From contig CAWJPJ010000006.1 in NCBI GenBank assembly GCA_963844715.1, positions 544,001 through 608,000 on the forward strand: a stretch of 64,000 nucleotides of DNA, read 5' to 3'. Below are positions 1-64,000 of the stretch, piece by piece. Position numbers and translations under genes: made by a program. Each line of letters starts with the position of its first letter. Within the stretch, counting starts at the first letter, position 1. Below the pieces are notes generated by a model. It ran no database searches. It was not told where the DNA came from and saw only the letters and a program-made list of their open reading frames with translations. Source of the stretch: an uncultured Phycisphaerales bacterium (GTDB lineage: Bacteria > Planctomycetota > Phycisphaerae > Tepidisphaerales > Tepidisphaeraceae).

Positions 1-99
1 CGGGGAGAGGGTTAGGGTGAGGGGCGGTTTTCGAAGACCCCTCACTCCTGCCCTCTACCGCAAGCCCTCGATCTTGCCTATCCTAATGGTGAAGCAATT

Positions 100-1299
100 A
101 TGGAAGAGACCTTACCAAACTCGCCCGCCGAATTGGCATTGCCTAATCCGCTACACGATTTGCACGAGCGGGCGGAGGCGGAATTTCAGCTTTATGGGGG
201 CGTGGAAATCGTTTGCACTTTCGGCCAGCCCCAAGCCGAATATTCGGCACTACATAAGGGATGCGCGCTGATGGATTTGCCGCAACGCGGCATCCTGCAA
301 GTCGGCGGGAAAGATCGGCTCGATTTTCTGAACCGATTGCTCACGAACCAGCTTATTAATAAGGAGACGAAAAAGCCGCTCGCCGCGGGTGAGGGGGTTT
401 ATGCGTTCCTTCTGAACCAAAAGGGGCGGATCATTGCAGATTTGAATGTCCTGGAGCGAGGCGAATTTACCTATCTTGAGACGGATGCCCGGATGATCGC
501 GCCGGTGGAGGTTGAACTCAAGAAATATCTCTTTCGGGAAAAGGTGACGTTCGCATCCCAGATTGGGCAATTACACCAGATTGCCCTGCACGGCCCGCAA
601 GCCGCGGCGATTATGAATGAGTTCGCCGCCGATGTTCCCTTGGCGGGGCCGTTGAGATCGTTTAGCGCCAAAGTCCTCGAGACCGACGTAACTGTGTGGC
701 GTGACGACATCACCGCCTCCCCCGGGCTTTTCATAATATTGCCATTGGATTCGGCGGCCCAGTTCTGGCGGAAATTGCTGGAGCGATTTTCTCGCCCCGA
801 ATCGCTGGCAGCCAGCCCCACGGCTCAGCCCGCCAAGCGCGGCGTCTGGCCCTGCGGCTGGGCCGCGTTTAACGCGGCACGCATCGAGGCTGGCCGCGCC
901 TTGTTCGGGATCGACTTCGACGGCACCGTCCTCCCCGCCGAAACCGGCCAATTCAACCGCGCCGTGAGCGTCACCAAGGGGTGCTACGTCGGCCAGGAGG
1001 TCGTCGCCCGCATGCATGCCCGGCAGCAGGTTCCCCGCCTCGTCGTTGGGATCAAAATGGAACTCGACGCTCTGCCCGTGGCGGGCGCGGGCATTTTTGA
1101 TGCGGAGCAAAATCGCGTCGGGCAAATCACCAGCAGCACGATCTCTCCGATCATGTCCAACGCCGCCATCTGTCTGGGAATGGTAAAAAAACCGTTCATG
1201 GCGTCCGGAACGCAACTGCACATCGCGGCGGAGGGCGCCATCCGCACCGGGTTCGTCGTCGATCTGCCGTTCGTATTGCGGCGGGAGCAGGAAAAGTGA
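100..1299 (+). CDS. YgfZ/GcvT-family folate-binding protein
   Basis: 399 aa; YgfZ signature KGCYVGQE; GcvT-like segments DRLDFLNRLLTN and GQITSSTISP. Confidence 0.9.
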   Translation: MEETLPNSPAELALPNPLHDLHERAEAEFQLYGGVEIVCTFGQPQAEYSALHKGCALMDLPQRGILQVGGKDRLDFLNRLLTNQLINKETKKPLAAGEGVYAFLLNQKGRIIADLNVLERGEFTYLETDARMIAPVEVELKKYLFREKVTFASQIGQLHQIALHGPQAAAIMNEFAADVPLAGPLRSFSAKVLETDVTVWRDDITASPGLFIILPLDSAAQFWRKLLERFSRPESLAASPTAQPAKRGVWPCGWAAFNAARIEAGRALFGIDFDGTVLPAETGQFNRAVSVTKGCYVGQEVVARMHARQQVPRLVVGIKMELDALPVAGAGIFDAEQNRVGQITSSTISPIMSNAAICLGMVKKPFMASGTQLHIAAEGAIRTGFVVDLPFVLRREQEK

Positions 1300-2102
1300 T
1301 TGATTCGGCCTACTGGGCAAAACCCGGCAAACGGATCGATCTCTCCAAATTCGCGACCGGCGACACCGGTCCATTCAAGCACAAGGATAACGCCGCCCCG
1401 CTCGTCGAGAAGAATCTCACGAAACTCATCGAGCTACAGGACAGGCTTTACGCCGCGGGCACGCACGCGCTGCTGATCGTCCTTCAGGCACTCGACGCCG
1501 GCGGGAAAGACGGCGCCATCCGCCACGTCTTCAGCGGCGTCAACCCGCAGGGCTGCCAGGTCACCGGATTCAAAGTCCCCACGCACGAGGAACTGGCCCA
1601 CGATTATCTATGGCGCTATCACAAAGCCTGCCCGAAACGCGGAATGATCGGCATCTTCAACCGCTCCCACTATGAAAGCGTCCTGGTCGAGCGCGTGCAC
1701 AAGATCGCCCCGAAGAAGGTCTGGTCGCGCAGGTATGACCAGATCAACCATTTCGAGCAAATGCTGACGGCCGAGAAAACCGTCATCCTCAAATTCTTCC
1801 TCCACATCTCCAAAGAAGAACAAAAACGCCGCCTGAAAGCGCGCTTGGCCGACAAATCCAAGAACTGGAAATTCCAGCCCAGCGATCTGCATGAGCGCGA
1901 GTATTGGGACGATTACGTGGAGGCATGGCAGGACCTGCTCCAGAAATGTTCCACAGAGGAATCTCCGTGGTTCGTCGTGCCGTCCGATCATAAATGGTTC
2001 AGGAATTGGGTCCTGTCCGACACGATCGTGCGGACCCTGGACAAGCTCGATCTGAAATACCCGCCGGCGGCGAAGGGGTTGGATAAGGTGAAAATTAAAT
2101 GA
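1296..2102 (+). CDS. ppk2: Polyphosphate kinase 2 family (class III-like) polyphosphate:nucleotide phosphotransferase
   Basis: Walker A LQALDAGGKDG; FNRSHYE; KFFLHISKEEQ; 4-bp overlap with upstream gene. Confidence 0.93.
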   Translation: MIDSAYWAKPGKRIDLSKFATGDTGPFKHKDNAAPLVEKNLTKLIELQDRLYAAGTHALLIVLQALDAGGKDGAIRHVFSGVNPQGCQVTGFKVPTHEELAHDYLWRYHKACPKRGMIGIFNRSHYESVLVERVHKIAPKKVWSRRYDQINHFEQMLTAEKTVILKFFLHISKEEQKRRLKARLADKSKNWKFQPSDLHEREYWDDYVEAWQDLLQKCSTEESPWFVVPSDHKWFRNWVLSDTIVRTLDKLDLKYPPAAKGLDKVKIK

Positions 2103-2324
2103 TGAGCGGGAATTCCCATTTACGGATAGACACTCCGTTTGTCGCTACGGCACAGGAACCGGCCTGACCTACGCCCAAGTTTTTCCCGGCAAGCCAATAA
2201 TCCCAAGATCGAGTCTGGGGTGGATTCCCGCTCATCGGGTAGCTGGATTCGCGACTGTTTGCCGCAGGAACAACCTGCCGTCCGCGATTCTCTGTTGCCC
2301 GGGAACGTGCTAAACTGAGCAGCA

Positions 2325-2791
2325 ATGGCCAAGGTCTATTTGGAAACCAGCTTTTTCAGCGCTTGCGTCGCCGGCAGATCGGACGCCGCCAGCATATTCC
2401 GCAAGCAAGAAAGTCAGCGGTGGTGGACACTTCAAAGGACCGCGCACGAGTTGTCGCTCTGCGCCGAAGTGCTGCGCGAGCTGTCCGATCCGGCGTTTGC
2501 GCAACGCGACCTCGCCCTGGCCATGACGGCAGGCCTCAACCTACTACCGCTCGACGATGACGTGGTAGGATTCGCGAAAGTTCTGGTGGGGAGCAGGTGA
2601 TGCCCGGTCCGGAAAGCTCAGGCGACTCGCTGCATGTGGCGGCGGCAACCGTTCATTCCATGCAATATCTCCTGACCTGGAACGTGAAGCACCTGGCCAA
2701 TGTGAACAAAGTGAGGCATTTGCAGGAGGTCTGCCGCCGCGTGGGATACCTGCCCCCGGCAATTGTCACCCCGGATCTGCTTTGGACATGA
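2325..2791 (+). CDS. PIN-domain (VapC-like) protein, frameshifted near 2590
   Basis: VYLETS at start of ORF 2325..2600; DSLHVAAA and YLLTWNVKHLAN in ORF 2597..2791; the two halves make one PIN fold. Confidence 0.8.
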
Positions 2792-3069
2792 TAGAATGGG
2801 GACGTATGAACAGGCCCTCCCATGGCGGCGAAGAAGCGGACCCCCTTATCGAAGAAGTGAGGGCGATTCGCCGTTCTATCTGCGACCTCTACGGGCGGGA
2901 CCTGGATAAGCTCGCCGGGCACCTTCGTGCCATCGAAGAAGAGTTTCGGCAGCGCTCCGGCCGCTTTTCCAGCGTTCCGCTCGAAGCAGGGGAAGAACTT
3001 TTTCCCGGCGCATTGCAGCGCGAGGCCGATCCATTCCTCTCCGACTTACGAAAACTCCGCAAGGGTTAG
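2782..3069 (+). CDS. Small hypothetical protein, possible antitoxin partner of the PIN gene
   Basis: Overlaps PIN stop; DPLIEEVRAIRR helix of the type often seen behind this PIN class; start uncertain. Confidence 0.55.
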   Translation: MDMIEWGRMNRPSHGGEEADPLIEEVRAIRRSICDLYGRDLDKLAGHLRAIEEEFRQRSGRFSSVPLEAGEELFPGALQREADPFLSDLRKLRKG

Positions 3070-3196
3070 AGCTGGCCACGCTTACTTCTCGCCTCGGGGT
3101 CGTCGTCGGTCAAATCCCTTTGACTTCGATCCAATGTTCCGCCACGGATTAACCCCGCTTGTTTCGCTGCGGAGTTCGCAGAGAGTGCAAATATGA

Positions 3197-3242
3197 GAAT
3201 GCCGAATGCTGAATTAATTCATCATTCAGTGCTCGGCAATTC
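3197..3242. repeat. Short heptamer-based imperfect inverted repeat
   Basis: gaatgcc-gaatgct-gaat ... cattcagtgctcggcaattc directly beyond a minus-strand stop. Confidence 0.5.
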
Positions 3243-3672
3243 TTATCGAGGTGGTTTTCGCAGCCGCGAGGTCGCGCTTCGCACTTCCCGCCATTGAGAC
3301 ATGTCGTATTTCGAATCTTCCCCCGCGACGCCCGCCAGCGATTCTTCGTCTTCGGAATCTTCCGAATGCGATTCCCAGTCGTAGGCTCGCCCTTCGAGGG
3401 CCGCGAGTTCCTGGCGCGTGACGAGGTCTTCGCCGCCGCGCGGCGGTGGCGGCGCTGAGATCGGCGGCGGGGCCATCACCGGGTCGCTGTCCTCAACAAA
3501 GTCGCCGCTTGGGTTTCACCGGTTCGGCGACCGAGCCAAACGCCACTTCGACAAGGAGAAATCCCCCTTCAATTCGGGAAGGAATGCTGCCGTTGCGAAC
3601 GGCTTCGAGAATCTGATCAATCCCACAGTGCCACATCTCGGCGGCGACGGCGGGAGCTACCCAGCAAGACAT
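3243..3672 (-). CDS. Hypothetical protein with N-terminal excisionase-like HTH and acidic tail; frameshift near 3495
   Basis: GGAGG RBS before MSCWVAPAVAAEMWHCGIDQILEAVRNGSIPS; continues in ORF 3243..3479. Confidence 0.5.
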
Positions 3673-3732
3673 CCAAACGCCTCCAAATCTACTTGTGATT
3701 GTCATCGGCACAGGCGCACCCCATGCTGAAGA

Positions 3733-3820
3733 TAATGAGAAATGACGAGCGATGAATCGCGAGCGATAAACTAAAAACCGCAAGTTTTAGCTCATCGTTC
3801 ATAATTCATCGTTCATCGTT
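3733..3820. repeat. Heptamer-based inverted repeat (CGATGAA/TTCATCG type)
   Basis: aatgacgagcgatgaat...aaactaaaa / agttttagctcatcgttcataattcatcgttcatcgtt. Confidence 0.6.
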
Positions 3821-3856
3821 CCCTCCATCATTTCCCCTACGTCCGGTAACCCCGAT

Positions 3857-5004
3857 TTAATCCAACCAATCCTTCTTCTTCAATCGATCCGGAACGTACT
3901 CTTCCGTCACGTACGAAATGCTCTTGCTGATCAACGATTCGACTTCCATCTTGAAGCCGTTTTTCAAAAGCTTGGCAATCTCTTTTTGCCATTCTTTCTT
4001 TTCCTTGAACCATTCGTAGTTGGCAATTTGCTGGTGCGCTTGCGGTCGCCGTCGTCGAGGGTGATTTTCACATCGTCGCGCAGCGAGCATCGTTCGTAAT
4101 CCAGACTGCGCAGTCCCAGATATTTCGCCTCGGGGATGGCCATGCGCTGCGATTCATACGCGAGATTGATCGAGCCGGTTTTGATGACGCTGTAGATGTA
4201 GTACCCCCACGGATCGTTATCGAGCAGGCAATAAATCGGCAAGCCCAGATCGTTATGTAATCGCTGCAACAAACGCCGAACGCCGCGTGGCGGCTGGCCG
4301 CCCCCTTCGGTCAAAATGCAATTGTGCTTTTCCCAGAACCGATCTTCATTGAATCGATTCCAAACCGTGTCCTTTTCGACATGCAGGACGAACTTCGCCT
4401 CGCACTTCCCGAACTTGATGACGTCCGGCTCCACGATCGACGGAATGGCGTAACCCCCCGTGCCCATGCGGCGGCAGTCGATCACGTCGCCGTTGTCTTC
4501 AACGGTGATGTTCCCGACGAGGGTCCCTTTCTTCTTCGCGAAGACGTGCAGCTCCTCGCGGAAGCTGCCAAGGGAAACCTCCAAATCCTCGATAATGCCG
4601 TCCGATTCCTCCTGTCCGGCGAAGGTCTTTTCGTTCGTTCCGGGAATGGTGTGCAGGCTTTTATAAAAGAGTCCGCGGAGGCTGGTCGTCTTCCCCTCGT
4701 CGATCAGATCGTGAGCCCCCTCGGCGATCACGACCGTTTGCATGAACTTCTTGGCCTGCCCGAGATTGAAAAAATTCCGCGTCTGCTTGTTTCCGCCCAT
4801 CTGAATGATGCGCTTGCGGGTGTTATAGCTGACGTTGGAAAGATTGCGCGTGGGGATGTCCAGGCCCGGGTCTTTCTGCCGCGAGGCTACATCCCAAATC
4901 TCCCCCGCCAATACTTCGATCTTTTTCGCCGTCGCCTTGCCGCGGGTGACTGCCTTGCCGCCCACATCGGTGCGGCCGTCTTTTGTCGGTTTACGTTTTG
5001 CCAT
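3857..5004 (-). CDS. top6A: DNA topoisomerase VI subunit A (Spo11-like), frameshift near 4045
   Basis: LRGLFY region of the catalytic 5Y-CAP domain; QEESDGIIEDLE; TOPRIM VEKD, DNDPWG, GSINLAYES; C-terminus KMEVESL in ORF 3857..4090. Confidence 0.93.
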
Positions 5005-5012
5005 GACAACTC

Positions 5013-6947
5013 CTATGCCGCATCGGTTTCAAAAAGTTTCGCCTGACGATAGCCCCCCGCCGGCTGCTTCTTGTCCGCCGCCGCGTCTTCCGGCGCATCC
5101 GGCACCGGCGCCGTCTCGATGACGACCACGTTCTTATCCCCGTCGATCTTTCCGGCCTTGACCGGCTTCCCGCCCGGCGGGAGCCGATTCCCATCCTCGT
5201 CCAGTTCCACATCCGCCTGGAGCGTGAACTTCTTGGCCGTTTTCATCATCGCCTCATACAGTTCCTTGCGCTTCTTCTCGCTCTGCCCGGTTATTTTGCC
5301 GATCGCAGTGACAACTTCACCGACATATTTTTCAAAGATGCCGCGGCGGGCCTGCTCGCGGGCGATTCTCTGCCGCTTTCGCACGTACGCATTCAGCTTC
5401 CGCCCGCATTCCTGAATCGCCAGCTTGATCTCTTTGCGAATCTCATCGTAATCGGCAATCGCTTCCTTCGATTCGCTCGTGAACGGCACCCAAACCGACG
5501 CCATGTGCACAAAGATCACAATCGGCCCCTCAGGCATCCCATTTCGCGGCTGGCTCAAGCCATAATTCCGCCAATTCGTGTCGATGACGCTCTTGGTGAT
5601 GCAACAAGCCGACGGCTGATAGAGCAGCGGCACGCGATTGGCAAAGCGAATTACCCGGGCCGTGTCTTCAATCGGCAACTGCCCGCCGTACGCGACGCCC
5701 ACCTCGATCTGAAAGGGATTCCCGCGATAAACAGCCGGGTCGCGCGTGTCGGCCGTATAAAACTCCGCCTTAATCTCCTTGAGCAAACCCTTAAGAATCT
5801 GCTGCGGCCCGATGGGAACCAGGCAATCCGTCGGCGGCGCGATGATCCGCGTATTTTGGATCGCATGATGCAGCCGATCCGCCTCCTCGCGCGCGACCTG
5901 GGCGCACCATGTGTTTGGCGTAAGCCCCGCCTTCTCGCAAATCTCCTTCGAAACCTTCGGACTCACCCGGCTGAATTCGCCCTGTAAGAATCCGCCCAGA
6001 TGCTTGTGGTCCGTCTCCTTGAGCATCCGGATCAGAACGCCAAGCTCCACCCCATAAGGATGCGGCTTGATCGACTTGGGAGAGTCCGGCACATCGTGCA
6101 CCTCGCGCGGAAAATCCCGAACCAGCCCGTCCGGCGCCGTCCAATGAATGGCCGCGTGCGGATTGGCGATCGCCGTCTGCTCGAGATACTCATCCACGCT
6201 CGCCCGCCCGCGCTGGAACCGCGCTTCGAGGGTGATGCTCACTTCCGTGCCGTGTTCCATCTCAACGCCGTCGGCGTTCCAGATCGCCATCTCCTGATCG
6301 GAAATGATCTCCGGCCGATTTTTCTGCGTATCCATCTGCAACTCAAACCGATGCGCCGGCTTCTTCTTCCCCGTCCGGCTCACAATCTGCACCGATTGCC
6401 CCGTCGTCAGCAAGCCATACATCCCCGCCGCGCTGATCCCAATCCCCTGCTGGCCTCGGCTCATGCGCAGTCGATGAAACTTGCTCCCGTATAACAACCT
6501 TCCGAAGACGTTGGGAATCTGCGCTTTCACGATGCCCGGCCCGTTGTCGCGCACGGTGACGCGAAAACGCGTCGCGTTGGCGAGCGCCGGGGCCGCGGCT
6601 TCGCTCGATTCAATCAGCGCCGGCTGCTCCGCCTTCTTCTTCGGCTTCGCCTCCAACGGCGGCGCGGCCTTCCCTCCATTGAGCGCATCGATCTTGATCC
6701 AGATCTGGGGAAGGATTTGCCCCTCTTCACACGCGTCGAGCGAATTATCGACGGCTTCCTTGACGGTCGTCAGCAACGCCTTGCGTGGATTGTCAAAACC
6801 CAGGAGATGGCGGTTTTTTGCGAAAAACTCGCTTACCGCGATTTCCTTCTGCTGCCCGGCCATGGATTCGGCGGTTTCCGCCCTGGATTTGGGCGGGCGG
6901 GCAGCCGGTTTTTCGGGGGTGGATTTGGCGCCGGATTTCTTGGCCAT
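5013..6947 (-). CDS. top6B: DNA topoisomerase VI subunit B
   Basis: SEFFAKNRHLLGF; GHKL motifs EAVDNSLDA, DNGPGI, SRGQQGIG; RFANRVPLLY; VPFTSESKEAIA; GGAGG before ATG 6947. Confidence 0.95.
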   Translation of the reverse strand: MAKKSGAKSTPEKPAARPPKSRAETAESMAGQQKEIAVSEFFAKNRHLLGFDNPRKALLTTVKEAVDNSLDACEEGQILPQIWIKIDALNGGKAAPPLEAKPKKKAEQPALIESSEAAAPALANATRFRVTVRDNGPGIVKAQIPNVFGRLLYGSKFHRLRMSRGQQGIGISAAGMYGLLTTGQSVQIVSRTGKKKPAHRFELQMDTQKNRPEIISDQEMAIWNADGVEMEHGTEVSITLEARFQRGRASVDEYLEQTAIANPHAAIHWTAPDGLVRDFPREVHDVPDSPKSIKPHPYGVELGVLIRMLKETDHKHLGGFLQGEFSRVSPKVSKEICEKAGLTPNTWCAQVAREEADRLHHAIQNTRIIAPPTDCLVPIGPQQILKGLLKEIKAEFYTADTRDPAVYRGNPFQIEVGVAYGGQLPIEDTARVIRFANRVPLLYQPSACCITKSVIDTNWRNYGLSQPRNGMPEGPIVIFVHMASVWVPFTSESKEAIADYDEIRKEIKLAIQECGRKLNAYVRKRQRIAREQARRGIFEKYVGEVVTAIGKITGQSEKKRKELYEAMMKTAKKFTLQADVELDEDGNRLPPGGKPVKAGKIDGDKNVVVIETAPVPDAPEDAAADKKQPAGGYRQAKLFETDAA

Positions 6948-7069
6948 GCGTGCGTCCTCCGTGACCTTTATCGTCGAGGGCCGAGTGTAAATCGTTAGCT
7001 TTTCCGATGCAACATTGAGCGGAACCAATCGCCCCGTTACCATCCTGCGGCTCACTTGGAGGTGGCGAA

Positions 7070-9012
7070 ATGGGCAAACCCGCCGGCCCGGCTGATTTGG
7101 CGCTCCTGAAAGCGATGTCGCAGCAGTATCCGACCGCCGCCGCCGCTGCGCAGGAACTCGCCGCCGAGCGCGCCGAACTGCTCCTTCCCGCCCCCGCGAT
7201 CCACGTCATCAGCGACGTACACGGCGAAGCCGCCAAGCTCCGGCATGTCATCAACAACGCCTCGGGAAGATTGCGGCCGCTGGTCGACCGCCTCTTCACC
7301 AGCCGCGTCGTCGAGCGCGAGCGGCAGGAACTCCTGGCGCTGCTTTATTATCCGCAGGAGCAGATGCAGCATCTGAAGGATTGGCTCAGCCAGCCCCGGC
7401 GCCGCAAGCAGTGGGCCGCCGCCATGCTCCGCCGGCAATTCGAAATGATCCGCGAAATGTGCGGCCAGCGCCGGCTTTCGCAAGTTACGGCCCTGATCGC
7501 GCCGGTGCATCGCGAGTTGTTCGCCGAATTGCTCGCCGAGCCGCTGGTGAGATGGGAGAGCGCGTATATCGACGAAATGCTCAGCGCTCTGGGCGATAAC
7601 GATCAGGATTTGGCGGCCGTCCGCGCCGCGTCACACTTGATCCGCAATCTCGCCTACGGCGAACTGATCGTGGCCGGGGATCTCCCCGATCGTGGCCCCC
7701 GCACGGACGGCGTGATCGAATATCTCCGCCAGCAGCCCAACACGACCATCGTCTGGGGAAATCACGATGCTCATTGGATGGGGGCGTGCCTGGGGCAGGA
7801 GGCGCTAATCGCCTCCGTACTCCGTTTCTCGGTCAAGTACGCCCGCCTCGAACAGCTTGAAGAAGGATACGGCATTTCGCTTGAACCTCTGAAGAAACTC
7901 GCCCGCGAGATCTACGGAAGCGACCCCTGTCAACAATTTGCCGCGGCCGGCAATACCCCGCGCGATCCGCAACTTCTACGGCGGATGCACAAGGCGATCT
8001 CCATCATTCAATTCAAATTGGATGGCCAGACGATCACGCGCAATCCGCAATGGCACATGGAGAATCGGAACCTGGTTCCGAATATCAACTTGGCCGCCGG
8101 AACGGTGACGATCGAAGGAAAGAGCTATCCACTGCTCGACAAGAATTTCCCGACGATCGACAAATCAGACCCCAACGCCCTCTCCCCCGCCGAGCGCGAG
8201 TGCTTCAGCGCGTTCCGCCAATCGTTCACCACCAGCCCCCGCCTGTGGGAACACATGCGATGGGTCAACGAGCGCGGCCACATGTGGCAGCGGCGCGATC
8301 CCGCGCTGATCTTCCACGGTTGCCTACCGGTCGATGCCTCGGGCAAGCCCCTGCCCTTGAACGTCGACGCGAAGGAATGCGTTGGCCGCCAGTTAATGGA
8401 CGCGCTGGAAATGGTAGTCCACCGCGCGTTCGGCTCGGGCGGCGGGAATGCCGGGGCGGATGCGGACTGGTTCTGGTATCTCCGCTGCGGACCGCGATCG
8501 CCGCTCTCCGGAGTAGATAAGGTTGCGGCGTTCGAGGGGTACTTCGTCGCCGATGCCGCCGCAAAAAAGAAAATCAGGAACCCCTATTTCCAGCTCATCA
8601 ACGACGCGAATTTCTGCAAACGGATCGGCAAGGATTTCGGCATGTCCGATGACGTCCTCATCGTCAACGGGCACGTGCCAGTAAAAATCGAGCAAGGAGA
8701 GAACCCGGTCAAGAGAGGCGGCAACGCCGTCACTATCGACGGGGCATTCTCCGAAGCGTACGGCGATCGCGGTTATACGCTTATTCTCGACGCCGCGGGA
8801 ATCAGCCTGGCCGAGCATGCGCATTTCCAGTCGATCCAGCAGGTGATCGAAAAGGGAATCGACATGGTGCCGACGCTGACTTCTCTGCGGACCTATGATC
8901 CGCCGCGGACGTGCGCCAGACGGATCACGGGCAGGCCCTGAAAGCCAATATCGAAATCCTTCAAAATCTCATCGTCGCTTATCGGAACGGGCAAATTTCC
9001 GAAGCGAAGTGA
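7070..9012 (+). CDS. fbp: Fructose-1,6-bisphosphatase class III (Firmicutes-type), frameshift near 8915
   Basis: SDVHGE; GDLPDRGP; WGNHD; FHGCLP; NGHVPVK; IDGAFSEAY; C-terminus LIVAYRNGQISEAK* in another frame ending 9012. Confidence 0.88.
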
Positions 9013-9068
9013 GACAAATCACCGTCCGATTAAGCCTGTGGGCTGAATAACTTTAAGACGCTCTATTT

Positions 9069-9875
9069 ATGAACCGATCTCTAGCCCATGGGAAGGCGTC
9101 TGTGCGCTGGTCATTTTCGCGGGATATTACCGGCCCGTTGGTTCTGGCGCTCGTGGCCGCGCTGGTGCTGCTGGCTCCCGCCGCGGCGTGCGCGGAAACG
9201 GCCACCTATGATTCCGCCACCGGCCTCCTCCCGACCGATCCCCCCTTCCGATACGTCGATACCTCTTCGCTCTTCGGCTCGCCCGTCAATCCAACCATCT
9301 CCGACGACGTCGCCTCCCTCGGCCCCACCAGCGACCTTGGCCGCTCCTTCTGGTACACCGACGAAATGATCCTGTCTGATGAGACCGGCTTCGAAATCTC
9401 CGCGACCCTCAAACTCGATTCCGAATCCTCAACCGATCCCACCGACCAGGCCGGCCTGGCGATCGCCTTTTCCGACGATCAGGATCTCTATCAGAATCTT
9501 TTCATCACCCCCACGGAAGTCTTCTTCAGCAAGCTCAACCCCAGCCAGACCGACATCGTGCCCGACACCAGCTACGCGATGGACACGACCACCTGGAACA
9601 CGTTTACCATCCAGGTTCAAGACGGCGACGTTGACTTGAGCGTGGACGGCACCCCCGAGATTTCCTCCACGATGTTTAATCTCTCGGCCACCGGCCAGCT
9701 CGTTCTCCCCGATTATGCCGCCCTCGGCGACATTTCCCCAGTCGCAAATTCGCAGTTCGATTTCACATCGTTCTCGGTCGTAGTCCCCGAACCCTCCTAC
9801 GCCGGCGCCACCGCCGTCGCAATCGCGCTCATCATCGCCTCGCGCGTACGACGATCGCACGCGCAGCACGCCTAG
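9069..9875 (+). CDS. Secreted PEP-CTERM protein with a lectin-like beta domain
   Basis: Hydrophobic signal ending AAACA; acidic beta-rich body; C-terminal VPEPS + TM helix + RVRR; start uncertain. Confidence 0.75.
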   Translation: MNRSLAHGKASVRWSFSRDITGPLVLALVAALVLLAPAAACAETATYDSATGLLPTDPPFRYVDTSSLFGSPVNPTISDDVASLGPTSDLGRSFWYTDEMILSDETGFEISATLKLDSESSTDPTDQAGLAIAFSDDQDLYQNLFITPTEVFFSKLNPSQTDIVPDTSYAMDTTTWNTFTIQVQDGDVDLSVDGTPEISSTMFNLSATGQLVLPDYAALGDISPVANSQFDFTSFSVVVPEPSYAGATAVAIALIIASRVRRSHAQHA

Positions 9876-9878
9876 GGC

Positions 9879-9952
9879 CATTCGGTCATTCGGTCATTCG
9901 GATTTGATTCGGATTTCGGGTTTCTGGTTTCGGATTTCCGCCGCAACGGCGG
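9879..9952. repeat. Right arm only of the heptamer IR element, followed by GC hairpin ccgccgcaacggcgg
   Basis: cattcggtcattcggtcattcggatttgattcggatttcgggtttctggtttcggatttc matches the right arms at 43.6, 45.0, 46.4, 48.5 and 49.3 kb. Confidence 0.85.
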
Positions 9953-9953
9953 C

Positions 9954-10241
9954 TCACGCCGTCAAGTCCAGATGTGGGTTCTCTTCGTCTTGCGAATCCT
10001 CAGCCTTTCCCTTGGACTTGCGATTCTCTTTCTTCGGATTCTTCGGATTGGAATGATCATCGTCCATGGCGGCCGGCTCTTCGGTGTTCTCCACCTGATC
10101 CTCCGAGCCATCCTCCCGGGCAGCGACGTTTTTGCGGAGCTGCTGGGCGTGATGAAGCTGCCGGGCCTTGTCGCCAGACTGCTGCTTCTGGACCACTGAG
10201 GTCTGTAGAATCGATCCCGTGACCGGATTCATCTGGCTCAT
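9954..10241 (-). CDS. Small hypothetical protein
   Basis: MSQMNPVTGSILQ...HLDLTA; low-complexity charged tail. Confidence 0.55.
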   Translation of the reverse strand: MSQMNPVTGSILQTSVVQKQQSGDKARQLHHAQQLRKNVAAREDGSEDQVENTEEPAAMDDDHSNPKNPKKENRKSKGKAEDSQDEENPHLDLTA

Positions 10242-10731
10242 AATTCCATCCCCGTGCTCGTCACTCCCCGCTAAGAATAATATCGGCAAAAGCCCTTTCC
10301 CGCGCACGGTTGCAACACCGGCGAATCGTGAAATTAATTCCTCCCTTTATGGGACGCCGATGGAAAGCTTTACCCGCCAATAAGTAACGCGCCTGCATGT
10401 GTCGCCCGCGCCGTTTCTGCGCTTTGTACGGTTTATACGGGCCATGCACGGGAGCAATCGGGCCCCGGCGGCTGATAACCCCGCGCCCCCCTTTTCGGAA
10501 CCTCGCGCATATCCGGCAACTCAATCCCCGCTTGTTAAAAAATCCGCCGGGCCCGGCGTTTTCCCCCCTTTTTTTCGACACGCTCAAATTCCTGGGGCAT
10601 ATTCCAGCATCGAGTTCACGTCGAACAGCCATCTCGCCAGATCGGCTCGACGTTGACCAAGTCAGGGAAGAATTTGCCGGGGACTTTTGTCGTACTTGCG
10701 TGATGTTGTTTTTTCGAAAGAGGGTGTTGGT

Positions 10732-11196
10732 ATGAGGACCTACTTGGGCGCCGCTATCGCGTGTCTCACGCTGATGCTGACCGGCATCGCCCGCGCGGAC
10801 CACTTTTCAGATTTCAATTCCCAGTGCAACGCGCGGAATAAATCGGTCTTCCTGGACTACCAGGTCTGCTCGGACGACCTCAACAATCATCAGGGCAACA
10901 ACGGAAAAAACGACAACCAGGGAGGGAACGGCGATTGCAATAACGGCGGAAACAACAGCGACCCGGGCAACAACATCTGCCCGCCCCCCGTCGATAACGG
11001 CGGCGGTTGCGATACGGACAACAACAACGGCTGCGGCGACAACCATGGGTGCGACCCCAAGCCCCCGTGCCCGCCCCCGTGCCCGCACGATCCCGCGGTG
11101 GTTCCTTTGCCGGCGTCGTCAGCGCTGGGTGGGGTTGGCCTCGCTGCCCTGGCTCTCATCGGCTGGGTCAAGTCTCGCCGCGTGGCCCGAGCCTAA
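10732..11196 (+). CDS. VPLPA-CTERM sorted protein, rich in Cys/Asn/Gly/Pro
   Basis: Signal peptide ending ARA; C-terminal VPLPASSALGG + TM + KSRR; terminator follows. Confidence 0.8.
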   Translation: MRTYLGAAIACLTLMLTGIARADHFSDFNSQCNARNKSVFLDYQVCSDDLNNHQGNNGKNDNQGGNGDCNNGGNNSDPGNNICPPPVDNGGGCDTDNNNGCGDNHGCDPKPPCPPPCPHDPAVVPLPASSALGGVGLAALALIGWVKSRRVARA

Positions 11197-11229
11197 GTAA
11201 CGATTCTTGATCGAGTCCCACACCGACTC

Positions 11230-11264
11230 GAGCCGGAAGGCACCCGCCTTCCGGCTCTTTTTTT
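11230..11264 (+). terminator. Rho-independent terminator
   Basis: gagccggaagg-cacccg-ccttccggctc followed by T7. Confidence 0.85.
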
Positions 11265-11307
11265 GCGCAAGGAATGGTGCCGGCGGGAAGCGAATTATTC
11301 AAAATCG

Positions 11308-11414
11308 TTGGCACAGAGGACACGGAGGCCACAGAGGACACAGAGAAAGAATAAATTTAGTTTGATTGTTTTTTCTCTCTGTGCCCTCTGTGGTCTCTGC
11401 GGGCTCTGTGCCAA
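11308..11414. repeat. Nonamer (CACAGAGGN) inverted-repeat element, copy 1
   Basis: ttggcacagaggacacggaggccacagaggacacagagaaa - AT-rich loop - tctctgtgccctctgtggtctctgcgggctctgtgccaa. Confidence 0.85.
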
Positions 11415-11419
11415 TGTTT

Positions 11420-12334
11420 TTAAGAACTACCGATCCCCGACATGCGTACCAACACCTCATGTTCCGTGGTCCCCCAATCGGCGGCGATCTGTGCTTCTGT
11501 CAATCCATCCCCCAACAGCACCACTTCATCCCCAGCCGAATCGCCCGGGCCAGTTTCCGCGAACGCTGTCTGCATTCCCACTTCCAGAATCCGACGCCAT
11601 GCGCCGTTAATCAAGCACGGTCCCTTTCGAATTCCGTGCAGATATCCGCAGGGAATGACGCCGAAGTGCGGAACGTTAAACCCGCTATAACCGGCGGGCT
11701 TCCCGCCGGAATGTGTCTCCAATAAACGAGTCGAGACGCGGGCCGCGCCACGATATAGCGCGATCCCCGGGCGAACGGCATCCAGCCGCGCAGCGGGATC
11801 ATCCAGGAGCGCTGATCCCGCCGCGTGTAACTTCAGCCCTCGCCCTCCGAGCAATTTCTTAAGCTCCAACGCCTGCTCCCGATTTATCGCATGCGTAAGC
11901 GCCTCATCGCATCCTCCTGCCGCTAGGACTGCTTCGATGTTCTCCGCCGGACACGCAAACCGTCTCATCCCGGTATCGACGCAAAGAACCGGATGCGCAG
12001 ACCTCAGTCTCTTTGCCTCCCCCGCCGTCCAAACCGAAGGCCGCACACCCGCCGCGATAAATTCTCCCGGCTCGACATCCGGATGCGGACCCAGCGCCAA
12101 AATCCGCTTCGACGTAATTCCACTCAGCCCCGCGCCGATGGCTTCGGCCAAACCGAAAACCACAAACCCCTCAACTACATCCGCCAGCGCCCCCGCCACT
12201 TCGCGCGCTCCCAGTCCGTATGCATCGGCTTTGACGACCGCCAGAACCCCCACGCCGCAGCGGCTGCGGATTTCCTCGGCCGATCGTCTGATCCGGCCTA
12301 AATCCACCGTCACCGTGACTCGCTGCGATTTCAC
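11420..12334 (-). CDS. alr: Alanine racemase (short form)
   Basis: PLP lysine motif AVVKADAYGLG; VDTGMRR; VRPGIALY; AGYSG. Confidence 0.88.
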   Translation of the reverse strand: MKSQRVTVTVDLGRIRRSAEEIRSRCGVGVLAVVKADAYGLGAREVAGALADVVEGFVVFGLAEAIGAGLSGITSKRILALGPHPDVEPGEFIAAGVRPSVWTAGEAKRLRSAHPVLCVDTGMRRFACPAENIEAVLAAGGCDEALTHAINREQALELKKLLGGRGLKLHAAGSALLDDPAARLDAVRPGIALYRGAARVSTRLLETHSGGKPAGYSGFNVPHFGVIPCGYLHGIRKGPCLINGAWRRILEVGMQTAFAETGPGDSAGDEVVLLGDGLTEAQIAADWGTTEHEVLVRMSGIGSS

Positions 12335-13602
12335 GATTTCAACGCCTGATGCCCAATGTCCTTGCGGAAGTGCATGCCCTCGAAATGAATTTTTTCCATA
12401 GCCGTGTAAGCGCGCTGCCGCGCGTCAAGAATATCGCGGCCGATCGCGGTGACCCCCAGCACGCGCCCGCCGTCCGTTACCACACGTCCGCCGACTGATC
12501 GCGTCCCGCTGTGGAAGACTTTCACGTCCGGCATCGCGTCCGCATCGTCCAATCCTTCGATCGGCACGCCGGTTTTGTATTGACCCGGATATCCCTTGCT
12601 CGAAGCGATGACGCAAATGGAGGGCCGCCGATCCCAGCGCAGCTCCACTTGATCCAACCGATTTTCCGCCACGGCGACCATCACTTCCGCCAGGTCCGAC
12701 TGCAATCGCATCATCAGCGGCTGGGTCTCCGGATCGCCAAACCGGCAATTGAATTCCAAAACCTTCGGCCCGCTCGGCGTCAGCATCAACCCCGCGTACA
12801 AACACCCGCTGTATTCGATCCCCTCGCGCAAAAGCCCATCCACGGCCGGGACGAAAATATCCTTCTCCACCTGCGCCAAAAGCTGCGGAGACATCACCGG
12901 CGTCGGAGAATACGCCCCCATCCCCCCCGTCATCGGCCCCGTATCCCCATCATCAATCGGCTTGTGATCCTGGGCCGGCTCCATGATGTAAATCGTCCGC
13001 TTGCAGACCAGCGCAAGCACCGAACATTCCGGCCCCTGCAAAAACTCCTCAATGAGAATCCGCGACCCCGCATCCCCGAATACCCGCTCCCGCATGATCT
13101 GATTGATCGTCTCCAGCGCATCAGCCGTTCGATAACAGATCGAAACGCCCTTCCCTTTCGCCAAACCGGCCGCCTTGACCACAACCGGCTCCTGCCGCGT
13201 GCTCACGTATTCCTCCGCCGCCAGCGGGTCCGTAAAACTGCGCGACTCGGCGGTGGGAATCGCCTGCTGCCGAAGGATTTCCTTGGCGAACCATTTGTCG
13301 GCTTCAATCTGCGCCGCGGCTTTGCTGGGCCCGAAGACACGCGCCCCCGTATTCACGAGCCGGTCCGTCAGCCCCATGGCCAGGGGATCTTCCGGGCCAA
13401 TGACGACCAGTTCGATGAGATTCTGGCGAACGAATCTTTCGATCTTATCGAAATCGGTGACCGCAATCGGAACCAGGTCCGCGACATCCGCGATCCCCGG
13501 GTTCCCCGGCGCACAATAAAGTTCCGTAACTCGCGGCGAAGCCGCCAGTTTCCAAGCCAACGCGTGCTCACGACCGCCGCTGCCGATGACCAATACTTTC
13601 AT
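12331..13602 (-). CDS. purD: Phosphoribosylamine--glycine ligase
   Basis: GSGGREHAL; GLAKGKGV; TGGMGAYSP; EFNCRFGDPETQ. Confidence 0.98.
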   Translation of the reverse strand: MKVLVIGSGGREHALAWKLAASPRVTELYCAPGNPGIADVADLVPIAVTDFDKIERFVRQNLIELVVIGPEDPLAMGLTDRLVNTGARVFGPSKAAAQIEADKWFAKEILRQQAIPTAESRSFTDPLAAEEYVSTRQEPVVVKAAGLAKGKGVSICYRTADALETINQIMRERVFGDAGSRILIEEFLQGPECSVLALVCKRTIYIMEPAQDHKPIDDGDTGPMTGGMGAYSPTPVMSPQLLAQVEKDIFVPAVDGLLREGIEYSGCLYAGLMLTPSGPKVLEFNCRFGDPETQPLMMRLQSDLAEVMVAVAENRLDQVELRWDRRPSICVIASSKGYPGQYKTGVPIEGLDDADAMPDVKVFHSGTRSVGGRVVTDGGRVLGVTAIGRDILDARQRAYTAMEKIHFEGMHFRKDIGHQALKS

Positions 13603-13688
13603 GCCCTGAGCTTCCCAATTAAATGTGACGAGCAGAGAGTAACAGCCTATTTGCGCAAGGCAAGGAGTCGCTCACTCGCTCAAAATCC

Positions 13689-13817
13689 TTGGCACAGAGG
13701 GCATAGAGATCGCAGAGGGCACAGAGAAAGATAAGGTAAACGAAAACGCAAAACCAAAGCAATTAACAAAACGCATTTTCTCTGTGCCCTCCATGTCCTC
13801 CTTGTCCTATGTGCCAA
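13689..13817. repeat. Nonamer inverted-repeat element, copy 2
   Basis: ttggcacagagggcatagagatcgcagagggcacagagaaa - A-rich loop - ttttctctgtgccctccatgtcctccttgtcctatgtgccaa. Confidence 0.85.
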
Positions 13818-13915
13818 TGCTTTTTTGGCGAGCGCACAAGCCGCTCTCGGCGGCAATCGAGGGCAAATCGCGATCGAGACTTGCTTCCCCCCTCCCCACA
13901 CGCGACGATTCCGCC

Positions 13916-14776
13916 ATGCCCGCGCCGGCCATCAATATCCTCCACATCACCACCAACGAACACACCGCAATCTTCGACGACCTCCTCGAACTCCTCACCG
14001 ACACGCTCGAGCAACTCGGCCATGCCGTGCAGCGGACGACAACTCATTTCGACCGCAGCCGCATCAACATCCTCGTCGGCCACACGGCCGCTCTCGAAAA
14101 AGAAGCCTACGACTCCATCCGGAGCAGCGGCGCGAAATACATCATCTTCCAAATGGAGACCCTCACCGACCGCCCCGGCATCCCGCGCCCGTCGCAGGCT
14201 TATCTCGACGTCCTGTCCCATGCCAACCAAGTCTGGGATTATTCGAAAAACAACCTGGCGTTCCTGGCCGCCCGCGGCTGCCGCGATTTGCAATTTATTC
14301 CCCTGGGCTATTCCCGCCGCCTCGAACGAATCGCGCATGCGGAACAAAAAGACATGGACGTCCTCTTCTACGGCGCCGGCAACGCACGCCGATTGAAAAT
14401 CGTCGATGCCCTCCGCGCCCGCGGCTTGCGCGTCGACGCCTTCTTCAAAGCCTACGGCTCCGCCCGCGACCAGGCCATCGCGCGAGCCAGGATCGTTCTC
14501 AATCTGCACAAGTTCGACCATTCAGAATTGGAACAGGTGCGCATTTCGTACCTGTTGAACAATCGCGTTTTCGTCATTTCCGAATCAGCCGAGGGAAACC
14601 CCTGGGGGGATGGCGTCGTCTTCAGCGACTACGACAAAATCGTCGATTGCTGCGTCGAATCTGCCCAGCCCGGCAAAGACGCCGCCCGCGTAGAAATCGC
14701 AACAAAGGGCTATGAGGCCCTAAAATCATTGCCGATCGGCGCGAGCCTCGAGGCCGCGCTCGCAAGGATCCAGTGA
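13916..14776 (+). CDS. Glycosyltransferase-like (GT-B) hypothetical protein
   Basis: VWDYS; DVLFYG; ARIVLNLH; EQVRISYLL-x4-FVISE. Confidence 0.65.
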   Translation: MPAPAINILHITTNEHTAIFDDLLELLTDTLEQLGHAVQRTTTHFDRSRINILVGHTAALEKEAYDSIRSSGAKYIIFQMETLTDRPGIPRPSQAYLDVLSHANQVWDYSKNNLAFLAARGCRDLQFIPLGYSRRLERIAHAEQKDMDVLFYGAGNARRLKIVDALRARGLRVDAFFKAYGSARDQAIARARIVLNLHKFDHSELEQVRISYLLNNRVFVISESAEGNPWGDGVVFSDYDKIVDCCVESAQPGKDAARVEIATKGYEALKSLPIGASLEAALARIQ

Positions 14777-14779
14777 GAT

Positions 14780-14808
14780 TTGACGCGACCGACGGAGGGA
14801 AGTAGCCT
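14780..14808 (+). promoter_or_regulatory. Sigma70-type promoter for the tRNA locus
   Basis: TTGACG-17 nt-TAGCCT, 20 nt upstream of the first tRNA-like 5' half. Confidence 0.55.
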
Positions 14809-14827
14809 GCTCATCCGGAAGTTTTTC

Positions 14828-14877
14828 CGGGGCGTGGCGCAGTTTGGTTTAGCGCGGTCGCTGCGGCGACAGGCCGC
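14828..14877 (+). pseudogene. tRNA-Pro 5'-half duplicate with anticodon arm replaced by hairpin gtcgctgcggcgac
   Basis: cggggcgtggcgcagtttggttta is identical to the start of the intact tRNA at 14916; T arm and 3' acceptor strand are absent. Confidence 0.8.
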
Positions 14878-14915
14878 TTTTCCGCAGGAGGCTCAGTTCG
14901 TTGTGACTTTATTTC

Positions 14916-14992
14916 CGGGGCGTGGCGCAGTTTGGTTTACGCGCGCTTGACTGGGGGTCAAGAGGTCGCAGGTTCGAATCCTGTCGCCCCGA
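14916..14992 (+). tRNA. tRNA-Pro (GGG)
   Basis: Acceptor CGGGGCG/CGCCCCG; D stem GCGC/GCGC; anticodon arm CTTGA-CTGGGGG-TCAAG; T arm GCAGG-TTCGAAT-CCTGT; CCA not encoded. Confidence 0.95.
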
Positions 14993-14993
14993 T

Positions 14994-15233
14994 TTGTTTC
15001 ACCTATACGTCTTGCGAAGCCAGAAAACCGGCCGCAGATATGTCGGCTCGTGCGAGGACATCATCAACCGCCTTGATCAGCACAACCGTGGCGAGTCCAA
15101 ATCCACCAGACACGGCGTGCCCTGGAAATTGATCCACCACGAAGAATATGCGACCCGAGCGCAGGCAACGCAGCGAGAACGATATTTCAAAACTGGAAAG
15201 GGCCGAGAGGAACTCGACCACCTCAAGGTTTAG
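14994..15233 (+). CDS. Small stand-alone GIY-YIG nuclease, copy 1 (79 aa, TTG start)
   Basis: LYVLRS...YVGS; RLDQHNRG; STR-x3-PW; A-x2-RERYFKTGKGR. Confidence 0.85.
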   Translation: MFHLYVLRSQKTGRRYVGSCEDIINRLDQHNRGESKSTRHGVPWKLIHHEEYATRAQATQRERYFKTGKGREELDHLKV

Positions 15234-15282
15234 CGCGGTCGCCGCGGCGACAGGTCGCAGGTTCGAATCCTGTCGCCCCGAT

Positions 15283-15522
15283 TTGTTTCACCTATACGTC
15301 TTGCGAAGCCAGAAAACCGGCCGCAGATATGTCGGCTCGTGCGAGGACATCATCAACCGCCTTGATCAGCACAACCGTGGCGAGTCCAAATCCACCAGAC
15401 ACGGCGTGCCCTGGAAATTGATCCACCACGAAGAATATGCGACCCGAGCGCAGGCAACGCAGCGAGAACGATATTTCAAAACTGGAAAGGGCCGAGAGGA
15501 ACTCGACCACCTCAAGGTTTAG
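15283..15522 (+). CDS. Small GIY-YIG nuclease, copy 2
   Basis: Translation identical to copy 1. Confidence 0.85.
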   Translation: MFHLYVLRSQKTGRRYVGSCEDIINRLDQHNRGESKSTRHGVPWKLIHHEEYATRAQATQRERYFKTGKGREELDHLKV

Positions 15523-15571
15523 CGCGGTCGCCGCGGCGACAGGTCGCAGGTTCGAATCCTGTCGCCCCGAT

Positions 15572-15745
15572 TTGTTTCACGTATACGTCTTGCGAAGCCA
15601 GATAACTGGCGGCCGATACGTCGGGTTCTTGCGAGGACTACGCCGCCCGCCTTGATCAGCACAACCGAGGCGAATCCAAGTCGACCAGACATGGCGCGCC
15701 CTGGAAATTGGTCTACCAGGACGAATATACGACCCGGCCAGCGCG
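15572..15745 (+). pseudogene. GIY-YIG copy 3: diverged, frameshifted, truncated
   Basis: FHVYVLRSQITGGRYVG, then +1 shift, then RLDQHNRGESKSTRHGAPWKLVYQDEY; ends at the stop of the convergent gene. Confidence 0.85.
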
Positions 15746-16768
15746 TCAGAATCCGCTCAAAGTTACTTTCCCGATTGCCTTGCCGCTCTCCGATATGGCG
15801 TGGGCCTTCTTCAGGTTTTCGACATTGATGGGGCTGAGTGTCTGCGTCTGCGTGGAGCGCACTTCGCCTCGGTCAACCAGGTCTGAGACGCGAGTGAGCA
15901 GTCGTCCTTGCTCGGCCATATCCGGTGTCTGCCACATCGAGCGGGCGAACATGAACTCCCAGTGAAGCGATGCCGATTTTCGCTTTAGCGGCACTACGTC
16001 CAGCGATTCCGGATCATCGATCAGTCCAACCTTTCCCTGCGGAGCCAGAACTTCGATCAATTGCGGAAAGTTCCGTGCGGTCGCCGTCAGGCTGGCGATA
16101 TATTTCACCGGAGGGGCGGCCAGCGCCTTCACCTGGTCGGCCAGCGGTTTGGTGTGATCGACCACATGGTGGGCGCCCATTTCAGTCACCCATCGCACCG
16201 TTTCCGGCCGCGATGCAGTTGCGATGACGGTCAGCCCCGTGAGCCGCCGCGCCAGTTGCAAAAGGATTGATCCCACGCCGCCCGCGGCTCCGCTGACCAG
16301 CAAAGACGCGCCGCTGTCGCCCTCGCGAACCCCAAATCGATCGAACAATAACTCCCAGGCGGTGATGCTAGTCAGCGGCAGCGCGGCGGCTTCGGCGAAG
16401 CCGATCGATTTGGGTTTGCGTCCCACCAGCCGTTCGTCCACCGCCTGATATTCCGCATTTGATCCGGGACGATCCAGTTCGCCGGCGTAGTAGACTTCAT
16501 CTCCGACCGAGAACCCACTCACGGCGGCGCCTTTGCCTACGACGACGCCTGCCGCATCCCACCCGAGCACACGCGGCTTCCCCGCGACGGGCGACGCCGA
16601 GCCTTGATGCCGCGCGCCGCGTACTTTCGTATCAACCGGATTCACCGAAACCGCCCGCACCGCAACCAGCAAGTCGCGCGGCCCCGGCTCCGGCCGAGGC
16701 AGATCCATCTCCACCAGCGAATCCTGGACCTCAAGCGGCCCCGGCCGAGTAAAGGCAATCGCTTTCAT
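15746..16768 (-). CDS. Zinc-binding alcohol dehydrogenase family / quinone oxidoreductase (MDR)
   Basis: SVNPVDTK; LGWDAAG; GAAGGVGS; HWEFMF. Confidence 0.93.
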   Translation of the reverse strand: MKAIAFTRPGPLEVQDSLVEMDLPRPEPGPRDLLVAVRAVSVNPVDTKVRGARHQGSASPVAGKPRVLGWDAAGVVVGKGAAVSGFSVGDEVYYAGELDRPGSNAEYQAVDERLVGRKPKSIGFAEAAALPLTSITAWELLFDRFGVREGDSGASLLVSGAAGGVGSILLQLARRLTGLTVIATASRPETVRWVTEMGAHHVVDHTKPLADQVKALAAPPVKYIASLTATARNFPQLIEVLAPQGKVGLIDDPESLDVVPLKRKSASLHWEFMFARSMWQTPDMAEQGRLLTRVSDLVDRGEVRSTQTQTLSPINVENLKKAHAISESGKAIGKVTLSGF

Positions 16769-16945
16769 GCTCTCTCCGGCATTGATCGGCCTCTCAGTAT
16801 AGCCCTAATTCAGGTGTGTGAGTCAAACTATCGGTTTGAGTCCAGAAGTCACGCCCCCTACCCTTCAACGTTTTCCAGGCCTCTTCAACTTCAACGACGC
16901 CCCGTGTTGTTCCCAATACTTCGCAAAATGACCGATTACTGCTCC

Positions 16946-17015
16946 GTCGCCCCGATTTGTATCACTTCCACTTCCCGCGACGCCAGACAACCGGCCGCAT
17001 CGTAGCGCGGGTCGC
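16946..17015 (+). pseudogene. Degenerate fourth tRNA-end/GIY-YIG unit remnant
   Basis: 16946-16999 aligns ungapped to the unit start, 45/54 identical by my count; followed by tagcgcgggtcgc, resembling the unit end. Confidence 0.75.
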
Positions 17016-17028
17016 GTTTTAGTTCGAC

Positions 17029-18432
17029 CTACGCCGCAATAGCCCTAGGCGTATATCCCCCGTGGGCCAGGTAAACCTTCAGAGCCTCGAATACCTCCGG
17101 GCAAATTCCGTCGCCGGCCGTCCGGGTCAGAATGCTCATCACTTCCTCCGAGGTCAGGTCTTTCCGATACGGCCGCTGCGCCGCCAGCGCCTCGAACATA
17201 TCCGCAACGCACAGGATTCGATCCGCAATCGATAACTGATCCGCAACCAATCCACGATGGTATCCCTTCCCATCGAGCCGTTCGTGGTGCGAAGCCGCCA
17301 GCGATGCCAAATCTCGGAACCCCGCCACCTGGTGCAGCAACTGGTACGTATACGCCGGATGCTTTCGCATTTCGACAAACTCTTGCGGCGTCAGCTTCCC
17401 CGGCTTGTCGAGAATCAGATTGGAAATCCCCAGCTTTCCGATGTCATGCAGCAAACCCGCGCGGCGGAGGATTCGATTTTCCGCCGGGCTGAATCCCATC
17501 GTGGCCCCAATGCCCGCCGCGATTTCCGCAACGCCTTCGGAATGCTTGAACGTCCATGGGCTCTTGGCGTCGATCACCTGCGCGAAACCATGAGCGATGC
17601 GATCAAGCGTTGCCGGGTCAGCAGTTAGGGACTGATCTTGCGGTTCAACCGCCGCTATGGCTTGTTTCGGATCTTCGGCGAAAAACGTCACCCAGAATTG
17701 CTCGTCATTTCGGAATGACGTCATCGCCTGCACCAGATTGGGATCGAACCACGTCCCGCTGCGGTTTTTGGCCACTTCGTAAGCGGCATCGATTCCGTCG
17801 GTGCGGGCAAAAACTTCCACCGTCTGCGACAGCCCAAGAATCCGCGCCAGCAGCGGAATCGCCTGGCCGCGCAAACCTTCCGGATGGCCGTGCCCGTCCC
17901 AATGTTCGTCGAGCGATCGAATCGCCCCGGCGGTGGCCTCGGGAAAATGCAGCTCGCGGGCGATCTTCGCCCCGCGCTCGCATCGCAATTCAACCAGCTC
18001 GCGCGCCCTTTTCGGCCCCGCCAGGGCAACCCTCGCAAGCTGCTCCGCTTTTTTCAGAATCGATCCCTCTGGTCTAACCACGCCCGCCGCATACGCGATT
18101 GCCGACGGCATGCTCGACCAGTTAACGGTCTTGATCCCCCCCTTCACTTTGCGATCATCCGCACCAAATAGAAAGCACATTTTCGAAGCGTTGGTCGAAC
18201 ACCCCAGATCTTTCATCAGCAGCGCATAGAAAAGGGCTGAACTTTGATCCGGCGTCAGCTTCAATTCCCGCGCTCAGCGCATCCCGAAACAACAACTTCG
18301 CGCCGCATGCCCCAGCGGCTGCCCCTCGGTCAAATCCAGCGCATACGAAAGCGCCCCGATGACCTCCGAAAATCGGACTTCAACCTTGTCATTTAGGCAT
18401 GCTATTGGGGAGGTGCGCAATAGGGAAGACAT
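17029..18432 (-). CDS. Tandem-HD HD-GYP phosphodiesterase-like protein; in-frame TGA at 18274-18276
   Basis: SEVIGALSYALDLTEGQPLGHAARS lies upstream in the same frame; LHDIGK; HHERLDGKGYH; degenerate first HD domain (MKDLG, DEHWDG). Confidence 0.85.
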
Positions 18433-18541
18433 CGCAGACGTGCATCGACTGAACCCACCGCCGCCATCAATTCGCCGGCCGCTTTTCCCGGCCGGCGAAG
18501 AGTTCAGGCGCCCGTTGACCCCGTCACAGCCGTGCCAGCCG

Positions 18542-20017
18542 TTATAATCCTGTCAGAATAACCCCAGCGCGCCCGTCGCTTTCGGGTGCTCCAACATCCG
18601 CCCTTTTTCTAAGCCGACGCTTGCACGACTGAACCGGCAGCTTCCCCGCTTCCCATCCCGCAATCCCAGCCGCAATTTCGCTCACGTGCGGAAACCCGCG
18701 CCTCTTCAGCAAACTCGCGGCAATGGACGACCGATACCCGCCCGCGCAATAAACCACGACCGGACGATCCTTCGGCAGTTTTTCCGCGCTTTCAGCCAGG
18801 CGATTGAGCGGAATGCTCAAACTCCCGGCGATGTGCTTTTTTTCGCGCTCGCCCGGCGTGCGAACGTCGATCAGCAGTGGCGCGCCCGACGAGGATAGAT
18901 ACTCCGCCGCGAGCGGGGCGCTCAGCCGCTTCGTATCGGCCGTGAGGTCCGGGCGCGATTTCAGGCTTTCCAAACCGTCTTTCAAATATCCGGCAATGTG
19001 ATCGAATCCAATGCGCCCCAGGCGAACCGCCGCCTCGCGCTCGCGGCCGGGGGTTGCGATGATCACGATCGGATGCTCGCGATCCAGCACGGTCCCAACC
19101 CAGGTCGCATATTGGCCGCCCAGACCGATATTGATGCTTCCCGCCAAATGCGCGGAAGCAAATTCGGCGGGATCGCGCGTGTCGAGAATCTGAGCGCCCT
19201 TGACCCTGCAACCGCAACACGTCATCCAGTGTGAGGGCGATCATCTCGCGCGCCAAGGCTTCGTCGAGCGTGGGGCGCTCCGCGCTGTTCAGAACCGCAT
19301 CGTAATTAAAATACGCGGGAGCCTCCGGCTGATCCGCGGTGACCACCTGAATAAACGCTTCCTTACCCATCGGCTGCAAGGCGTAATTCGAACGCCGCTG
19401 CTCGCCAAGCGTCGACACCGTCTCCTTGCTCAGCGCCTTCCCGCACAGCGAGCCGGCGCCGTGAGCGGGATAAACCAAACTTTCGTCCGGCAGCGCCAGC
19501 AGCTTGGTGTGCAGTGAATCGAAAAGCATGCCGGCAAGATCCGTCGCCGACCAACCCAGCGCCGCGCAGATCGGGCCGACCCACGTCGCCAATGAATAGC
19601 GTGTCCCCCGTGAGCACGGCGTGGGGGCTGCTCACCGCTGACGCTCAGGTCGTAGATAACGATCGAGATCGATTCCCGCGTATGCCCCGGCGTTTCCAGA
19701 ACCTTCAATCGTACCCGCCCGAACTCCAGAACATCCCCATCGCCAAAAGCAGTAAATGCGTAGGATGCCTTCGCGGCCGCCCCCAGGCAGATCGCGGCGC
19801 CGGCGCGATCGCGCAATTCAAGATGCCCGGCAACGAAATCGGCGTGCAGATGCGTCAGGAACACGTACTTGATCGCCAGCCCATTCTCGCCGGCAAACGC
19901 AACGTATTGGTCCGTGTCGCGCTGCGGATCAACAACGACGGCGGTACCCGTCTCCTCATCCCCAATGATGTACGACGCATGCGCCAGGCATGGCAGGTAG
20001 AACTGCTTGAGGATCAA
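18542..20017 (-). CDS. MBL-fold persulfide dioxygenase-rhodanese fusion (CstB-like), about 3 frameshifts
   Basis: THLHADF; TPGHT; TGDTLFIGDVGRPDL; YPAHGAGSLCG; two rhodanese domains, the last with CAGGYRS. Confidence 0.85.
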
Positions 20018-20043
20018 CAGACACCATCCTCGCTTGCAAATTT

Positions 20044-20700
20044 CTACTTCGGCTGCGGGACCAGCCGCAGATAGGGCCGCGGCGCCTTCCAGCCGCCGGG
20101 GTATTTCTGTTTCGCTTCGTCATCCGAAACGGCCGGCAGAATGATCACGTCTTCCCCCTGCTTCCAGTTCACCGGCGTCGCGACCTTATGCTTGGCCGTT
20201 AGTTGCATCGAATCCAGAATGCGCATCACTTCGTCAAAATTGCACCCCGTGCTCATAGGGTAGACGAGCATCAGCTTAATCTTCTTGTCCGGGCCAACCA
20301 TGAACACCGTGCGAACTGTCGCATTGTCCGCCGCGGTGCGCCCCTCGCAGGATTCCCCGCTCTCAGCCGGCAGCATTCCGTACATCTTGGAAATCTTGAG
20401 ATCCGGATCGCCGATCATCGGATAGTTCACTTTGTGGCCCTGCGTCTCCTCGATGTCCGACGCCCACGATTTGTGCTTGCTTACCGGGTCCACGCTCAGT
20501 CCAATGATCTTGCAATTGCGCTTCTCAAACTCCGGCTGCAACCCGGCCATATAGCCCAGCTCGGTCGTGCAGACCGGCGTGAAGTCCTTGGGATGCGAAA
20601 ATAGGATCGCCCAGCCATTCCCGATCCACTCGTGAAAGTTAATCGTTCCCTGCGAAGTCTCGGCGGTAAAATTGAGGGCTATATCGTTGATGCGCAACAT
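20044..20700 (-). CDS. 1-Cys peroxiredoxin (Prx6 family)
   Basis: FSHPKDFTPVCTTE; ATPVNW; PYLR. Confidence 0.95.
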   Translation of the reverse strand: MLRINDIALNFTAETSQGTINFHEWIGNGWAILFSHPKDFTPVCTTELGYMAGLQPEFEKRNCKIIGLSVDPVSKHKSWASDIEETQGHKVNYPMIGDPDLKISKMYGMLPAESGESCEGRTAADNATVRTVFMVGPDKKIKLMLVYPMSTGCNFDEVMRILDSMQLTAKHKVATPVNWKQGEDVIILPAVSDDEAKQKYPGGWKAPRPYLRLVPQPK

Positions 20701-21006
20701 GCTGTGGCTCCAGGTAGGTAATGCCGGTTCGAAAAGCCGCTCCGCCGCCGCGGCGTCGCGCTGAGCCCGGCAGTCTGCCAAGCCAGACGTACGACAGGCA
20801 AACTTTTTCGGGGGGCAAGGGCAATTCTTGCGAGGGAAATGAAGGGCGCGGTGACTCTATCCAGTCAGGCCACACAAAATCTTGATTTTGGCTTTGAAAA
20901 TTGAGAAAAGCTTTCAGTGGCGTCCCCAGCCGAGCCCATAAGGGCTAGATTGTAACACGTGCCGTTTTCCTTCGCCCCATGAAACGCCATCGAAAGAAGC
21001 CGGTCG

Positions 21007-21585
21007 ATGCCGAAACCCTGGCCTTCTGGCAGGCGCGGGGTCCTTATTCGGCAGCGGCTCCATGACACGCCCGCCGCGGCAGATGCCTGGTTTTGGAAAA
21101 TCCAGTGCGACATCATCGACTTTTTGCTCAATCGTTACAGCGAAACAAATGTTCGCCCGACCGCAAACCCCGCTGCCTCAATTGCTGCCGATTTAGCCAA
21201 GACGTTAGCTCCCGCGCCGGTTGAGTCGTCGCGCTCCGATTCCTTTCCCGACAGCGCCGACGTCAGCAAGATGCCGCGAAAATCCGAGAAGATCGCGCCG
21301 CTCCTTCAGAAGATTTCGCAAGCCAACCAGGATCGTTATGAGTTGGCGCACCGCCTCGAGGCGGAGGCAAAGGAGGCACTGCGCTTGCAGATCAAGGAAA
21401 GCCGCGCGGTCACGGAGCGGGTTCTGCAGCTCATCGAAAAATACGACCTGCGGTACGATCCAGACGCGGAAAACAGACCCCCGCCGGATTTCATCGAAAC
21501 TGACGAAGAGTTGCCCGAGGAAATCCGGCGGGTTTTGGCACTGGATTCACCTCCGCGATCCGACCGTACGGACCAAGAACAATAG
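21007..21585 (+). CDS. Hypothetical protein
   Basis: 192-aa ORF with helical charged C-terminal half; start uncertain. Confidence 0.45.
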   Translation: MPKPWPSGRRGVLIRQRLHDTPAAADAWFWKIQCDIIDFLLNRYSETNVRPTANPAASIAADLAKTLAPAPVESSRSDSFPDSADVSKMPRKSEKIAPLLQKISQANQDRYELAHRLEAEAKEALRLQIKESRAVTERVLQLIEKYDLRYDPDAENRPPPDFIETDEELPEEIRRVLALDSPPRSDRTDQEQ

Positions 21586-21716
21586 CTCACGCCCGCTGCG
21601 TAGTGCCGAGACGCCCCAACAGCTTGCTTTTGTAACCTTTTATTGCTACATTCGCTGGCTGCGCTTTGAATACTCTTTTCGCACGTCGGGTGTTTGCACG
21701 GGCGCAAGGGACGTCT

Positions 21717-23048
21717 ATGCATTTCACGATATCACTTCTCGCAATCGTGGCAATCGCCGTCATCCTGGCCTTGGCAGGCTGCACTTCCAATCAGCCTTTT
21801 CGAACCAACTTCGAGCCGACCGGCGGCGATCCCAACAAAGCCGTCATCGAATCCAACGCCGATTTCAAGCTCGGCTACATCGAATTCGACGATCAGGGTT
21901 GCCTGTGGGATGACCGGCAGCGCACCGTCGTCGAACAAATGATCCGCGACGAAGCGGGCATCGGCTCCTCCAATCCCCAGGGAATTATTCTCGTTGCGTT
22001 CGTGCACGGCTGGAAAGACAACGCCTCATATGACGGCGCCGGCGTCTCCGCCTGCAAACAAATTCTGACGCAACTTAGCGCCGCCGAGCAGGTCCAGACC
22101 GATCATCCGGCGAGAAAAGTTGTCGGCGTCTATCTCGGCTGGCGAGGATTGTCCGAAACCATCGAGCCCTTTGAGGAACTCAGCTTCTGGGGCCGAAAAA
22201 ATACCGCCCACAAGGTAGGCGGTTACGGCGCGATGACCGCTTTGCTCGTCGATTTGGAAAATATCCAGAAGGCGAGCCTCATTTCTCTCCCGGTGAACGC
22301 GCCGCGGACCGAATTCATTATCATCGGCCACAGCTTTGGCGGGGCCGCGGTCTACTCCGCCCTATCCCAAATCATCACCGAGCGGTTCGTCAACACCCTC
22401 CAAAAGCAACCGCCACAGCGCTTAAGCCCGCTTGGCGACCAGATCATTTTGCTCAACCCCGCTTTCGAGGCCCTTCGCCACTGGGATTTGAACCAGATGG
22501 CCCTGGCCATCCAGCAATATCCCCAGGACCAAAGACCAGTTCTTTCCATTTTCACCAGCCAGGGAGATTGGGCGACGCATTATATGTTTCCCATCGGACA
22601 ATTCTTTTCAACGCTGCTCGATAGAAGCCGCGATAGCGAACAATGGACCGCGGGCTCGGAAACCGTCGGCTGGTATAAGCCATTTTTAACTCACGATCTG
22701 GAATACAAAACCCCAGCCTCGCCCGCCGATATGCAAACCAGCACGCTCAATCCCACCACTCACAAACACGAATTCCACAACCGCACGCAGTTAATGCTTT
22801 CCCTGAACAACGTGAAAGCTCAGCGGGCGAAATGGAATCCCAATGGGCCGGCCGCCCGAACCTACACTTTCGACGACACGGTATTGAAACCCATCGCAAG
22901 CTTCCATCCGGGCGACCCGTTCCTGATCGTTTCCGTCGACCCCCACATCATGGCCGATCACAGTGACATCGCAAACCCGGTGCTGATCAATTTTATTCGC
23001 GAATACGTGCAGTTCTGCCAGATTGACGCCAAGGACCACACGAAATAG
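21717..23048 (+). CDS. Lipoprotein, alpha/beta-hydrolase (esterase-like)
   Basis: Lipobox LAGC; GYIEFDDQG; FVHGW; nucleophile elbow GHSFG; LLNPAFE; HSDI. Confidence 0.8.
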   Translation: MHFTISLLAIVAIAVILALAGCTSNQPFRTNFEPTGGDPNKAVIESNADFKLGYIEFDDQGCLWDDRQRTVVEQMIRDEAGIGSSNPQGIILVAFVHGWKDNASYDGAGVSACKQILTQLSAAEQVQTDHPARKVVGVYLGWRGLSETIEPFEELSFWGRKNTAHKVGGYGAMTALLVDLENIQKASLISLPVNAPRTEFIIIGHSFGGAAVYSALSQIITERFVNTLQKQPPQRLSPLGDQIILLNPAFEALRHWDLNQMALAIQQYPQDQRPVLSIFTSQGDWATHYMFPIGQFFSTLLDRSRDSEQWTAGSETVGWYKPFLTHDLEYKTPASPADMQTSTLNPTTHKHEFHNRTQLMLSLNNVKAQRAKWNPNGPAARTYTFDDTVLKPIASFHPGDPFLIVSVDPHIMADHSDIANPVLINFIREYVQFCQIDAKDHTK

Positions 23049-23153
23049 CCGCCGCACGAAATTGCCACCGTGCGGAATAGCCGCAATGCCAGCCGCAATC
23101 TCCGCTTAATCCGAGCCGCTGTCCTTGCATGGCGACACAAATCCAAAATCGGC

Positions 23154-23203
23154 TTGACACTCCGTAACCATCCAGTTACCGTATAGGTAACCATATGGTT
23201 ACC
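23154..23203 (+). promoter_or_regulatory. Promoter with two tandem GTAAC-N6-GTTAC operators (ArsR autoregulation)
   Basis: TTGACA at 23154; gtaaccatccagttac at 23164-23179; perfect palindrome ggtaaccatatggttacc at 23186-23203 over the ATG. Confidence 0.75.
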
Positions 23204-23524
23204 GTTCGCCCCCGGAATCCCGACGCCGTGTTCAAAGCCCTCGCCGATCCCACGCGCCGCCAGATCCTGGGTATTCTTCGCGGCGGGGGGACCACCGTCG
23301 GCGAAATCGCCCGGAATTTCCGCACCAGCCGCCCCGCTATTTCCAGGCATCTGCGCCTCCTGCGCTCCGCGGGCTTGGTCGCCACGCACAAATGCGGCAC
23401 CGCGCGGATTTGCCGGCTCAACGCCAAACCCCTCCGCGTCGTCCAACATTGGATCGCCGATTATGAAACCTACTGGAATGACAATCTGCGCAGCTTGAAG
23501 AAATTCATCGAGGAAAACCCATGA
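23195..23524 (+). CDS. ArsR/SmtB-family transcriptional regulator
   Basis: FKALADPTRRQIL; SRPAISRHLRLLRSAGLV. Confidence 0.92.
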   Translation: MVTVRPRNPDAVFKALADPTRRQILGILRGGGTTVGEIARNFRTSRPAISRHLRLLRSAGLVATHKCGTARICRLNAKPLRVVQHWIADYETYWNDNLRSLKKFIEENP

Positions 23525-23969
23525 CTACTCCCACCAGCGAAAACGCCATAGTCGCCGAAATTGTCATCGGCTCCACCCCAGAGCCGCATTTTCCGGGCCC
23601 TCACCGATCCGGGACAGCGCACCCAATGGTGGGGATCGAAAGGCAAATTCGAAGTCAACCACATGGAATCCGACCTTCGTGTCGGCGGCGGCATGGCTCA
23701 TGAGCGGCATGGGAATGGAAGGAAAACCTTTTACGCTCCGCGGCCAGTATCGAGCCATCGATCCCCCTCGCCTCCTCGAATTCACATGGGTAACCGAATG
23801 GGGAGACGCGCCGACAATTGTCCGGTTCGATCTCGAGCGAGCCAACGGAGCCACCACCGTTCGCGTCACCCACTTTGGTTTCAAGGAAGAGACCGCCAAA
23901 CAGTTTTACCGTGGCTGGCCGCTCCTTCTGGCAAACCTGCGGGCCCACTCCGAAAAGAACCCCTTATGA
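23521..23969 (+). CDS. SRPBCC/AHA1-domain protein, two frameshifts
   Basis: RIFRALTDP-x4-QWW; DLRVGG; IDPPRLLEFTW; GWPLLLANL, spread over three ORFs. Confidence 0.8.
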
Positions 23970-24358
23970 AATCAAACCCAACCATCTATTGGATCACCAC
24001 CGCCGTCGTCGCGTTCGTCCTTATCTCCGGCGGCCTCGCCTACCTCATGCGCATCCCACCCGTCCTGGCGGGAATGGCCAAGCTGGGTTACCCGCCCTAC
24101 TTCGTGACGATCCTGGGAATCTGGAAAGTGCTCGGCGGAATCGTTTTGCTTGCCCCAGGCCTGTCACTTCTGAAGGAATGGGCTTACGCCGGTGCAATAT
24201 TCGACCTGACCGGCGCCGCAGCCTCGCATCTTGCCGTCGGCGATCCCGCCATCAAGATCGCCGTGCCGATTATCATTGCGGTAATCACACTCGCTTCGTG
24301 GTATTGGCGGCCCGTTTCGCGCCGCCTCGTCGTGTTCCCCCGCCCCTCACCAGCCTGA
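23966..24358 (+). CDS. DoxX-like membrane protein
   Basis: LGYPPYF; LKEWAYAG; GAAASH. Confidence 0.88.
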   Translation: MKSNPTIYWITTAVVAFVLISGGLAYLMRIPPVLAGMAKLGYPPYFVTILGIWKVLGGIVLLAPGLSLLKEWAYAGAIFDLTGAAASHLAVGDPAIKIAVPIIIAVITLASWYWRPVSRRLVVFPRPSPA

Positions 24359-24385
24359 TGAGACGGTCCCCGCCGCAATTGGCGA

Positions 24386-24931
24386 TCACTTGTGCTTGAT
24401 CGCGCCGAACATAGTCCTTCTCGTCCTGATCTGCCCCGCATGATAGACATCGTGCATCGCCATCACCCAAAAGAAATTCGCCGCCGACTTTTTACCGTGA
24501 TGATTGGGAATCGGCCGTTCCAGCGCCTCGTCGCCGCAAGATTCCAGGCACACCGTCAAAACTTTTTGCGCTTCTTCCAGGAGCCGGATCGCCCCGCCTA
24601 TTCCGTCGGCTAACTTCCAACCCCAAGCCGCCCCGCAAGGAAACTCTGACGGCAAATTCGCGGAATCCCCCTCGTCGTTCACATTCGGGTCAACCAACGG
24701 CATCGCCGTCCCAAACCCCTGCCGGCAAAACCGCGCCTTCGCCCAACCCACGTGCCGCACGATTTGCTCAATCGTCGGCATGGTCTCATCGACCCGCCAA
24801 GACGCCTCCTCTTGTGTGACCCCATCCAAAGAAGCCATCAAAGACATATCCGGCCGGCCGCGAAAGGCTTCGGCGGTTTCCTTGATGAGCAACTCTTTTG
24901 CGCTGAACATGCGATCGGAGATGGTAAGCAA
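24386..24931 (-). CDS. DinB-family protein
   Basis: TIEQIVRHV; MHDVYHAGQI; start may be 24910. Confidence 0.8.
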   Translation of the reverse strand: MLTISDRMFSAKELLIKETAEAFRGRPDMSLMASLDGVTQEEASWRVDETMPTIEQIVRHVGWAKARFCRQGFGTAMPLVDPNVNDEGDSANLPSEFPCGAAWGWKLADGIGGAIRLLEEAQKVLTVCLESCGDEALERPIPNHHGKKSAANFFWVMAMHDVYHAGQIRTRRTMFGAIKHK

Positions 24932-24988
24932 CCGAGCAAAGTTGCACCAGACACGGCTGTCTCCGGAATGGCTTACAGAGGCGAGCGA

Positions 24989-26050
24989 TTATTCCTTACC
25001 CTGCAACTGCAAAACCGTCCGCTGCTTGAGCTGCACGTTCGTGAACGAAAACCCCGTCATGATTCCCGTCCGCTTGTCATATTCCCAATCGCGCTCCCCG
25101 CACGGGCTCCCCTGGGTGATCACGACCGAGTTCCCGTTCACGCTCGACACGACCGTCTTCTGTTGCGTGATCGAATCCTGATCGATCACCTGGCCCTGCT
25201 GTAGATTCGCCAGCGACGCCGGTCCAAGCCACACGCCGCCGATTTGCGCGGCTCCGCTGGCGAACACGCTCTGGCTCGGTATCGGCGGGCTGTTGCCGAC
25301 CTGCACCTGCGTCGAATCGGTAAACAGCAGCCACCCGTTCCCGCGATCCGTGACGGTCATATCCAACGCCACGTTCGTCGGGACATTAACAAACGCGTTC
25401 TGATACTGAACGCTCCCGCGATAATGCAAAACCTTCACCGTCTTCACCCAATCGGGCGGCGGATCGTTCGCCCACGGAAGGCCCAGATCGCGCATCCCCA
25501 GAAAATCCCCATCCGCGGCCGTCCCGCCGGCGCCCTGCGTCGCAAAGTGATAGCAAAACCCCGTCTTGGCATCGAAGACGTGATTCTCATAACTCGTCGG
25601 CGTCTGCACCACCCACTGAATGCAGTCCACATTCCCGCCCGGAGTCTTCCACGAGACGTGCGCCACCGTCTGCCCCTGGCTCGGGTCGTTCGGCAGCGTC
25701 GCCAGCTTCGACGGCGCAATCCAATAATCCGTGTACTGTTCCAGCGTCCCCACAAATCCGTTGATCCCCTCCATCGGCACGGGAGCCGCGAATCCCATCG
25801 TCCGCAGATCGGCAAACGTCTGGCTCACGCCGATCACTTTATCCCCATCCACCGCCACGATCGTCGCCTCGGCGATTCCGCCCCCGGCCACGCCCCGGCC
25901 GTCGGGGCTCAGTTTTCCCGATTGCCATGTGCCGCAAAATGTCAGCCCGGGATGCTCCCAATTCTGATCGGCCCGCGCAATTCGCGGGCCAACCAGAAAT
26001 AGAGTTACCAAAATCGCCCCAAACGCCGTCGAAGCCCGCCGCATGTTCAT
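24989..26050 (-). CDS. Secreted hypothetical protein
   Basis: Signal peptide ending ARA; beta-rich; two similar FDAKTG/YDKRTG motifs. Confidence 0.7.
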   Translation of the reverse strand: MNMRRASTAFGAILVTLFLVGPRIARADQNWEHPGLTFCGTWQSGKLSPDGRGVAGGGIAEATIVAVDGDKVIGVSQTFADLRTMGFAAPVPMEGINGFVGTLEQYTDYWIAPSKLATLPNDPSQGQTVAHVSWKTPGGNVDCIQWVVQTPTSYENHVFDAKTGFCYHFATQGAGGTAADGDFLGMRDLGLPWANDPPPDWVKTVKVLHYRGSVQYQNAFVNVPTNVALDMTVTDRGNGWLLFTDSTQVQVGNSPPIPSQSVFASGAAQIGGVWLGPASLANLQQGQVIDQDSITQQKTVVSSVNGNSVVITQGSPCGERDWEYDKRTGIMTGFSFTNVQLKQRTVLQLQGKE

Positions 26051-26078
26051 CGAACTGCCTCCCGAATGTCATCCCCTT

Positions 26079-26885
26079 CTATTTTCCGACCGGCTGCAAT
26101 TCCTTCCCTTCGAGCGTGATCGCGACCCGCCGGCCAAACCACGACCGCTCCCCGCCGCCGTACATCTCCTCGAGCACCAGTGCGACCTGCGCCATATCCC
26201 CATCCGCCGCGACCCATCCACCAGCCACGTCCGGAAAATCCGTCGCGCAGTTCGCGCATTTTTTGCTGTGGTCAAACCGGATCGGGCACCAGAACGACTC
26301 GACGTTGCGAAGCATCTCCGAGCCGAGCGACCACACTCCGGTCATCCAATCGCAATAAAGGCACCAGATTCGATCGTGCCCGACAAGTCCGCGAAACTTA
26401 TGCCGCGACACATTCACCCACTGGGCCGATTCATACTTGGGCAATCCGACGAGCTTCGAAATAATCGGGTACACAATCAACTCGGCGACTCGTACGACCC
26501 AAAACATCGGCGTCAGCGTGGCCGTCGTCCAAAGCGCGGCATGATTTCGCCATCTCCCGACGATTCGATTAAGCACCTTCACAATCCTCGGCCCGCGCAT
26601 CGACTTTCGATTCGCCAACTCGTGCACATAAGTCCAGATCAGCACCCCGGCCACCTGCCCGACAATCGCCCCGGCAAATCCGCGCCACCCCGCCACAATC
26701 GGCCCAAAAAACAACGGCGCAATCGTGAAATATGTGATCAGAAGATCCAACCCCGGCGCCCGGCACAGCGCCGCCGCCGCTTTCCGCCCGGGACGCCCCA
26801 GCGTTGGAAGCACATGCAAAAACCCCGCTCCGACCAGCAGCGCCGCGCAAACTTCGCCCGCCACCGTCAAGAATGGTAAGTGCAT
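26079..26885 (-). CDS. Membrane protein with conserved Cys motifs, function unknown
   Basis: About 4-5 TM helices; WCLYCDW; FWCPIRF; KKCANC. Confidence 0.75.
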   Translation of the reverse strand: MHLPFLTVAGEVCAALLVGAGFLHVLPTLGRPGRKAAAALCRAPGLDLLITYFTIAPLFFGPIVAGWRGFAGAIVGQVAGVLIWTYVHELANRKSMRGPRIVKVLNRIVGRWRNHAALWTTATLTPMFWVVRVAELIVYPIISKLVGLPKYESAQWVNVSRHKFRGLVGHDRIWCLYCDWMTGVWSLGSEMLRNVESFWCPIRFDHSKKCANCATDFPDVAGGWVAADGDMAQVALVLEEMYGGGERSWFGRRVAITLEGKELQPVGK

Positions 26886-27049
26886 TTATTCAGCTTACCC
26901 GGCAAGGCCGCCCATTGACACCCGATCGCCGCGTCTCCCCGGTGCGCCGCAGCCACGTCCGCGAGCTATTCGCTTTCCAAAACTAGGACATAACTCTTCA
27001 TTTACGTATCATCCGGCCCCGAGGCATTTCACAACCTGGGAGCATCCCC

Positions 27050-28051
27050 ATGATCTGGATTTGGATCGGCTTCATGCTCCTGGTGATCGGCATGCTCGCC
27101 CTCGACCTGGGCGTCTTCCGTCGCAAAGACCACGTCGTCGGAACCAGGGAGGGCCTGATCTGGACCGCCGTCTGGATCGGCATGGGGCTGGCCTTCAGCA
27201 TTTTCGTCTACTACGCCTACGGGCACCACTGGGCCGGCCTGGGGAACGACATTGACGAAGTCACCGGCGCGACCACTGGCGGCGGCGAAGCGGTCCTCAA
27301 ATATCTCACCGGCTACGTCCTGGAGAAATCCCTCTCTGTCGACAACATCTTCGTCATCTCCATGATCTTCACGTCCTTTGCGATCCCGGCCCAATATCAG
27401 CACCGCGTCCTCGTCTGGGGCGTCATCGGCGCGATCGTCATGCGCGCCGTCATGATCCTCGTCGGCGCCGAGATCATCGAGGAGCACCATTGGGTCATCT
27501 ACGTCTTCGGCGTTCTGCTCGTCGCCACCGCGATCAAAATGCTTTCGATGAAAAGCGCCCCCTCTCGGCCCGCGGACAACCCAATCGTCAAAATCGTCCG
27601 CAAGCTCTTCCCCGTCGCCAATGAATTCCACGGAAATCACTTCTTTGTGAATCTCCCCAACGTCGGCTGGGCGCTGACGCCCCTGGCACTGGCGCTGATC
27701 GCCGTCGAGGCGACCGATCTTCTCTTTGCCGTCGATTCAGTTCCCGCGATTTTCGCCGTCACGTCCGATCCGTTTCTCGTTTTCACCAGCAACGTCTTCG
27801 CCATGCTCGGACTCAGAGCCCTCTATTTCGCGCTGGCAGGCCTTATCACGCGCTTCAAATACCTAAAGACGTCCCTCGCCCTGGTCCTGGCCGTCGTCGG
27901 GGTCAAGATGCTCGTCGCCTCCTGGCTCAAGGAAGTTTTCGGTTCCTGGATCCAAATTGTGCTCCTGGCCGTCGTCCTGCTGATTGTGGGCGGCGGAGTC
28001 GCCCTTTCCTGGATCGCCGATCGGCGCCTCTCGCGCCCGGGAGCCCCCTGA
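27050..28051 (+). CDS. TerC/Alx-family metal homeostasis membrane protein
   Basis: EKSLSVDNIFV; DLLFAVDSVPA; SNVFAMLGLRALYF. Confidence 0.95.
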   Translation: MIWIWIGFMLLVIGMLALDLGVFRRKDHVVGTREGLIWTAVWIGMGLAFSIFVYYAYGHHWAGLGNDIDEVTGATTGGGEAVLKYLTGYVLEKSLSVDNIFVISMIFTSFAIPAQYQHRVLVWGVIGAIVMRAVMILVGAEIIEEHHWVIYVFGVLLVATAIKMLSMKSAPSRPADNPIVKIVRKLFPVANEFHGNHFFVNLPNVGWALTPLALALIAVEATDLLFAVDSVPAIFAVTSDPFLVFTSNVFAMLGLRALYFALAGLITRFKYLKTSLALVLAVVGVKMLVASWLKEVFGSWIQIVLLAVVLLIVGGGVALSWIADRRLSRPGAP

Positions 28052-28458
28052 TGCTCGCCTGGCTGAGAATCCACGGCTGGTGGCTGGCCATCCTCTCGAG
28101 CATCCTCAGCATCGCCGTCGGCGCGATCGGCCTCTGGCTTCTGGTCCGCCTTCCCGAAGATCACTTCCTCCGCTCCGGCGAAGACCCCGCCCCGCCGGGA
28201 CGCCACCCCGCTCTTCATCTCGCCCTGATGATTTTGAAGAATCTAATCGGCGGGATGATCGTCCTTCTTGGCGCACTCATGTCCCTCCCCCTAGTCCCCG
28301 GACCCGGCATCGTCATGCTGATCCTCGGCCTATCCCTGATGAGCTTCCCCGGAAAACGGAAATTGGAATTGAAACTCCTGAAAATCCCCCTGGCCCTCGA
28401 CGCCGTAAACTGGCTGCGCCGCCGCAATGGCCGTGCGCCGTTTCGCCTGCCAGACTAG
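28051..28458 (+). CDS. PGPGW-domain membrane protein
   Basis: KNLIG...VPGPG..FPGKRKLE; start overlaps the terC stop. Confidence 0.8.
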   Translation: MLAWLRIHGWWLAILSSILSIAVGAIGLWLLVRLPEDHFLRSGEDPAPPGRHPALHLALMILKNLIGGMIVLLGALMSLPLVPGPGIVMLILGLSLMSFPGKRKLELKLLKIPLALDAVNWLRRRNGRAPFRLPD

Positions 28459-28468
28459 CTGGTAAGTC

Positions 28469-31400
28469 TTAAGCCGCCCGCCGCCGCCGTCGGCTCACCA
28501 GCATCATTCCCGCCGCGCCCAGCAGCGTCAGCGATCCCGGCTCCGGCACAAGCTCCGTGAACTCCACGTACGCCGTCGTCCCGGTGTATCCGGTCTCGAA
28601 CTGGCCGTTGGAATAGGATTGGCTCTGATCCAGGTTGAAGCCCTGCATGAGGTCCACCGCATCCGGCGCGTTGATCACGACAAAGGTATCGCCGATCTGC
28701 GGCACATATGCCGGATTCAGGTCCAGATAGAGCGTTCCGCCGTCGATCAGAGCATCCCCTGTGGGAACCAGCAGGGAATCGGAACTTCCTAATCCCTCGA
28801 TGCCAATCGAGAGCGTCCCGCCGGCTTCCTGCGAGAATCCGCTTGAAATCGTCAGCACGCTGCTGTTCACGTCGATCCCGCCGGGATCAACCGTTCCGCC
28901 GGAGTTATCGACGGTGCCGTTGATGGTTCCGCCGCCGTCGATCGTGCCGCCCTGGTTGGAGACGCTTCCGTCCATCGTGCCGTCGACCTGCGTGCTTCCG
29001 CCGGTCTGCTTATAAGTATCGGCGTCTAGAATGCCGTCCGGCTCAACCGTCACGGTCCCGGCGGTCGTGATGCTCGGTGGATCGACATCGCCAAATCGAC
29101 CCACGTACAAATTCGCCGTCGCGGCGATGGTCCAGTTCCCGTTGCTGTTGACCTTGCTGATCGAACCGGGAAGGCCCTGCACGGTCACCGCCGCCCCGGT
29201 GGTGGACATATTGCCGTTCAAATTCAGCACGGCGTTTCCGCCGGAAACGTTTACCGTCGCGCTATTGTTCAGATCGCCGTCGATCGTCATGGTCGTATTG
29301 GCCGCTCCTATCCCGGCCCCGATGACGTTCAGCGTACCCTTGCCTTCGTTGACAACGTCCTCGGCGAAAGTCACGGTGCCGGTGTTGAGGGCCGTGATCA
29401 CGCCATCGTTCGTATCGGCCGTATTTCCTATGTCGAAGCTGAAGAACGACCCGCCTGAATCCGCGGTCACATTACCGTAGCCGTTGTAGGACCCGACAGT
29501 AACGCTGCCGCCCGCGGAAGCATCGACGTTACCGCCGTCATTGCTGAGCAGGCCATTCTGCCCGGACAGCCCCAGAGGATCGACGTTCAGCGCGCTGTTC
29601 GTGCCCGAGACCGTGACCGTGCCGGCGTTGTTCAAGGACCCGGCGGTGGCCGTCCCGGCTGAGGTGATCGAAAGACTGGCGCCGATCATGTTGCTCAGAT
29701 TGCCCATGTTCCCGGCGTTGGGGCCGGTGTTGAACGCCGAGGCGGCGCCAGATACCAGAATCGTGCCGTTGTTCGCCGCGCCGACTTTGGCGGTCTGGAT
29801 GATTCCGCCCGGATCGACAACGATCGTACCCATATTATTCAGCAACCCACCGGCAGCCAAAGTGATCGTGCCGCCGGAATTGCTCTTCAATGTGGCCAGC
29901 GCCGTATTGGTCAGATTAAGGGTGTTCAGCGCGCTGGTGGCGCCCTGAACGACAACCAGGCCGGTGCCATTGTTGGTGAACGTCGTGGCGGCGGCATTGG
30001 CCGTCATGACCGAGCCGCCCTGGATCGTGATATTCCCCGCCGTGTTGACGTTATTGTTCGTATTGAGGATCCCGCCGGAGTCGAGCAGGATTTGCCCAAC
30101 GATCGCGCCGTCGTTGTTGTTAGTCAGCACGCCCGTATTGGTCAGCGTCCCGCCATTTTCGGCGGTGATCTGCCCGCCGGTATTGTTCAGCGAATTGACC
30201 GTAACCGTGGACCCCGCGCCCGCGATGTCCATGGTTCCGTCGGCGTTGCTGTCGGGACCCGTATTGGACGTGAAAGTCGAGCCGCTTTCCACGTCCATGG
30301 TGCCGGTATTGGTCAGCGAAGCCGCGGTGATTGAAGAAGCGCCGCTGAGAGCAGTCACGGCGTCCGCCCCGCTGTTCGTGAATGAACTCGAACCCGTCAT
30401 CGTCGCCCCGTTCAACAACGTAAGGGTGCCGTCGGTGAGGCTGAAGGCGCCCGGACATTCAGAGTCGGCCGTCCCGCCAGGGCGGAATTGTTGTTCAGGA
30501 CAATCGCCCCACCGCTGCTGGTGAATGCAAGCGTATCCGCCGCCGCCCCGCCGCCCACCGTAATGGTCCCGCCGGTCTGGGTGGTTGTGCCGACGTCGAG
30601 AAGGGCCGAGGCGCCGACACTGACCACGCCCAGGTTGTTCGTGAAGTTGGAATAAGCCGCATTGCCGTTGGTGGCAAACTTGGAATTGGCGCCCGACAGG
30701 GTCAGGGCGCCGCCATTGGTGACAGCCCCGGTTGAGACGAACGTCGACCCGCCGGACATCGTGATGCTGCCGTTGTTCGTGATGGCGCCGGTCGCAGTGA
30801 AGGCCGATGCCCCCGATTCCGTCACGTCCCCGGAGTTAATCAGATTGCCGGTCGTGGTCAAACTGAGTGTGGCCCCGGCCAGCAGATCCACCGCCCCCGA
30901 GTTCGTCAAATCGCCGCGCACCTTGAAAGTCGGCCGATTCGCAAGCGTTGACGCGCTGTTCAATGTCAGCGTGCCGCCGTTGTTCGTGTAATCGAACGAA
31001 TCGCCCGCCGACCCGGACGAAATCGAAACCGTTCCGTCATTCTGAGTCACGTCGCCGACATCCCACAGAGAAGCCCCGGTCGCCGAAACCGACCCGGACC
31101 CGGCATTCATCGTGAAATCGCTGTACGCGTCGGGCCCATCCAGATCCGTCGCGAACGTGGACCCGCCGGAAAGGATTACGCTCCCCGAACTGGTCACGTC
31201 GTCCGACGTCGTCAGCGTTCCCCCATTGGTCACTTCAATCAATCCATCCGCGCCCCCCGAGGAACCGTTGGAGAGCGTTCCGCTGATGTTCACTTTTCCC
31301 TTGGCCAGGCTGAGCAGGCCGCCGTCGTTGTCGAAGTCATCCGTGTTCAGCACGCTGCTCGATCCCCCGATGGTCACCGTTCCCCCGTCGTTGGTGAACG

Positions 31401-34400
31401 TGTCCGTGTTCATCACGGTTGACGTCAAACTCAAGGTCCCGTCGGTATCGTCGAAATCGTCGGTCGTGGCGGTGGTGGATGTCAGGCCGACCGTGCCCCC
31501 GTTGTTGTCAAAGTCGTCGGTGGTCAGCGTCGCGTTCGCGCCGGTCATCGTCAGAGTGCCGCCGTCCGTGTTGTCGAAATCCCCCGTCTGGATCGTCGAC
31601 GCGCCCGCCGCGATGATCGTACCGTTCCCGGAGTTATCCACCTGGCCTGTGCCCGAAAGGGTGGCCGTGTTTAGACTGATAAAGTTGTTGTTGTTCAACC
31701 CCGCATTCGGATACGACAACGCCGATCCCGAATTGAGCGTCATCGTCCCGTTGTTGGTCATGCCATTTCCCCAAACCAAGGCGTTCCCGGTTCCGGTGAC
31801 GACCACCTGGCCCGTGTCGCTGTTGGTGAACTCATTCCCCGCCCCGTTATCTGAGAGGGTCCCGTTCCCGGCCTGGAAGTTGATTGTCCCGTCATTCTCG
31901 AAATCCGTCATGTCCGGAATCAATACCAGCGCATTGCTTTGAATATTGATCGTCCCGGTCTGGTCTTCATTGCTCACGTCATTATGAAGGGCAAGACTCC
32001 CCTCGGCCGTGATCGTCCCTTCGTTCTTGATTCCGCCCAGAAATGAAACCACGCCCTTGCCGCTGATTGTTCCCTGGTTATCGAGTTCCAATCCGGTCCC
32101 GAGATCGGTCAGGGTCGCCCCGCCGCCGCCATCGCCGATGGTGATGGTGCCCGTGGTAAGGAAATCATCGCCGTCGCTCCCGCCGACGATCGCCAGTCCG
32201 CTCCCGCCGGAGGCGATGGTGATCGTTCCATTATTGATCGGCGCCTCGGTCCCTCCGATGGTCATCCCGGCGCTGGTGACCGAGATCGAAGCCGTCGAGC
32301 TGCTGTTGATCACCTGCTCGGTCTCGTCATACATCCCGCTGGCCAGACCCAGCGTACCGCCGCCGGTGATTTGGCCGCTGTTGATCAGGTTATGCCCCTC
32401 AGCCGTCACGTTGGCGTTGGATCCGTTCAGATAGATCTCTCCGCTGTTGTCGAGATCCGTATTGGCGACAACCAGATTGAAATTCGCCGCGATATTGACC
32501 TTACCGGCCTGGGTCACGTTGTCCGAATCGACCACCAGCGCACCGGCCGACCCGGTCCCCAGATTCATCGTGCCGCCAACGTTATTCGCCAATGCCGTCG
32601 ACTCGACGGTGCCGCCCGTCGCGTTGATGATGCCATCCAGATCGTTGTAAATGAACGGCCCCTCGAGCGCACCGCCGGTGTTGAAGGTGAACGTACTGTA
32701 GTTCACGAACCCGCCCACCGTGTCCAGCGTGCCGCCTGTGTTGACGATGGTGCTGCCGTAGTTGTTCACGGCCGCCGCGGAGCCCGGCGTCGCGCTGGTC
32801 ATCGTAAAGACCGATCCATTATTCGCCGTTAACGTGCCATAGTTGTTAAAAATTCCCGAGTTAAACGTCGGCGTGCCGGAATTGCCGTTCACATACCCAT
32901 AGTTGTCGAACGTATTGCTCCCCTGCGGCCCGGTTGTGAATTGCGCCGTGTCATAAAGATTGATGTAACTGTTCGGGTGCGAGTTGTCCCCGTTCTGCTG
33001 GTCCCCGCCCCGGAAGAGCAAATTGCCGTCGCCGTACCCGTTGATGATCCCGTTGTCGTTGTTCAGATTCCCCTGCGGCTGATTCACCACCTGCCCGTTG
33101 GGCGTGTCATATCCCACGTCAATATACGCGTCGTAGTTCAGCACCGCCCCGTTGACGTTCGTCAGGATCGGACTCGAAAGCGTCCGCCCGCGCACGATCG
33201 TATCGCCCAGCAAATTCATCGTTGTGATATATCCCCCGGGCGTGGAATCGCCGTCGTTGATGATCTGCCCGGTAATCTCCATATGCTGAGAACCCGTCGG
33301 GTCATACGTGTACGTCCCGCCCGTGTAGTTCTCCAGGCTGCTGATGATGTCCGGGTACATCCCCTTGGGAAGCTGATCGACCTGCCCGATCAGCACGTTC
33401 CCCTGCATGACCATGACCGCGCCCTGCTGATTGACGACATTCACGCCGGGCGTGGTGTGCCCCATCGTGAAATCACCCGCGAAATCCATGTAGCTCGAGA
33501 CGCCGCTTTGGAGGAGCCCGGATTGTGAATTATAGATCGTGCCGGTCCCCTGATTGGTCAGATTGCCGTTGATGAAGAACGTGCCGCCGCCGGTTGGGTC
33601 GAACAGGTACTGACCGCCGGATTCGTTGACCATGTTGGTTGGATTGGTCACCGCCGCGCGGTTGTACATGTAAGCGCCGTTTTCGTTGGTGACGGCCGCT
33701 TCGAAAGTGGTCGCGCCATTCAGATCCATCACTGCGCCAGGATCGGAGTTGGTGACTGTATTCTGGAACGTGATCGACTGCGCGCCGGTCCCGTCATAAC
33801 GGAAATATCCCCACTGCGAATGATTCGTCACCGTGCCGGTGATGGTCGGGCTGCCGTTCAGCCAGACAAGGCCCTGCGTATCCAGATTGCCCGCGATCGT
33901 CCCGGTTGTCGCCGAGCCGGTGAGCGGAACGGGATCGGTAAACGCTCCCGTCGTCACGCCGGTAACCGGCTGGATATACGCCGGAGTCGGAACCGTATAT
34001 CCCCCTTCGTAACTGCCGCCCAGAACCGTCGCGGCGGGCAATCCGTCGTCGTTTGCCACGGAACTGCTCAGCGCCTGGCTGAGTCCCGTGTTGTTCGCAA
34101 CGTCGCCTGCGATGGCGTTTCGATTCCAATACGTGTTGTAACCAAACACCGGCGCATCGACGAAGATCGTGCCGGCCGTAGCGGTCTGGCCGTTCAGATT
34201 CAGCGTCGAGTCCGAGCCATCGAGCGTGATATTCGTCGTGACGTTCAGACTGTCGTCAAGAGTGAGGACGTTCAGAAACGGATCATACGGACCGGGAGGA
34301 GATTCCGGCGGCCAAGGCCAGGGATATTCCTGAATCAAAAGCGAATTGATCGTAACCGGGGTATCAAGCGTGACTTCGCGCGTACCCGGACCGGGTTCGT

Positions 34401-34650
34401 CAACGTCGGGAAGAACGACGTCGTAGGTATTCCCCCCGCCATTGTCGGGGACCAAGTCGAGGTCCCAATTGCTCGGGTCGCTCCAATTGCCGCTATTCGC
34501 GCTGTTCCAGGTAACCGTGGTCTGTGCTCGCAGCATCGAACAAATGCACAAAAGACCCGCGAGAAATGCTATGACTGACCACTGTTTGCCATAAACCGAA
34601 CTATACAAACTCCCTGGAGCGCACGACGATCCGTCGTCTCCCATAACCAC
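28469..34650 (-). CDS. Giant (~2060 aa) PEP-CTERM beta-strand-repeat surface protein, frameshift near 30445
   Basis: Signal peptide; WxxANSGNWSDPSNW; Gly/Asn/Thr passenger-like repeats; C-terminal VPEPGSLTLLG...RRRRR. Confidence 0.88.
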
Positions 34651-34801
34651 CCTCCGGTCGTTTAAGTTTTTCGTGATTCACGTAAACTACCCCGTGAATT
34701 GCGACAGTCAGCCTACCTCGAATTTGAGATAGGTCAAGTAAAAAACGGAGATTCCGCGCGAATTTGTGAAATGCTAACAATCAAAAAAACGTATCAAAAC
34801 G

Positions 34802-35464
34802 CTACGTCGATTGTATTTTCTGCTCCAGCTCCACGGCCGCCCCTGATGTGATTAGCGGCTTAACCATGCTACTGCCCGACCCAATCGGCGGAATGTAATT
34901 CCCTGTCGACAAAATGACTTTGAACGCTTCCTCCGGGGTGATCCGAAGGATTGTGCATTTTTTCACATCGATGAAATACAGCCGCCCCGTGATCGGGTTC
35001 GGCGCCGAGGGAACAAAAACGCAATAGCATGCCGGATCAAGTTCAATCACCCGCCCGCTCGTGAACCCCATCATCCGCATCTGCCCCGTCTCGTCCGGAA
35101 CCAGCACCACGTTCGAAAACGTCCCCTCCGTCCCTCCCGGCGTCAGCGCGATCTGCTTCCACCCCAGATAAAGCTGCCTCACCACCGGCAGCCGCATCAG
35201 CACCGCATCCAACAATCCCAAAAAATACCGCCCCAAAATGCTCGACGTGATCAAACCCGTCACGTAAATCGCCCCGATCGCGATCAAGACGCCGAGAAAC
35301 GGAATGCTGCGATGAAACAGATAAACCGTGATCCCGCGCGTCTTTTCATCCACCCACCAGACGATAAAAATCGTGACCGCCAGCGGCACCGCCGCAAAAA
35401 TCCCCGCGACGAACGTCCGCCGAATGCTCCCCCTGGAAAAGAAATTGGATTCGTGGTCCATCAT
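34802..35464 (-). CDS. DUF502-domain membrane protein
   Basis: FVAGIFAAVPLAVT; RLPVVRQLY; VFVPSAPNPITG. Confidence 0.88.
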   Translation of the reverse strand: MMDHESNFFSRGSIRRTFVAGIFAAVPLAVTIFIVWWVDEKTRGITVYLFHRSIPFLGVLIAIGAIYVTGLITSSILGRYFLGLLDAVLMRLPVVRQLYLGWKQIALTPGGTEGTFSNVVLVPDETGQMRMMGFTSGRVIELDPACYCVFVPSAPNPITGRLYFIDVKKCTILRITPEEAFKVILSTGNYIPPIGSGSSMVKPLITSGAAVELEQKIQST

Positions 35465-35510
35465 AACCCGATTCGCCCGCTCAGCATCATCCGCCAACGC
35501 CGGGAAAACC

Positions 35511-36633
35511 TCAATTCCCCGCCCCCGGCGTGATTCGCCGCCGCAATTCCGCCACCGCCGCCACCCGCGCATCGCCGGTCAGCCCCAAATCAAACCGCGG
35601 GTCCTTCCCAGTCAGTCGCCGCAGATGGTCCAGCGCCGCCGCCCGTAAGTCGCGATCGTCGCTGTAGAGCATATCGATCAAAAAATCCCGATCTTTTCGC
35701 AACCTCGCCAGCGTCGCGCCGTCCAATGGATGATATGGCGCCAAGAATTGGTCCAGTCTCTCCGTCTGCTCGGGGCTCAGCCCCGAGCGCTGGGTCGCCA
35801 AGAGGTAAAGCGCCGCAGGCTCCCCGATCTGCTTCAACCCCTTCTGCGCCGCCGCCCGGGTCGAATAATCATCCGAATTCAGTTGTCCCACCAACTCGTC
35901 CACTTTCTCGCCCAACCCCGCCGGCGGCGACCACGTATCCGAAACCACCTGCCAACCCATCTTATCCTCGACGCCGAACACCACTTCCTCCTGCCCAAAC
36001 TCGCGCATCGCCGGCCGCAGATATCGCTCATATTCCGCGGGATATTTCCGCCGAAGATCGCTCAGCCCATTCCCCAAATACTTCTCCCGAACGATCTTTC
36101 CAGATCCTTCGCCTTCAGGAATCACCTGCACGCGCAGCACCACCGGCGCATCAGCCCCCGGATCGGCGGACTCATCCAGCGAAACCGTCGTCGACTTTTC
36201 GGGCGTATCAACGTTGTAATCAATCCCCAGCAGAATCCAGCTACTCCCCAGGCCAATATGCTCCTCCCCCACATGTGGATTCGAATAATCAAAGTAATCA
36301 AACCTGAAGTAACACAGCCCCGGAAATCGGCTGGCGTTCAATTTCAACTCCCCCTCTCCCACGCCGCCCGTCAATTTGCACGCGATGATCCGAGTCCTTC
36401 CCATCATAAATCGGGCAGCTTGCAATGAGCACATCTCCATTCATCCGCAGTCGCACCAGCTCCGCCACCGACTTGGCCGAAATCAGCGGCAGCTTCGCCG
36501 CCCCCGCCAACATCGGATTCCCCCCGCCACCCGGCTGCGTCGGCGCCGCACTCTGCGGCGACTTTTCCGTCGCCGGCTGTGTCGTCCCCGCCACGCAGGC
36601 CAGACATACGATTCCCGCCAGAATTCGCCGCAT
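35511..36633 (-). CDS. Secreted hypothetical protein with C-terminal HEAT-like repeats, frameshift near 36420
   Basis: Signal + TTQPAT linker in ORF 36298..36633; LNSDDYSTRAAAQKGL and DDRDLRAAALDHL in ORF 35511..36440. Confidence 0.65.
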
Positions 36634-36713
36634 GCAGCCGATTATATGGTATCAGCAGGCGAATTTTGCCCTCGCTTACCGTCCGCACTTCGGCGCGGGT
36701 AGAATGGAGCGTC

Positions 36714-38607
36714 ATGACTCGCCTGGATCGGCACATCCTGGCCGTTCGAAACCGCCTGACTCTAGGCCGGTTCCTCCAAACCTGGGGCATGGCCCTTCTC
36801 TATTTGGCGATCGTCATCTGGCTAGCCATCGCCGGCGAGAAACTCCTCAACCGCATCCTCCCGCACTGGGCCGTTCTGATTTACGCCGGCCTTTTCTGCA
36901 CGATTCTGACCGCCGCGATCTGGAGCCTGACCCGCCGTCCCAGCGCGCAGGTTGCCGCTATCGCGATCGACCGCGAATTGAATCTCAAGGAAACATTCAG
37001 CAGCGCCATCTTCGCTAAATCATTCGACGACCCATTTGCCCGCGCAGTGGTGCTCGACGCTCAGCAGACCGCCGACAACGTCTCCCTGCAAAGCCGCTTC
37101 CCCCTCAAATTCCCGCGCTCGGCCGGGTTCGCCGCCGCCGTCTTCATCGCCGCGCTCTTGACCGCCTGGCTTGTCCCTCCGCTCCATTTGCTGGCCACGC
37201 CAACTCCCCCGCCGGCCACCATCGCCCGTGTCAACGATCGCCAAGCCACCGACAAGCTGCTCAAGGACCAGCTCCCGCGCATCGAGCAAGGCGCCAAGCT
37301 CCTGAGCGCTGACGACGCCATCCGCCGCGCCGCGGACGATCTCGACAAAGCCGCCCACACCACCGAGGGCGACGATCTTCACGCCAAGCGCAGCGCCCTC
37401 TCGCCGCTCGAGGATCTTCAAAAAGCCTTCCGCGAAGATTTGGAAAAGAACCAGGAATTCCAGAACGCGCAAACGACCAAGGAAGCGCTCGCCGAGATGC
37501 AAGGCGCGACCGACACCTCAACGCCGATGGGCCAGGCGCGAAAATGATCTCAAGTCCGGCGACCTCGACTCCGCGATGTCCAACATCTCCAAGGCCGTCG
37601 ATCAATTCAACAAGCTCCCTCCCGAGCAGCAGCAAAAAATCCTCAACCAGGCGCAGCAGCTCGCCCAGCAACTCGCCAATGCCGCGAACAATCCCGCCAC
37701 CGGCCAGAAGATCGCCCACCAACTCATGCAAATGGGCGCCAGCCAGTCGATGGCGCAGAACATGTCCGCCGCGATGCAGCAAGCCGCCTCCGGCGACAAA
37801 CAAGCGCAGCGGCAACTTCAGCAAATGGCCAAGCAACTAAGCCAACAGATGAACAACGGCCAGGGCCCCACCCAGCAGCAACAGCATCAGATTCAACAAA
37901 TGATGGCCAAAGCCCAGGCGATGGCGAATTCCCAGGCCCAGGCCGGTGCGCTCTCCAGTTCCATGCAACAACTCGCCAGTTCCATGCAGCAAGCCAAGGC
38001 GTCGCAACAAGTCGGTCATCCCGGCCAGATGCCCAAGCCCGGCCAGCAAGGCTCCTCCCAGTCCCAGCAAATGTCTCAAGCCGCCCAGGGTTTGCATCAG
38101 CAGTTACAACAGATGCAAGCCCAGGCCAAGGACGCCCAGGCCATGAAAGCCGCCGCCGATGCCTCCGCCGCCGCGGCCGCCGACGCCGCCGCCGGTCTAA
38201 ACGGCGACTCCGGCTCCGGCAACGATCAGTCCAGCGACAACACCAACTCCAATCTCAATACCTCCGACCAGAACAACCAAAATCAAAACCAGCCCGGCCA
38301 ACGAAAAGGCGGCGCCGGCGGCCTGGGCAACGGCGGCGCGAAAAATCCCGACATGGAGGAAGCCCCCTATCACATGAAGCAGGAAATCGATCCCTCCAAG
38401 GACATCGCCAACGGAAAGATTCTCGCCAGCCGATACGTCCGCGCCGGCATCGACCCGGGCCAATCCACCGCCGGCCTCCGCGCCGCAGCCGCCTCAGGCG
38501 AGCAACAAGAATCCGACGACATCGAACAAGACCACGTCTCCAGAGACGCCCAACAAACCGTCAAAGACTATTTCTCCTCCATCCAACAATCCGACCAGCA
38601 ACAATAG
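36714..38607 (+). CDS. Membrane-anchored Gln-rich coiled-coil protein of the MoxR cluster, frameshift near 37545
   Basis: 3 N-terminal TMs; AIAIDRELNLKETFSSA; long Q/A/M-rich helix; C-terminal QTVKDYF. Confidence 0.75.
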
Positions 38608-39239
38608 CCCCTGAAGCGCAATCCCCTAACGCCCACGGCGCTGCCGTGGGGCATTGGGTTTTCTATATTGATGGAACCCGCCGAGGAAAGCGCAGGATTC
38701 AACCAAACCACCGCCCCCTTCTTCCCATGCCCCGCGATGTAATTCAAAGCATTCAACCGATGCGCACTATCTCGAATGGGTTTGCATTCCGACCGCTTGC
38801 CCCAAATTCCTTCGCCCCGTTTCAAATCAAGAGAAATCCCCCTGGCAGCGCCATGGGCGTTAAGGAATTCCTTCAACTTCTTCGTCGCAAAATATTTCGC
38901 CCACCCCAACCTATGGCGCGGACGATTGTCGTCAAATCTCGCGAGCACATGCAAGTGTGAGCCATCCAAACAAGCCACCAACACGATTACACCAGCTTTC
39001 ATCAGGCATTCCACTGCCGCTCGCAATACCGTTTCCCGCACTTCCCGGCCCAATCGCACTGGATCTCGATCCATCAAATCTTTGGATTGTTTAAGTATCC
39101 GCTCGAACGTTCCTTTTCCGGGCGGTTTTCGATAATCCCCATCGACATGTTTGCGATGCCATCGCTCCCGCCATCCGCGCGGATCGCCCCTCAGCCACGT
39201 GCCATAGCTATTACACATGCAGTGATACCAATTGCCCAC
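38568..39239 (-). mobile_element. Y1/HUH transposase-like gene (IS200/RAYT-like)
   Basis: YHCMCNSYGTWLRGDPRG; HUH motif HLHVL; IWGKR; putative catalytic Tyr in LNYI; antisense to the surrounding operon. Confidence 0.75.
38627..38652. repeat. REP-like hairpin; inverted copy at 38838-38862
   Basis: taacgcccacggcgctgccgtgggg versus reverse complement taacgcccatggcgctgccaggggg (22/25). Confidence 0.7.
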
Positions 39240-39258
39240 GGTGACTTCATTTTACCGA

Positions 39259-42200
39259 ATGCACCGCAAGTGGTTATATTGGATTGTCTTGACCCTCATG
39301 CCGGCCGCGCCGCTCAACATTTTGGGATACGCAACTCTACGGCTGGATTACTTCTCGCCCTGGACCGCCCTCGGAATTTTCACATGTCTAGGCTCAACCA
39401 CCATTCTCCTCGGCCTCCGTTCCCTCGCCGGCCTCGGCCCGGTCCGCAAATGGGTCGCCATCGTCGTCCGCCTGCTCGTTCTGCTCCTGCTCATTCTCAT
39501 CCTCGGCGACATCCAATGGGTCCGCCAAAACACCGCCGTCGAAGTGATGGTCGTCCGCGACATCAGCCGCTCCACGCAACTCGTCCGCGATTTCCCTGGC
39601 CAATTCCTGCAATCTTCCATCGACGACTATCTCATCCAGGCCACCAGCCCCGCCAATTCCGCCTCGCACCAGGAGGGCGACAAAGTCGGCGAGATCAGCT
39701 TCAACGAGCAGCCTTTCATCGACGCCATTCCCTCTGACAAACTCTCGCTTCAGCGCCGCGCCATCCGCGGCCCCGGCACCGGCACCGACGCCGCGGCCGC
39801 TATCGAGCTTGGTCTTGCTTCGATGGACAGCGACGCCATGCACCGCCTGCTTCTGATCTGGGACGGCAACGACACCCAGGGAGACCTCGATACGCGCCCT
39901 CGCCGCCGCCGCCGGGCAGCACGTCCCCATCGACGTCATGCCCCTTCAGTACAACGTCACCCACGAGGTCATGCTCGACAAATTCATCGCCCCCACCTGG
40001 CGCCAGGAAGGCCAGCCCTTCACGATTGAGATTCACATTCTCAGCACCAACACGCAGGACGTCGCCGCCAATCTCTCCGTGACCGACAACGGCCGCCTCA
40101 TGCCCCTCGAGGACGGCAAAACCACCGAGCGCATCCTGGTCCGCCCCGGCCGCAACGTCGAACGCGTCGAAGTCCCCCCGCGCTCCGCCGGCGTCCATCA
40201 ATTTCACGCCACCATCGACGACGTGAAAAATATCACCGCCTTCATCGACAACACGCCGCCCGCCAGCGATCTCGACAACAAATCCGGCGACATGGTTACC
40301 TTCGTCAAAGGCAAAGGCCAGGTCCTCTTCGTCGACAACACCGACCCGGACCATTCCGTCGATGCTGGCCGCTTCCTGCGCGACGCTCTCCAATCCCAAA
40401 AGATCAACATCGTCTCGATCTTCCCCGACCAGTTCCCCAACAATCCCATCGATCTCCAGGGCTACGACGCCGTAATCCTCGCCAACGTCCCGCGCGGCGT
40501 AGGCGGACTCAGCGACGAGCAGGAACACATGCTCGCCGGTTACATCCACGACACCGGCGGCGGTCTCGTCATGATCGGCGGACCCCAATCCTTCGGGGCG
40601 GGCGGCTGGGAAGGCTCACGCCTCGAACAGGAACTCCCCGTCGTCATGGAAGTCCCCGCCCAGCGCGAAATTCCCAAAGGTGCGTTGGTCCTCTGCATGG
40701 ACCCCTCCGAAGCCCCGGATGGAAATTACTGGGGCGCCGAGTGCGCCATCAAAGCCGCCGAAACGCTCTCCTCGCGCGACGAAGTCGGCGTCATCGACTT
40801 TGCCTGGGGTGGCCCAGGCGGCATCGTCGGCTGCCGCTGGGAAGCCCCCCTCGCCCCCAAAGGCAACGGCAGCAGAATTCAGGCGGCAATCAAAAACTGG
40901 AGCCTCGGCGATCTCCCCAGCTTCGACGAAGCCGTCAACCTCGCCCTCGACGGCAACGCCGATAGCCCCGGCCTCATCAAATCCGACGCCAAGGCCAAGC
41001 ACATCATCATCATTACCGATGACGACCCCGCTATGCCCACGCAAGCCACCATCCAAAAATGCATCGACAACAAAGTCTCCATCTCCACGGTCACCGTCTA
41101 CCCTCACCAATCCGGAAACGTCGCCGTCGGCGTCCGTGAACTAGCCAAAGCCACCGGTGGAAAATCCTACGGCCCCATCGAGTCCAACCCCAATCAGCTT
41201 CCCCAAATCTTCATTAAGGAAGCCACCGTCGTAAAACGCAGCATCGTCCAGGAAGACCCCAAAGGCATCCCCGTCCGCTTAAGCGCCTCCTCCAGCGATC
41301 TGGTCAAAGGCCTGGTCCCCGGTTCCCTTCCCGTAATCTACGGCATGGACCTCACCGGCCGCCGCGACAACCCCCTCGTGAACATCCCCATCACCGCCGG
41401 CCTAAAAGCCGATCCACTGCTCGCCGAGTGGCAAGCCGGTCTCGGAAAAGTCGCCGTCTACACCTCCGATGCCTTCAATCGCTGGGACGCCAACTGGGTC
41501 GACAGCGACCTTTACGACAAATTCTGGTCGCAGATCGTCCGCGGCGTTTCCCGCTCCCCCGTCTCCAGTGATTTTGAAATCGACATGACCACCGACGGCG
41601 ACAAAGGCCACGTCACCGTCCATGCCGAGCAGGAAGGAAACGCCTTCAACAATTTCCTGAATATCGCCGGCACCATCGCCGGCGGCGCTGACCTCACGCC
41701 CCATCCCGTGCGCCTGCTTCAAACGGGCCCCGGAACCTACGAAGCCGATTTCGACGCCAGCCAGCAAGGGAGCTACATCTGCTACTTGAATTACTCCGGC
41801 CAGGACGGAAAAAGCGGCGTCCTCCTCGCCGGCACCAGCGTCAACAGCTCCCCCGAACTCCGCAATCTCCGCAGCAATGACAGCCTTCTCAACCAGATCG
41901 CCCAGCGCACGGGCGGCCGGGTCCTGACCCCGTTCGATCCCACCTCCGCCGATCTCTTCAGCCGCGACGGTTTGGAAGTCAGCTCCTCCCCCCAGCCGAT
42001 CTGGGACCGCTTGCTCCCCGTTGCTCTGGCCCTGATCCTCATCGACGTCGCCGTGCGCCGCATCGCCTGGAGCTGGGCGTCCACCAAGCGCCTCGCTGCA
42101 TCGGCCGCCGGTTTTGTCCGTCAATTTACTATGACTGTCCGCCCGGTTGAAAACCGCCAGGTTCTGGAAAGCCTCAAGCGCGTGCGAGGCGAAGTCGCCG

Positions 42201-42452
42201 AGCAGAAATTCAAACCCGCGCCGCCCCCCGCCGCCGCGCCCGCCCCGACGCCGCCGCCAAGTTCGACGCCGGCGCCGCCGGTGTCGAGGGAGACATCACC
42301 GCCGTCGTCGGCGGAGCCGTCGACCAGCCGATCCCCTCGGCCCCCAAAATCCGCAGCCCAAAGGCCTCACGCTCGGCGGGCACACCAGCTCCCTCCTCGA
42401 GGCCAAACGCCGCGCACAAATGAAAATCAAAAAGAAGGAAGAAGAATCTTAA
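39259..42452 (+). CDS. Membrane protein with two VWA domains and a glutamine-amidotransferase-like domain; frameshifts near 39893 and 42250
   Basis: MIDAS DISRS and DPSEA; WDGN; ITDD; GGGLVMIGGPQSFGAGGW; C-terminal TM LIDVAVRR; ends LLEAKRRA...EEES*; start uncertain. Confidence 0.82.
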
Positions 42453-42471
42453 TTCACTTGAGAGGTTTCAC

Positions 42472-43518
42472 ATGGCAATGCCCAATATCCCCAACGTCGA
42501 TCCCCAGATTCAGGCCGCCTGCGACCAGTTCCGCAAGGACTACCGCGCCCTTCAATCCGAGATCGGCAAAATCATCGTCGGCCACCAGGATATCGTCGAC
42601 GGCGTCCTCACCTGCCTATTCGTCGGCGGCCACGCCCTCCTCGAAGGCGTCCCCGGCCTGGGCAAAACCGCGCTCATTCGCGCCCTCGCCGACGCGCTTG
42701 ATCTCAAATTCAGCCGCATCCAGTTCACCCCCGACCTCATGCCCGCCGACGTCATCGGCACCAACGTCATCATGGAAGACGCGCAGGGCCACAGAAATTT
42801 CACCTTCATGCCCGGTCCCATCTTCGCCCAGATCGTCCTGGCCGACGAAATCAACCGAGCAACCCCCAAAACCCAATCCGCCCTCCTCGAAGCCATGCAG
42901 GAGCAGCAAGTCACCGCCGGCGGCCAAATGCGAAAACTCGAAAAACCCTTCTTCGTCATGGCCACCCAAAACCCGCTGGAGCAGGAAGGCACCTATCCTC
43001 TCCCTGAAGCCCAGCTGGACCGCTTCTTCTTCAAGCTGCTGGTCCAATACAGCGGCCGCGACGAACTGAAACAAATTCTCGACCGCACCACCACCAATCA
43101 AAAGGCCGAAGTCAAAGCCGTCATCAACTCCCAGCGCATCCTCGAACATCAGGAACTGGTCAAGCGCGTCCTCGTCGCCCCGCACGTCCAGGACTATGCC
43201 ATCCGCGTCGTCCTCGCCACACATCCCCAGGGCATCTATGCCGTAGGCATGACCAACCAGTTCCTCAGATTCGGCGCCAGCCCCCGCGCCGCCCAGGCCA
43301 TCACCCTGGCAAGCAAAGTCCGAGCACTGCTCGATGGCCGTTTCCACACCAGCTTTCAGGATGTCAAAGACATCGCCATCCCCGCCATGCGCCACAGAAT
43401 CATCCTGAATTTCGAAGGCGAAGCCGAAGGAATCACGACGGACATGATCCTGGAAAAAGTCCTCGCCGAAACCCCGCAAACGATCGAGGACGATTCGCCG
43501 GCAATGGTACGAAAGTAA
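42472..43518 (+). CDS. moxR: MoxR-family AAA+ ATPase
   Basis: GVPGLGKT; RIQFTPDLMPAD; DEINRA; ATQNPLEQEGTYPLPEAQLDRF; GASPR. Confidence 0.96.
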   Translation: MAMPNIPNVDPQIQAACDQFRKDYRALQSEIGKIIVGHQDIVDGVLTCLFVGGHALLEGVPGLGKTALIRALADALDLKFSRIQFTPDLMPADVIGTNVIMEDAQGHRNFTFMPGPIFAQIVLADEINRATPKTQSALLEAMQEQQVTAGGQMRKLEKPFFVMATQNPLEQEGTYPLPEAQLDRFFFKLLVQYSGRDELKQILDRTTTNQKAEVKAVINSQRILEHQELVKRVLVAPHVQDYAIRVVLATHPQGIYAVGMTNQFLRFGASPRAAQAITLASKVRALLDGRFHTSFQDVKDIAIPAMRHRIILNFEGEAEGITTDMILEKVLAETPQTIEDDSPAMVRK

Positions 43519-43523
43519 AGGCG

Positions 43524-43652
43524 GAAACCCGAATGACGAAACCCGAAACCAGAATCAAACCCGAAATCCGAATGAGCCATAGCACGCGCAGCAGTCATGG
43601 CTCATTCTGGTTTCGGATTTGATTCGGATTTCTGGTTTCGGGTTTCGGATTT
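43524..43652. repeat. Heptamer IR element, empty
   Basis: GAAACCC/GAAACCA/GAAATCC left arm; core gagccatagcacgcgcagcagtcatggctc; mirrored right arm. Confidence 0.92.
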
Positions 43653-43670
43653 ACGCGGAGGATTACCGCA

Positions 43671-44897
43671 ATGAAGAACCCATCGCTCCCCCTGGCTTGC
43701 CTGCTACTCCTGTCCATCTGCCCGCGTCTAATCGCCGCCACCCTCTTCGTCTCCCCCGACGGCCAACCGGGCTCCCCCGGAACCCAACAAAATCCCCTGC
43801 CTAGTCTCGTCGACGCCGCCGCCATCGCCCAGCCCGGCGATACCATCCAAATGCTCCCCGGCGTCTATCACGAACCCAAAACCGTCAACCTCTCCACCAA
43901 AGCCACCGAACAATCCCCCATCCACGTCACCGCCGACGTCGGCAATCCGGTCGTCCTCGACTTCTCCGCACAACCCGAAGACCGTGCCCACTCCATAGGC
44001 GTCGAACTCTCCGGCAACTACTGGTTTCTCACCAGCATCGAAGTCACCCACGCCGGAAGCTTCGGTTTCCACATCACCGGCAGTCACAACACCCTCGATC
44101 ACTGCATCTCCGCCGAGAATCGCAACAGCGGCACCCAGATCGAAACCAACGGCAGTTACACCCTCGTCGTCGACTGCCAGTCCTATCGCAACTTCGATCC
44201 CAAATCCTACGGCGAGGACGCCGACGGCTTCACCGCTAAGCACAAAATCGGCCCCGGCAATGAATTCCTCCGCTGCCGCTCCTATCAAAACGCCGACGAC
44301 GGCTTCGATTTCTGGATGGCCCCCGAGCCTATTCTGACCATCGACTGCGTCTCCTACCGCAACGGCTACAACATCTGGGGAATCTGGCCCTATGAAGGCG
44401 ACGGCAACGGCTTCAAGTTCGGCGGCAACTACGTCGCCGTCGCCCACGTCTGCCGCGGCTGCGTCTCTATCGAAAATCCCCTCGACGGCTTCGACCAAAA
44501 CCACAACATCGGACCCGTCACCGTCGAAGACTGCATCGCCATCCGCTGCGGAAAAGGCTTCTCCTTTCCAGAAGTCCCCCGCGCGGGACAAGTCGTCCTA
44601 AGAAACTGCACCAGCTTCGGCTGCCAAAACGTCCTCGAACCCGACATCGTCACAGAAAACTGCCACTGGTACCCAGACGTCCAGGCAGGCGTCCTCGGCC
44701 CCCTCCCCCTCCCCGGCCACCGAGACATCCCCGGCGCCGGCGCAGTTCCCACAACCGAGCCGTCCCCCATCATCGTCCCAGCCGAAGCCCCCGAATGGGG
44801 CTATCCGAACGATACGCCCAAACGCCGAGACCCCGAACTAGCCGACACCCGCGCCTCGGGCCAGGCAACGCGCCCCTCCGATTATCCGAACCCTTAA
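43671..44897 (+). CDS. Secreted right-handed beta-helix protein, pectate lyase PL9-like
   Basis: Signal peptide; PGDTI; DADGFTAK; NADDGFD; GDGNGFKFGGN; GFDQN. Confidence 0.88.
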   Translation: MKNPSLPLACLLLLSICPRLIAATLFVSPDGQPGSPGTQQNPLPSLVDAAAIAQPGDTIQMLPGVYHEPKTVNLSTKATEQSPIHVTADVGNPVVLDFSAQPEDRAHSIGVELSGNYWFLTSIEVTHAGSFGFHITGSHNTLDHCISAENRNSGTQIETNGSYTLVVDCQSYRNFDPKSYGEDADGFTAKHKIGPGNEFLRCRSYQNADDGFDFWMAPEPILTIDCVSYRNGYNIWGIWPYEGDGNGFKFGGNYVAVAHVCRGCVSIENPLDGFDQNHNIGPVTVEDCIAIRCGKGFSFPEVPRAGQVVLRNCTSFGCQNVLEPDIVTENCHWYPDVQAGVLGPLPLPGHRDIPGAGAVPTTEPSPIIVPAEAPEWGYPNDTPKRRDPELADTRASGQATRPSDYPNP

Positions 44898-44899
44898 AG

Positions 44900-45029
44900 C
44901 GAAACCCGAATGACGAAACCCGAAACCAGAATCAAGCCCGAAACCAGAATGAGCCATGATTGCGCGCATGCTATGGCCCATTCTGGTTTCGGATTTGATT
45001 CGGATTTCTGGTTTCTGGTTTCTGGTTTC
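44900..45029. repeat. Heptamer IR element, empty, core in opposite orientation
   Basis: Core gagccatgattgcgcgcatgctatggccc resembles the reverse complement of the cores at 43.57 and 48.50 kb. Confidence 0.92.
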
Positions 45030-45043
45030 CGCCCGGGGGCATC

Positions 45044-45937
45044 ATGACCCAAGTCACGTCTTCGAAACTTTTGGATTCCGCCTTCATGGCGCGCCTCGAC
45101 CAACTCGACATCATTTCGCGCAAAATGCTCGCCGGGAAAATGAAGGGCGAGCGCCGCTCCAAGCGCCGCGGCCAATCCGTCGAATTCGCCGACTACCGCA
45201 ACTACGTCGTCGGCGACGACCTCCGCTTCATCGACTGGAACATCTACGCCCGCCTAGACAAACTCTTTCTCAAACTTTTCCTCGAGGAAGAAGACCTCTC
45301 CCTCTACATCCTCCTCGACGTCAGCAAAAGCTGCGACTTCGGCGATCCCAACAAAGCCGTCTACATGAAACAAGTCGCCGCCGCCCTCGGCTACATCGGC
45401 CTGGTCAATTACAACCGCGTCCACATCAGCGCCATGTCCGAAGGCATCGTCGCCGAAACCGGCGCCCTCCGCGGCCGCCGCCGCATCGCCCAGATGATCG
45501 ACTTCATCGCCAATCTAAAACCAAAAGGCGCCAGCCATTTCTCCGAAGCCTGCAAACGATTCGCCCTGGCCCACCGCCAAAAAGGCGTCTGCGTCGTCCT
45601 CTCCGACTTCTTCGTAAAAGAAGGCTTCCAATCAGGCCTACGCTACGTCGCCGGCGGGAAATACGACCTCTTCTGCGTCCAGGTCCTCTCCCCCCAGGAA
45701 ATCCAACCCGAGTTAACCGGCGATTTAAAATTGAAGGACCTCGAAGACGCCGACACAGCCGAGGTATCGATCACCCAGCCGCTGATGGACAGATACAAGA
45801 AGAATCTGAATGCGTATTGTCTGTCGCTAAAAGAATATCTCACTCGCCGAGGCGGCACCTATCTGTTCAGCAGCACGGCCGTGCCGTTCGATACGCTGGT
45901 GTTGAACTATTTGCGCGAAAGAGGACTGCTTGGGTAA
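45044..45937 (+). CDS. DUF58-domain protein
   Basis: GQSVEFADYRNY-x2-GDDLRFIDW; DVSKS; LSDF. Confidence 0.95.
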   Translation: MTQVTSSKLLDSAFMARLDQLDIISRKMLAGKMKGERRSKRRGQSVEFADYRNYVVGDDLRFIDWNIYARLDKLFLKLFLEEEDLSLYILLDVSKSCDFGDPNKAVYMKQVAAALGYIGLVNYNRVHISAMSEGIVAETGALRGRRRIAQMIDFIANLKPKGASHFSEACKRFALAHRQKGVCVVLSDFFVKEGFQSGLRYVAGGKYDLFCVQVLSPQEIQPELTGDLKLKDLEDADTAEVSITQPLMDRYKKNLNAYCLSLKEYLTRRGGTYLFSSTAVPFDTLVLNYLRERGLLG

Positions 45938-45940
45938 GCT

Positions 45941-46410
45941 AAATCCGAAACCAGAAACCCGAATGACGAATCAAACCCGAAATCCGAATGACTCAACGGC
46001 CCCGCGCGGCGGAAAGAAGTTCGACCTTGAGGAGCGAACCGCCCGCTTTGGAAAGGCAATCATCGAGTTCGCACGGAAAGTGCCGCTTGATCCCATCACC
46101 GATCCGCTAATTCGCCAACTCGTTCGAAGCGGCACGAGCATCGGCGCAAATTACTGCGAGGCGGACGATGCGGAATCGAAGAAAGACTTTCATCACAAAA
46201 TCGGCATCTGCCGCAAAGAGTCGCGAGAAACAAAATACTGGTTGAGGATGATCGCCGCCGCCAACAAAGATTGTCGCGCCGACGCTCGCATTCTTTGGCA
46301 AGAAGCAAAGGAGCTAAACCTAATTTTCGGCGCCATCCGCCGGCGCAATTGACCTTCGGTCATTCGGATTTCGGATTTGATTCGTCATTCGGATTTCTGG
46401 TTTCTGGTTT
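45941..46410. mobile_element. Heptamer IR element enclosing a four-helix-bundle gene
   Basis: 52-bp arms at 45941-45992 and 46359-46410 are inverted repeats, 48/52 by my count. Confidence 0.8.
45963..46352 (+). CDS. Four helix bundle protein (23S rRNA IVP-like family)
   Basis: DLEERT; QLVRSGTSIGANYCEA; SKKDF-x2-K; KESRETKYWL; ATG lies inside the left repeat arm. Confidence 0.93.
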   Translation: MTNQTRNPNDSTAPRGGKKFDLEERTARFGKAIIEFARKVPLDPITDPLIRQLVRSGTSIGANYCEADDAESKKDFHHKIGICRKESRETKYWLRMIAAANKDCRADARILWQEAKELNLIFGAIRRRN

Positions 46411-46416
46411 GTAGAC

Positions 46417-48438
46417 ATGCCTCACTTCCTAAACACCCTCCCCGCCGCCATCGCCGCCGCAACGGCCATCCCTCTCTTAGTACTTTTATATTTCCTAAAA
46501 CTCCGCCGCCGCGAACAACCAGTCTCCTCCACGCTCCTCTGGAAAAAAGCCATCCAGGACCTACAAGTCAACGCCCCCTTCCAAAAGCTGCGCCGAAACC
46601 TTTTGTTGCTCTTACAACTCCTCATCCTCGCAGCACTCGTGCTCGCTCTTTCGCGCCCGGTGGCCAACTACACACCCGGCGCCGGTCCCCGAACCATCAT
46701 TTTGATCGATCGATCCGCCCCCATGTCCGCGACCGACATACCAAATGGCCGCACTAGATTGGACGAAGCCAAAAAACGCGCAGCCGACCTCGTCAAAACC
46801 CTCGGCCGCAATGGCGAAGCCATGGTCATCGCCTTTGACGACACCGCCCAAACCATCCAGCCTTTCACTAGCGACATCCCCGCCCTTCTCAACGGCATCG
46901 ACTCGATCCAACCCACCGATCGTCTCACCGATCTCGAGCCCGCCTACCGCCTCGCCAACGCGCAAGCCGCGTTCACCTCCGGCTATTCCGCGCGCAACCG
47001 CGTGCCGCCCGACGTCTATCTCTTTTCCGACGGCCGCGCCCACGACGCCGACAAGGCCAGCGTCGACGGCATCCTTCATTTCGAGCAGATCGGCTCCGAC
47101 ACGGCCCACAACATCGCCATCGTCGCCATGAACGCGAAGCGCGATTACCAGCAGCCGACGCACGTTCAGGTCTTTGCGCGTCTGGCCAATTATGGCCCCG
47201 ATCCCGTGGACGGCGTCCAGGTCCAGCTCAGCGTCGACGGCATGGTCCGCAGCATCGCCACCGTCAATCTTCTCCCCGAACGCTTTAACGACGATCAGCG
47301 CCGCGCGGCCATCGCCGCCGGCTTCTCCCCGCGCGACAGCATCGAATTCCCCGAACTCGAACTAACCGGCTCGGCAGTGGTCAAAGTCGATCAACTCGCC
47401 ACGGATAAAGACTCCCTCACCAGCGACGATTCCGCCTACGCCGTCGTCCCCCCTCCCAAAATCCTGGCCGTCCTCCTCGTCACCGACGGCAATTTCTTTC
47501 TCGAACGCGGCCTGGAAAGCCAGCGCCTCAAAGTTTACGACCGCATGTACCCCCAGGAATATCTCCAGCTCCCCCAAGCCACCGGCGGCGGAAAGAAGCT
47601 CCCCAAACCCTACGACGTCATCGTCTTCGACCGCGTCAATGACCTAAAAGCCCAGGATGTCCCCAAACAAGGCGCAGCCGTCTATTTCGGCTGCATCCCT
47701 CCCGGCCTGAAACTTCAAGTCGCCACCGACGTCACAGGCCAACCCAAAATCGACGAAGACAACGGCGTCCTAGATTGGAAACGCGACCACCCCATCCTCC
47801 GCCATATCAATCTCAACAAGCTTTACGTCGCCCACGCCACCGAAATTATTCCGTCCATGGACTCCGAAGTCCTCGTCGACGGCACCAATTGCCCGCTGGT
47901 CGTACTCCATCGCGAAAACCAAGCCGTCCATCTCATCATTCCCTTCGACGTAATCGACAGCAATTGGCCTCTGAACTCCACCTTCCCCGTCTTCCTCTAC
48001 CAGACCCTGCAATTCATGGCCCTGGGCACAGACCTCGAACTTCGCCCCAGCTACGCCCCCGGCACAAGCCTCCGCATCGCCCGCAGCACCCTCGACAAAA
48101 TCGACCCCAAAATCCGCATCATCACCATCACCGGCCCGGCCGGAACCCTCACCGCGACGATTCCCCCCACAGGCGATTTCGTCCTCCCCCCGCTGAACAA
48201 AGTCGGCCTCTACACCACCGACCCCCCCATCCCCCAATACGAAAAAATCGCCGTGAACCTTCTGGACGACACCGAAAGCAACATCGAACCCACCGACGTA
48301 GCCCCCGGCTCCGCCGGCCAAGTCGCCCCCGCCGCCCCAACCGGCGCAAGAAAAGAACTATGGCGCTGGCTAGTCGCCGCCGCGATACCTCTGTTGCTAA
48401 TCGAATGGTGGGTCTACACCCGCCGCGTGCACCTGTAG
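46417..48438 (+). CDS. BatA-domain + VWA membrane protein
   Basis: IPLLVLLYFLK...SSTLLW...LLLLLQ...LALSRP; DRSAPM; FSDG; C-terminal ELWRWL...LIEWWVY. Confidence 0.9.
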   Translation: MPHFLNTLPAAIAAATAIPLLVLLYFLKLRRREQPVSSTLLWKKAIQDLQVNAPFQKLRRNLLLLLQLLILAALVLALSRPVANYTPGAGPRTIILIDRSAPMSATDIPNGRTRLDEAKKRAADLVKTLGRNGEAMVIAFDDTAQTIQPFTSDIPALLNGIDSIQPTDRLTDLEPAYRLANAQAAFTSGYSARNRVPPDVYLFSDGRAHDADKASVDGILHFEQIGSDTAHNIAIVAMNAKRDYQQPTHVQVFARLANYGPDPVDGVQVQLSVDGMVRSIATVNLLPERFNDDQRRAAIAAGFSPRDSIEFPELELTGSAVVKVDQLATDKDSLTSDDSAYAVVPPPKILAVLLVTDGNFFLERGLESQRLKVYDRMYPQEYLQLPQATGGGKKLPKPYDVIVFDRVNDLKAQDVPKQGAAVYFGCIPPGLKLQVATDVTGQPKIDEDNGVLDWKRDHPILRHINLNKLYVAHATEIIPSMDSEVLVDGTNCPLVVLHRENQAVHLIIPFDVIDSNWPLNSTFPVFLYQTLQFMALGTDLELRPSYAPGTSLRIARSTLDKIDPKIRIITITGPAGTLTATIPPTGDFVLPPLNKVGLYTTDPPIPQYEKIAVNLLDDTESNIEPTDVAPGSAGQVAPAAPTGARKELWRWLVAAAIPLLLIEWWVYTRRVHL

Positions 48439-48440
48439 GA

Positions 48441-48574
48441 AGTCCGAAACCCGAAACCACCCGCCGCGGCGGGCGAATCAAACCCGAATTCCGAATGACC
48501 CATAGCATGCGCGCGGTCATGGCTCATTCTGGTTTCGGATTTGATTCGGATTTCGGGTTTCGGATTTCAGATTT
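48441..48574. repeat. Heptamer IR element, empty, with palindrome cccgccgcggcggg in the left arm
   Basis: Core gacccatagcatgcgcgcggtcatggctc; arms as in the other copies. Confidence 0.92.
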
Positions 48575-48610
48575 GAACCCCGTCCCCTCCCCATATATAA
48601 CCCCCACCCA

Positions 48611-49207
48611 ATGGCCCTCGTCGCGATACTCATCATCCTCAACGTCGCCATTTCCCTCTGGAACGCCTACGCCACAGGCAAAGCCTGGGTCGAAGCCAAA
48701 TTCGCCGGCGGCTGGCCCCGATTCATGACCTGGATGGGCGCCATCATGGCCGCCAGCGGCCTAAGCTGGTGCATCCTCATCCTTCTCGTCTTCGGATTCG
48801 TCAGCGCCGGCAAACTCACCCCCGATTGGGGCGGCGTCGCCCTCGATCTCGGCTACGTCATCCTCGTCCCCGGCATCATCTTCTCCGGCCTCATGATCAC
48901 CGTCGACAGTTGGGCCCGAGCCTATCGCACTAGAAAAGTCCTCGACCTCGGAATCGCCGGCTACAACACCTTCGCCCAGGTCTACAACACCTATCACGCC
49001 ATCCAAGGCATGGGCCCCGCGCTCGGCCACGTCCTTTCCGCATTCCTAGGCAAAGGCAAAAAAAGCGGCGCCGCCATCGTCATCGCCCTGGTCATCCTCG
49101 CGCTCGCGCTCGGCATCATCATCACCGCCGCCATCATCCACCACGTGGCCGCGAGCACCCCTCTCCCGACCTACGAAGAAGCCCAACGCCAATTGCAACC
49201 GGCGTGA
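48611..49207 (+). CDS. Hypothetical membrane protein (about 4-5 TMs)
   Basis: Hydrophobic 198-aa ORF with host-like codon usage. Confidence 0.75.
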   Translation: MALVAILIILNVAISLWNAYATGKAWVEAKFAGGWPRFMTWMGAIMAASGLSWCILILLVFGFVSAGKLTPDWGGVALDLGYVILVPGIIFSGLMITVDSWARAYRTRKVLDLGIAGYNTFAQVYNTYHAIQGMGPALGHVLSAFLGKGKKSGAAIVIALVILALALGIIITAAIIHHVAASTPLPTYEEAQRQLQPA

Positions 49208-49219
49208 AAACACCGCGTT

Positions 49220-49349
49220 CGAAATCCGAAACCAGAAACCCGAAACCAGAATCAAATCCGAGATCAGAATGACCGAAGGGCACCCGACGCGATTCGGTCA
49301 TTTGGGCATTCGGATTTGATTCTGATTTCGGGTTTCGGGTTTCGGATTT
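49220..49349. repeat. Heptamer IR element, empty, different core
   Basis: gaaatccgaaaccagaaacccgaaaccagaatcaaatccg...gaccgaa-loop-ttcggtc...ggatttgattctgatttcgggtttcgggtttcggattt. Confidence 0.92.
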
Positions 49350-49915
49350 TATTTCAGCAGATGATGCGTTATCAGCGCATACGCCGTAACCGCCACTCCA
49401 ATCGCCGCCGCCACCACGCCGCCGTAGAAAGCCGACCGTCTTTTCGTCAGCGCCGCCACCGACGCCAGCGCGATCCCCATCTGCACCGCCATTCCCCCGT
49501 ATGAAAGCAAATCCTTCTCCGACATCCGCCGAAACGCCCTGGCCAGAAAATCCTCCCGCTCGTCCTCCAACGCCTTGGCCTGCGTCCGCAGCAGCGGCTC
49601 GCGCGTCCGCGCCTGCTGATCGAAATCCGTCATCTCTTTTCGCTGCGCATCGGTGATCGAGCTACCCGAAGCCAGTTGCGACTCGACGATCCGTGCCTTG
49701 ATGCTATTGGCCTGAAACTCCGCCCATTCATCCGAAGCCTGCGCCTGCTTGAGCACCGCCTGGTTGCTGAAATAGATCGCCTCGTTGGAAAGATTCGTGC
49801 ACCGCACAGTGAGATACCCGCCCAGTGCCGCCAGCACGCCCGTGAGCAGGGCCACATATTTCATCCAGCGCGGCGCCGTCGGATCAGCCGCGGCTTTGGC
49901 CGTCAGTTGTGTCAT
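49349..49915 (-). CDS. DUF4337-like membrane protein
   Basis: VALLTGVLAA; ASDEWAEFQANSIK; QMGIALASVAALT. Confidence 0.8.
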   Translation of the reverse strand: MTQLTAKAAADPTAPRWMKYVALLTGVLAALGGYLTVRCTNLSNEAIYFSNQAVLKQAQASDEWAEFQANSIKARIVESQLASGSSITDAQRKEMTDFDQQARTREPLLRTQAKALEDEREDFLARAFRRMSEKDLLSYGGMAVQMGIALASVAALTKRRSAFYGGVVAAAIGVAVTAYALITHHLLK

Positions 49916-49942
49916 GCGAATTCCACTCCTTCCAAGAGGAGA

Positions 49943-51168
49943 TTACTCGACGCTCGCGTCGATACCCGAACTTTTCAAAGTCTGCCTCACCTGCTCGATA
50001 TGCCCGGCGTCGCGCGTTTCCAGCACGCACGAGACCACCACCCGCGCCACATCCGCCGGGCCGAAATTCCGATCATGATTCACTTCCTTGATGCTCGCCC
50101 CCGTCCCCGCCAGGATTCCCGCCAGTTGCGCCAGCGACCCCGGCCGATCCAGCAGCCGCGCCCTCACCCGGCACAATCTCCCCTCCGCCGCTAATCCGCG
50201 CTCGATCACGCGCGAGATGACCGTCACGTCGATGTTCCCGCCGCTCAGAACAAGCACCACATTCTTCCCCGCCAATCCCATTTCTTTATTCATCGCCGCC
50301 GCCAACGGCACCGCTCCCGCCCCCTCGACCACCATCTTTTCCATTTCGAGGAATCGAAGGATCGAAAGCGCGATCTGTCCCTCGTCCACGAGCATAACCC
50401 GATCCACGAGCCGCGAGACGATCTCAAAACAAATCTTCCCCCCTTCCGCCACTGCCAGTCCATCCGCCAGCGTCGGCTGCGCATCGATCTTCACCAGCTT
50501 CTTCCGTCGAATCGATTCAAACATCGTCGGCGCATGCTCCGGCTCAACCCCGATCACCCGCACCTCCGGCTTCAATCCCTTCACCGCCACCGCGATGCCC
50601 GAAATCAGCCCCCCGCCCCCGATCGGGACGACGATTGCATCCACACTCGGCAAATCTTCCAATATCTCCAACCCGATCGTCCCCTGCCCCGCAATGATAT
50701 CCACATCGTCGAACCCCGAAACCATCGTCAGATGCCGTCTCTCCGCCAGGTCCAAAGCCAGCGCCTTGGATTCCTGATAGCTCTCCCCATGCAGAATCAC
50801 CTCCGCCCCAAACGACCGGCAATTCGCGACTTTCGTCAGCGGCGCCCATTTCGGCATCACAATCGTCGCCGGTATCCCCAGGAGTTTTGAATGATACGCC
50901 AGCCCCAATCCATGATTCCCCGCCGACGCGGCTATCACGCCCGACTTGTTCTGATGCTCATCCAGAAGCAGCAGCTTGTTCCGCGCCCGCGCTCCTTGAA
51001 GCTCCCCGTAAGTTGCAAATGCTCGAGCTTGCAATAAACATTGCATCCACACAGCCGGCTCAGTTGCAAGGAATACGGGCACGGACTGCGATAAATCGCA
51101 TCCCCGATCCGCCCCCGCGCGGCGCGAATCATCTCCGGCGAAACCGGCAAATCCGGGCTTTGCGTCAT
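49943..51168 (-). CDS. ilvA: Threonine ammonia-lyase with C-terminal ACT domain, frameshift near 50990
   Basis: [46 protein letters not shown]. Confidence 0.92.
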
Positions 51169-52493
51169 GGAATCAGCGTCTGAATAGGCCGCGGCATCAC
51201 GTCCACCTCGACGGTTTCCGGCAATTCCTTCCCGCTCTTCGCCCCCATCTCCCCCATCTCCCGAGCCTTCGGCACCACCCGGCTCTCCACCGACGCCACC
51301 GCCGCGTTGTAGCTCGCCACGGATGCCTTCAAACTCGTCCCCAATTTTCCCATGTGCTCAAGCCAAACACGAATTCGGTCGTACAGTTCTTCCCCCAGTT
51401 GCCGAATCTGTTCGGTATTTTCCGCCGCCTTCTGCTGCCGCCACCCGATCTCGATCACCCGCAACAGCGCCATCAAAGTCGTCGGCCCCGCCGGAATCAC
51501 CTGATCCTTCAAACAATCCTCGAGCAAATCCCCATCCTGCTCCAGCGCGTGATACAACAGCGCCTCCCCCGGCAAAAACATGATCACATACTCCGGCGTA
51601 TGCACAAACTGCGACCAGTAATTCTTCTGCGCCAGTTCCCGCGCCCGGCTGCGCACCTGCTGCGCGTGCTTCTGCAATTCCCCGCGCCGCACTTGCTCAT
51701 CCGTCGCCTTGGCGGCTTTCAAAAACGCGTCCCCGCTCGTCTTGCAGTCGATCACCACTTCCCTTTCCCCGGGGAGTCTCACCACAAAATCCGGCCGCAG
51801 TCTCCCCTCCTCCCCGGCAACCGTCTCCTGCTCCACAAAATCGCAATGCGAAGACATCCCCGAAAGCTCGAGCAATCGCCGCACCGAAATCTCCCCCCAC
51901 TGCCCGCGCACATCCGGCCGCGAAAGCGCCGTCACGAGTTGCGAAGTCTGCGTATTCAGCGCCCGCTGGCTCTCCTTCAGCGACCCCAATTCCTCGCTCA
52001 ATTTACTGAACGATTCCACGCGAGACTTTTCCATCTCCCCGCTGCGATTCTGTAGCTGTTCCAGCGATTGCTTCAGCGGCTGAAGCAGCGCATCCACCTG
52101 TTCCCGCCTCTGCTCAAACGACACGCTCGCCAGCTTCAAAAACTCTTCGTTATTCCGCGCCACGCCTCCGCCGAAACGTTCCCAAACACGTCGCGCAAAG
52201 CAAGCCGCGCGTCGTCCAGCAGCTTCCTCTGCTCGGCCAAATTCTGCCGCGCCGCATCAACCTGCGCCGCCAACCCCTGCGCGCCCAACCTCCGATTGTG
52301 AAAGTTGTTCCCGCAGATTCTGATTGAGTTCTTTTTCGGAGCTGAGTTGCCCCGCCGCGTCCGATTGTCGCTGATTCGCAACCGCCAATTCCGTCCGAAC
52401 CCGCGCCGATTCGCCTCGCCCGCGCCGGTCGCCGATCAAATACCCAACCAGCGCCCCCGCCACCACGCCTGTGATAATAAAAAGTGCGACCAT
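51165..52493 (-). CDS. rmuC: DNA recombination protein RmuC, two frameshifts
   Basis: N-terminal TM + coiled coil; [39 protein letters not shown]. Confidence 0.9.
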
Positions 52494-52672
52494 ATCGGGG
52501 CTCCGTCCCGGACCGAATGTAAGCCGCCCTATCCAAGGAAGCAAATACTTCCAAACCGCCGGCCCGCGACGATCGCCAGATCAAAATCGGAGCAATAAGA
52601 GCCTTTCACAGAAAAAGGTTTTCGCGCTCTTCGCGTCTCGGTGGCGACGAAAAATTATTTTTAATTTCCCTA

Positions 52673-52702
52673 TTGAAATGCCCCCGGGGTGCTCGATATA
52701 TT
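52673..52702 (+). promoter_or_regulatory. Putative recA promoter
   Basis: TTGAAA-18 nt-TATATT with AT-rich sequence upstream. Confidence 0.45.
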
Positions 52703-52885
52703 AGCCTAACAGATACTGAACAAGGGCGGTTTGGTGACTTCCGTCGAGTTCAGCTTTGGCGGGTCAATGCCAGCCTGCCGGGAGATTGAGGCTTGCCCTC
52801 AATAACCGGTCGTTGCTTGGGCCTGCTTTAAGTCACCACTACATACGCCGGCTGAAAAATATACCCGGCGGTAAAGGAGTCTCCC

Positions 52886-54072
52886 GTGATCAAGTCCCCC
52901 GAAAAGGCGGATGCGAAGAAGGACCAAGCTTCGCCCGCAGTGAGCGTCACTTTACGCGAACCCGCGGCCAAAACAGCGCAGCCTTCCCCGGCTGATAAGA
53001 AGGCGGCCGACAAAGTCGCTGAAAAAGCCGCCGAGAAGGCCGAGAAGCACGACGCGGCGCGCGATTCGGCTCTTTCCCGCGCTGTTCAGCAGATTGAAAA
53101 GCAGTTCGGCAAGGGCGCCGTGATGAAGCTCGACGGCGATGTGAAAGCCACCGTCGACGGCATTCCCACCGGATCGCTCAGCCTGGACATCGCCCTGGGC
53201 GGGAATGGCGTGCCGCGCGGCAGAATTCTCGAAATCTTCGGACCCGAATCGAGCGGCAAGACGACCCTCACGCTTCACATCATCGCCAACGCGCAAAAAG
53301 GTGGCGGCGTTGCGGCGTTTATCGACGCCGAGCACGCGCTCGATCCTTCCTGGGCAAAACGCCTTGGCGTTCGCCTCGACGACTTGCTGGTTTCGCAGCC
53401 GGATACGGGGGAGCAGGCGCTGGAAATTTGCGAGCTGCTGGTGCGCTCCAACGCGGTGGACGTGATCGTGATCGACTCCGTCGCCGCTTTGATTCCTCGG
53501 GCCGAAATCGAAGGGGAAATGGGCGACTCGCATATGGGTCTTCAAGCGCGCCTGATGAGCCAGGCGATGCGCAAGCTGACCGGGGCGATTGCCGCAGCCG
53601 GGCCACGGTCGTGTTCATCAATCAGATCCGAGAGAAGATCGGGGTGATGTTTGGGAATCCGGAAACGACGCCGGGCGGGCGGGCGCTGAAGTTCTATTCG
53701 TCGGTGCGCATCGACGTGCGTCGCACAGGGACGATCAAGGAGGGGGAAGTCTCGATTGGTTGCCGGACCCGGGCCCGGGTGGTGAAGAACAAGATCGCGC
53801 CCCCCTTCCGCGATGCCGAATTCGACATCATGTTCGACGGCGGTATCAGCTACGAAGGCGATCTCCTCGATCTGGCTGTTCTGGCCAACGTCGTCGAAAA
53901 GAGCGGCGCGTGGTTCAACTATAAGACCACGCGGCTCGGGCAGGGCCGGGAGACCGCCAAAGGATTCCTCATCGGGAACAAGGACGTGGCCGAGGAGATT
54001 CGCCAGGCGGTTTTGGAATCGAAGGGAATGCTGGCGGGGAAGGCGGCGCCAACGGCTCCGGCGGAGGCTTAG
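52886..54072 (+). CDS. recA: Recombinase RecA, frameshift near 53597, with Lys/Ala-rich N-terminal extension
   Basis: [72 protein letters not shown]. Confidence 0.97.
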
Positions 54073-54104
54073 GACGCCGAAACCAGGCATAGTTGCTTAC
54101 CAAC

Positions 54105-54158
54105 GCCACGGGATAGCCTTTCGACCCGCGCAGGGCGGGCTATCCCGTGGCTTTTTTT
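54105..54158 (+). terminator. Rho-independent terminator of recA
   Basis: gccacgggatagcc ... ggctatcccgtggc followed by T7. Confidence 0.85.
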
Positions 54159-54216
54159 CTGTAAACGTGCCTCATTGTTAGAGTTCCCCGCCCATTGCGT
54201 CCGATATTGAAAGTGC

Positions 54217-55729
54217 ATGGTCGGACCGATTTTCCGATATGGTCGGTGGTTCGCGCTTCCGGCGGTGGGGTGGGCGCTGTTCGCGGCCGGGCTGCGGCTA
54301 GCGCATCCGGTTCCGGGGGCGCTTTTGGCGGCCGACGATCCGACCACCCGCCCTACCGACGAAAGCGACTGGCTCGACTCCTCGGACAACATCGATTTAC
54401 CGGATCTTCAGGAGCGGTTTGTTTCGATCGGGAGGAAGGTGGCGCCGGCCGTTGTCGCTGTCTCGGCCGCGGAAACGGCTTCGGACTCGGATGACGTCTG
54501 CCGCTCGGCGGACATGGACGGCCCCAAGCTCCAGGAGATTCTCGGCAAAACGACCCGGACCGTCGGCAGCGGATTTGTCATTGATCCGGACGGGTACATT
54601 CTGACCAACGAGCACGTCATCGAGGACTCGGAGCAATTCTGGGTGACGACGGACGATCATCGCGTGTTTCCGGCCGTCGTGGTCGGGGCCGACCCGCGGG
54701 CGGATTTGGCGGTGCTGAAAATCCCGGCGACGGGTTTGCCGACGGTCCGAATGAATTGCCAGGGATCCCGGCGCGGGCAATGGGCGATTACGCTGGGAAA
54801 TCCCTACGGGCTGGCAACCGAAGGGGAGATGGCGATGTCCATAGGCGTCATCAGCGCGACCGATCGGGCGCTCCCGCATTTGGCTAATCGCGAAAATCGG
54901 CTTTACACGCATCTCATCCAGACAACGGCGCAGATCAATCCAGGAAACAGCGGCGGCCCGCTGTTTAATCTCAATGGCGAAGTCATCGGCGTGAACGCGG
55001 CGGTGATTCTGCCCCAAAAGCAAACCAACGGAATTGGGTTTGCCCTCCCGATTACTCCGCAGCTTGTGGCCGAGGTATCGAATCTTCGTCAGGGGAAGGA
55101 AATCACCTATTCGTACCTCGGCGTGATCGTCAACACGCCCACCATCGGCGAGCAGCATGCCGCTTGGGTTGACCGACATCAGCGGGGCGCGAATCGATTC
55201 CACCGAGCAGGGATCCCCCGCCGCCGCGCCCGGGGGGCTGCTGGCGGGGGACGTGGTGATTCGTCTGGAGAATCGGCCGGTAATCGATGGGGATCAGTTT
55301 GTGCGCGTCGTGGGCGGCTGGCCGATCGGCAAAGAGATTTCGCTTCGGGTACTGCGCGATGGGCGTTCGGTGGATGTCACGGTGACGCCGATCAAGCGGC
55401 CGATTCAGTATTCCGTGTACGAGCAAACCCAACGGCTGCGCTGGCGCGGACTCGTGGTCGGCCCGATTCCGGACAATTGGCTTGGGGCCGGCGCGATTGC
55501 CGCGGCCAGCAAGGACAAGCGCGTGGCGGGACTCCTGGTGATCGCGGTGAATGACGACAGCCCGTTCAAGAACCAGGGCGTAGCCCCGGGGAGCGTCATT
55601 ACGTCCATCGGGGGAAAGCCGGTTTCGAGCATTGTTGAGATGCAGAATATTCTTAACGACCTGCCCCCGGATCAGTGCACGATTCAATTGGCCCCGTCGG
55701 GAACGCCGGTTGTTTCGGGGCAGAGGTAA
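54217..55729 (+). CDS. HtrA/DegP-like serine protease with PDZ domains, frameshift near 55150
   Basis: GSGFVI; TNEHV; DLAVLKI; INPGNSGGPL; two PDZ-like segments. Confidence 0.9.
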
Positions 55730-55774
55730 CGCCACTCCTCTTTCGTATAGTACCAATCTAAGCAATTGCCTTGA

Positions 55775-55870
55775 CTGACCCAATGCCTTGACGGCAAAGT
55801 GTACGTGCTCCGCGTGATGACCCATAAGGAATACGACAAGGGCAATCAACGCTGGAAGGACGATTTATGA
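55775..55870 (+). pseudogene. C-terminal remnant of HigB toxin
   Basis: Translates ...GKVYVLRVMTHKEYDKGNQRWKDDL*; TGA overlaps the higA ATG (ATGA); in-frame stop just upstream. Confidence 0.7.
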
Positions 55871-56331
55871 AAACCCGCGATGGCATTCCGACCGCGCTGG
55901 CAGGGCTGCCGAAGTCATATCTTGCGCTGCTCGGCGAGTTTCCCTTGCGGCCGATCAGGAGCGCGTCGGAATATGACCGAGCCGCTCGAATCGTCCATCG
56001 GCTGGCTCTACGCGAGGGAAAGCTCAATGCCGGCGAGGAGGCTTATCTCGAGGTCCTCGAATCCCTGATCGAGCGATATGATGGCAATCACTCTCCGATC
56101 AATTCTGATGACGTCTCGCCTACCGAGGTGCTACGGATGCTGGTGGCGCAGTCCGGCATGAACGTCACGGATTTGGGAAAACTGCTCGGCAGCAAAGGCG
56201 CGGCGTCCGAACTCCTTATCGGGAAACGCAAGGAACCAAGCAAGGCGCAAATTGCCAAACTGTGCGCGCGTTTCAAAGTAGACGCGAGCGCCTTTCTTTT
56301 GCCGGTGAAGCGCCCGGCCCACGCGGCGTGA
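55867..56331 (+). CDS. HigA-family HTH antitoxin
   Basis: PLRPIRSASEYD; YLEVLESLIERYD; DLGKLLGSKGAASELLIGKR. Confidence 0.85.
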   Translation: MKTRDGIPTALAGLPKSYLALLGEFPLRPIRSASEYDRAARIVHRLALREGKLNAGEEAYLEVLESLIERYDGNHSPINSDDVSPTEVLRMLVAQSGMNVTDLGKLLGSKGAASELLIGKRKEPSKAQIAKLCARFKVDASAFLLPVKRPAHAA

Positions 56332-57535
56332 CCGCGGAACCTCCCAATATCCAATCGCATTCCGGTTCCGGTCGCGCCGTGACCGCCGGGTTTTTGGGCT
56401 GGACCCTCGATGCGTTCGATTTCTTTCTCGTGGTGATGACCCTCACCACCATCGGCGCCGAATTTCATAAGTCGGACGCCCAGATGGCGCTGAGCGTCAC
56501 GCTCACGCTCGCGTTTCGGCCGGTCGGGGCCATCATTTTCGGATTGATGGCGGATCGATATGGGCGGCGGGTTCCGCTCATGCTCGATCTCATTTTCTAC
56601 TCAGTCATCGAGGTACTCACGGGCCTGGCCCACAGTTACCGAGCGTTTTTGATTCTTCGGGCGCTCTTCGGCATTGGGATGGGAGGCGAATGGGGCGTGG
56701 GGGCGTCGCTGACGATGGAGAAAGTTCCGCCGCGATTGCGCGGGGTTTTGTCGGGATTGCTTCAGGAAGGGTACGCGGCCGGCTATTTGCTCGCGGCGGT
56801 GGCCTATGGAACGATCTCGCCGCGATTTGGCTGGCACCCGCTGTTTTTCATTGGAGGATTGCCGGCGATTTTGGCGATTTTTATTCGCTTCGGCGTGAGC
56901 GAATCGGACGTGTGGCAGAAGAATCGGCCGGAAAGCTGGAGCGCACTTGGCCGCGACATCCTCGCGCATTGGAAGACCTTTCTCTACATCACGATCCTCA
57001 TGACCATGATGAACCTTTCTTCCCATGGGACGCAGGATTTGTATCCGACATTCCTCCAGCGCGAGCGGCATCTGGACGTTCAATCGCGATCGACCCTTAC
57101 CGCTATTTCCATGATCGGCGCAATTCTCGGCGGTTTTTGCTTCGGGCGGCTGTCCGATTTCTGGGGAAGGCATCAGCCATGATCTGGGCTTTTCTGGGAG
57201 GGATCTGCATGGTCCCGTTATGGATTCTGCCGACGAGATTCGCTCTGCTTGCTGCCGGCGCGCTGGCGTTGCAATTCATGGTGCAAGGCGCGTGGGGAAT
57301 CATCCCTGCGCACATCAATGAGCTCTCGCCCGATTCCATTCGCGGGTTTATGCCGGGATTTGCTTATCAATGTGGGAATCTGCTGGCGAGTTATGTGGTC
57401 GTCTTTGAGGCCGGTCTGGCGCAGAACTGGGGATACACGCGCGCGATGATGATCGCGGCGACAGTCATCTTCTGCGCGGCGATTGTCGTTACCTATCTCG
57501 GACGCGAAAAACACGGCGTGATCTTTGGAGCCTAA
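56328..57535 (+). CDS. MFS transporter, sialate/lactate:H+ symporter (SHS)-like, frameshift near 57170
   Basis: GWTLDAFDFF; ADRYGRR; GIGMGGEW; SHGTQDLYPTFL; GFAYQCGNL. Confidence 0.9.
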
Positions 57536-58203
57536 GCGATCTGCCCAATCGCCGAGAAATTGACCTGGAAGGAAAGCTGCTCAAGCTGGACCGCCAGATC
57601 GACGGCGTTGAGCGCGATTTCCTTGGGCAAGTTGAGGGACACCGGGGCGAAATTCAATATTCCGCGGATTCCGGATTCGACAAGGGTGTCGGCCACGTCC
57701 TGCGCCACTTCACCCGGCACGGCGAGGATGGCCAGCCGAATCTGGTGCTTTTCGATTGTCGGCTGAAGCTCGGTGAGGGGTTGGATAAGGAAGGTCTGTT
57801 GGTCTCCATCGGGGCCGACGCGCTGCCCGATTTTAGCGGGGTCGGCGTCGAAGACCGCGACGAGCCGAAATCCCTTGGCGTCGAAGCCTCGATACGCCAT
57901 CAAGGCGCGGCCAAGATTTCCCGCCCCGACGAGGAGGACGTTCCAGATTTTGTCGGTGCCGAGAATGTGCCGGACGCGCGCGATAAGTTCCTCGACACGA
58001 TAGCCGATGCCGGGGTGGCCGAACTGGCCGAAGTAGGCAAGGTCCTTCCGAACCTGCGCGTCACTCAGGCCGAGGCTTTCGCCCAATTGGCGGCTGGAGA
58101 TGGTTCTCCGGTCCTTGCGGCGGAAGACTTCAAGCTGGCGGAGATAAAGGCTGAGCCGCCGAACGGCTGGGTTGGGAGCAGGTTCGGGGCGGAATGTATC
58201 CAT
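57532..58203 (-). CDS. rex: Redox-sensing transcriptional repressor Rex
   Basis: RRLSLYLR; QVRKDLAYFGQFG-x2-GIGY; VGAGNLGRAL; GILNFAP. Confidence 0.96.
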   Translation of the reverse strand: MDTFRPEPAPNPAVRRLSLYLRQLEVFRRKDRRTISSRQLGESLGLSDAQVRKDLAYFGQFGHPGIGYRVEELIARVRHILGTDKIWNVLLVGAGNLGRALMAYRGFDAKGFRLVAVFDADPAKIGQRVGPDGDQQTFLIQPLTELQPTIEKHQIRLAILAVPGEVAQDVADTLVESGIRGILNFAPVSLNLPKEIALNAVDLAVQLEQLSFQVNFSAIGQIA

Positions 58204-58496
58204 GTAAATAATTCTAAGGCCAGACGCTCAACCCCACATTACAAGACGCCTTCATGCGGCCGGTTTTGCGGTCGCGAACCACAAGTCCCGCATTGACGGC
58301 TCGTCTCCTCGCCGGACAAACAAGAGCGGCTCAGCTCTTCTTCATCATCTTCATTGCGGCCGCGCCGCCGAGGAGTAAAACCGTCACGGCGATCATGACG
58401 ATTTGCAAACTCTTCATACTTCGATTTTAACATACCCGGCAGGTATGCCAAGCAGAACTATGCCCAGCGCCACCCTTTAGATGTGGAGAATCCTCG

Positions 58497-59446
58497 ATGC
58501 CGTCCATTGATATGCCGCTGGAACAGTTGCGGCAATACAAGCCGTCTTTGTATCGCGAGGAGAATTTCCAAATATTCTGGGATCAAACGATTGCCGAGGC
58601 GACCAAGCAGCCGCTGAACGCGGAGTTGATCCCTTATCCCTTTCCGGTGCGGGGAATCGAGTGCTTTGCGGTGCGTTTCGATGGTTTCAAAGGCGGCCGG
58701 CTTGCTGGCTGGTACGTCCGGCCCGAGGGCGCGGGCCGTTCCCGGGAATTTGTCTTTATCACGGGTACAGCGTTCGGGCGGCCCGGCCGCTGGATTTGAT
58801 CCCCTTTGCGACGATGGGATTGTGTGCGCTCAGCATGGATTGCCGGGGACAAAACGGCGAATCGCAGGACACGGCCGCCTATCCGGAAGGTCATTACACG
58901 GGATGGATGACCACCGGCATTCGAGACCCCTGGACGTATTACTACCGGTATGTATACGCGGATGCGGTGCGCGCGGTGGAGATATTGGCGAATCGCCAGG
59001 AAGTTGACGCGAAGCGATTGGCCGTTGGCGGAGCCAGCCAGGGCGGCGGTTTGTCCATCGCGGCGGCGGCGCTGTCGCGCCGGCCGATTTTGGCGCTGCC
59101 CGACATTCCCTTTTTGTGTGATTATCGCCGGGCCGTCATGATCGCGCAGAGCGGGCCGTATCCGGAGATCGCGAATTTTCTGCGCGTCTATCCGCAACTT
59201 TACGAGCAGGCGATTCGAACGCTGGGGTATTTTGATTGCCTGAATTTGGCGCCGTGGATCACCTGCCGGACGGTGATCTCCAACGGGTTGTGCGACGACA
59301 GTTGCCCGCCTAGCACGATCTTCGGCGTGTACAACCACATCACGGCCGAGAAGCAGATGGAAGTTTATCCGTTCCAAAAGCACGAAGTGGCCTATGAGCA
59401 TCAGGAACTGAAGATGCGGATTATCGCCGAAGTCCTGCGGCCATGA
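58497..59446 (+). CDS. Acetylxylan esterase / cephalosporin deacetylase (CE7), frameshift near 58735
   Basis: DMPLEQLRQY; HGY; DCRGQ; GASQGG; PFLCD; CPPST; HE. Confidence 0.9.
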
Positions 59447-59468
59447 TTTCGTGATATAGTTTGCCTCA

Positions 59469-60896
59469 ATGGCCGAGGGATTTTTTGAGTTTCACGAGCG
59501 GATTTCCAAATCGCGGGTCGCGGCACGAAATGTTAAGACCGCGCCCCCCAGTGGCGAGCCGCTGACCGTCGCGCAACTGACGGCATTAATCGATAAAGCG
59601 CTGACGGGTGCGTTTCCCGGGACGGTGGCCGTTCGCGGCGAAGTCAGCAACGCGCGACGGCAGACTTCGGGGCATCTCTATTTCACGCTCAAGGATAGCG
59701 CGGCGTGTTTGAACTGCGTCATGTGGCGGGACGCGGCGTCGCGACTGAAATTCACGCTCGAGGACGGCGTCGAGATGATCGCTATCGGGCGCGTGTCGGT
59801 CTACGCGCCGCAGGGGAAGTACCAGCTTCAGGCAACGTCGCTTCAGCCGGTCGGGCGGGGGCTCGAGCTGGCATTCAAGCAACTGCACGCCCGGCTGGCG
59901 ACCGAGGGGCTTTTTGGCGCCGAGCGGAAGAAGGCGATTCCGCGGTATCCAAGTGCGATTGCGCTCGTCACCAGCCGGTCGACCGCGGCGCTTCAGGACA
60001 TGCTGAAAGTGTTGCGCCGTTATCCGTGGATCAACTTGTCGCTATATCACGTGCCGGTTCAGGGGGAAGGGAGCGCGGAAAAGATTGCCGCGGCGCTGGG
60101 TCATTTGAGCCGCCACACACCACGGGCCGATGTGATCCTGCTCGGGCGCGGCGGGGGATCGCTGGAAGACCTGTGGTCATTCAACGAGGAGATCGTCGCC
60201 CGCGCGATCGCGGCGTCGCGGATTCCGATCGTCACGGGCGTCGGTCACGAGATCGACACGACCATCGCGGATTTGACGGCAGATTATCACGCGCACACGC
60301 CCACCGAAGCGGCGCAGATCGTGGTACAGCATTGGAAGCGGGCGGCCGAGGAATTGAATTTCGCAGGGACGCGACTGAACCGCGGGATCAGGCAGATTTA
60401 CCGCGATTCGCGTCAGCGGCTGAAGGACGTCTGGCGGCACGAGTTCTTCCGCCGCCCGACGGATCGGATTCAACAGCTTCGCCAGCTATTGGATGATCGA
60501 CAGCGCGGGCTCATGCTGGCCGCGGGGTCATCGCTGAGGGAAATCGAACGACGCATCACACGACTACATGACCGGCTGCAAACCCATCATCCGCGCCAGC
60601 AACTCGCAGCCCAGAATCAAAGAATTACCTCGGCGCGGCAACGGCTTTCATCGTCGATGGGGATCTATCTTCAAAGCCGCCAGGCGCAGTTAAAATCGCT
60701 CGAGCGGCAGCTCGAAGCGCTTTCGCCGCAGCAGGTGTTGAGCAGAGGCTATTCAATCACCACAATGAAAAAAACCGGGAAAATCGTCCACAGCGTGGCT
60801 GAACTGCGCGAAGGGGAGCGAATATTGACGCGCCTGGCCGACGGCGAAAGCGAGTCGATTGTGCAAGACTCCAGGCAATTGCCGCTCTTTGAATAA
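59469..60896 (+). CDS. xseA: Exodeoxyribonuclease VII large subunit
   Basis: GEVSN; SGHLYFTLKD; RGGGSLEDLWSFN; GVGHEID; TPTEAA; LSRGYS. Confidence 0.97.
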   Translation: MAEGFFEFHERISKSRVAARNVKTAPPSGEPLTVAQLTALIDKALTGAFPGTVAVRGEVSNARRQTSGHLYFTLKDSAACLNCVMWRDAASRLKFTLEDGVEMIAIGRVSVYAPQGKYQLQATSLQPVGRGLELAFKQLHARLATEGLFGAERKKAIPRYPSAIALVTSRSTAALQDMLKVLRRYPWINLSLYHVPVQGEGSAEKIAAALGHLSRHTPRADVILLGRGGGSLEDLWSFNEEIVARAIAASRIPIVTGVGHEIDTTIADLTADYHAHTPTEAAQIVVQHWKRAAEELNFAGTRLNRGIRQIYRDSRQRLKDVWRHEFFRRPTDRIQQLRQLLDDRQRGLMLAAGSSLREIERRITRLHDRLQTHHPRQQLAAQNQRITSARQRLSSSMGIYLQSRQAQLKSLERQLEALSPQQVLSRGYSITTMKKTGKIVHSVAELREGERILTRLADGESESIVQDSRQLPLFE

Positions 60897-61329
60897 TTGT
60901 TTACCGTCGAGCAGCCAAGCACGCGAAAACAAAAATAAACGCCGATCACCCAACCTGAACAATTCCCGCGTAACCGGCCCACTACGCCTGCATGATTCCT
61001 CCGTCCGCAACCAGGTCATCTATAGCGACTCAGTTGCAATCACAGGTGCCGTACTCTTTGTCAGCTTCTTAGTCAGTACCGCCCCATCATGTACTCCTTT
61101 TCAAATCCCGGGCCGGCCAGTAGGTTCGGCTTCTAATTTGCGTTTCGATATTTGTTTTTACCGCCTCTTTCTGCTTCACATAATCCTAGGGGTCAATCTC
61201 CTCGACGAACAGAAAATCCGCCACAACCAGGAAAGAATCGCAAGATTTGTCCTAGACTTACAAGGCTTGTCGAGGGAATCATGAACAGATTCGAACGTAT
61301 CGATTCACCTCAGACCCAAGGAGATCAAT

Positions 61330-61719
61330 ATGAACACAATAACTTTTACAAAAACCCAACCACCCGAATGGCTTTTAGCTTTTTGGAAGGAAATTGATGA
61401 CAAGACTTTCGGTAAAGGTTTTGACTGCTTTACGAAAGATGCCATCTGCAACCTTGGCGTTGCGGATTGGCACGGACGCGAGGCCATTCGCGAGAATCTT
61501 CGCGCGTTCATCGACACCGGCTTCACTGCCCATCACGATGTGGAAGACTATTGGGATGGTGGGTCCCTTAAAGTCTTTCGCGGTATCGTCACAATGACGC
61601 CCGACGACAAGACCAAGCCGGTTGTGCGGCCGGTCATGACCCATTTTTTCTACATGGATAAAGCGGATCCTTCCAAGGTCAGCCACTGGTACGGAGCCGT
61701 TGGCCCCACGGCGTTTTAG
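61330..61719 (+). CDS. NTF2-like/SnoaL-family protein
   Basis: GGAG RBS; FTKDA...GREAIRE pattern; lower GC than the flanks. Confidence 0.7.
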   Translation: MNTITFTKTQPPEWLLAFWKEIDDKTFGKGFDCFTKDAICNLGVADWHGREAIRENLRAFIDTGFTAHHDVEDYWDGGSLKVFRGIVTMTPDDKTKPVVRPVMTHFFYMDKADPSKVSHWYGAVGPTAF

Positions 61720-61890
61720 GCCCTTCGGCCCCCGACCCGGGCTATTCAGCCTCAAACCTGGAGTCTCCCGGCGGCGCGTTCGAGGCCGGCCAAAACTGAC
61801 GCCATCCGTCGTTTCCCCCATTCCCGGGAAAGGCCAACCCCATTTCAACATCACGATCGAAGTCCACCCGCCGTGCCGGGCATCTCGCCG

Positions 61891-62745
61891 TCAGCCTCCC
61901 TCCGCCGGCGCGGGAACAAACCTCCAATCCTCCCAATCGCAGATCTCCCCATACCCGATGTCGCAATATAATTTCATCGTCGTCGGGTTCTCGGCGTCCA
62001 CGAACAGAAAGACAAATCTCTTGCCCTCATCCAGCATCTTCTGGCTCAGCGCCGCGACGCACGCCCGCGCATAGCCTCGTTTGCGAAACTCGGGGGGCGT
62101 ATAAACCAGATTGACACGAATTCCGTTCGGCGTCGGCCCGGCCAGCGCCGCCATCGACACCGGCTCGGGATCGCACCAGACAAACAAACGCTTTCTTTCG
62201 ATGCGCTGCCGAACGTGGTCTTCGACATCGGCGATCTCCATCCCCAACTCCCTCCCGAATTGCTCCACCCAAGGCGTGACGATATGCGAACCTTCCACGC
62301 CCACCAGACGAAGTTCGCCGCTCACGGATTGCCCCGCGCGCACCCGCTCGGTCCTCATGATCTTCATCTTCAGCCGCGCCTCCGTCGCTAATCCGTGCAA
62401 GCGCCCCCACTCATCGGCAAAATGGCACACCATCGGCCGAGGCCCGCAAACCGTCGGCAACTCGATATTCTCGCCGCGCAGAACGATCACCATCTCGCTC
62501 AGCGCGTCCGCCGCCATCCGCGAGATGACCAACCCCTCGCCCGTGCTAACGCCCGTCCCCGCAACCCGCCCCGATTCGTCCTCCACGGCGACCATGAGCA
62601 ACTTCCCGAGGTCCGGCTTGCGAATCCCCTTCACCACATCCGATAGATATCCAACCGCCCAATTGTTGACGGTCTCATCCTCCAAAAGAAACGGCATCAC
62701 CCGCCCAGAAAACTCCGCCGGATCGTGATAACGCTTCACTTGCAT
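61891..62745 (-). CDS. GNAT-family N-acetyltransferase
   Basis: VYTPPEFRKRGYA; LFVDAENPTTMKLYCDIGY. Confidence 0.92.
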   Translation of the reverse strand: MQVKRYHDPAEFSGRVMPFLLEDETVNNWAVGYLSDVVKGIRKPDLGKLLMVAVEDESGRVAGTGVSTGEGLVISRMAADALSEMVIVLRGENIELPTVCGPRPMVCHFADEWGRLHGLATEARLKMKIMRTERVRAGQSVSGELRLVGVEGSHIVTPWVEQFGRELGMEIADVEDHVRQRIERKRLFVWCDPEPVSMAALAGPTPNGIRVNLVYTPPEFRKRGYARACVAALSQKMLDEGKRFVFLFVDAENPTTMKLYCDIGYGEICDWEDWRFVPAPAEGG

Positions 62746-62806
62746 TGAGACACCCGCAAATTGAATTTATCCGCGCCCATCCGCGAAATCCGCGGTTAAA
62801 CCCATT

Positions 62807-63953
62807 TCATACCCCAAAATGATCATCCACCCCATCCACATTCGGCAAATTCTGCAGCCCCGCGCGCCCGCTTCATCCCCGGCGCTCGCTGCCAATTATC
62901 AATCGGCTCCCCCTCCGCCACGATCGGCGGAAGCGTAAACAAAAATCGCTTCGCCAACCCGTTCACGAACGGCTCGTACATCGCCCGAAGCTCGCACAAC
63001 TTCGCCGCCGACTCCGCATCGTCGTGCAATTGCAACCCCGCTTTTTGCAGCATCGCGTGAAGCCGAATTCGCTTCTCGGCCGGCAAACGATCCGGCTCCG
63101 GCTGCACCAGCCCCGTATGGAATATCAGAGCCAGATCGACCACCGCGTGCCGAGCCATCGCAAAGGCAAGCTGCGCCCGATACGGATTGAAGTCCTTCAC
63201 CTCCGACATCACGATCGCGCACGTGTCGAGCATGAACGTCACCGTCGCCACCCACGATTGATTGTCATGCTGAGACCGAAAATAGCTCAAAACCGGAAAC
63301 GAAAGATGCCCCTCCAAAACCTCCGCGGACCATTGCTCCCACTCCGCAAGCATTTCGTTCAGCTGATTCATGTTTCCCCCGCGCGCCAAACGAACCAGCA
63401 ACTGAGCCGCCGTCGGCGGCGACCCCGCGCGGGCATCGAGCAGCGAGATCGTCGTCTCGCGCCTCGAGAAAGTCTGCGAAATCCCCGGAAGATAACTGAT
63501 GATGACCGCTAGAAACGCGAACCCCAATCCCGATTCCATCACCGCCAGCACCCGCCCGAAATGCCCCAGCGGCGTCACGTCCCCGTAACCAAGCGTGAAG
63601 AACGTCGTCCCGCTCATGTAAAGATAAGTGAAGAAACCCGTCTGCGGCGTGATCGTCGAAATGTGCTCCGAAACGCCCCAGCAAATCAGCGCGAAACCAA
63701 AAATGAGGCCCATCACCCAGGCGACAAATAGCGCCAGCAGCGAAAACGGCCCAAAGAAAGCCAGCAGCGCTCGCGCCGTTTCCCCGGCGGCAAATATTGG
63801 CTCAAGCGCGACCAGAACGCCCAGTTCGACCGATAAAAATCGCGCGAATCGCAGGCGATGGGTCACCCGCCGAGGTTGGAGGATCGTTTCAAAAGCGTCG
63901 AGCAGAACGATGCAGATTGCACCGACGCCCACGATTGCCGCAAGAATCCTCAC
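62807..63953 (-). CDS. Potassium channel family (Ion_trans_2) protein, probable indels
   Basis: Selectivity filter TFFTLGYGD; DARAGSPP; YFRSQH-x2-QSW; likely true end DDHFGV* at 62807 in another frame. Confidence 0.82.
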
Positions 63954-64000
63954 TCAGGGTTCTCCGTCAATGTGCTAACGCCAGCAGCCGATGAACGCAA

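Follow-up and report, generated by a model that had tools for sequence, protein, structure and literature searches.

A four-helix-bundle gene between inverted heptamer arms and its gene-less relatives: a likely mobile element family without a recognisable transposase

ORF-bearing intervening sequences (IVS) of 23S rRNA genes contain heptamers and 28-bp terminal inverted repeats, as described for Coxiella, and are excised by RNase III, while their mobility is put forward as a hypothesis only in the accessible text of PMC4990558. In the IVS of Coxiella and Leptospira, an ORF of the S23p family (PF05635) lies between the terminal inverted repeats and is preceded by tandem heptamers before its start, and the sections available of the same source describe a member of this family, Xcc0516, as a homopentamer (PMC4990558). 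A protein of similar fold, Avd, is an RNA-binding cofactor of a reverse transcriptase (bioRxiv 10.1101/2023.10.23.563531, PMC6182149; both in part), and all five of its protomers take part in binding a stem-loop (bioRxiv 10.1101/2023.10.23.563531). The REPIN/RAYT systems combine a long-resident gene with cognate repeats and many extragenic inverted doublets with a spacer; their repeats come in several flavours, each with a gene of its own next to it, and clustering and decayed singlets are seen, as far as the accessible parts of the sources go (PMC3116915, bioRxiv 10.1101/2021.07.10.451892). Finally, intergenic heptamer arrays of other units are known from Xanthomonas (GGGAATC; PMC4692102) and the Beggiatoaceae (TAACTGA; PMC4679880), those of Xanthomonas being often arranged as convergent inverted pairs near stop codons, according to the portions available.

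The cassette described here lies in a window of 64,000 nucleotides, the whole stretch of DNA that was analysed, and the nearest named relatives of its locus are Tepidisphaeraceae and Phycisphaerales records. As the earlier note had claimed, two 52-bp arms built from heptamers form an inverted repeat that matches at 48 of its 52 bases, with the ATG of a four-helix-bundle gene inside the left arm (Table 1). Each arm consists of a few degenerate heptamers, the core GAATCAA, which shifts their phase, and two or three inner units, and the gene-bearing pair has the best-matched arms among all 46 pairs of the genome. The cassette makes up the whole gap between the DUF58 and batA-like genes of a moxR operon, with 3 nt left after the DUF58 stop. 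Its terminal inverted repeats are able to form a stem around the ORF, as in the 23S IVS. It differs from these in being located in a protein-coding operon, in having about 45 gene-less sister pairs and in showing no sign of selection for a sense-strand RNA helix. There is no rRNA match at 43000-50000 and the cassette lies between DUF58 and batA-like genes, so it is outside any rRNA gene, and Rfam returned only miRNA-precursor matches, far below gathering scores.

Table 1. Coordinates of the cassette, of its host operon and of related arms (window positions unless a contig of this genome, G000, is given)
Feature	Position	Strand	Remarks
Left arm	45941..45992	+	degenerate heptamers GAAACCC/GAAACCA/GAAATCC/GAATGAC around phase-shifting core GAATCAA; start codon inside
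Four-helix-bundle gene, 129 aa	45963..46352	+	ATG at 45963, TGA ends at 46352; TIGR02436/PF05635; four-helix model closest to 2RLD and 2GSC
Right arm	46359..46410	-	48/52 complementary to left arm; 6 nt upstream of batA-like ATG
DUF58 host gene, upstream of cassette	45044..45937	+	
BatA/VWA host gene, downstream of cassette	46417..48438	+	
MoxR AAA ATPase host gene, same operon	42472..43518	+	
Gene-less arm pair behind moxR stop	43524..43652	.	not seen behind moxR in congeners G001, G002
Gene-less arm pair between pectate-lyase-like gene and DUF58	44901..45029	.	G002 has pair at same site
Gene-less arm pair behind batA-like stop	48439..48574	.	short palindrome nested 48460-48473; none at site in G002; similar pair in G019
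Gene-less arm pair between two convergent stops	49221..49349	.	none at site in G001
Lone arm between two convergent ORFs	9882..9938	-	3-6 nt from one stop, 15 nt from other
Direct (not inverted) 6-mer arrays around four-helix-bundle gene	G000 C5:92689-92931		
True 23S rRNA intervening sequence	G000 C4:133101-133425 (L007)		heptamer arms and frameshifted four-helix-bundle ORF

The encoded protein matches TIGR02436 with 70.2 bits (cut-off 24; scanned from residue 9) and PF05635 with 52.3 bits (cut-off 33.8), and its predicted structure consists of four helices (pLDDT 89.8), with 2RLD (Z 16.1) and 2GSC (Z 14.5), both S23p structures, as best structural matches. With profile scores above both cut-offs and a 2RLD/2GSC-like fold, it falls within the S23p / 23S_rRNA_IVP family. 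The kinship with S23p proteins stated in the earlier note is thus upheld by the fold, and the likeness to Avd is less distinct. Both proteins are basic and of similar fold (for Avd, see the available parts of bioRxiv 10.1101/2023.10.23.563531, PMC6182149 and PMC10053308); the comparison of Avd with the model gives VIA Z 12.1, an rmsd of 2.4 over 104 residues and a TM of about 0.6-0.7, with a Z that is tied with, and no higher than, that of unrelated bundles. The cassette protein, with a net charge of +8, is only 14% identical to Avd, and the cassette has no reverse transcriptase, template repeat or variable repeat. Its neighbours are the DUF58 and batA-like genes and the genome, which is 85% complete, has no PF00078 match, in contrast to a diversity-generating retroelement. 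As regards catalytic motifs, neither HUH nor YxDD was present in 59 sequences. By analogy with Avd, the cassette protein would serve as a pentameric scaffold rather than an enzyme.

A search of the genome with an arm profile retrieved 131 arms at E<0.01 and none in the locally shuffled genome, and therefore the arms are not due to chance. They are organised as 46 head-to-head pairs and 39 singles, with no tail-to-tail pair, so that the five gene-less relatives counted in the earlier note do exist and are an undercount; those of the window are located where it had placed them, are intergenic and lie next to stop codons, the four pairs starting 0-13 nt past a stop. All 46 pairs are extragenic inverted doublets, none being called inside a gene; besides the one with the gene, two are occupied by ordinary IS insertions and a further one has a second element nested in it. 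The 42 short gene-less copies are all distinct in sequence, with no master sequence, and the two arms of one copy are barely more similar to each other than to foreign arms (31 vs 29, p=0.06). The ends of 33 of the 46 pairs are within 20 nt of a stop codon and those of 7 within 20 nt of a start, distances that depend on a crude custom gene caller (77% coding). The excess at stop codons survives five null models, whose expected share ranges from 0.07 to 0.43 according to the assumptions (29/32 vs 0.43 in the strictest). Elements are also clustered, with a neighbour at 5 kb or less for 43 of 85 (random mean, 13.6), and local copying is not supported as a cause, near pairs being no more similar than far ones (median 53 vs 51, p=0.47). 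No target duplication was detected at the 46 pairs, where flanks match over 3.72 nt as against 3.76 in controls, nor any fixed outer base. A 26-bp palindrome is situated right at the GAATC core of arms in all five of its occurrences (C6:467176, C6:1221425, C8:264367, C8:690131 and C4:246193 of this genome, G000).

The same genome harbors seven genes of the four-helix-bundle family, from eight profile matches. By eye, four of them are flanked by inverted periodic arms whose unit differs from gene to gene, one has direct 6-mer arrays and two have an upstream array only. One of the seven is the gene of the true intervening sequence in the 23S rRNA gene. Further arrays belong to other arm classes, as the TTGCCAG type (39 vs 0 in the reversed control). 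Two of the pairs have long spacers, and the idea that these carry cargo was discarded, since the spacers are ordinary IS insertions with their own ends, presumably of the IS630 and IS5 families to judge from their motifs. IS630-like or IS5-like elements are found in or beside arm pairs at G000 C6:302439-303588, C6:490370-491400 and C7:1235497-1236510, which suggests that arm pairs attract or tolerate IS insertion. The Y1 tyrosine transposases of the genome, five genes in all, were considered as partners of the arms and dismissed, as none of them has an arm within 1.5 kb, and no transposase was found beside arms.

The history of the cassette can be followed at the DUF58-batA junction, which was compared in 22 syntenic loci including this genome; eight more loci show DUF58 with no batA in view. 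Four of the 22 junctions are empty, seven contain this cassette (two of them chosen because the gene is present, and the G013 copy being internally deleted), one contains an unrelated cassette with TGAGTGC arms and a four-helix gene of a distant, separate clade, three contain gene-less repeat pairs and seven other DNA. In the empty ones (G003, G004, G027 and G030; G004 is unpublished, and the claim rests on the other three) the two genes overlap or are 2-5 nt apart. The reciprocal case also exists, as G016 and G024 carry a cassette of this clade at a junction that in G000 measures 4 nt from stop to start. Among the 15 element loci of G002, ten are syntenic in G000, five of them without arms, two with another repeat and three shared or as remnants, and the two G001 loci compared with G000 correspond to a GxxExxY cassette at one site and a remnant at the other; the genes of the genomes compared share about 70-85% identity, too little for the exact points of insertion to be read. 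Empty sites, which the earlier note had proposed to look for in relatives, exist at the DUF58-batA junction, and no pair was seen behind moxR in G001 and G002; target duplications, which it had also proposed to look for, were not seen at the full and empty junctions, although these have diverged. Orthologous sites thus vary and are not fixed like ordinary terminators, and, on comparison of the sequences, insertion and loss of elements at shared junctions are well supported. This is a family of repeat-armed insertions with one gene-bearing and many gene-less copies, present or absent at the same junctions in kin, in agreement with the gene-bearing and gene-less element family that had been proposed.

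Six junction copies of the gene differ by a dN of 0.16-0.35 and a dS of at least 1.7 or saturated, values that mark the gene-bearing copy as old at the DUF58-batA site and as conserved under purifying selection. This saturation, together with the fact that all 42 short gene-less copies are different, indicates that there has been no recent burst. The tree is compatible with a single or a repeated origin at the junction (p-AU 0.18). Two pattern scans of metagenomes for a short DUF58-batA junction gave no match. The DNA reads of one study (four runs, patchy coverage) yielded one 511-nt contig that reproduces the cassette and no contig linking DUF58 to batA across it, the joints being short-sided and likely from other copies or organisms, and a single query of viral contigs found no relative. 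In the moxR operon of a Phycisphaeraceae record (L076:1405-3327), moxR has a four-helix cassette behind it and DUF58 a GxxExxY-like one with 9-mer arms; such cassettes accumulate at the junctions of this operon. In the window, a pectate-lyase-like gene (43671-44897) is placed inside the moxR-DUF58 operon between two gene-less pairs, and many different genes occupy this junction in kin.

It could be argued that the pairs act behind stop codons as REP-like hairpins, with an influence on mRNA stability, termination or translational coupling, the protein being a binding factor beneficial to the host and the turnover of sites a slow drift. In that sense, the gene is under purifying selection at one junction across genera, 17 of the 46 pairs fill an entire gene junction and similar inverted heptamer pairs near Xanthomonas stop codons are mostly transcribed, in the accessible text of PMC4692102. 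Such a domesticated role appears quite improbable to us, given that the same junction is empty or has unrelated repeats in kin, that three of the seven family genes of the genome are broken by a stop or frameshift (assembly error being possible), that 28 of 41 relatives yielded no copy of the gene at clade-level identity and that no RNA-strand signature is present.

The association of arms with genes of this family extends across phyla, as the earlier note had predicted. Among the best 80 homologous loci, from Planctomycetota, Verrucomicrobiota, Patescibacteria and others, 79 could be scored, and in 76 of these the inverted-repeat score exceeds the maximum of 73 same-locus controls; loci of other protein clades pass the same score in 25 of 32 cases. 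The gene is old at the DUF58-batA junction in seven loci and occupies other sites in kin, and the neighbour genes of the homologous loci form about 65 clusters among 77-78 loci, a crude grouping that overstates diversity and missed one known shared neighbour. The arm class of the cassette is found beside 75 of 83 proteins of its clade and one of 32 others (28/35 and 1/31 in GC-matched sets), with a unit pattern chosen once the data were known. The class of the arms follows the clade of the protein, a match that could also be explained by plain co-inheritance. In 41 relatives, the exact arm core occurs in 11, the clade gene (at least 54% identity) in 13 and both in seven, so that the cognate gene is present in 7 of 11 relatives with the core and 6 of 30 without it, a difference that the Fisher p of 0.02 overstates, as kin are not independent. 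Besides G019, three more relatives carry the core but not the gene, and the exact core is missing from six gene-bearing ones. Among 150 other genomes of the phylum, several core matches were found in one only, which is among the seven with the gene. An arm pair of G019 (L245:1330-1833) surrounds a 420-bp spacer, a non-coding, largely palindromic nested element.

These data also bear on the possibility that the protein is a passenger, the gene having been caught once between two arms and the arm pairs owing their spread to slippage, gene conversion or an unlinked transposase. That almost all sampled genes of the family have arms, of a class that differs from clade to clade, argues against it, as do the distance of all five Y1 transposases from any arm and the absence of target duplication. 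It draws some support from the copies, which are mosaic and all different, from the nested IS630 and IS5-family elements and other repeats within pairs, from the very presence of Y1 genes and from G019 (93% complete), which is rich in arms, with 54 core matches, and in which no gene of the cassette clade was found. On balance, we take the passenger explanation to be improbable.

A stem that is selected as sense-strand RNA is expected to favour G·U over A·C mismatches. G·U and A·C are balanced in the 76 loci (113 vs 125), in the 22 stop-oriented pairs of the genome, the gene-bearing one included (42 vs 45), and in 25 loci of other clades (33 vs 29). The sense duplex is more stable than the antisense one in 38 of 76 loci, and unit use is equal on the 5' and 3' sides in 19 oriented copies. 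The element is strand-symmetric. A long stem is predicted in the cassette transcript (z = -6.9) and in gene-less copies (z = -6.8 to -11.9), although these scores carry little weight, as every inverted repeat folds. The data therefore lend no support to selection for the IVS-like stem of about 50 bp that the earlier note placed in the mRNA, nor to the possible spread through RNA that it suggested, sense and antisense folding equally well.

Such an RNA route would involve pairing of the arms in the mRNA, excision of the cassette by RNase III as in the 23S IVS, transfer of the RNA by an Avd-like pentamer to a borrowed reverse transcriptase and reinsertion near stops. Besides the predicted stem, the heptamer-armed four-helix-bundle cassette that lies in this genome's own 23S rRNA gene speaks for it, as do the Coxiella IVS with its repeats and RNase III excision (PMC4990558, in part), the role of Avd with reverse transcriptase and the stop-codon preference of the pairs, which a route coupled to transcription or translation would explain no less well than a DNA route. 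The balance of G·U and A·C is also compatible with an RNA intermediate that tolerates mismatches. Nevertheless, with no strand preference in any of the comparisons above, no PF00078 match in the 85%-complete genome and an excision that, without religation, would sever the operon mRNA, this route is considered unlikely.

The model that we favour, plausible though falling just short of probable, is patterned on the REPIN/RAYT pair, with the four-helix-bundle protein, which is predicted to bind the heptamer arms of its own class and would be needed for their spread, enabling enzymes of the host to copy them as a DNA hairpin. The arm pair is likely copied slowly and with no target duplication, as a strand-symmetric DNA hairpin, through a presumed DNA intermediate, and the catalyst is probably host-encoded. 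The features of REPINs and RAYTs listed at the outset are all found here, from the long-resident gene with cognate repeats and extragenic doublets to the several flavours, the clustering and the decayed singlets. The differences are a four-helix bundle instead of a tyrosine transposase, heptamer-array arms instead of short palindromes, a gene located at many different sites across taxa and the lack of a master sequence. MITEs and foldback elements are also gene-less inverted-repeat copies of a gene-bearing element, and foldback arms consist of short tandem units. The cassette family, however, has no target duplication, fixed terminal bases or transposase. The IVS, REPIN, MITE and DGR classes each have a defining feature that it lacks, so it belongs to none of them, and it is likely a mobile element family without a recognisable transposase.

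The separate parts of this system are already in print, and they come together here as the IVS design, placed between protein genes and accompanied by a REPIN-like population. No paper was found that connects the S23p family with gene-less copies or, outside rRNA, with heptamer-armed cassettes, in a literature search that covered few subscription journals and main texts rather than supplements. In the accessible text of the Beggiatoaceae paper (PMC4679880), helix bundles, S23 and IVS have zero mentions, no link to a four-helix-bundle gene is apparent in that of the Xanthomonas paper (PMC4692102), and the available parts of PMC4853749 and PMC8700078 contain no link to heptamer-armed four-helix cassettes. 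Two questions are hereby joined, the role of S23p/four-helix-bundle proteins and the origin of bacterial intergenic heptamer repeats, both of which are testable, and the match of clade to arm enables a binding experiment whose non-cognate controls come from the same genome. Should the protein prove to drive the spread, the elements would move by a mechanism in which no known catalytic module takes part, and this would also suggest where the ORF-bearing rRNA intervening sequences, and perhaps Avd, come from.

A wider proposal, which we advance tentatively as possible and less than probable, is that these are multi-phylum mobile elements without a transposase, recombinase or reverse transcriptase of their own, in which each clade of Avd-like pentamers reads its own heptamer code, the arms seed the intergenic heptamer repeats in which bacterial genomes are enriched, the rRNA IVS are copies that landed in 23S genes and the GxxExxY genes with 9-mer arms constitute a parallel system. 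The genome has four GxxExxY genes with inverted arms of roughly 9-mers and similar design, a parallel system with another protein family. Gene-less inverted pairs of CACAGAG-type 9-mers are present in the window at 11301-11421 and 13682-13824, and this arm type also flanks the GxxExxY gene at G000 C5:125275. Elsewhere in the window (14916-15736), a tRNA-Pro gene is followed by three tandem 289-bp copies, each of which starts with the 3' part of the tRNA.
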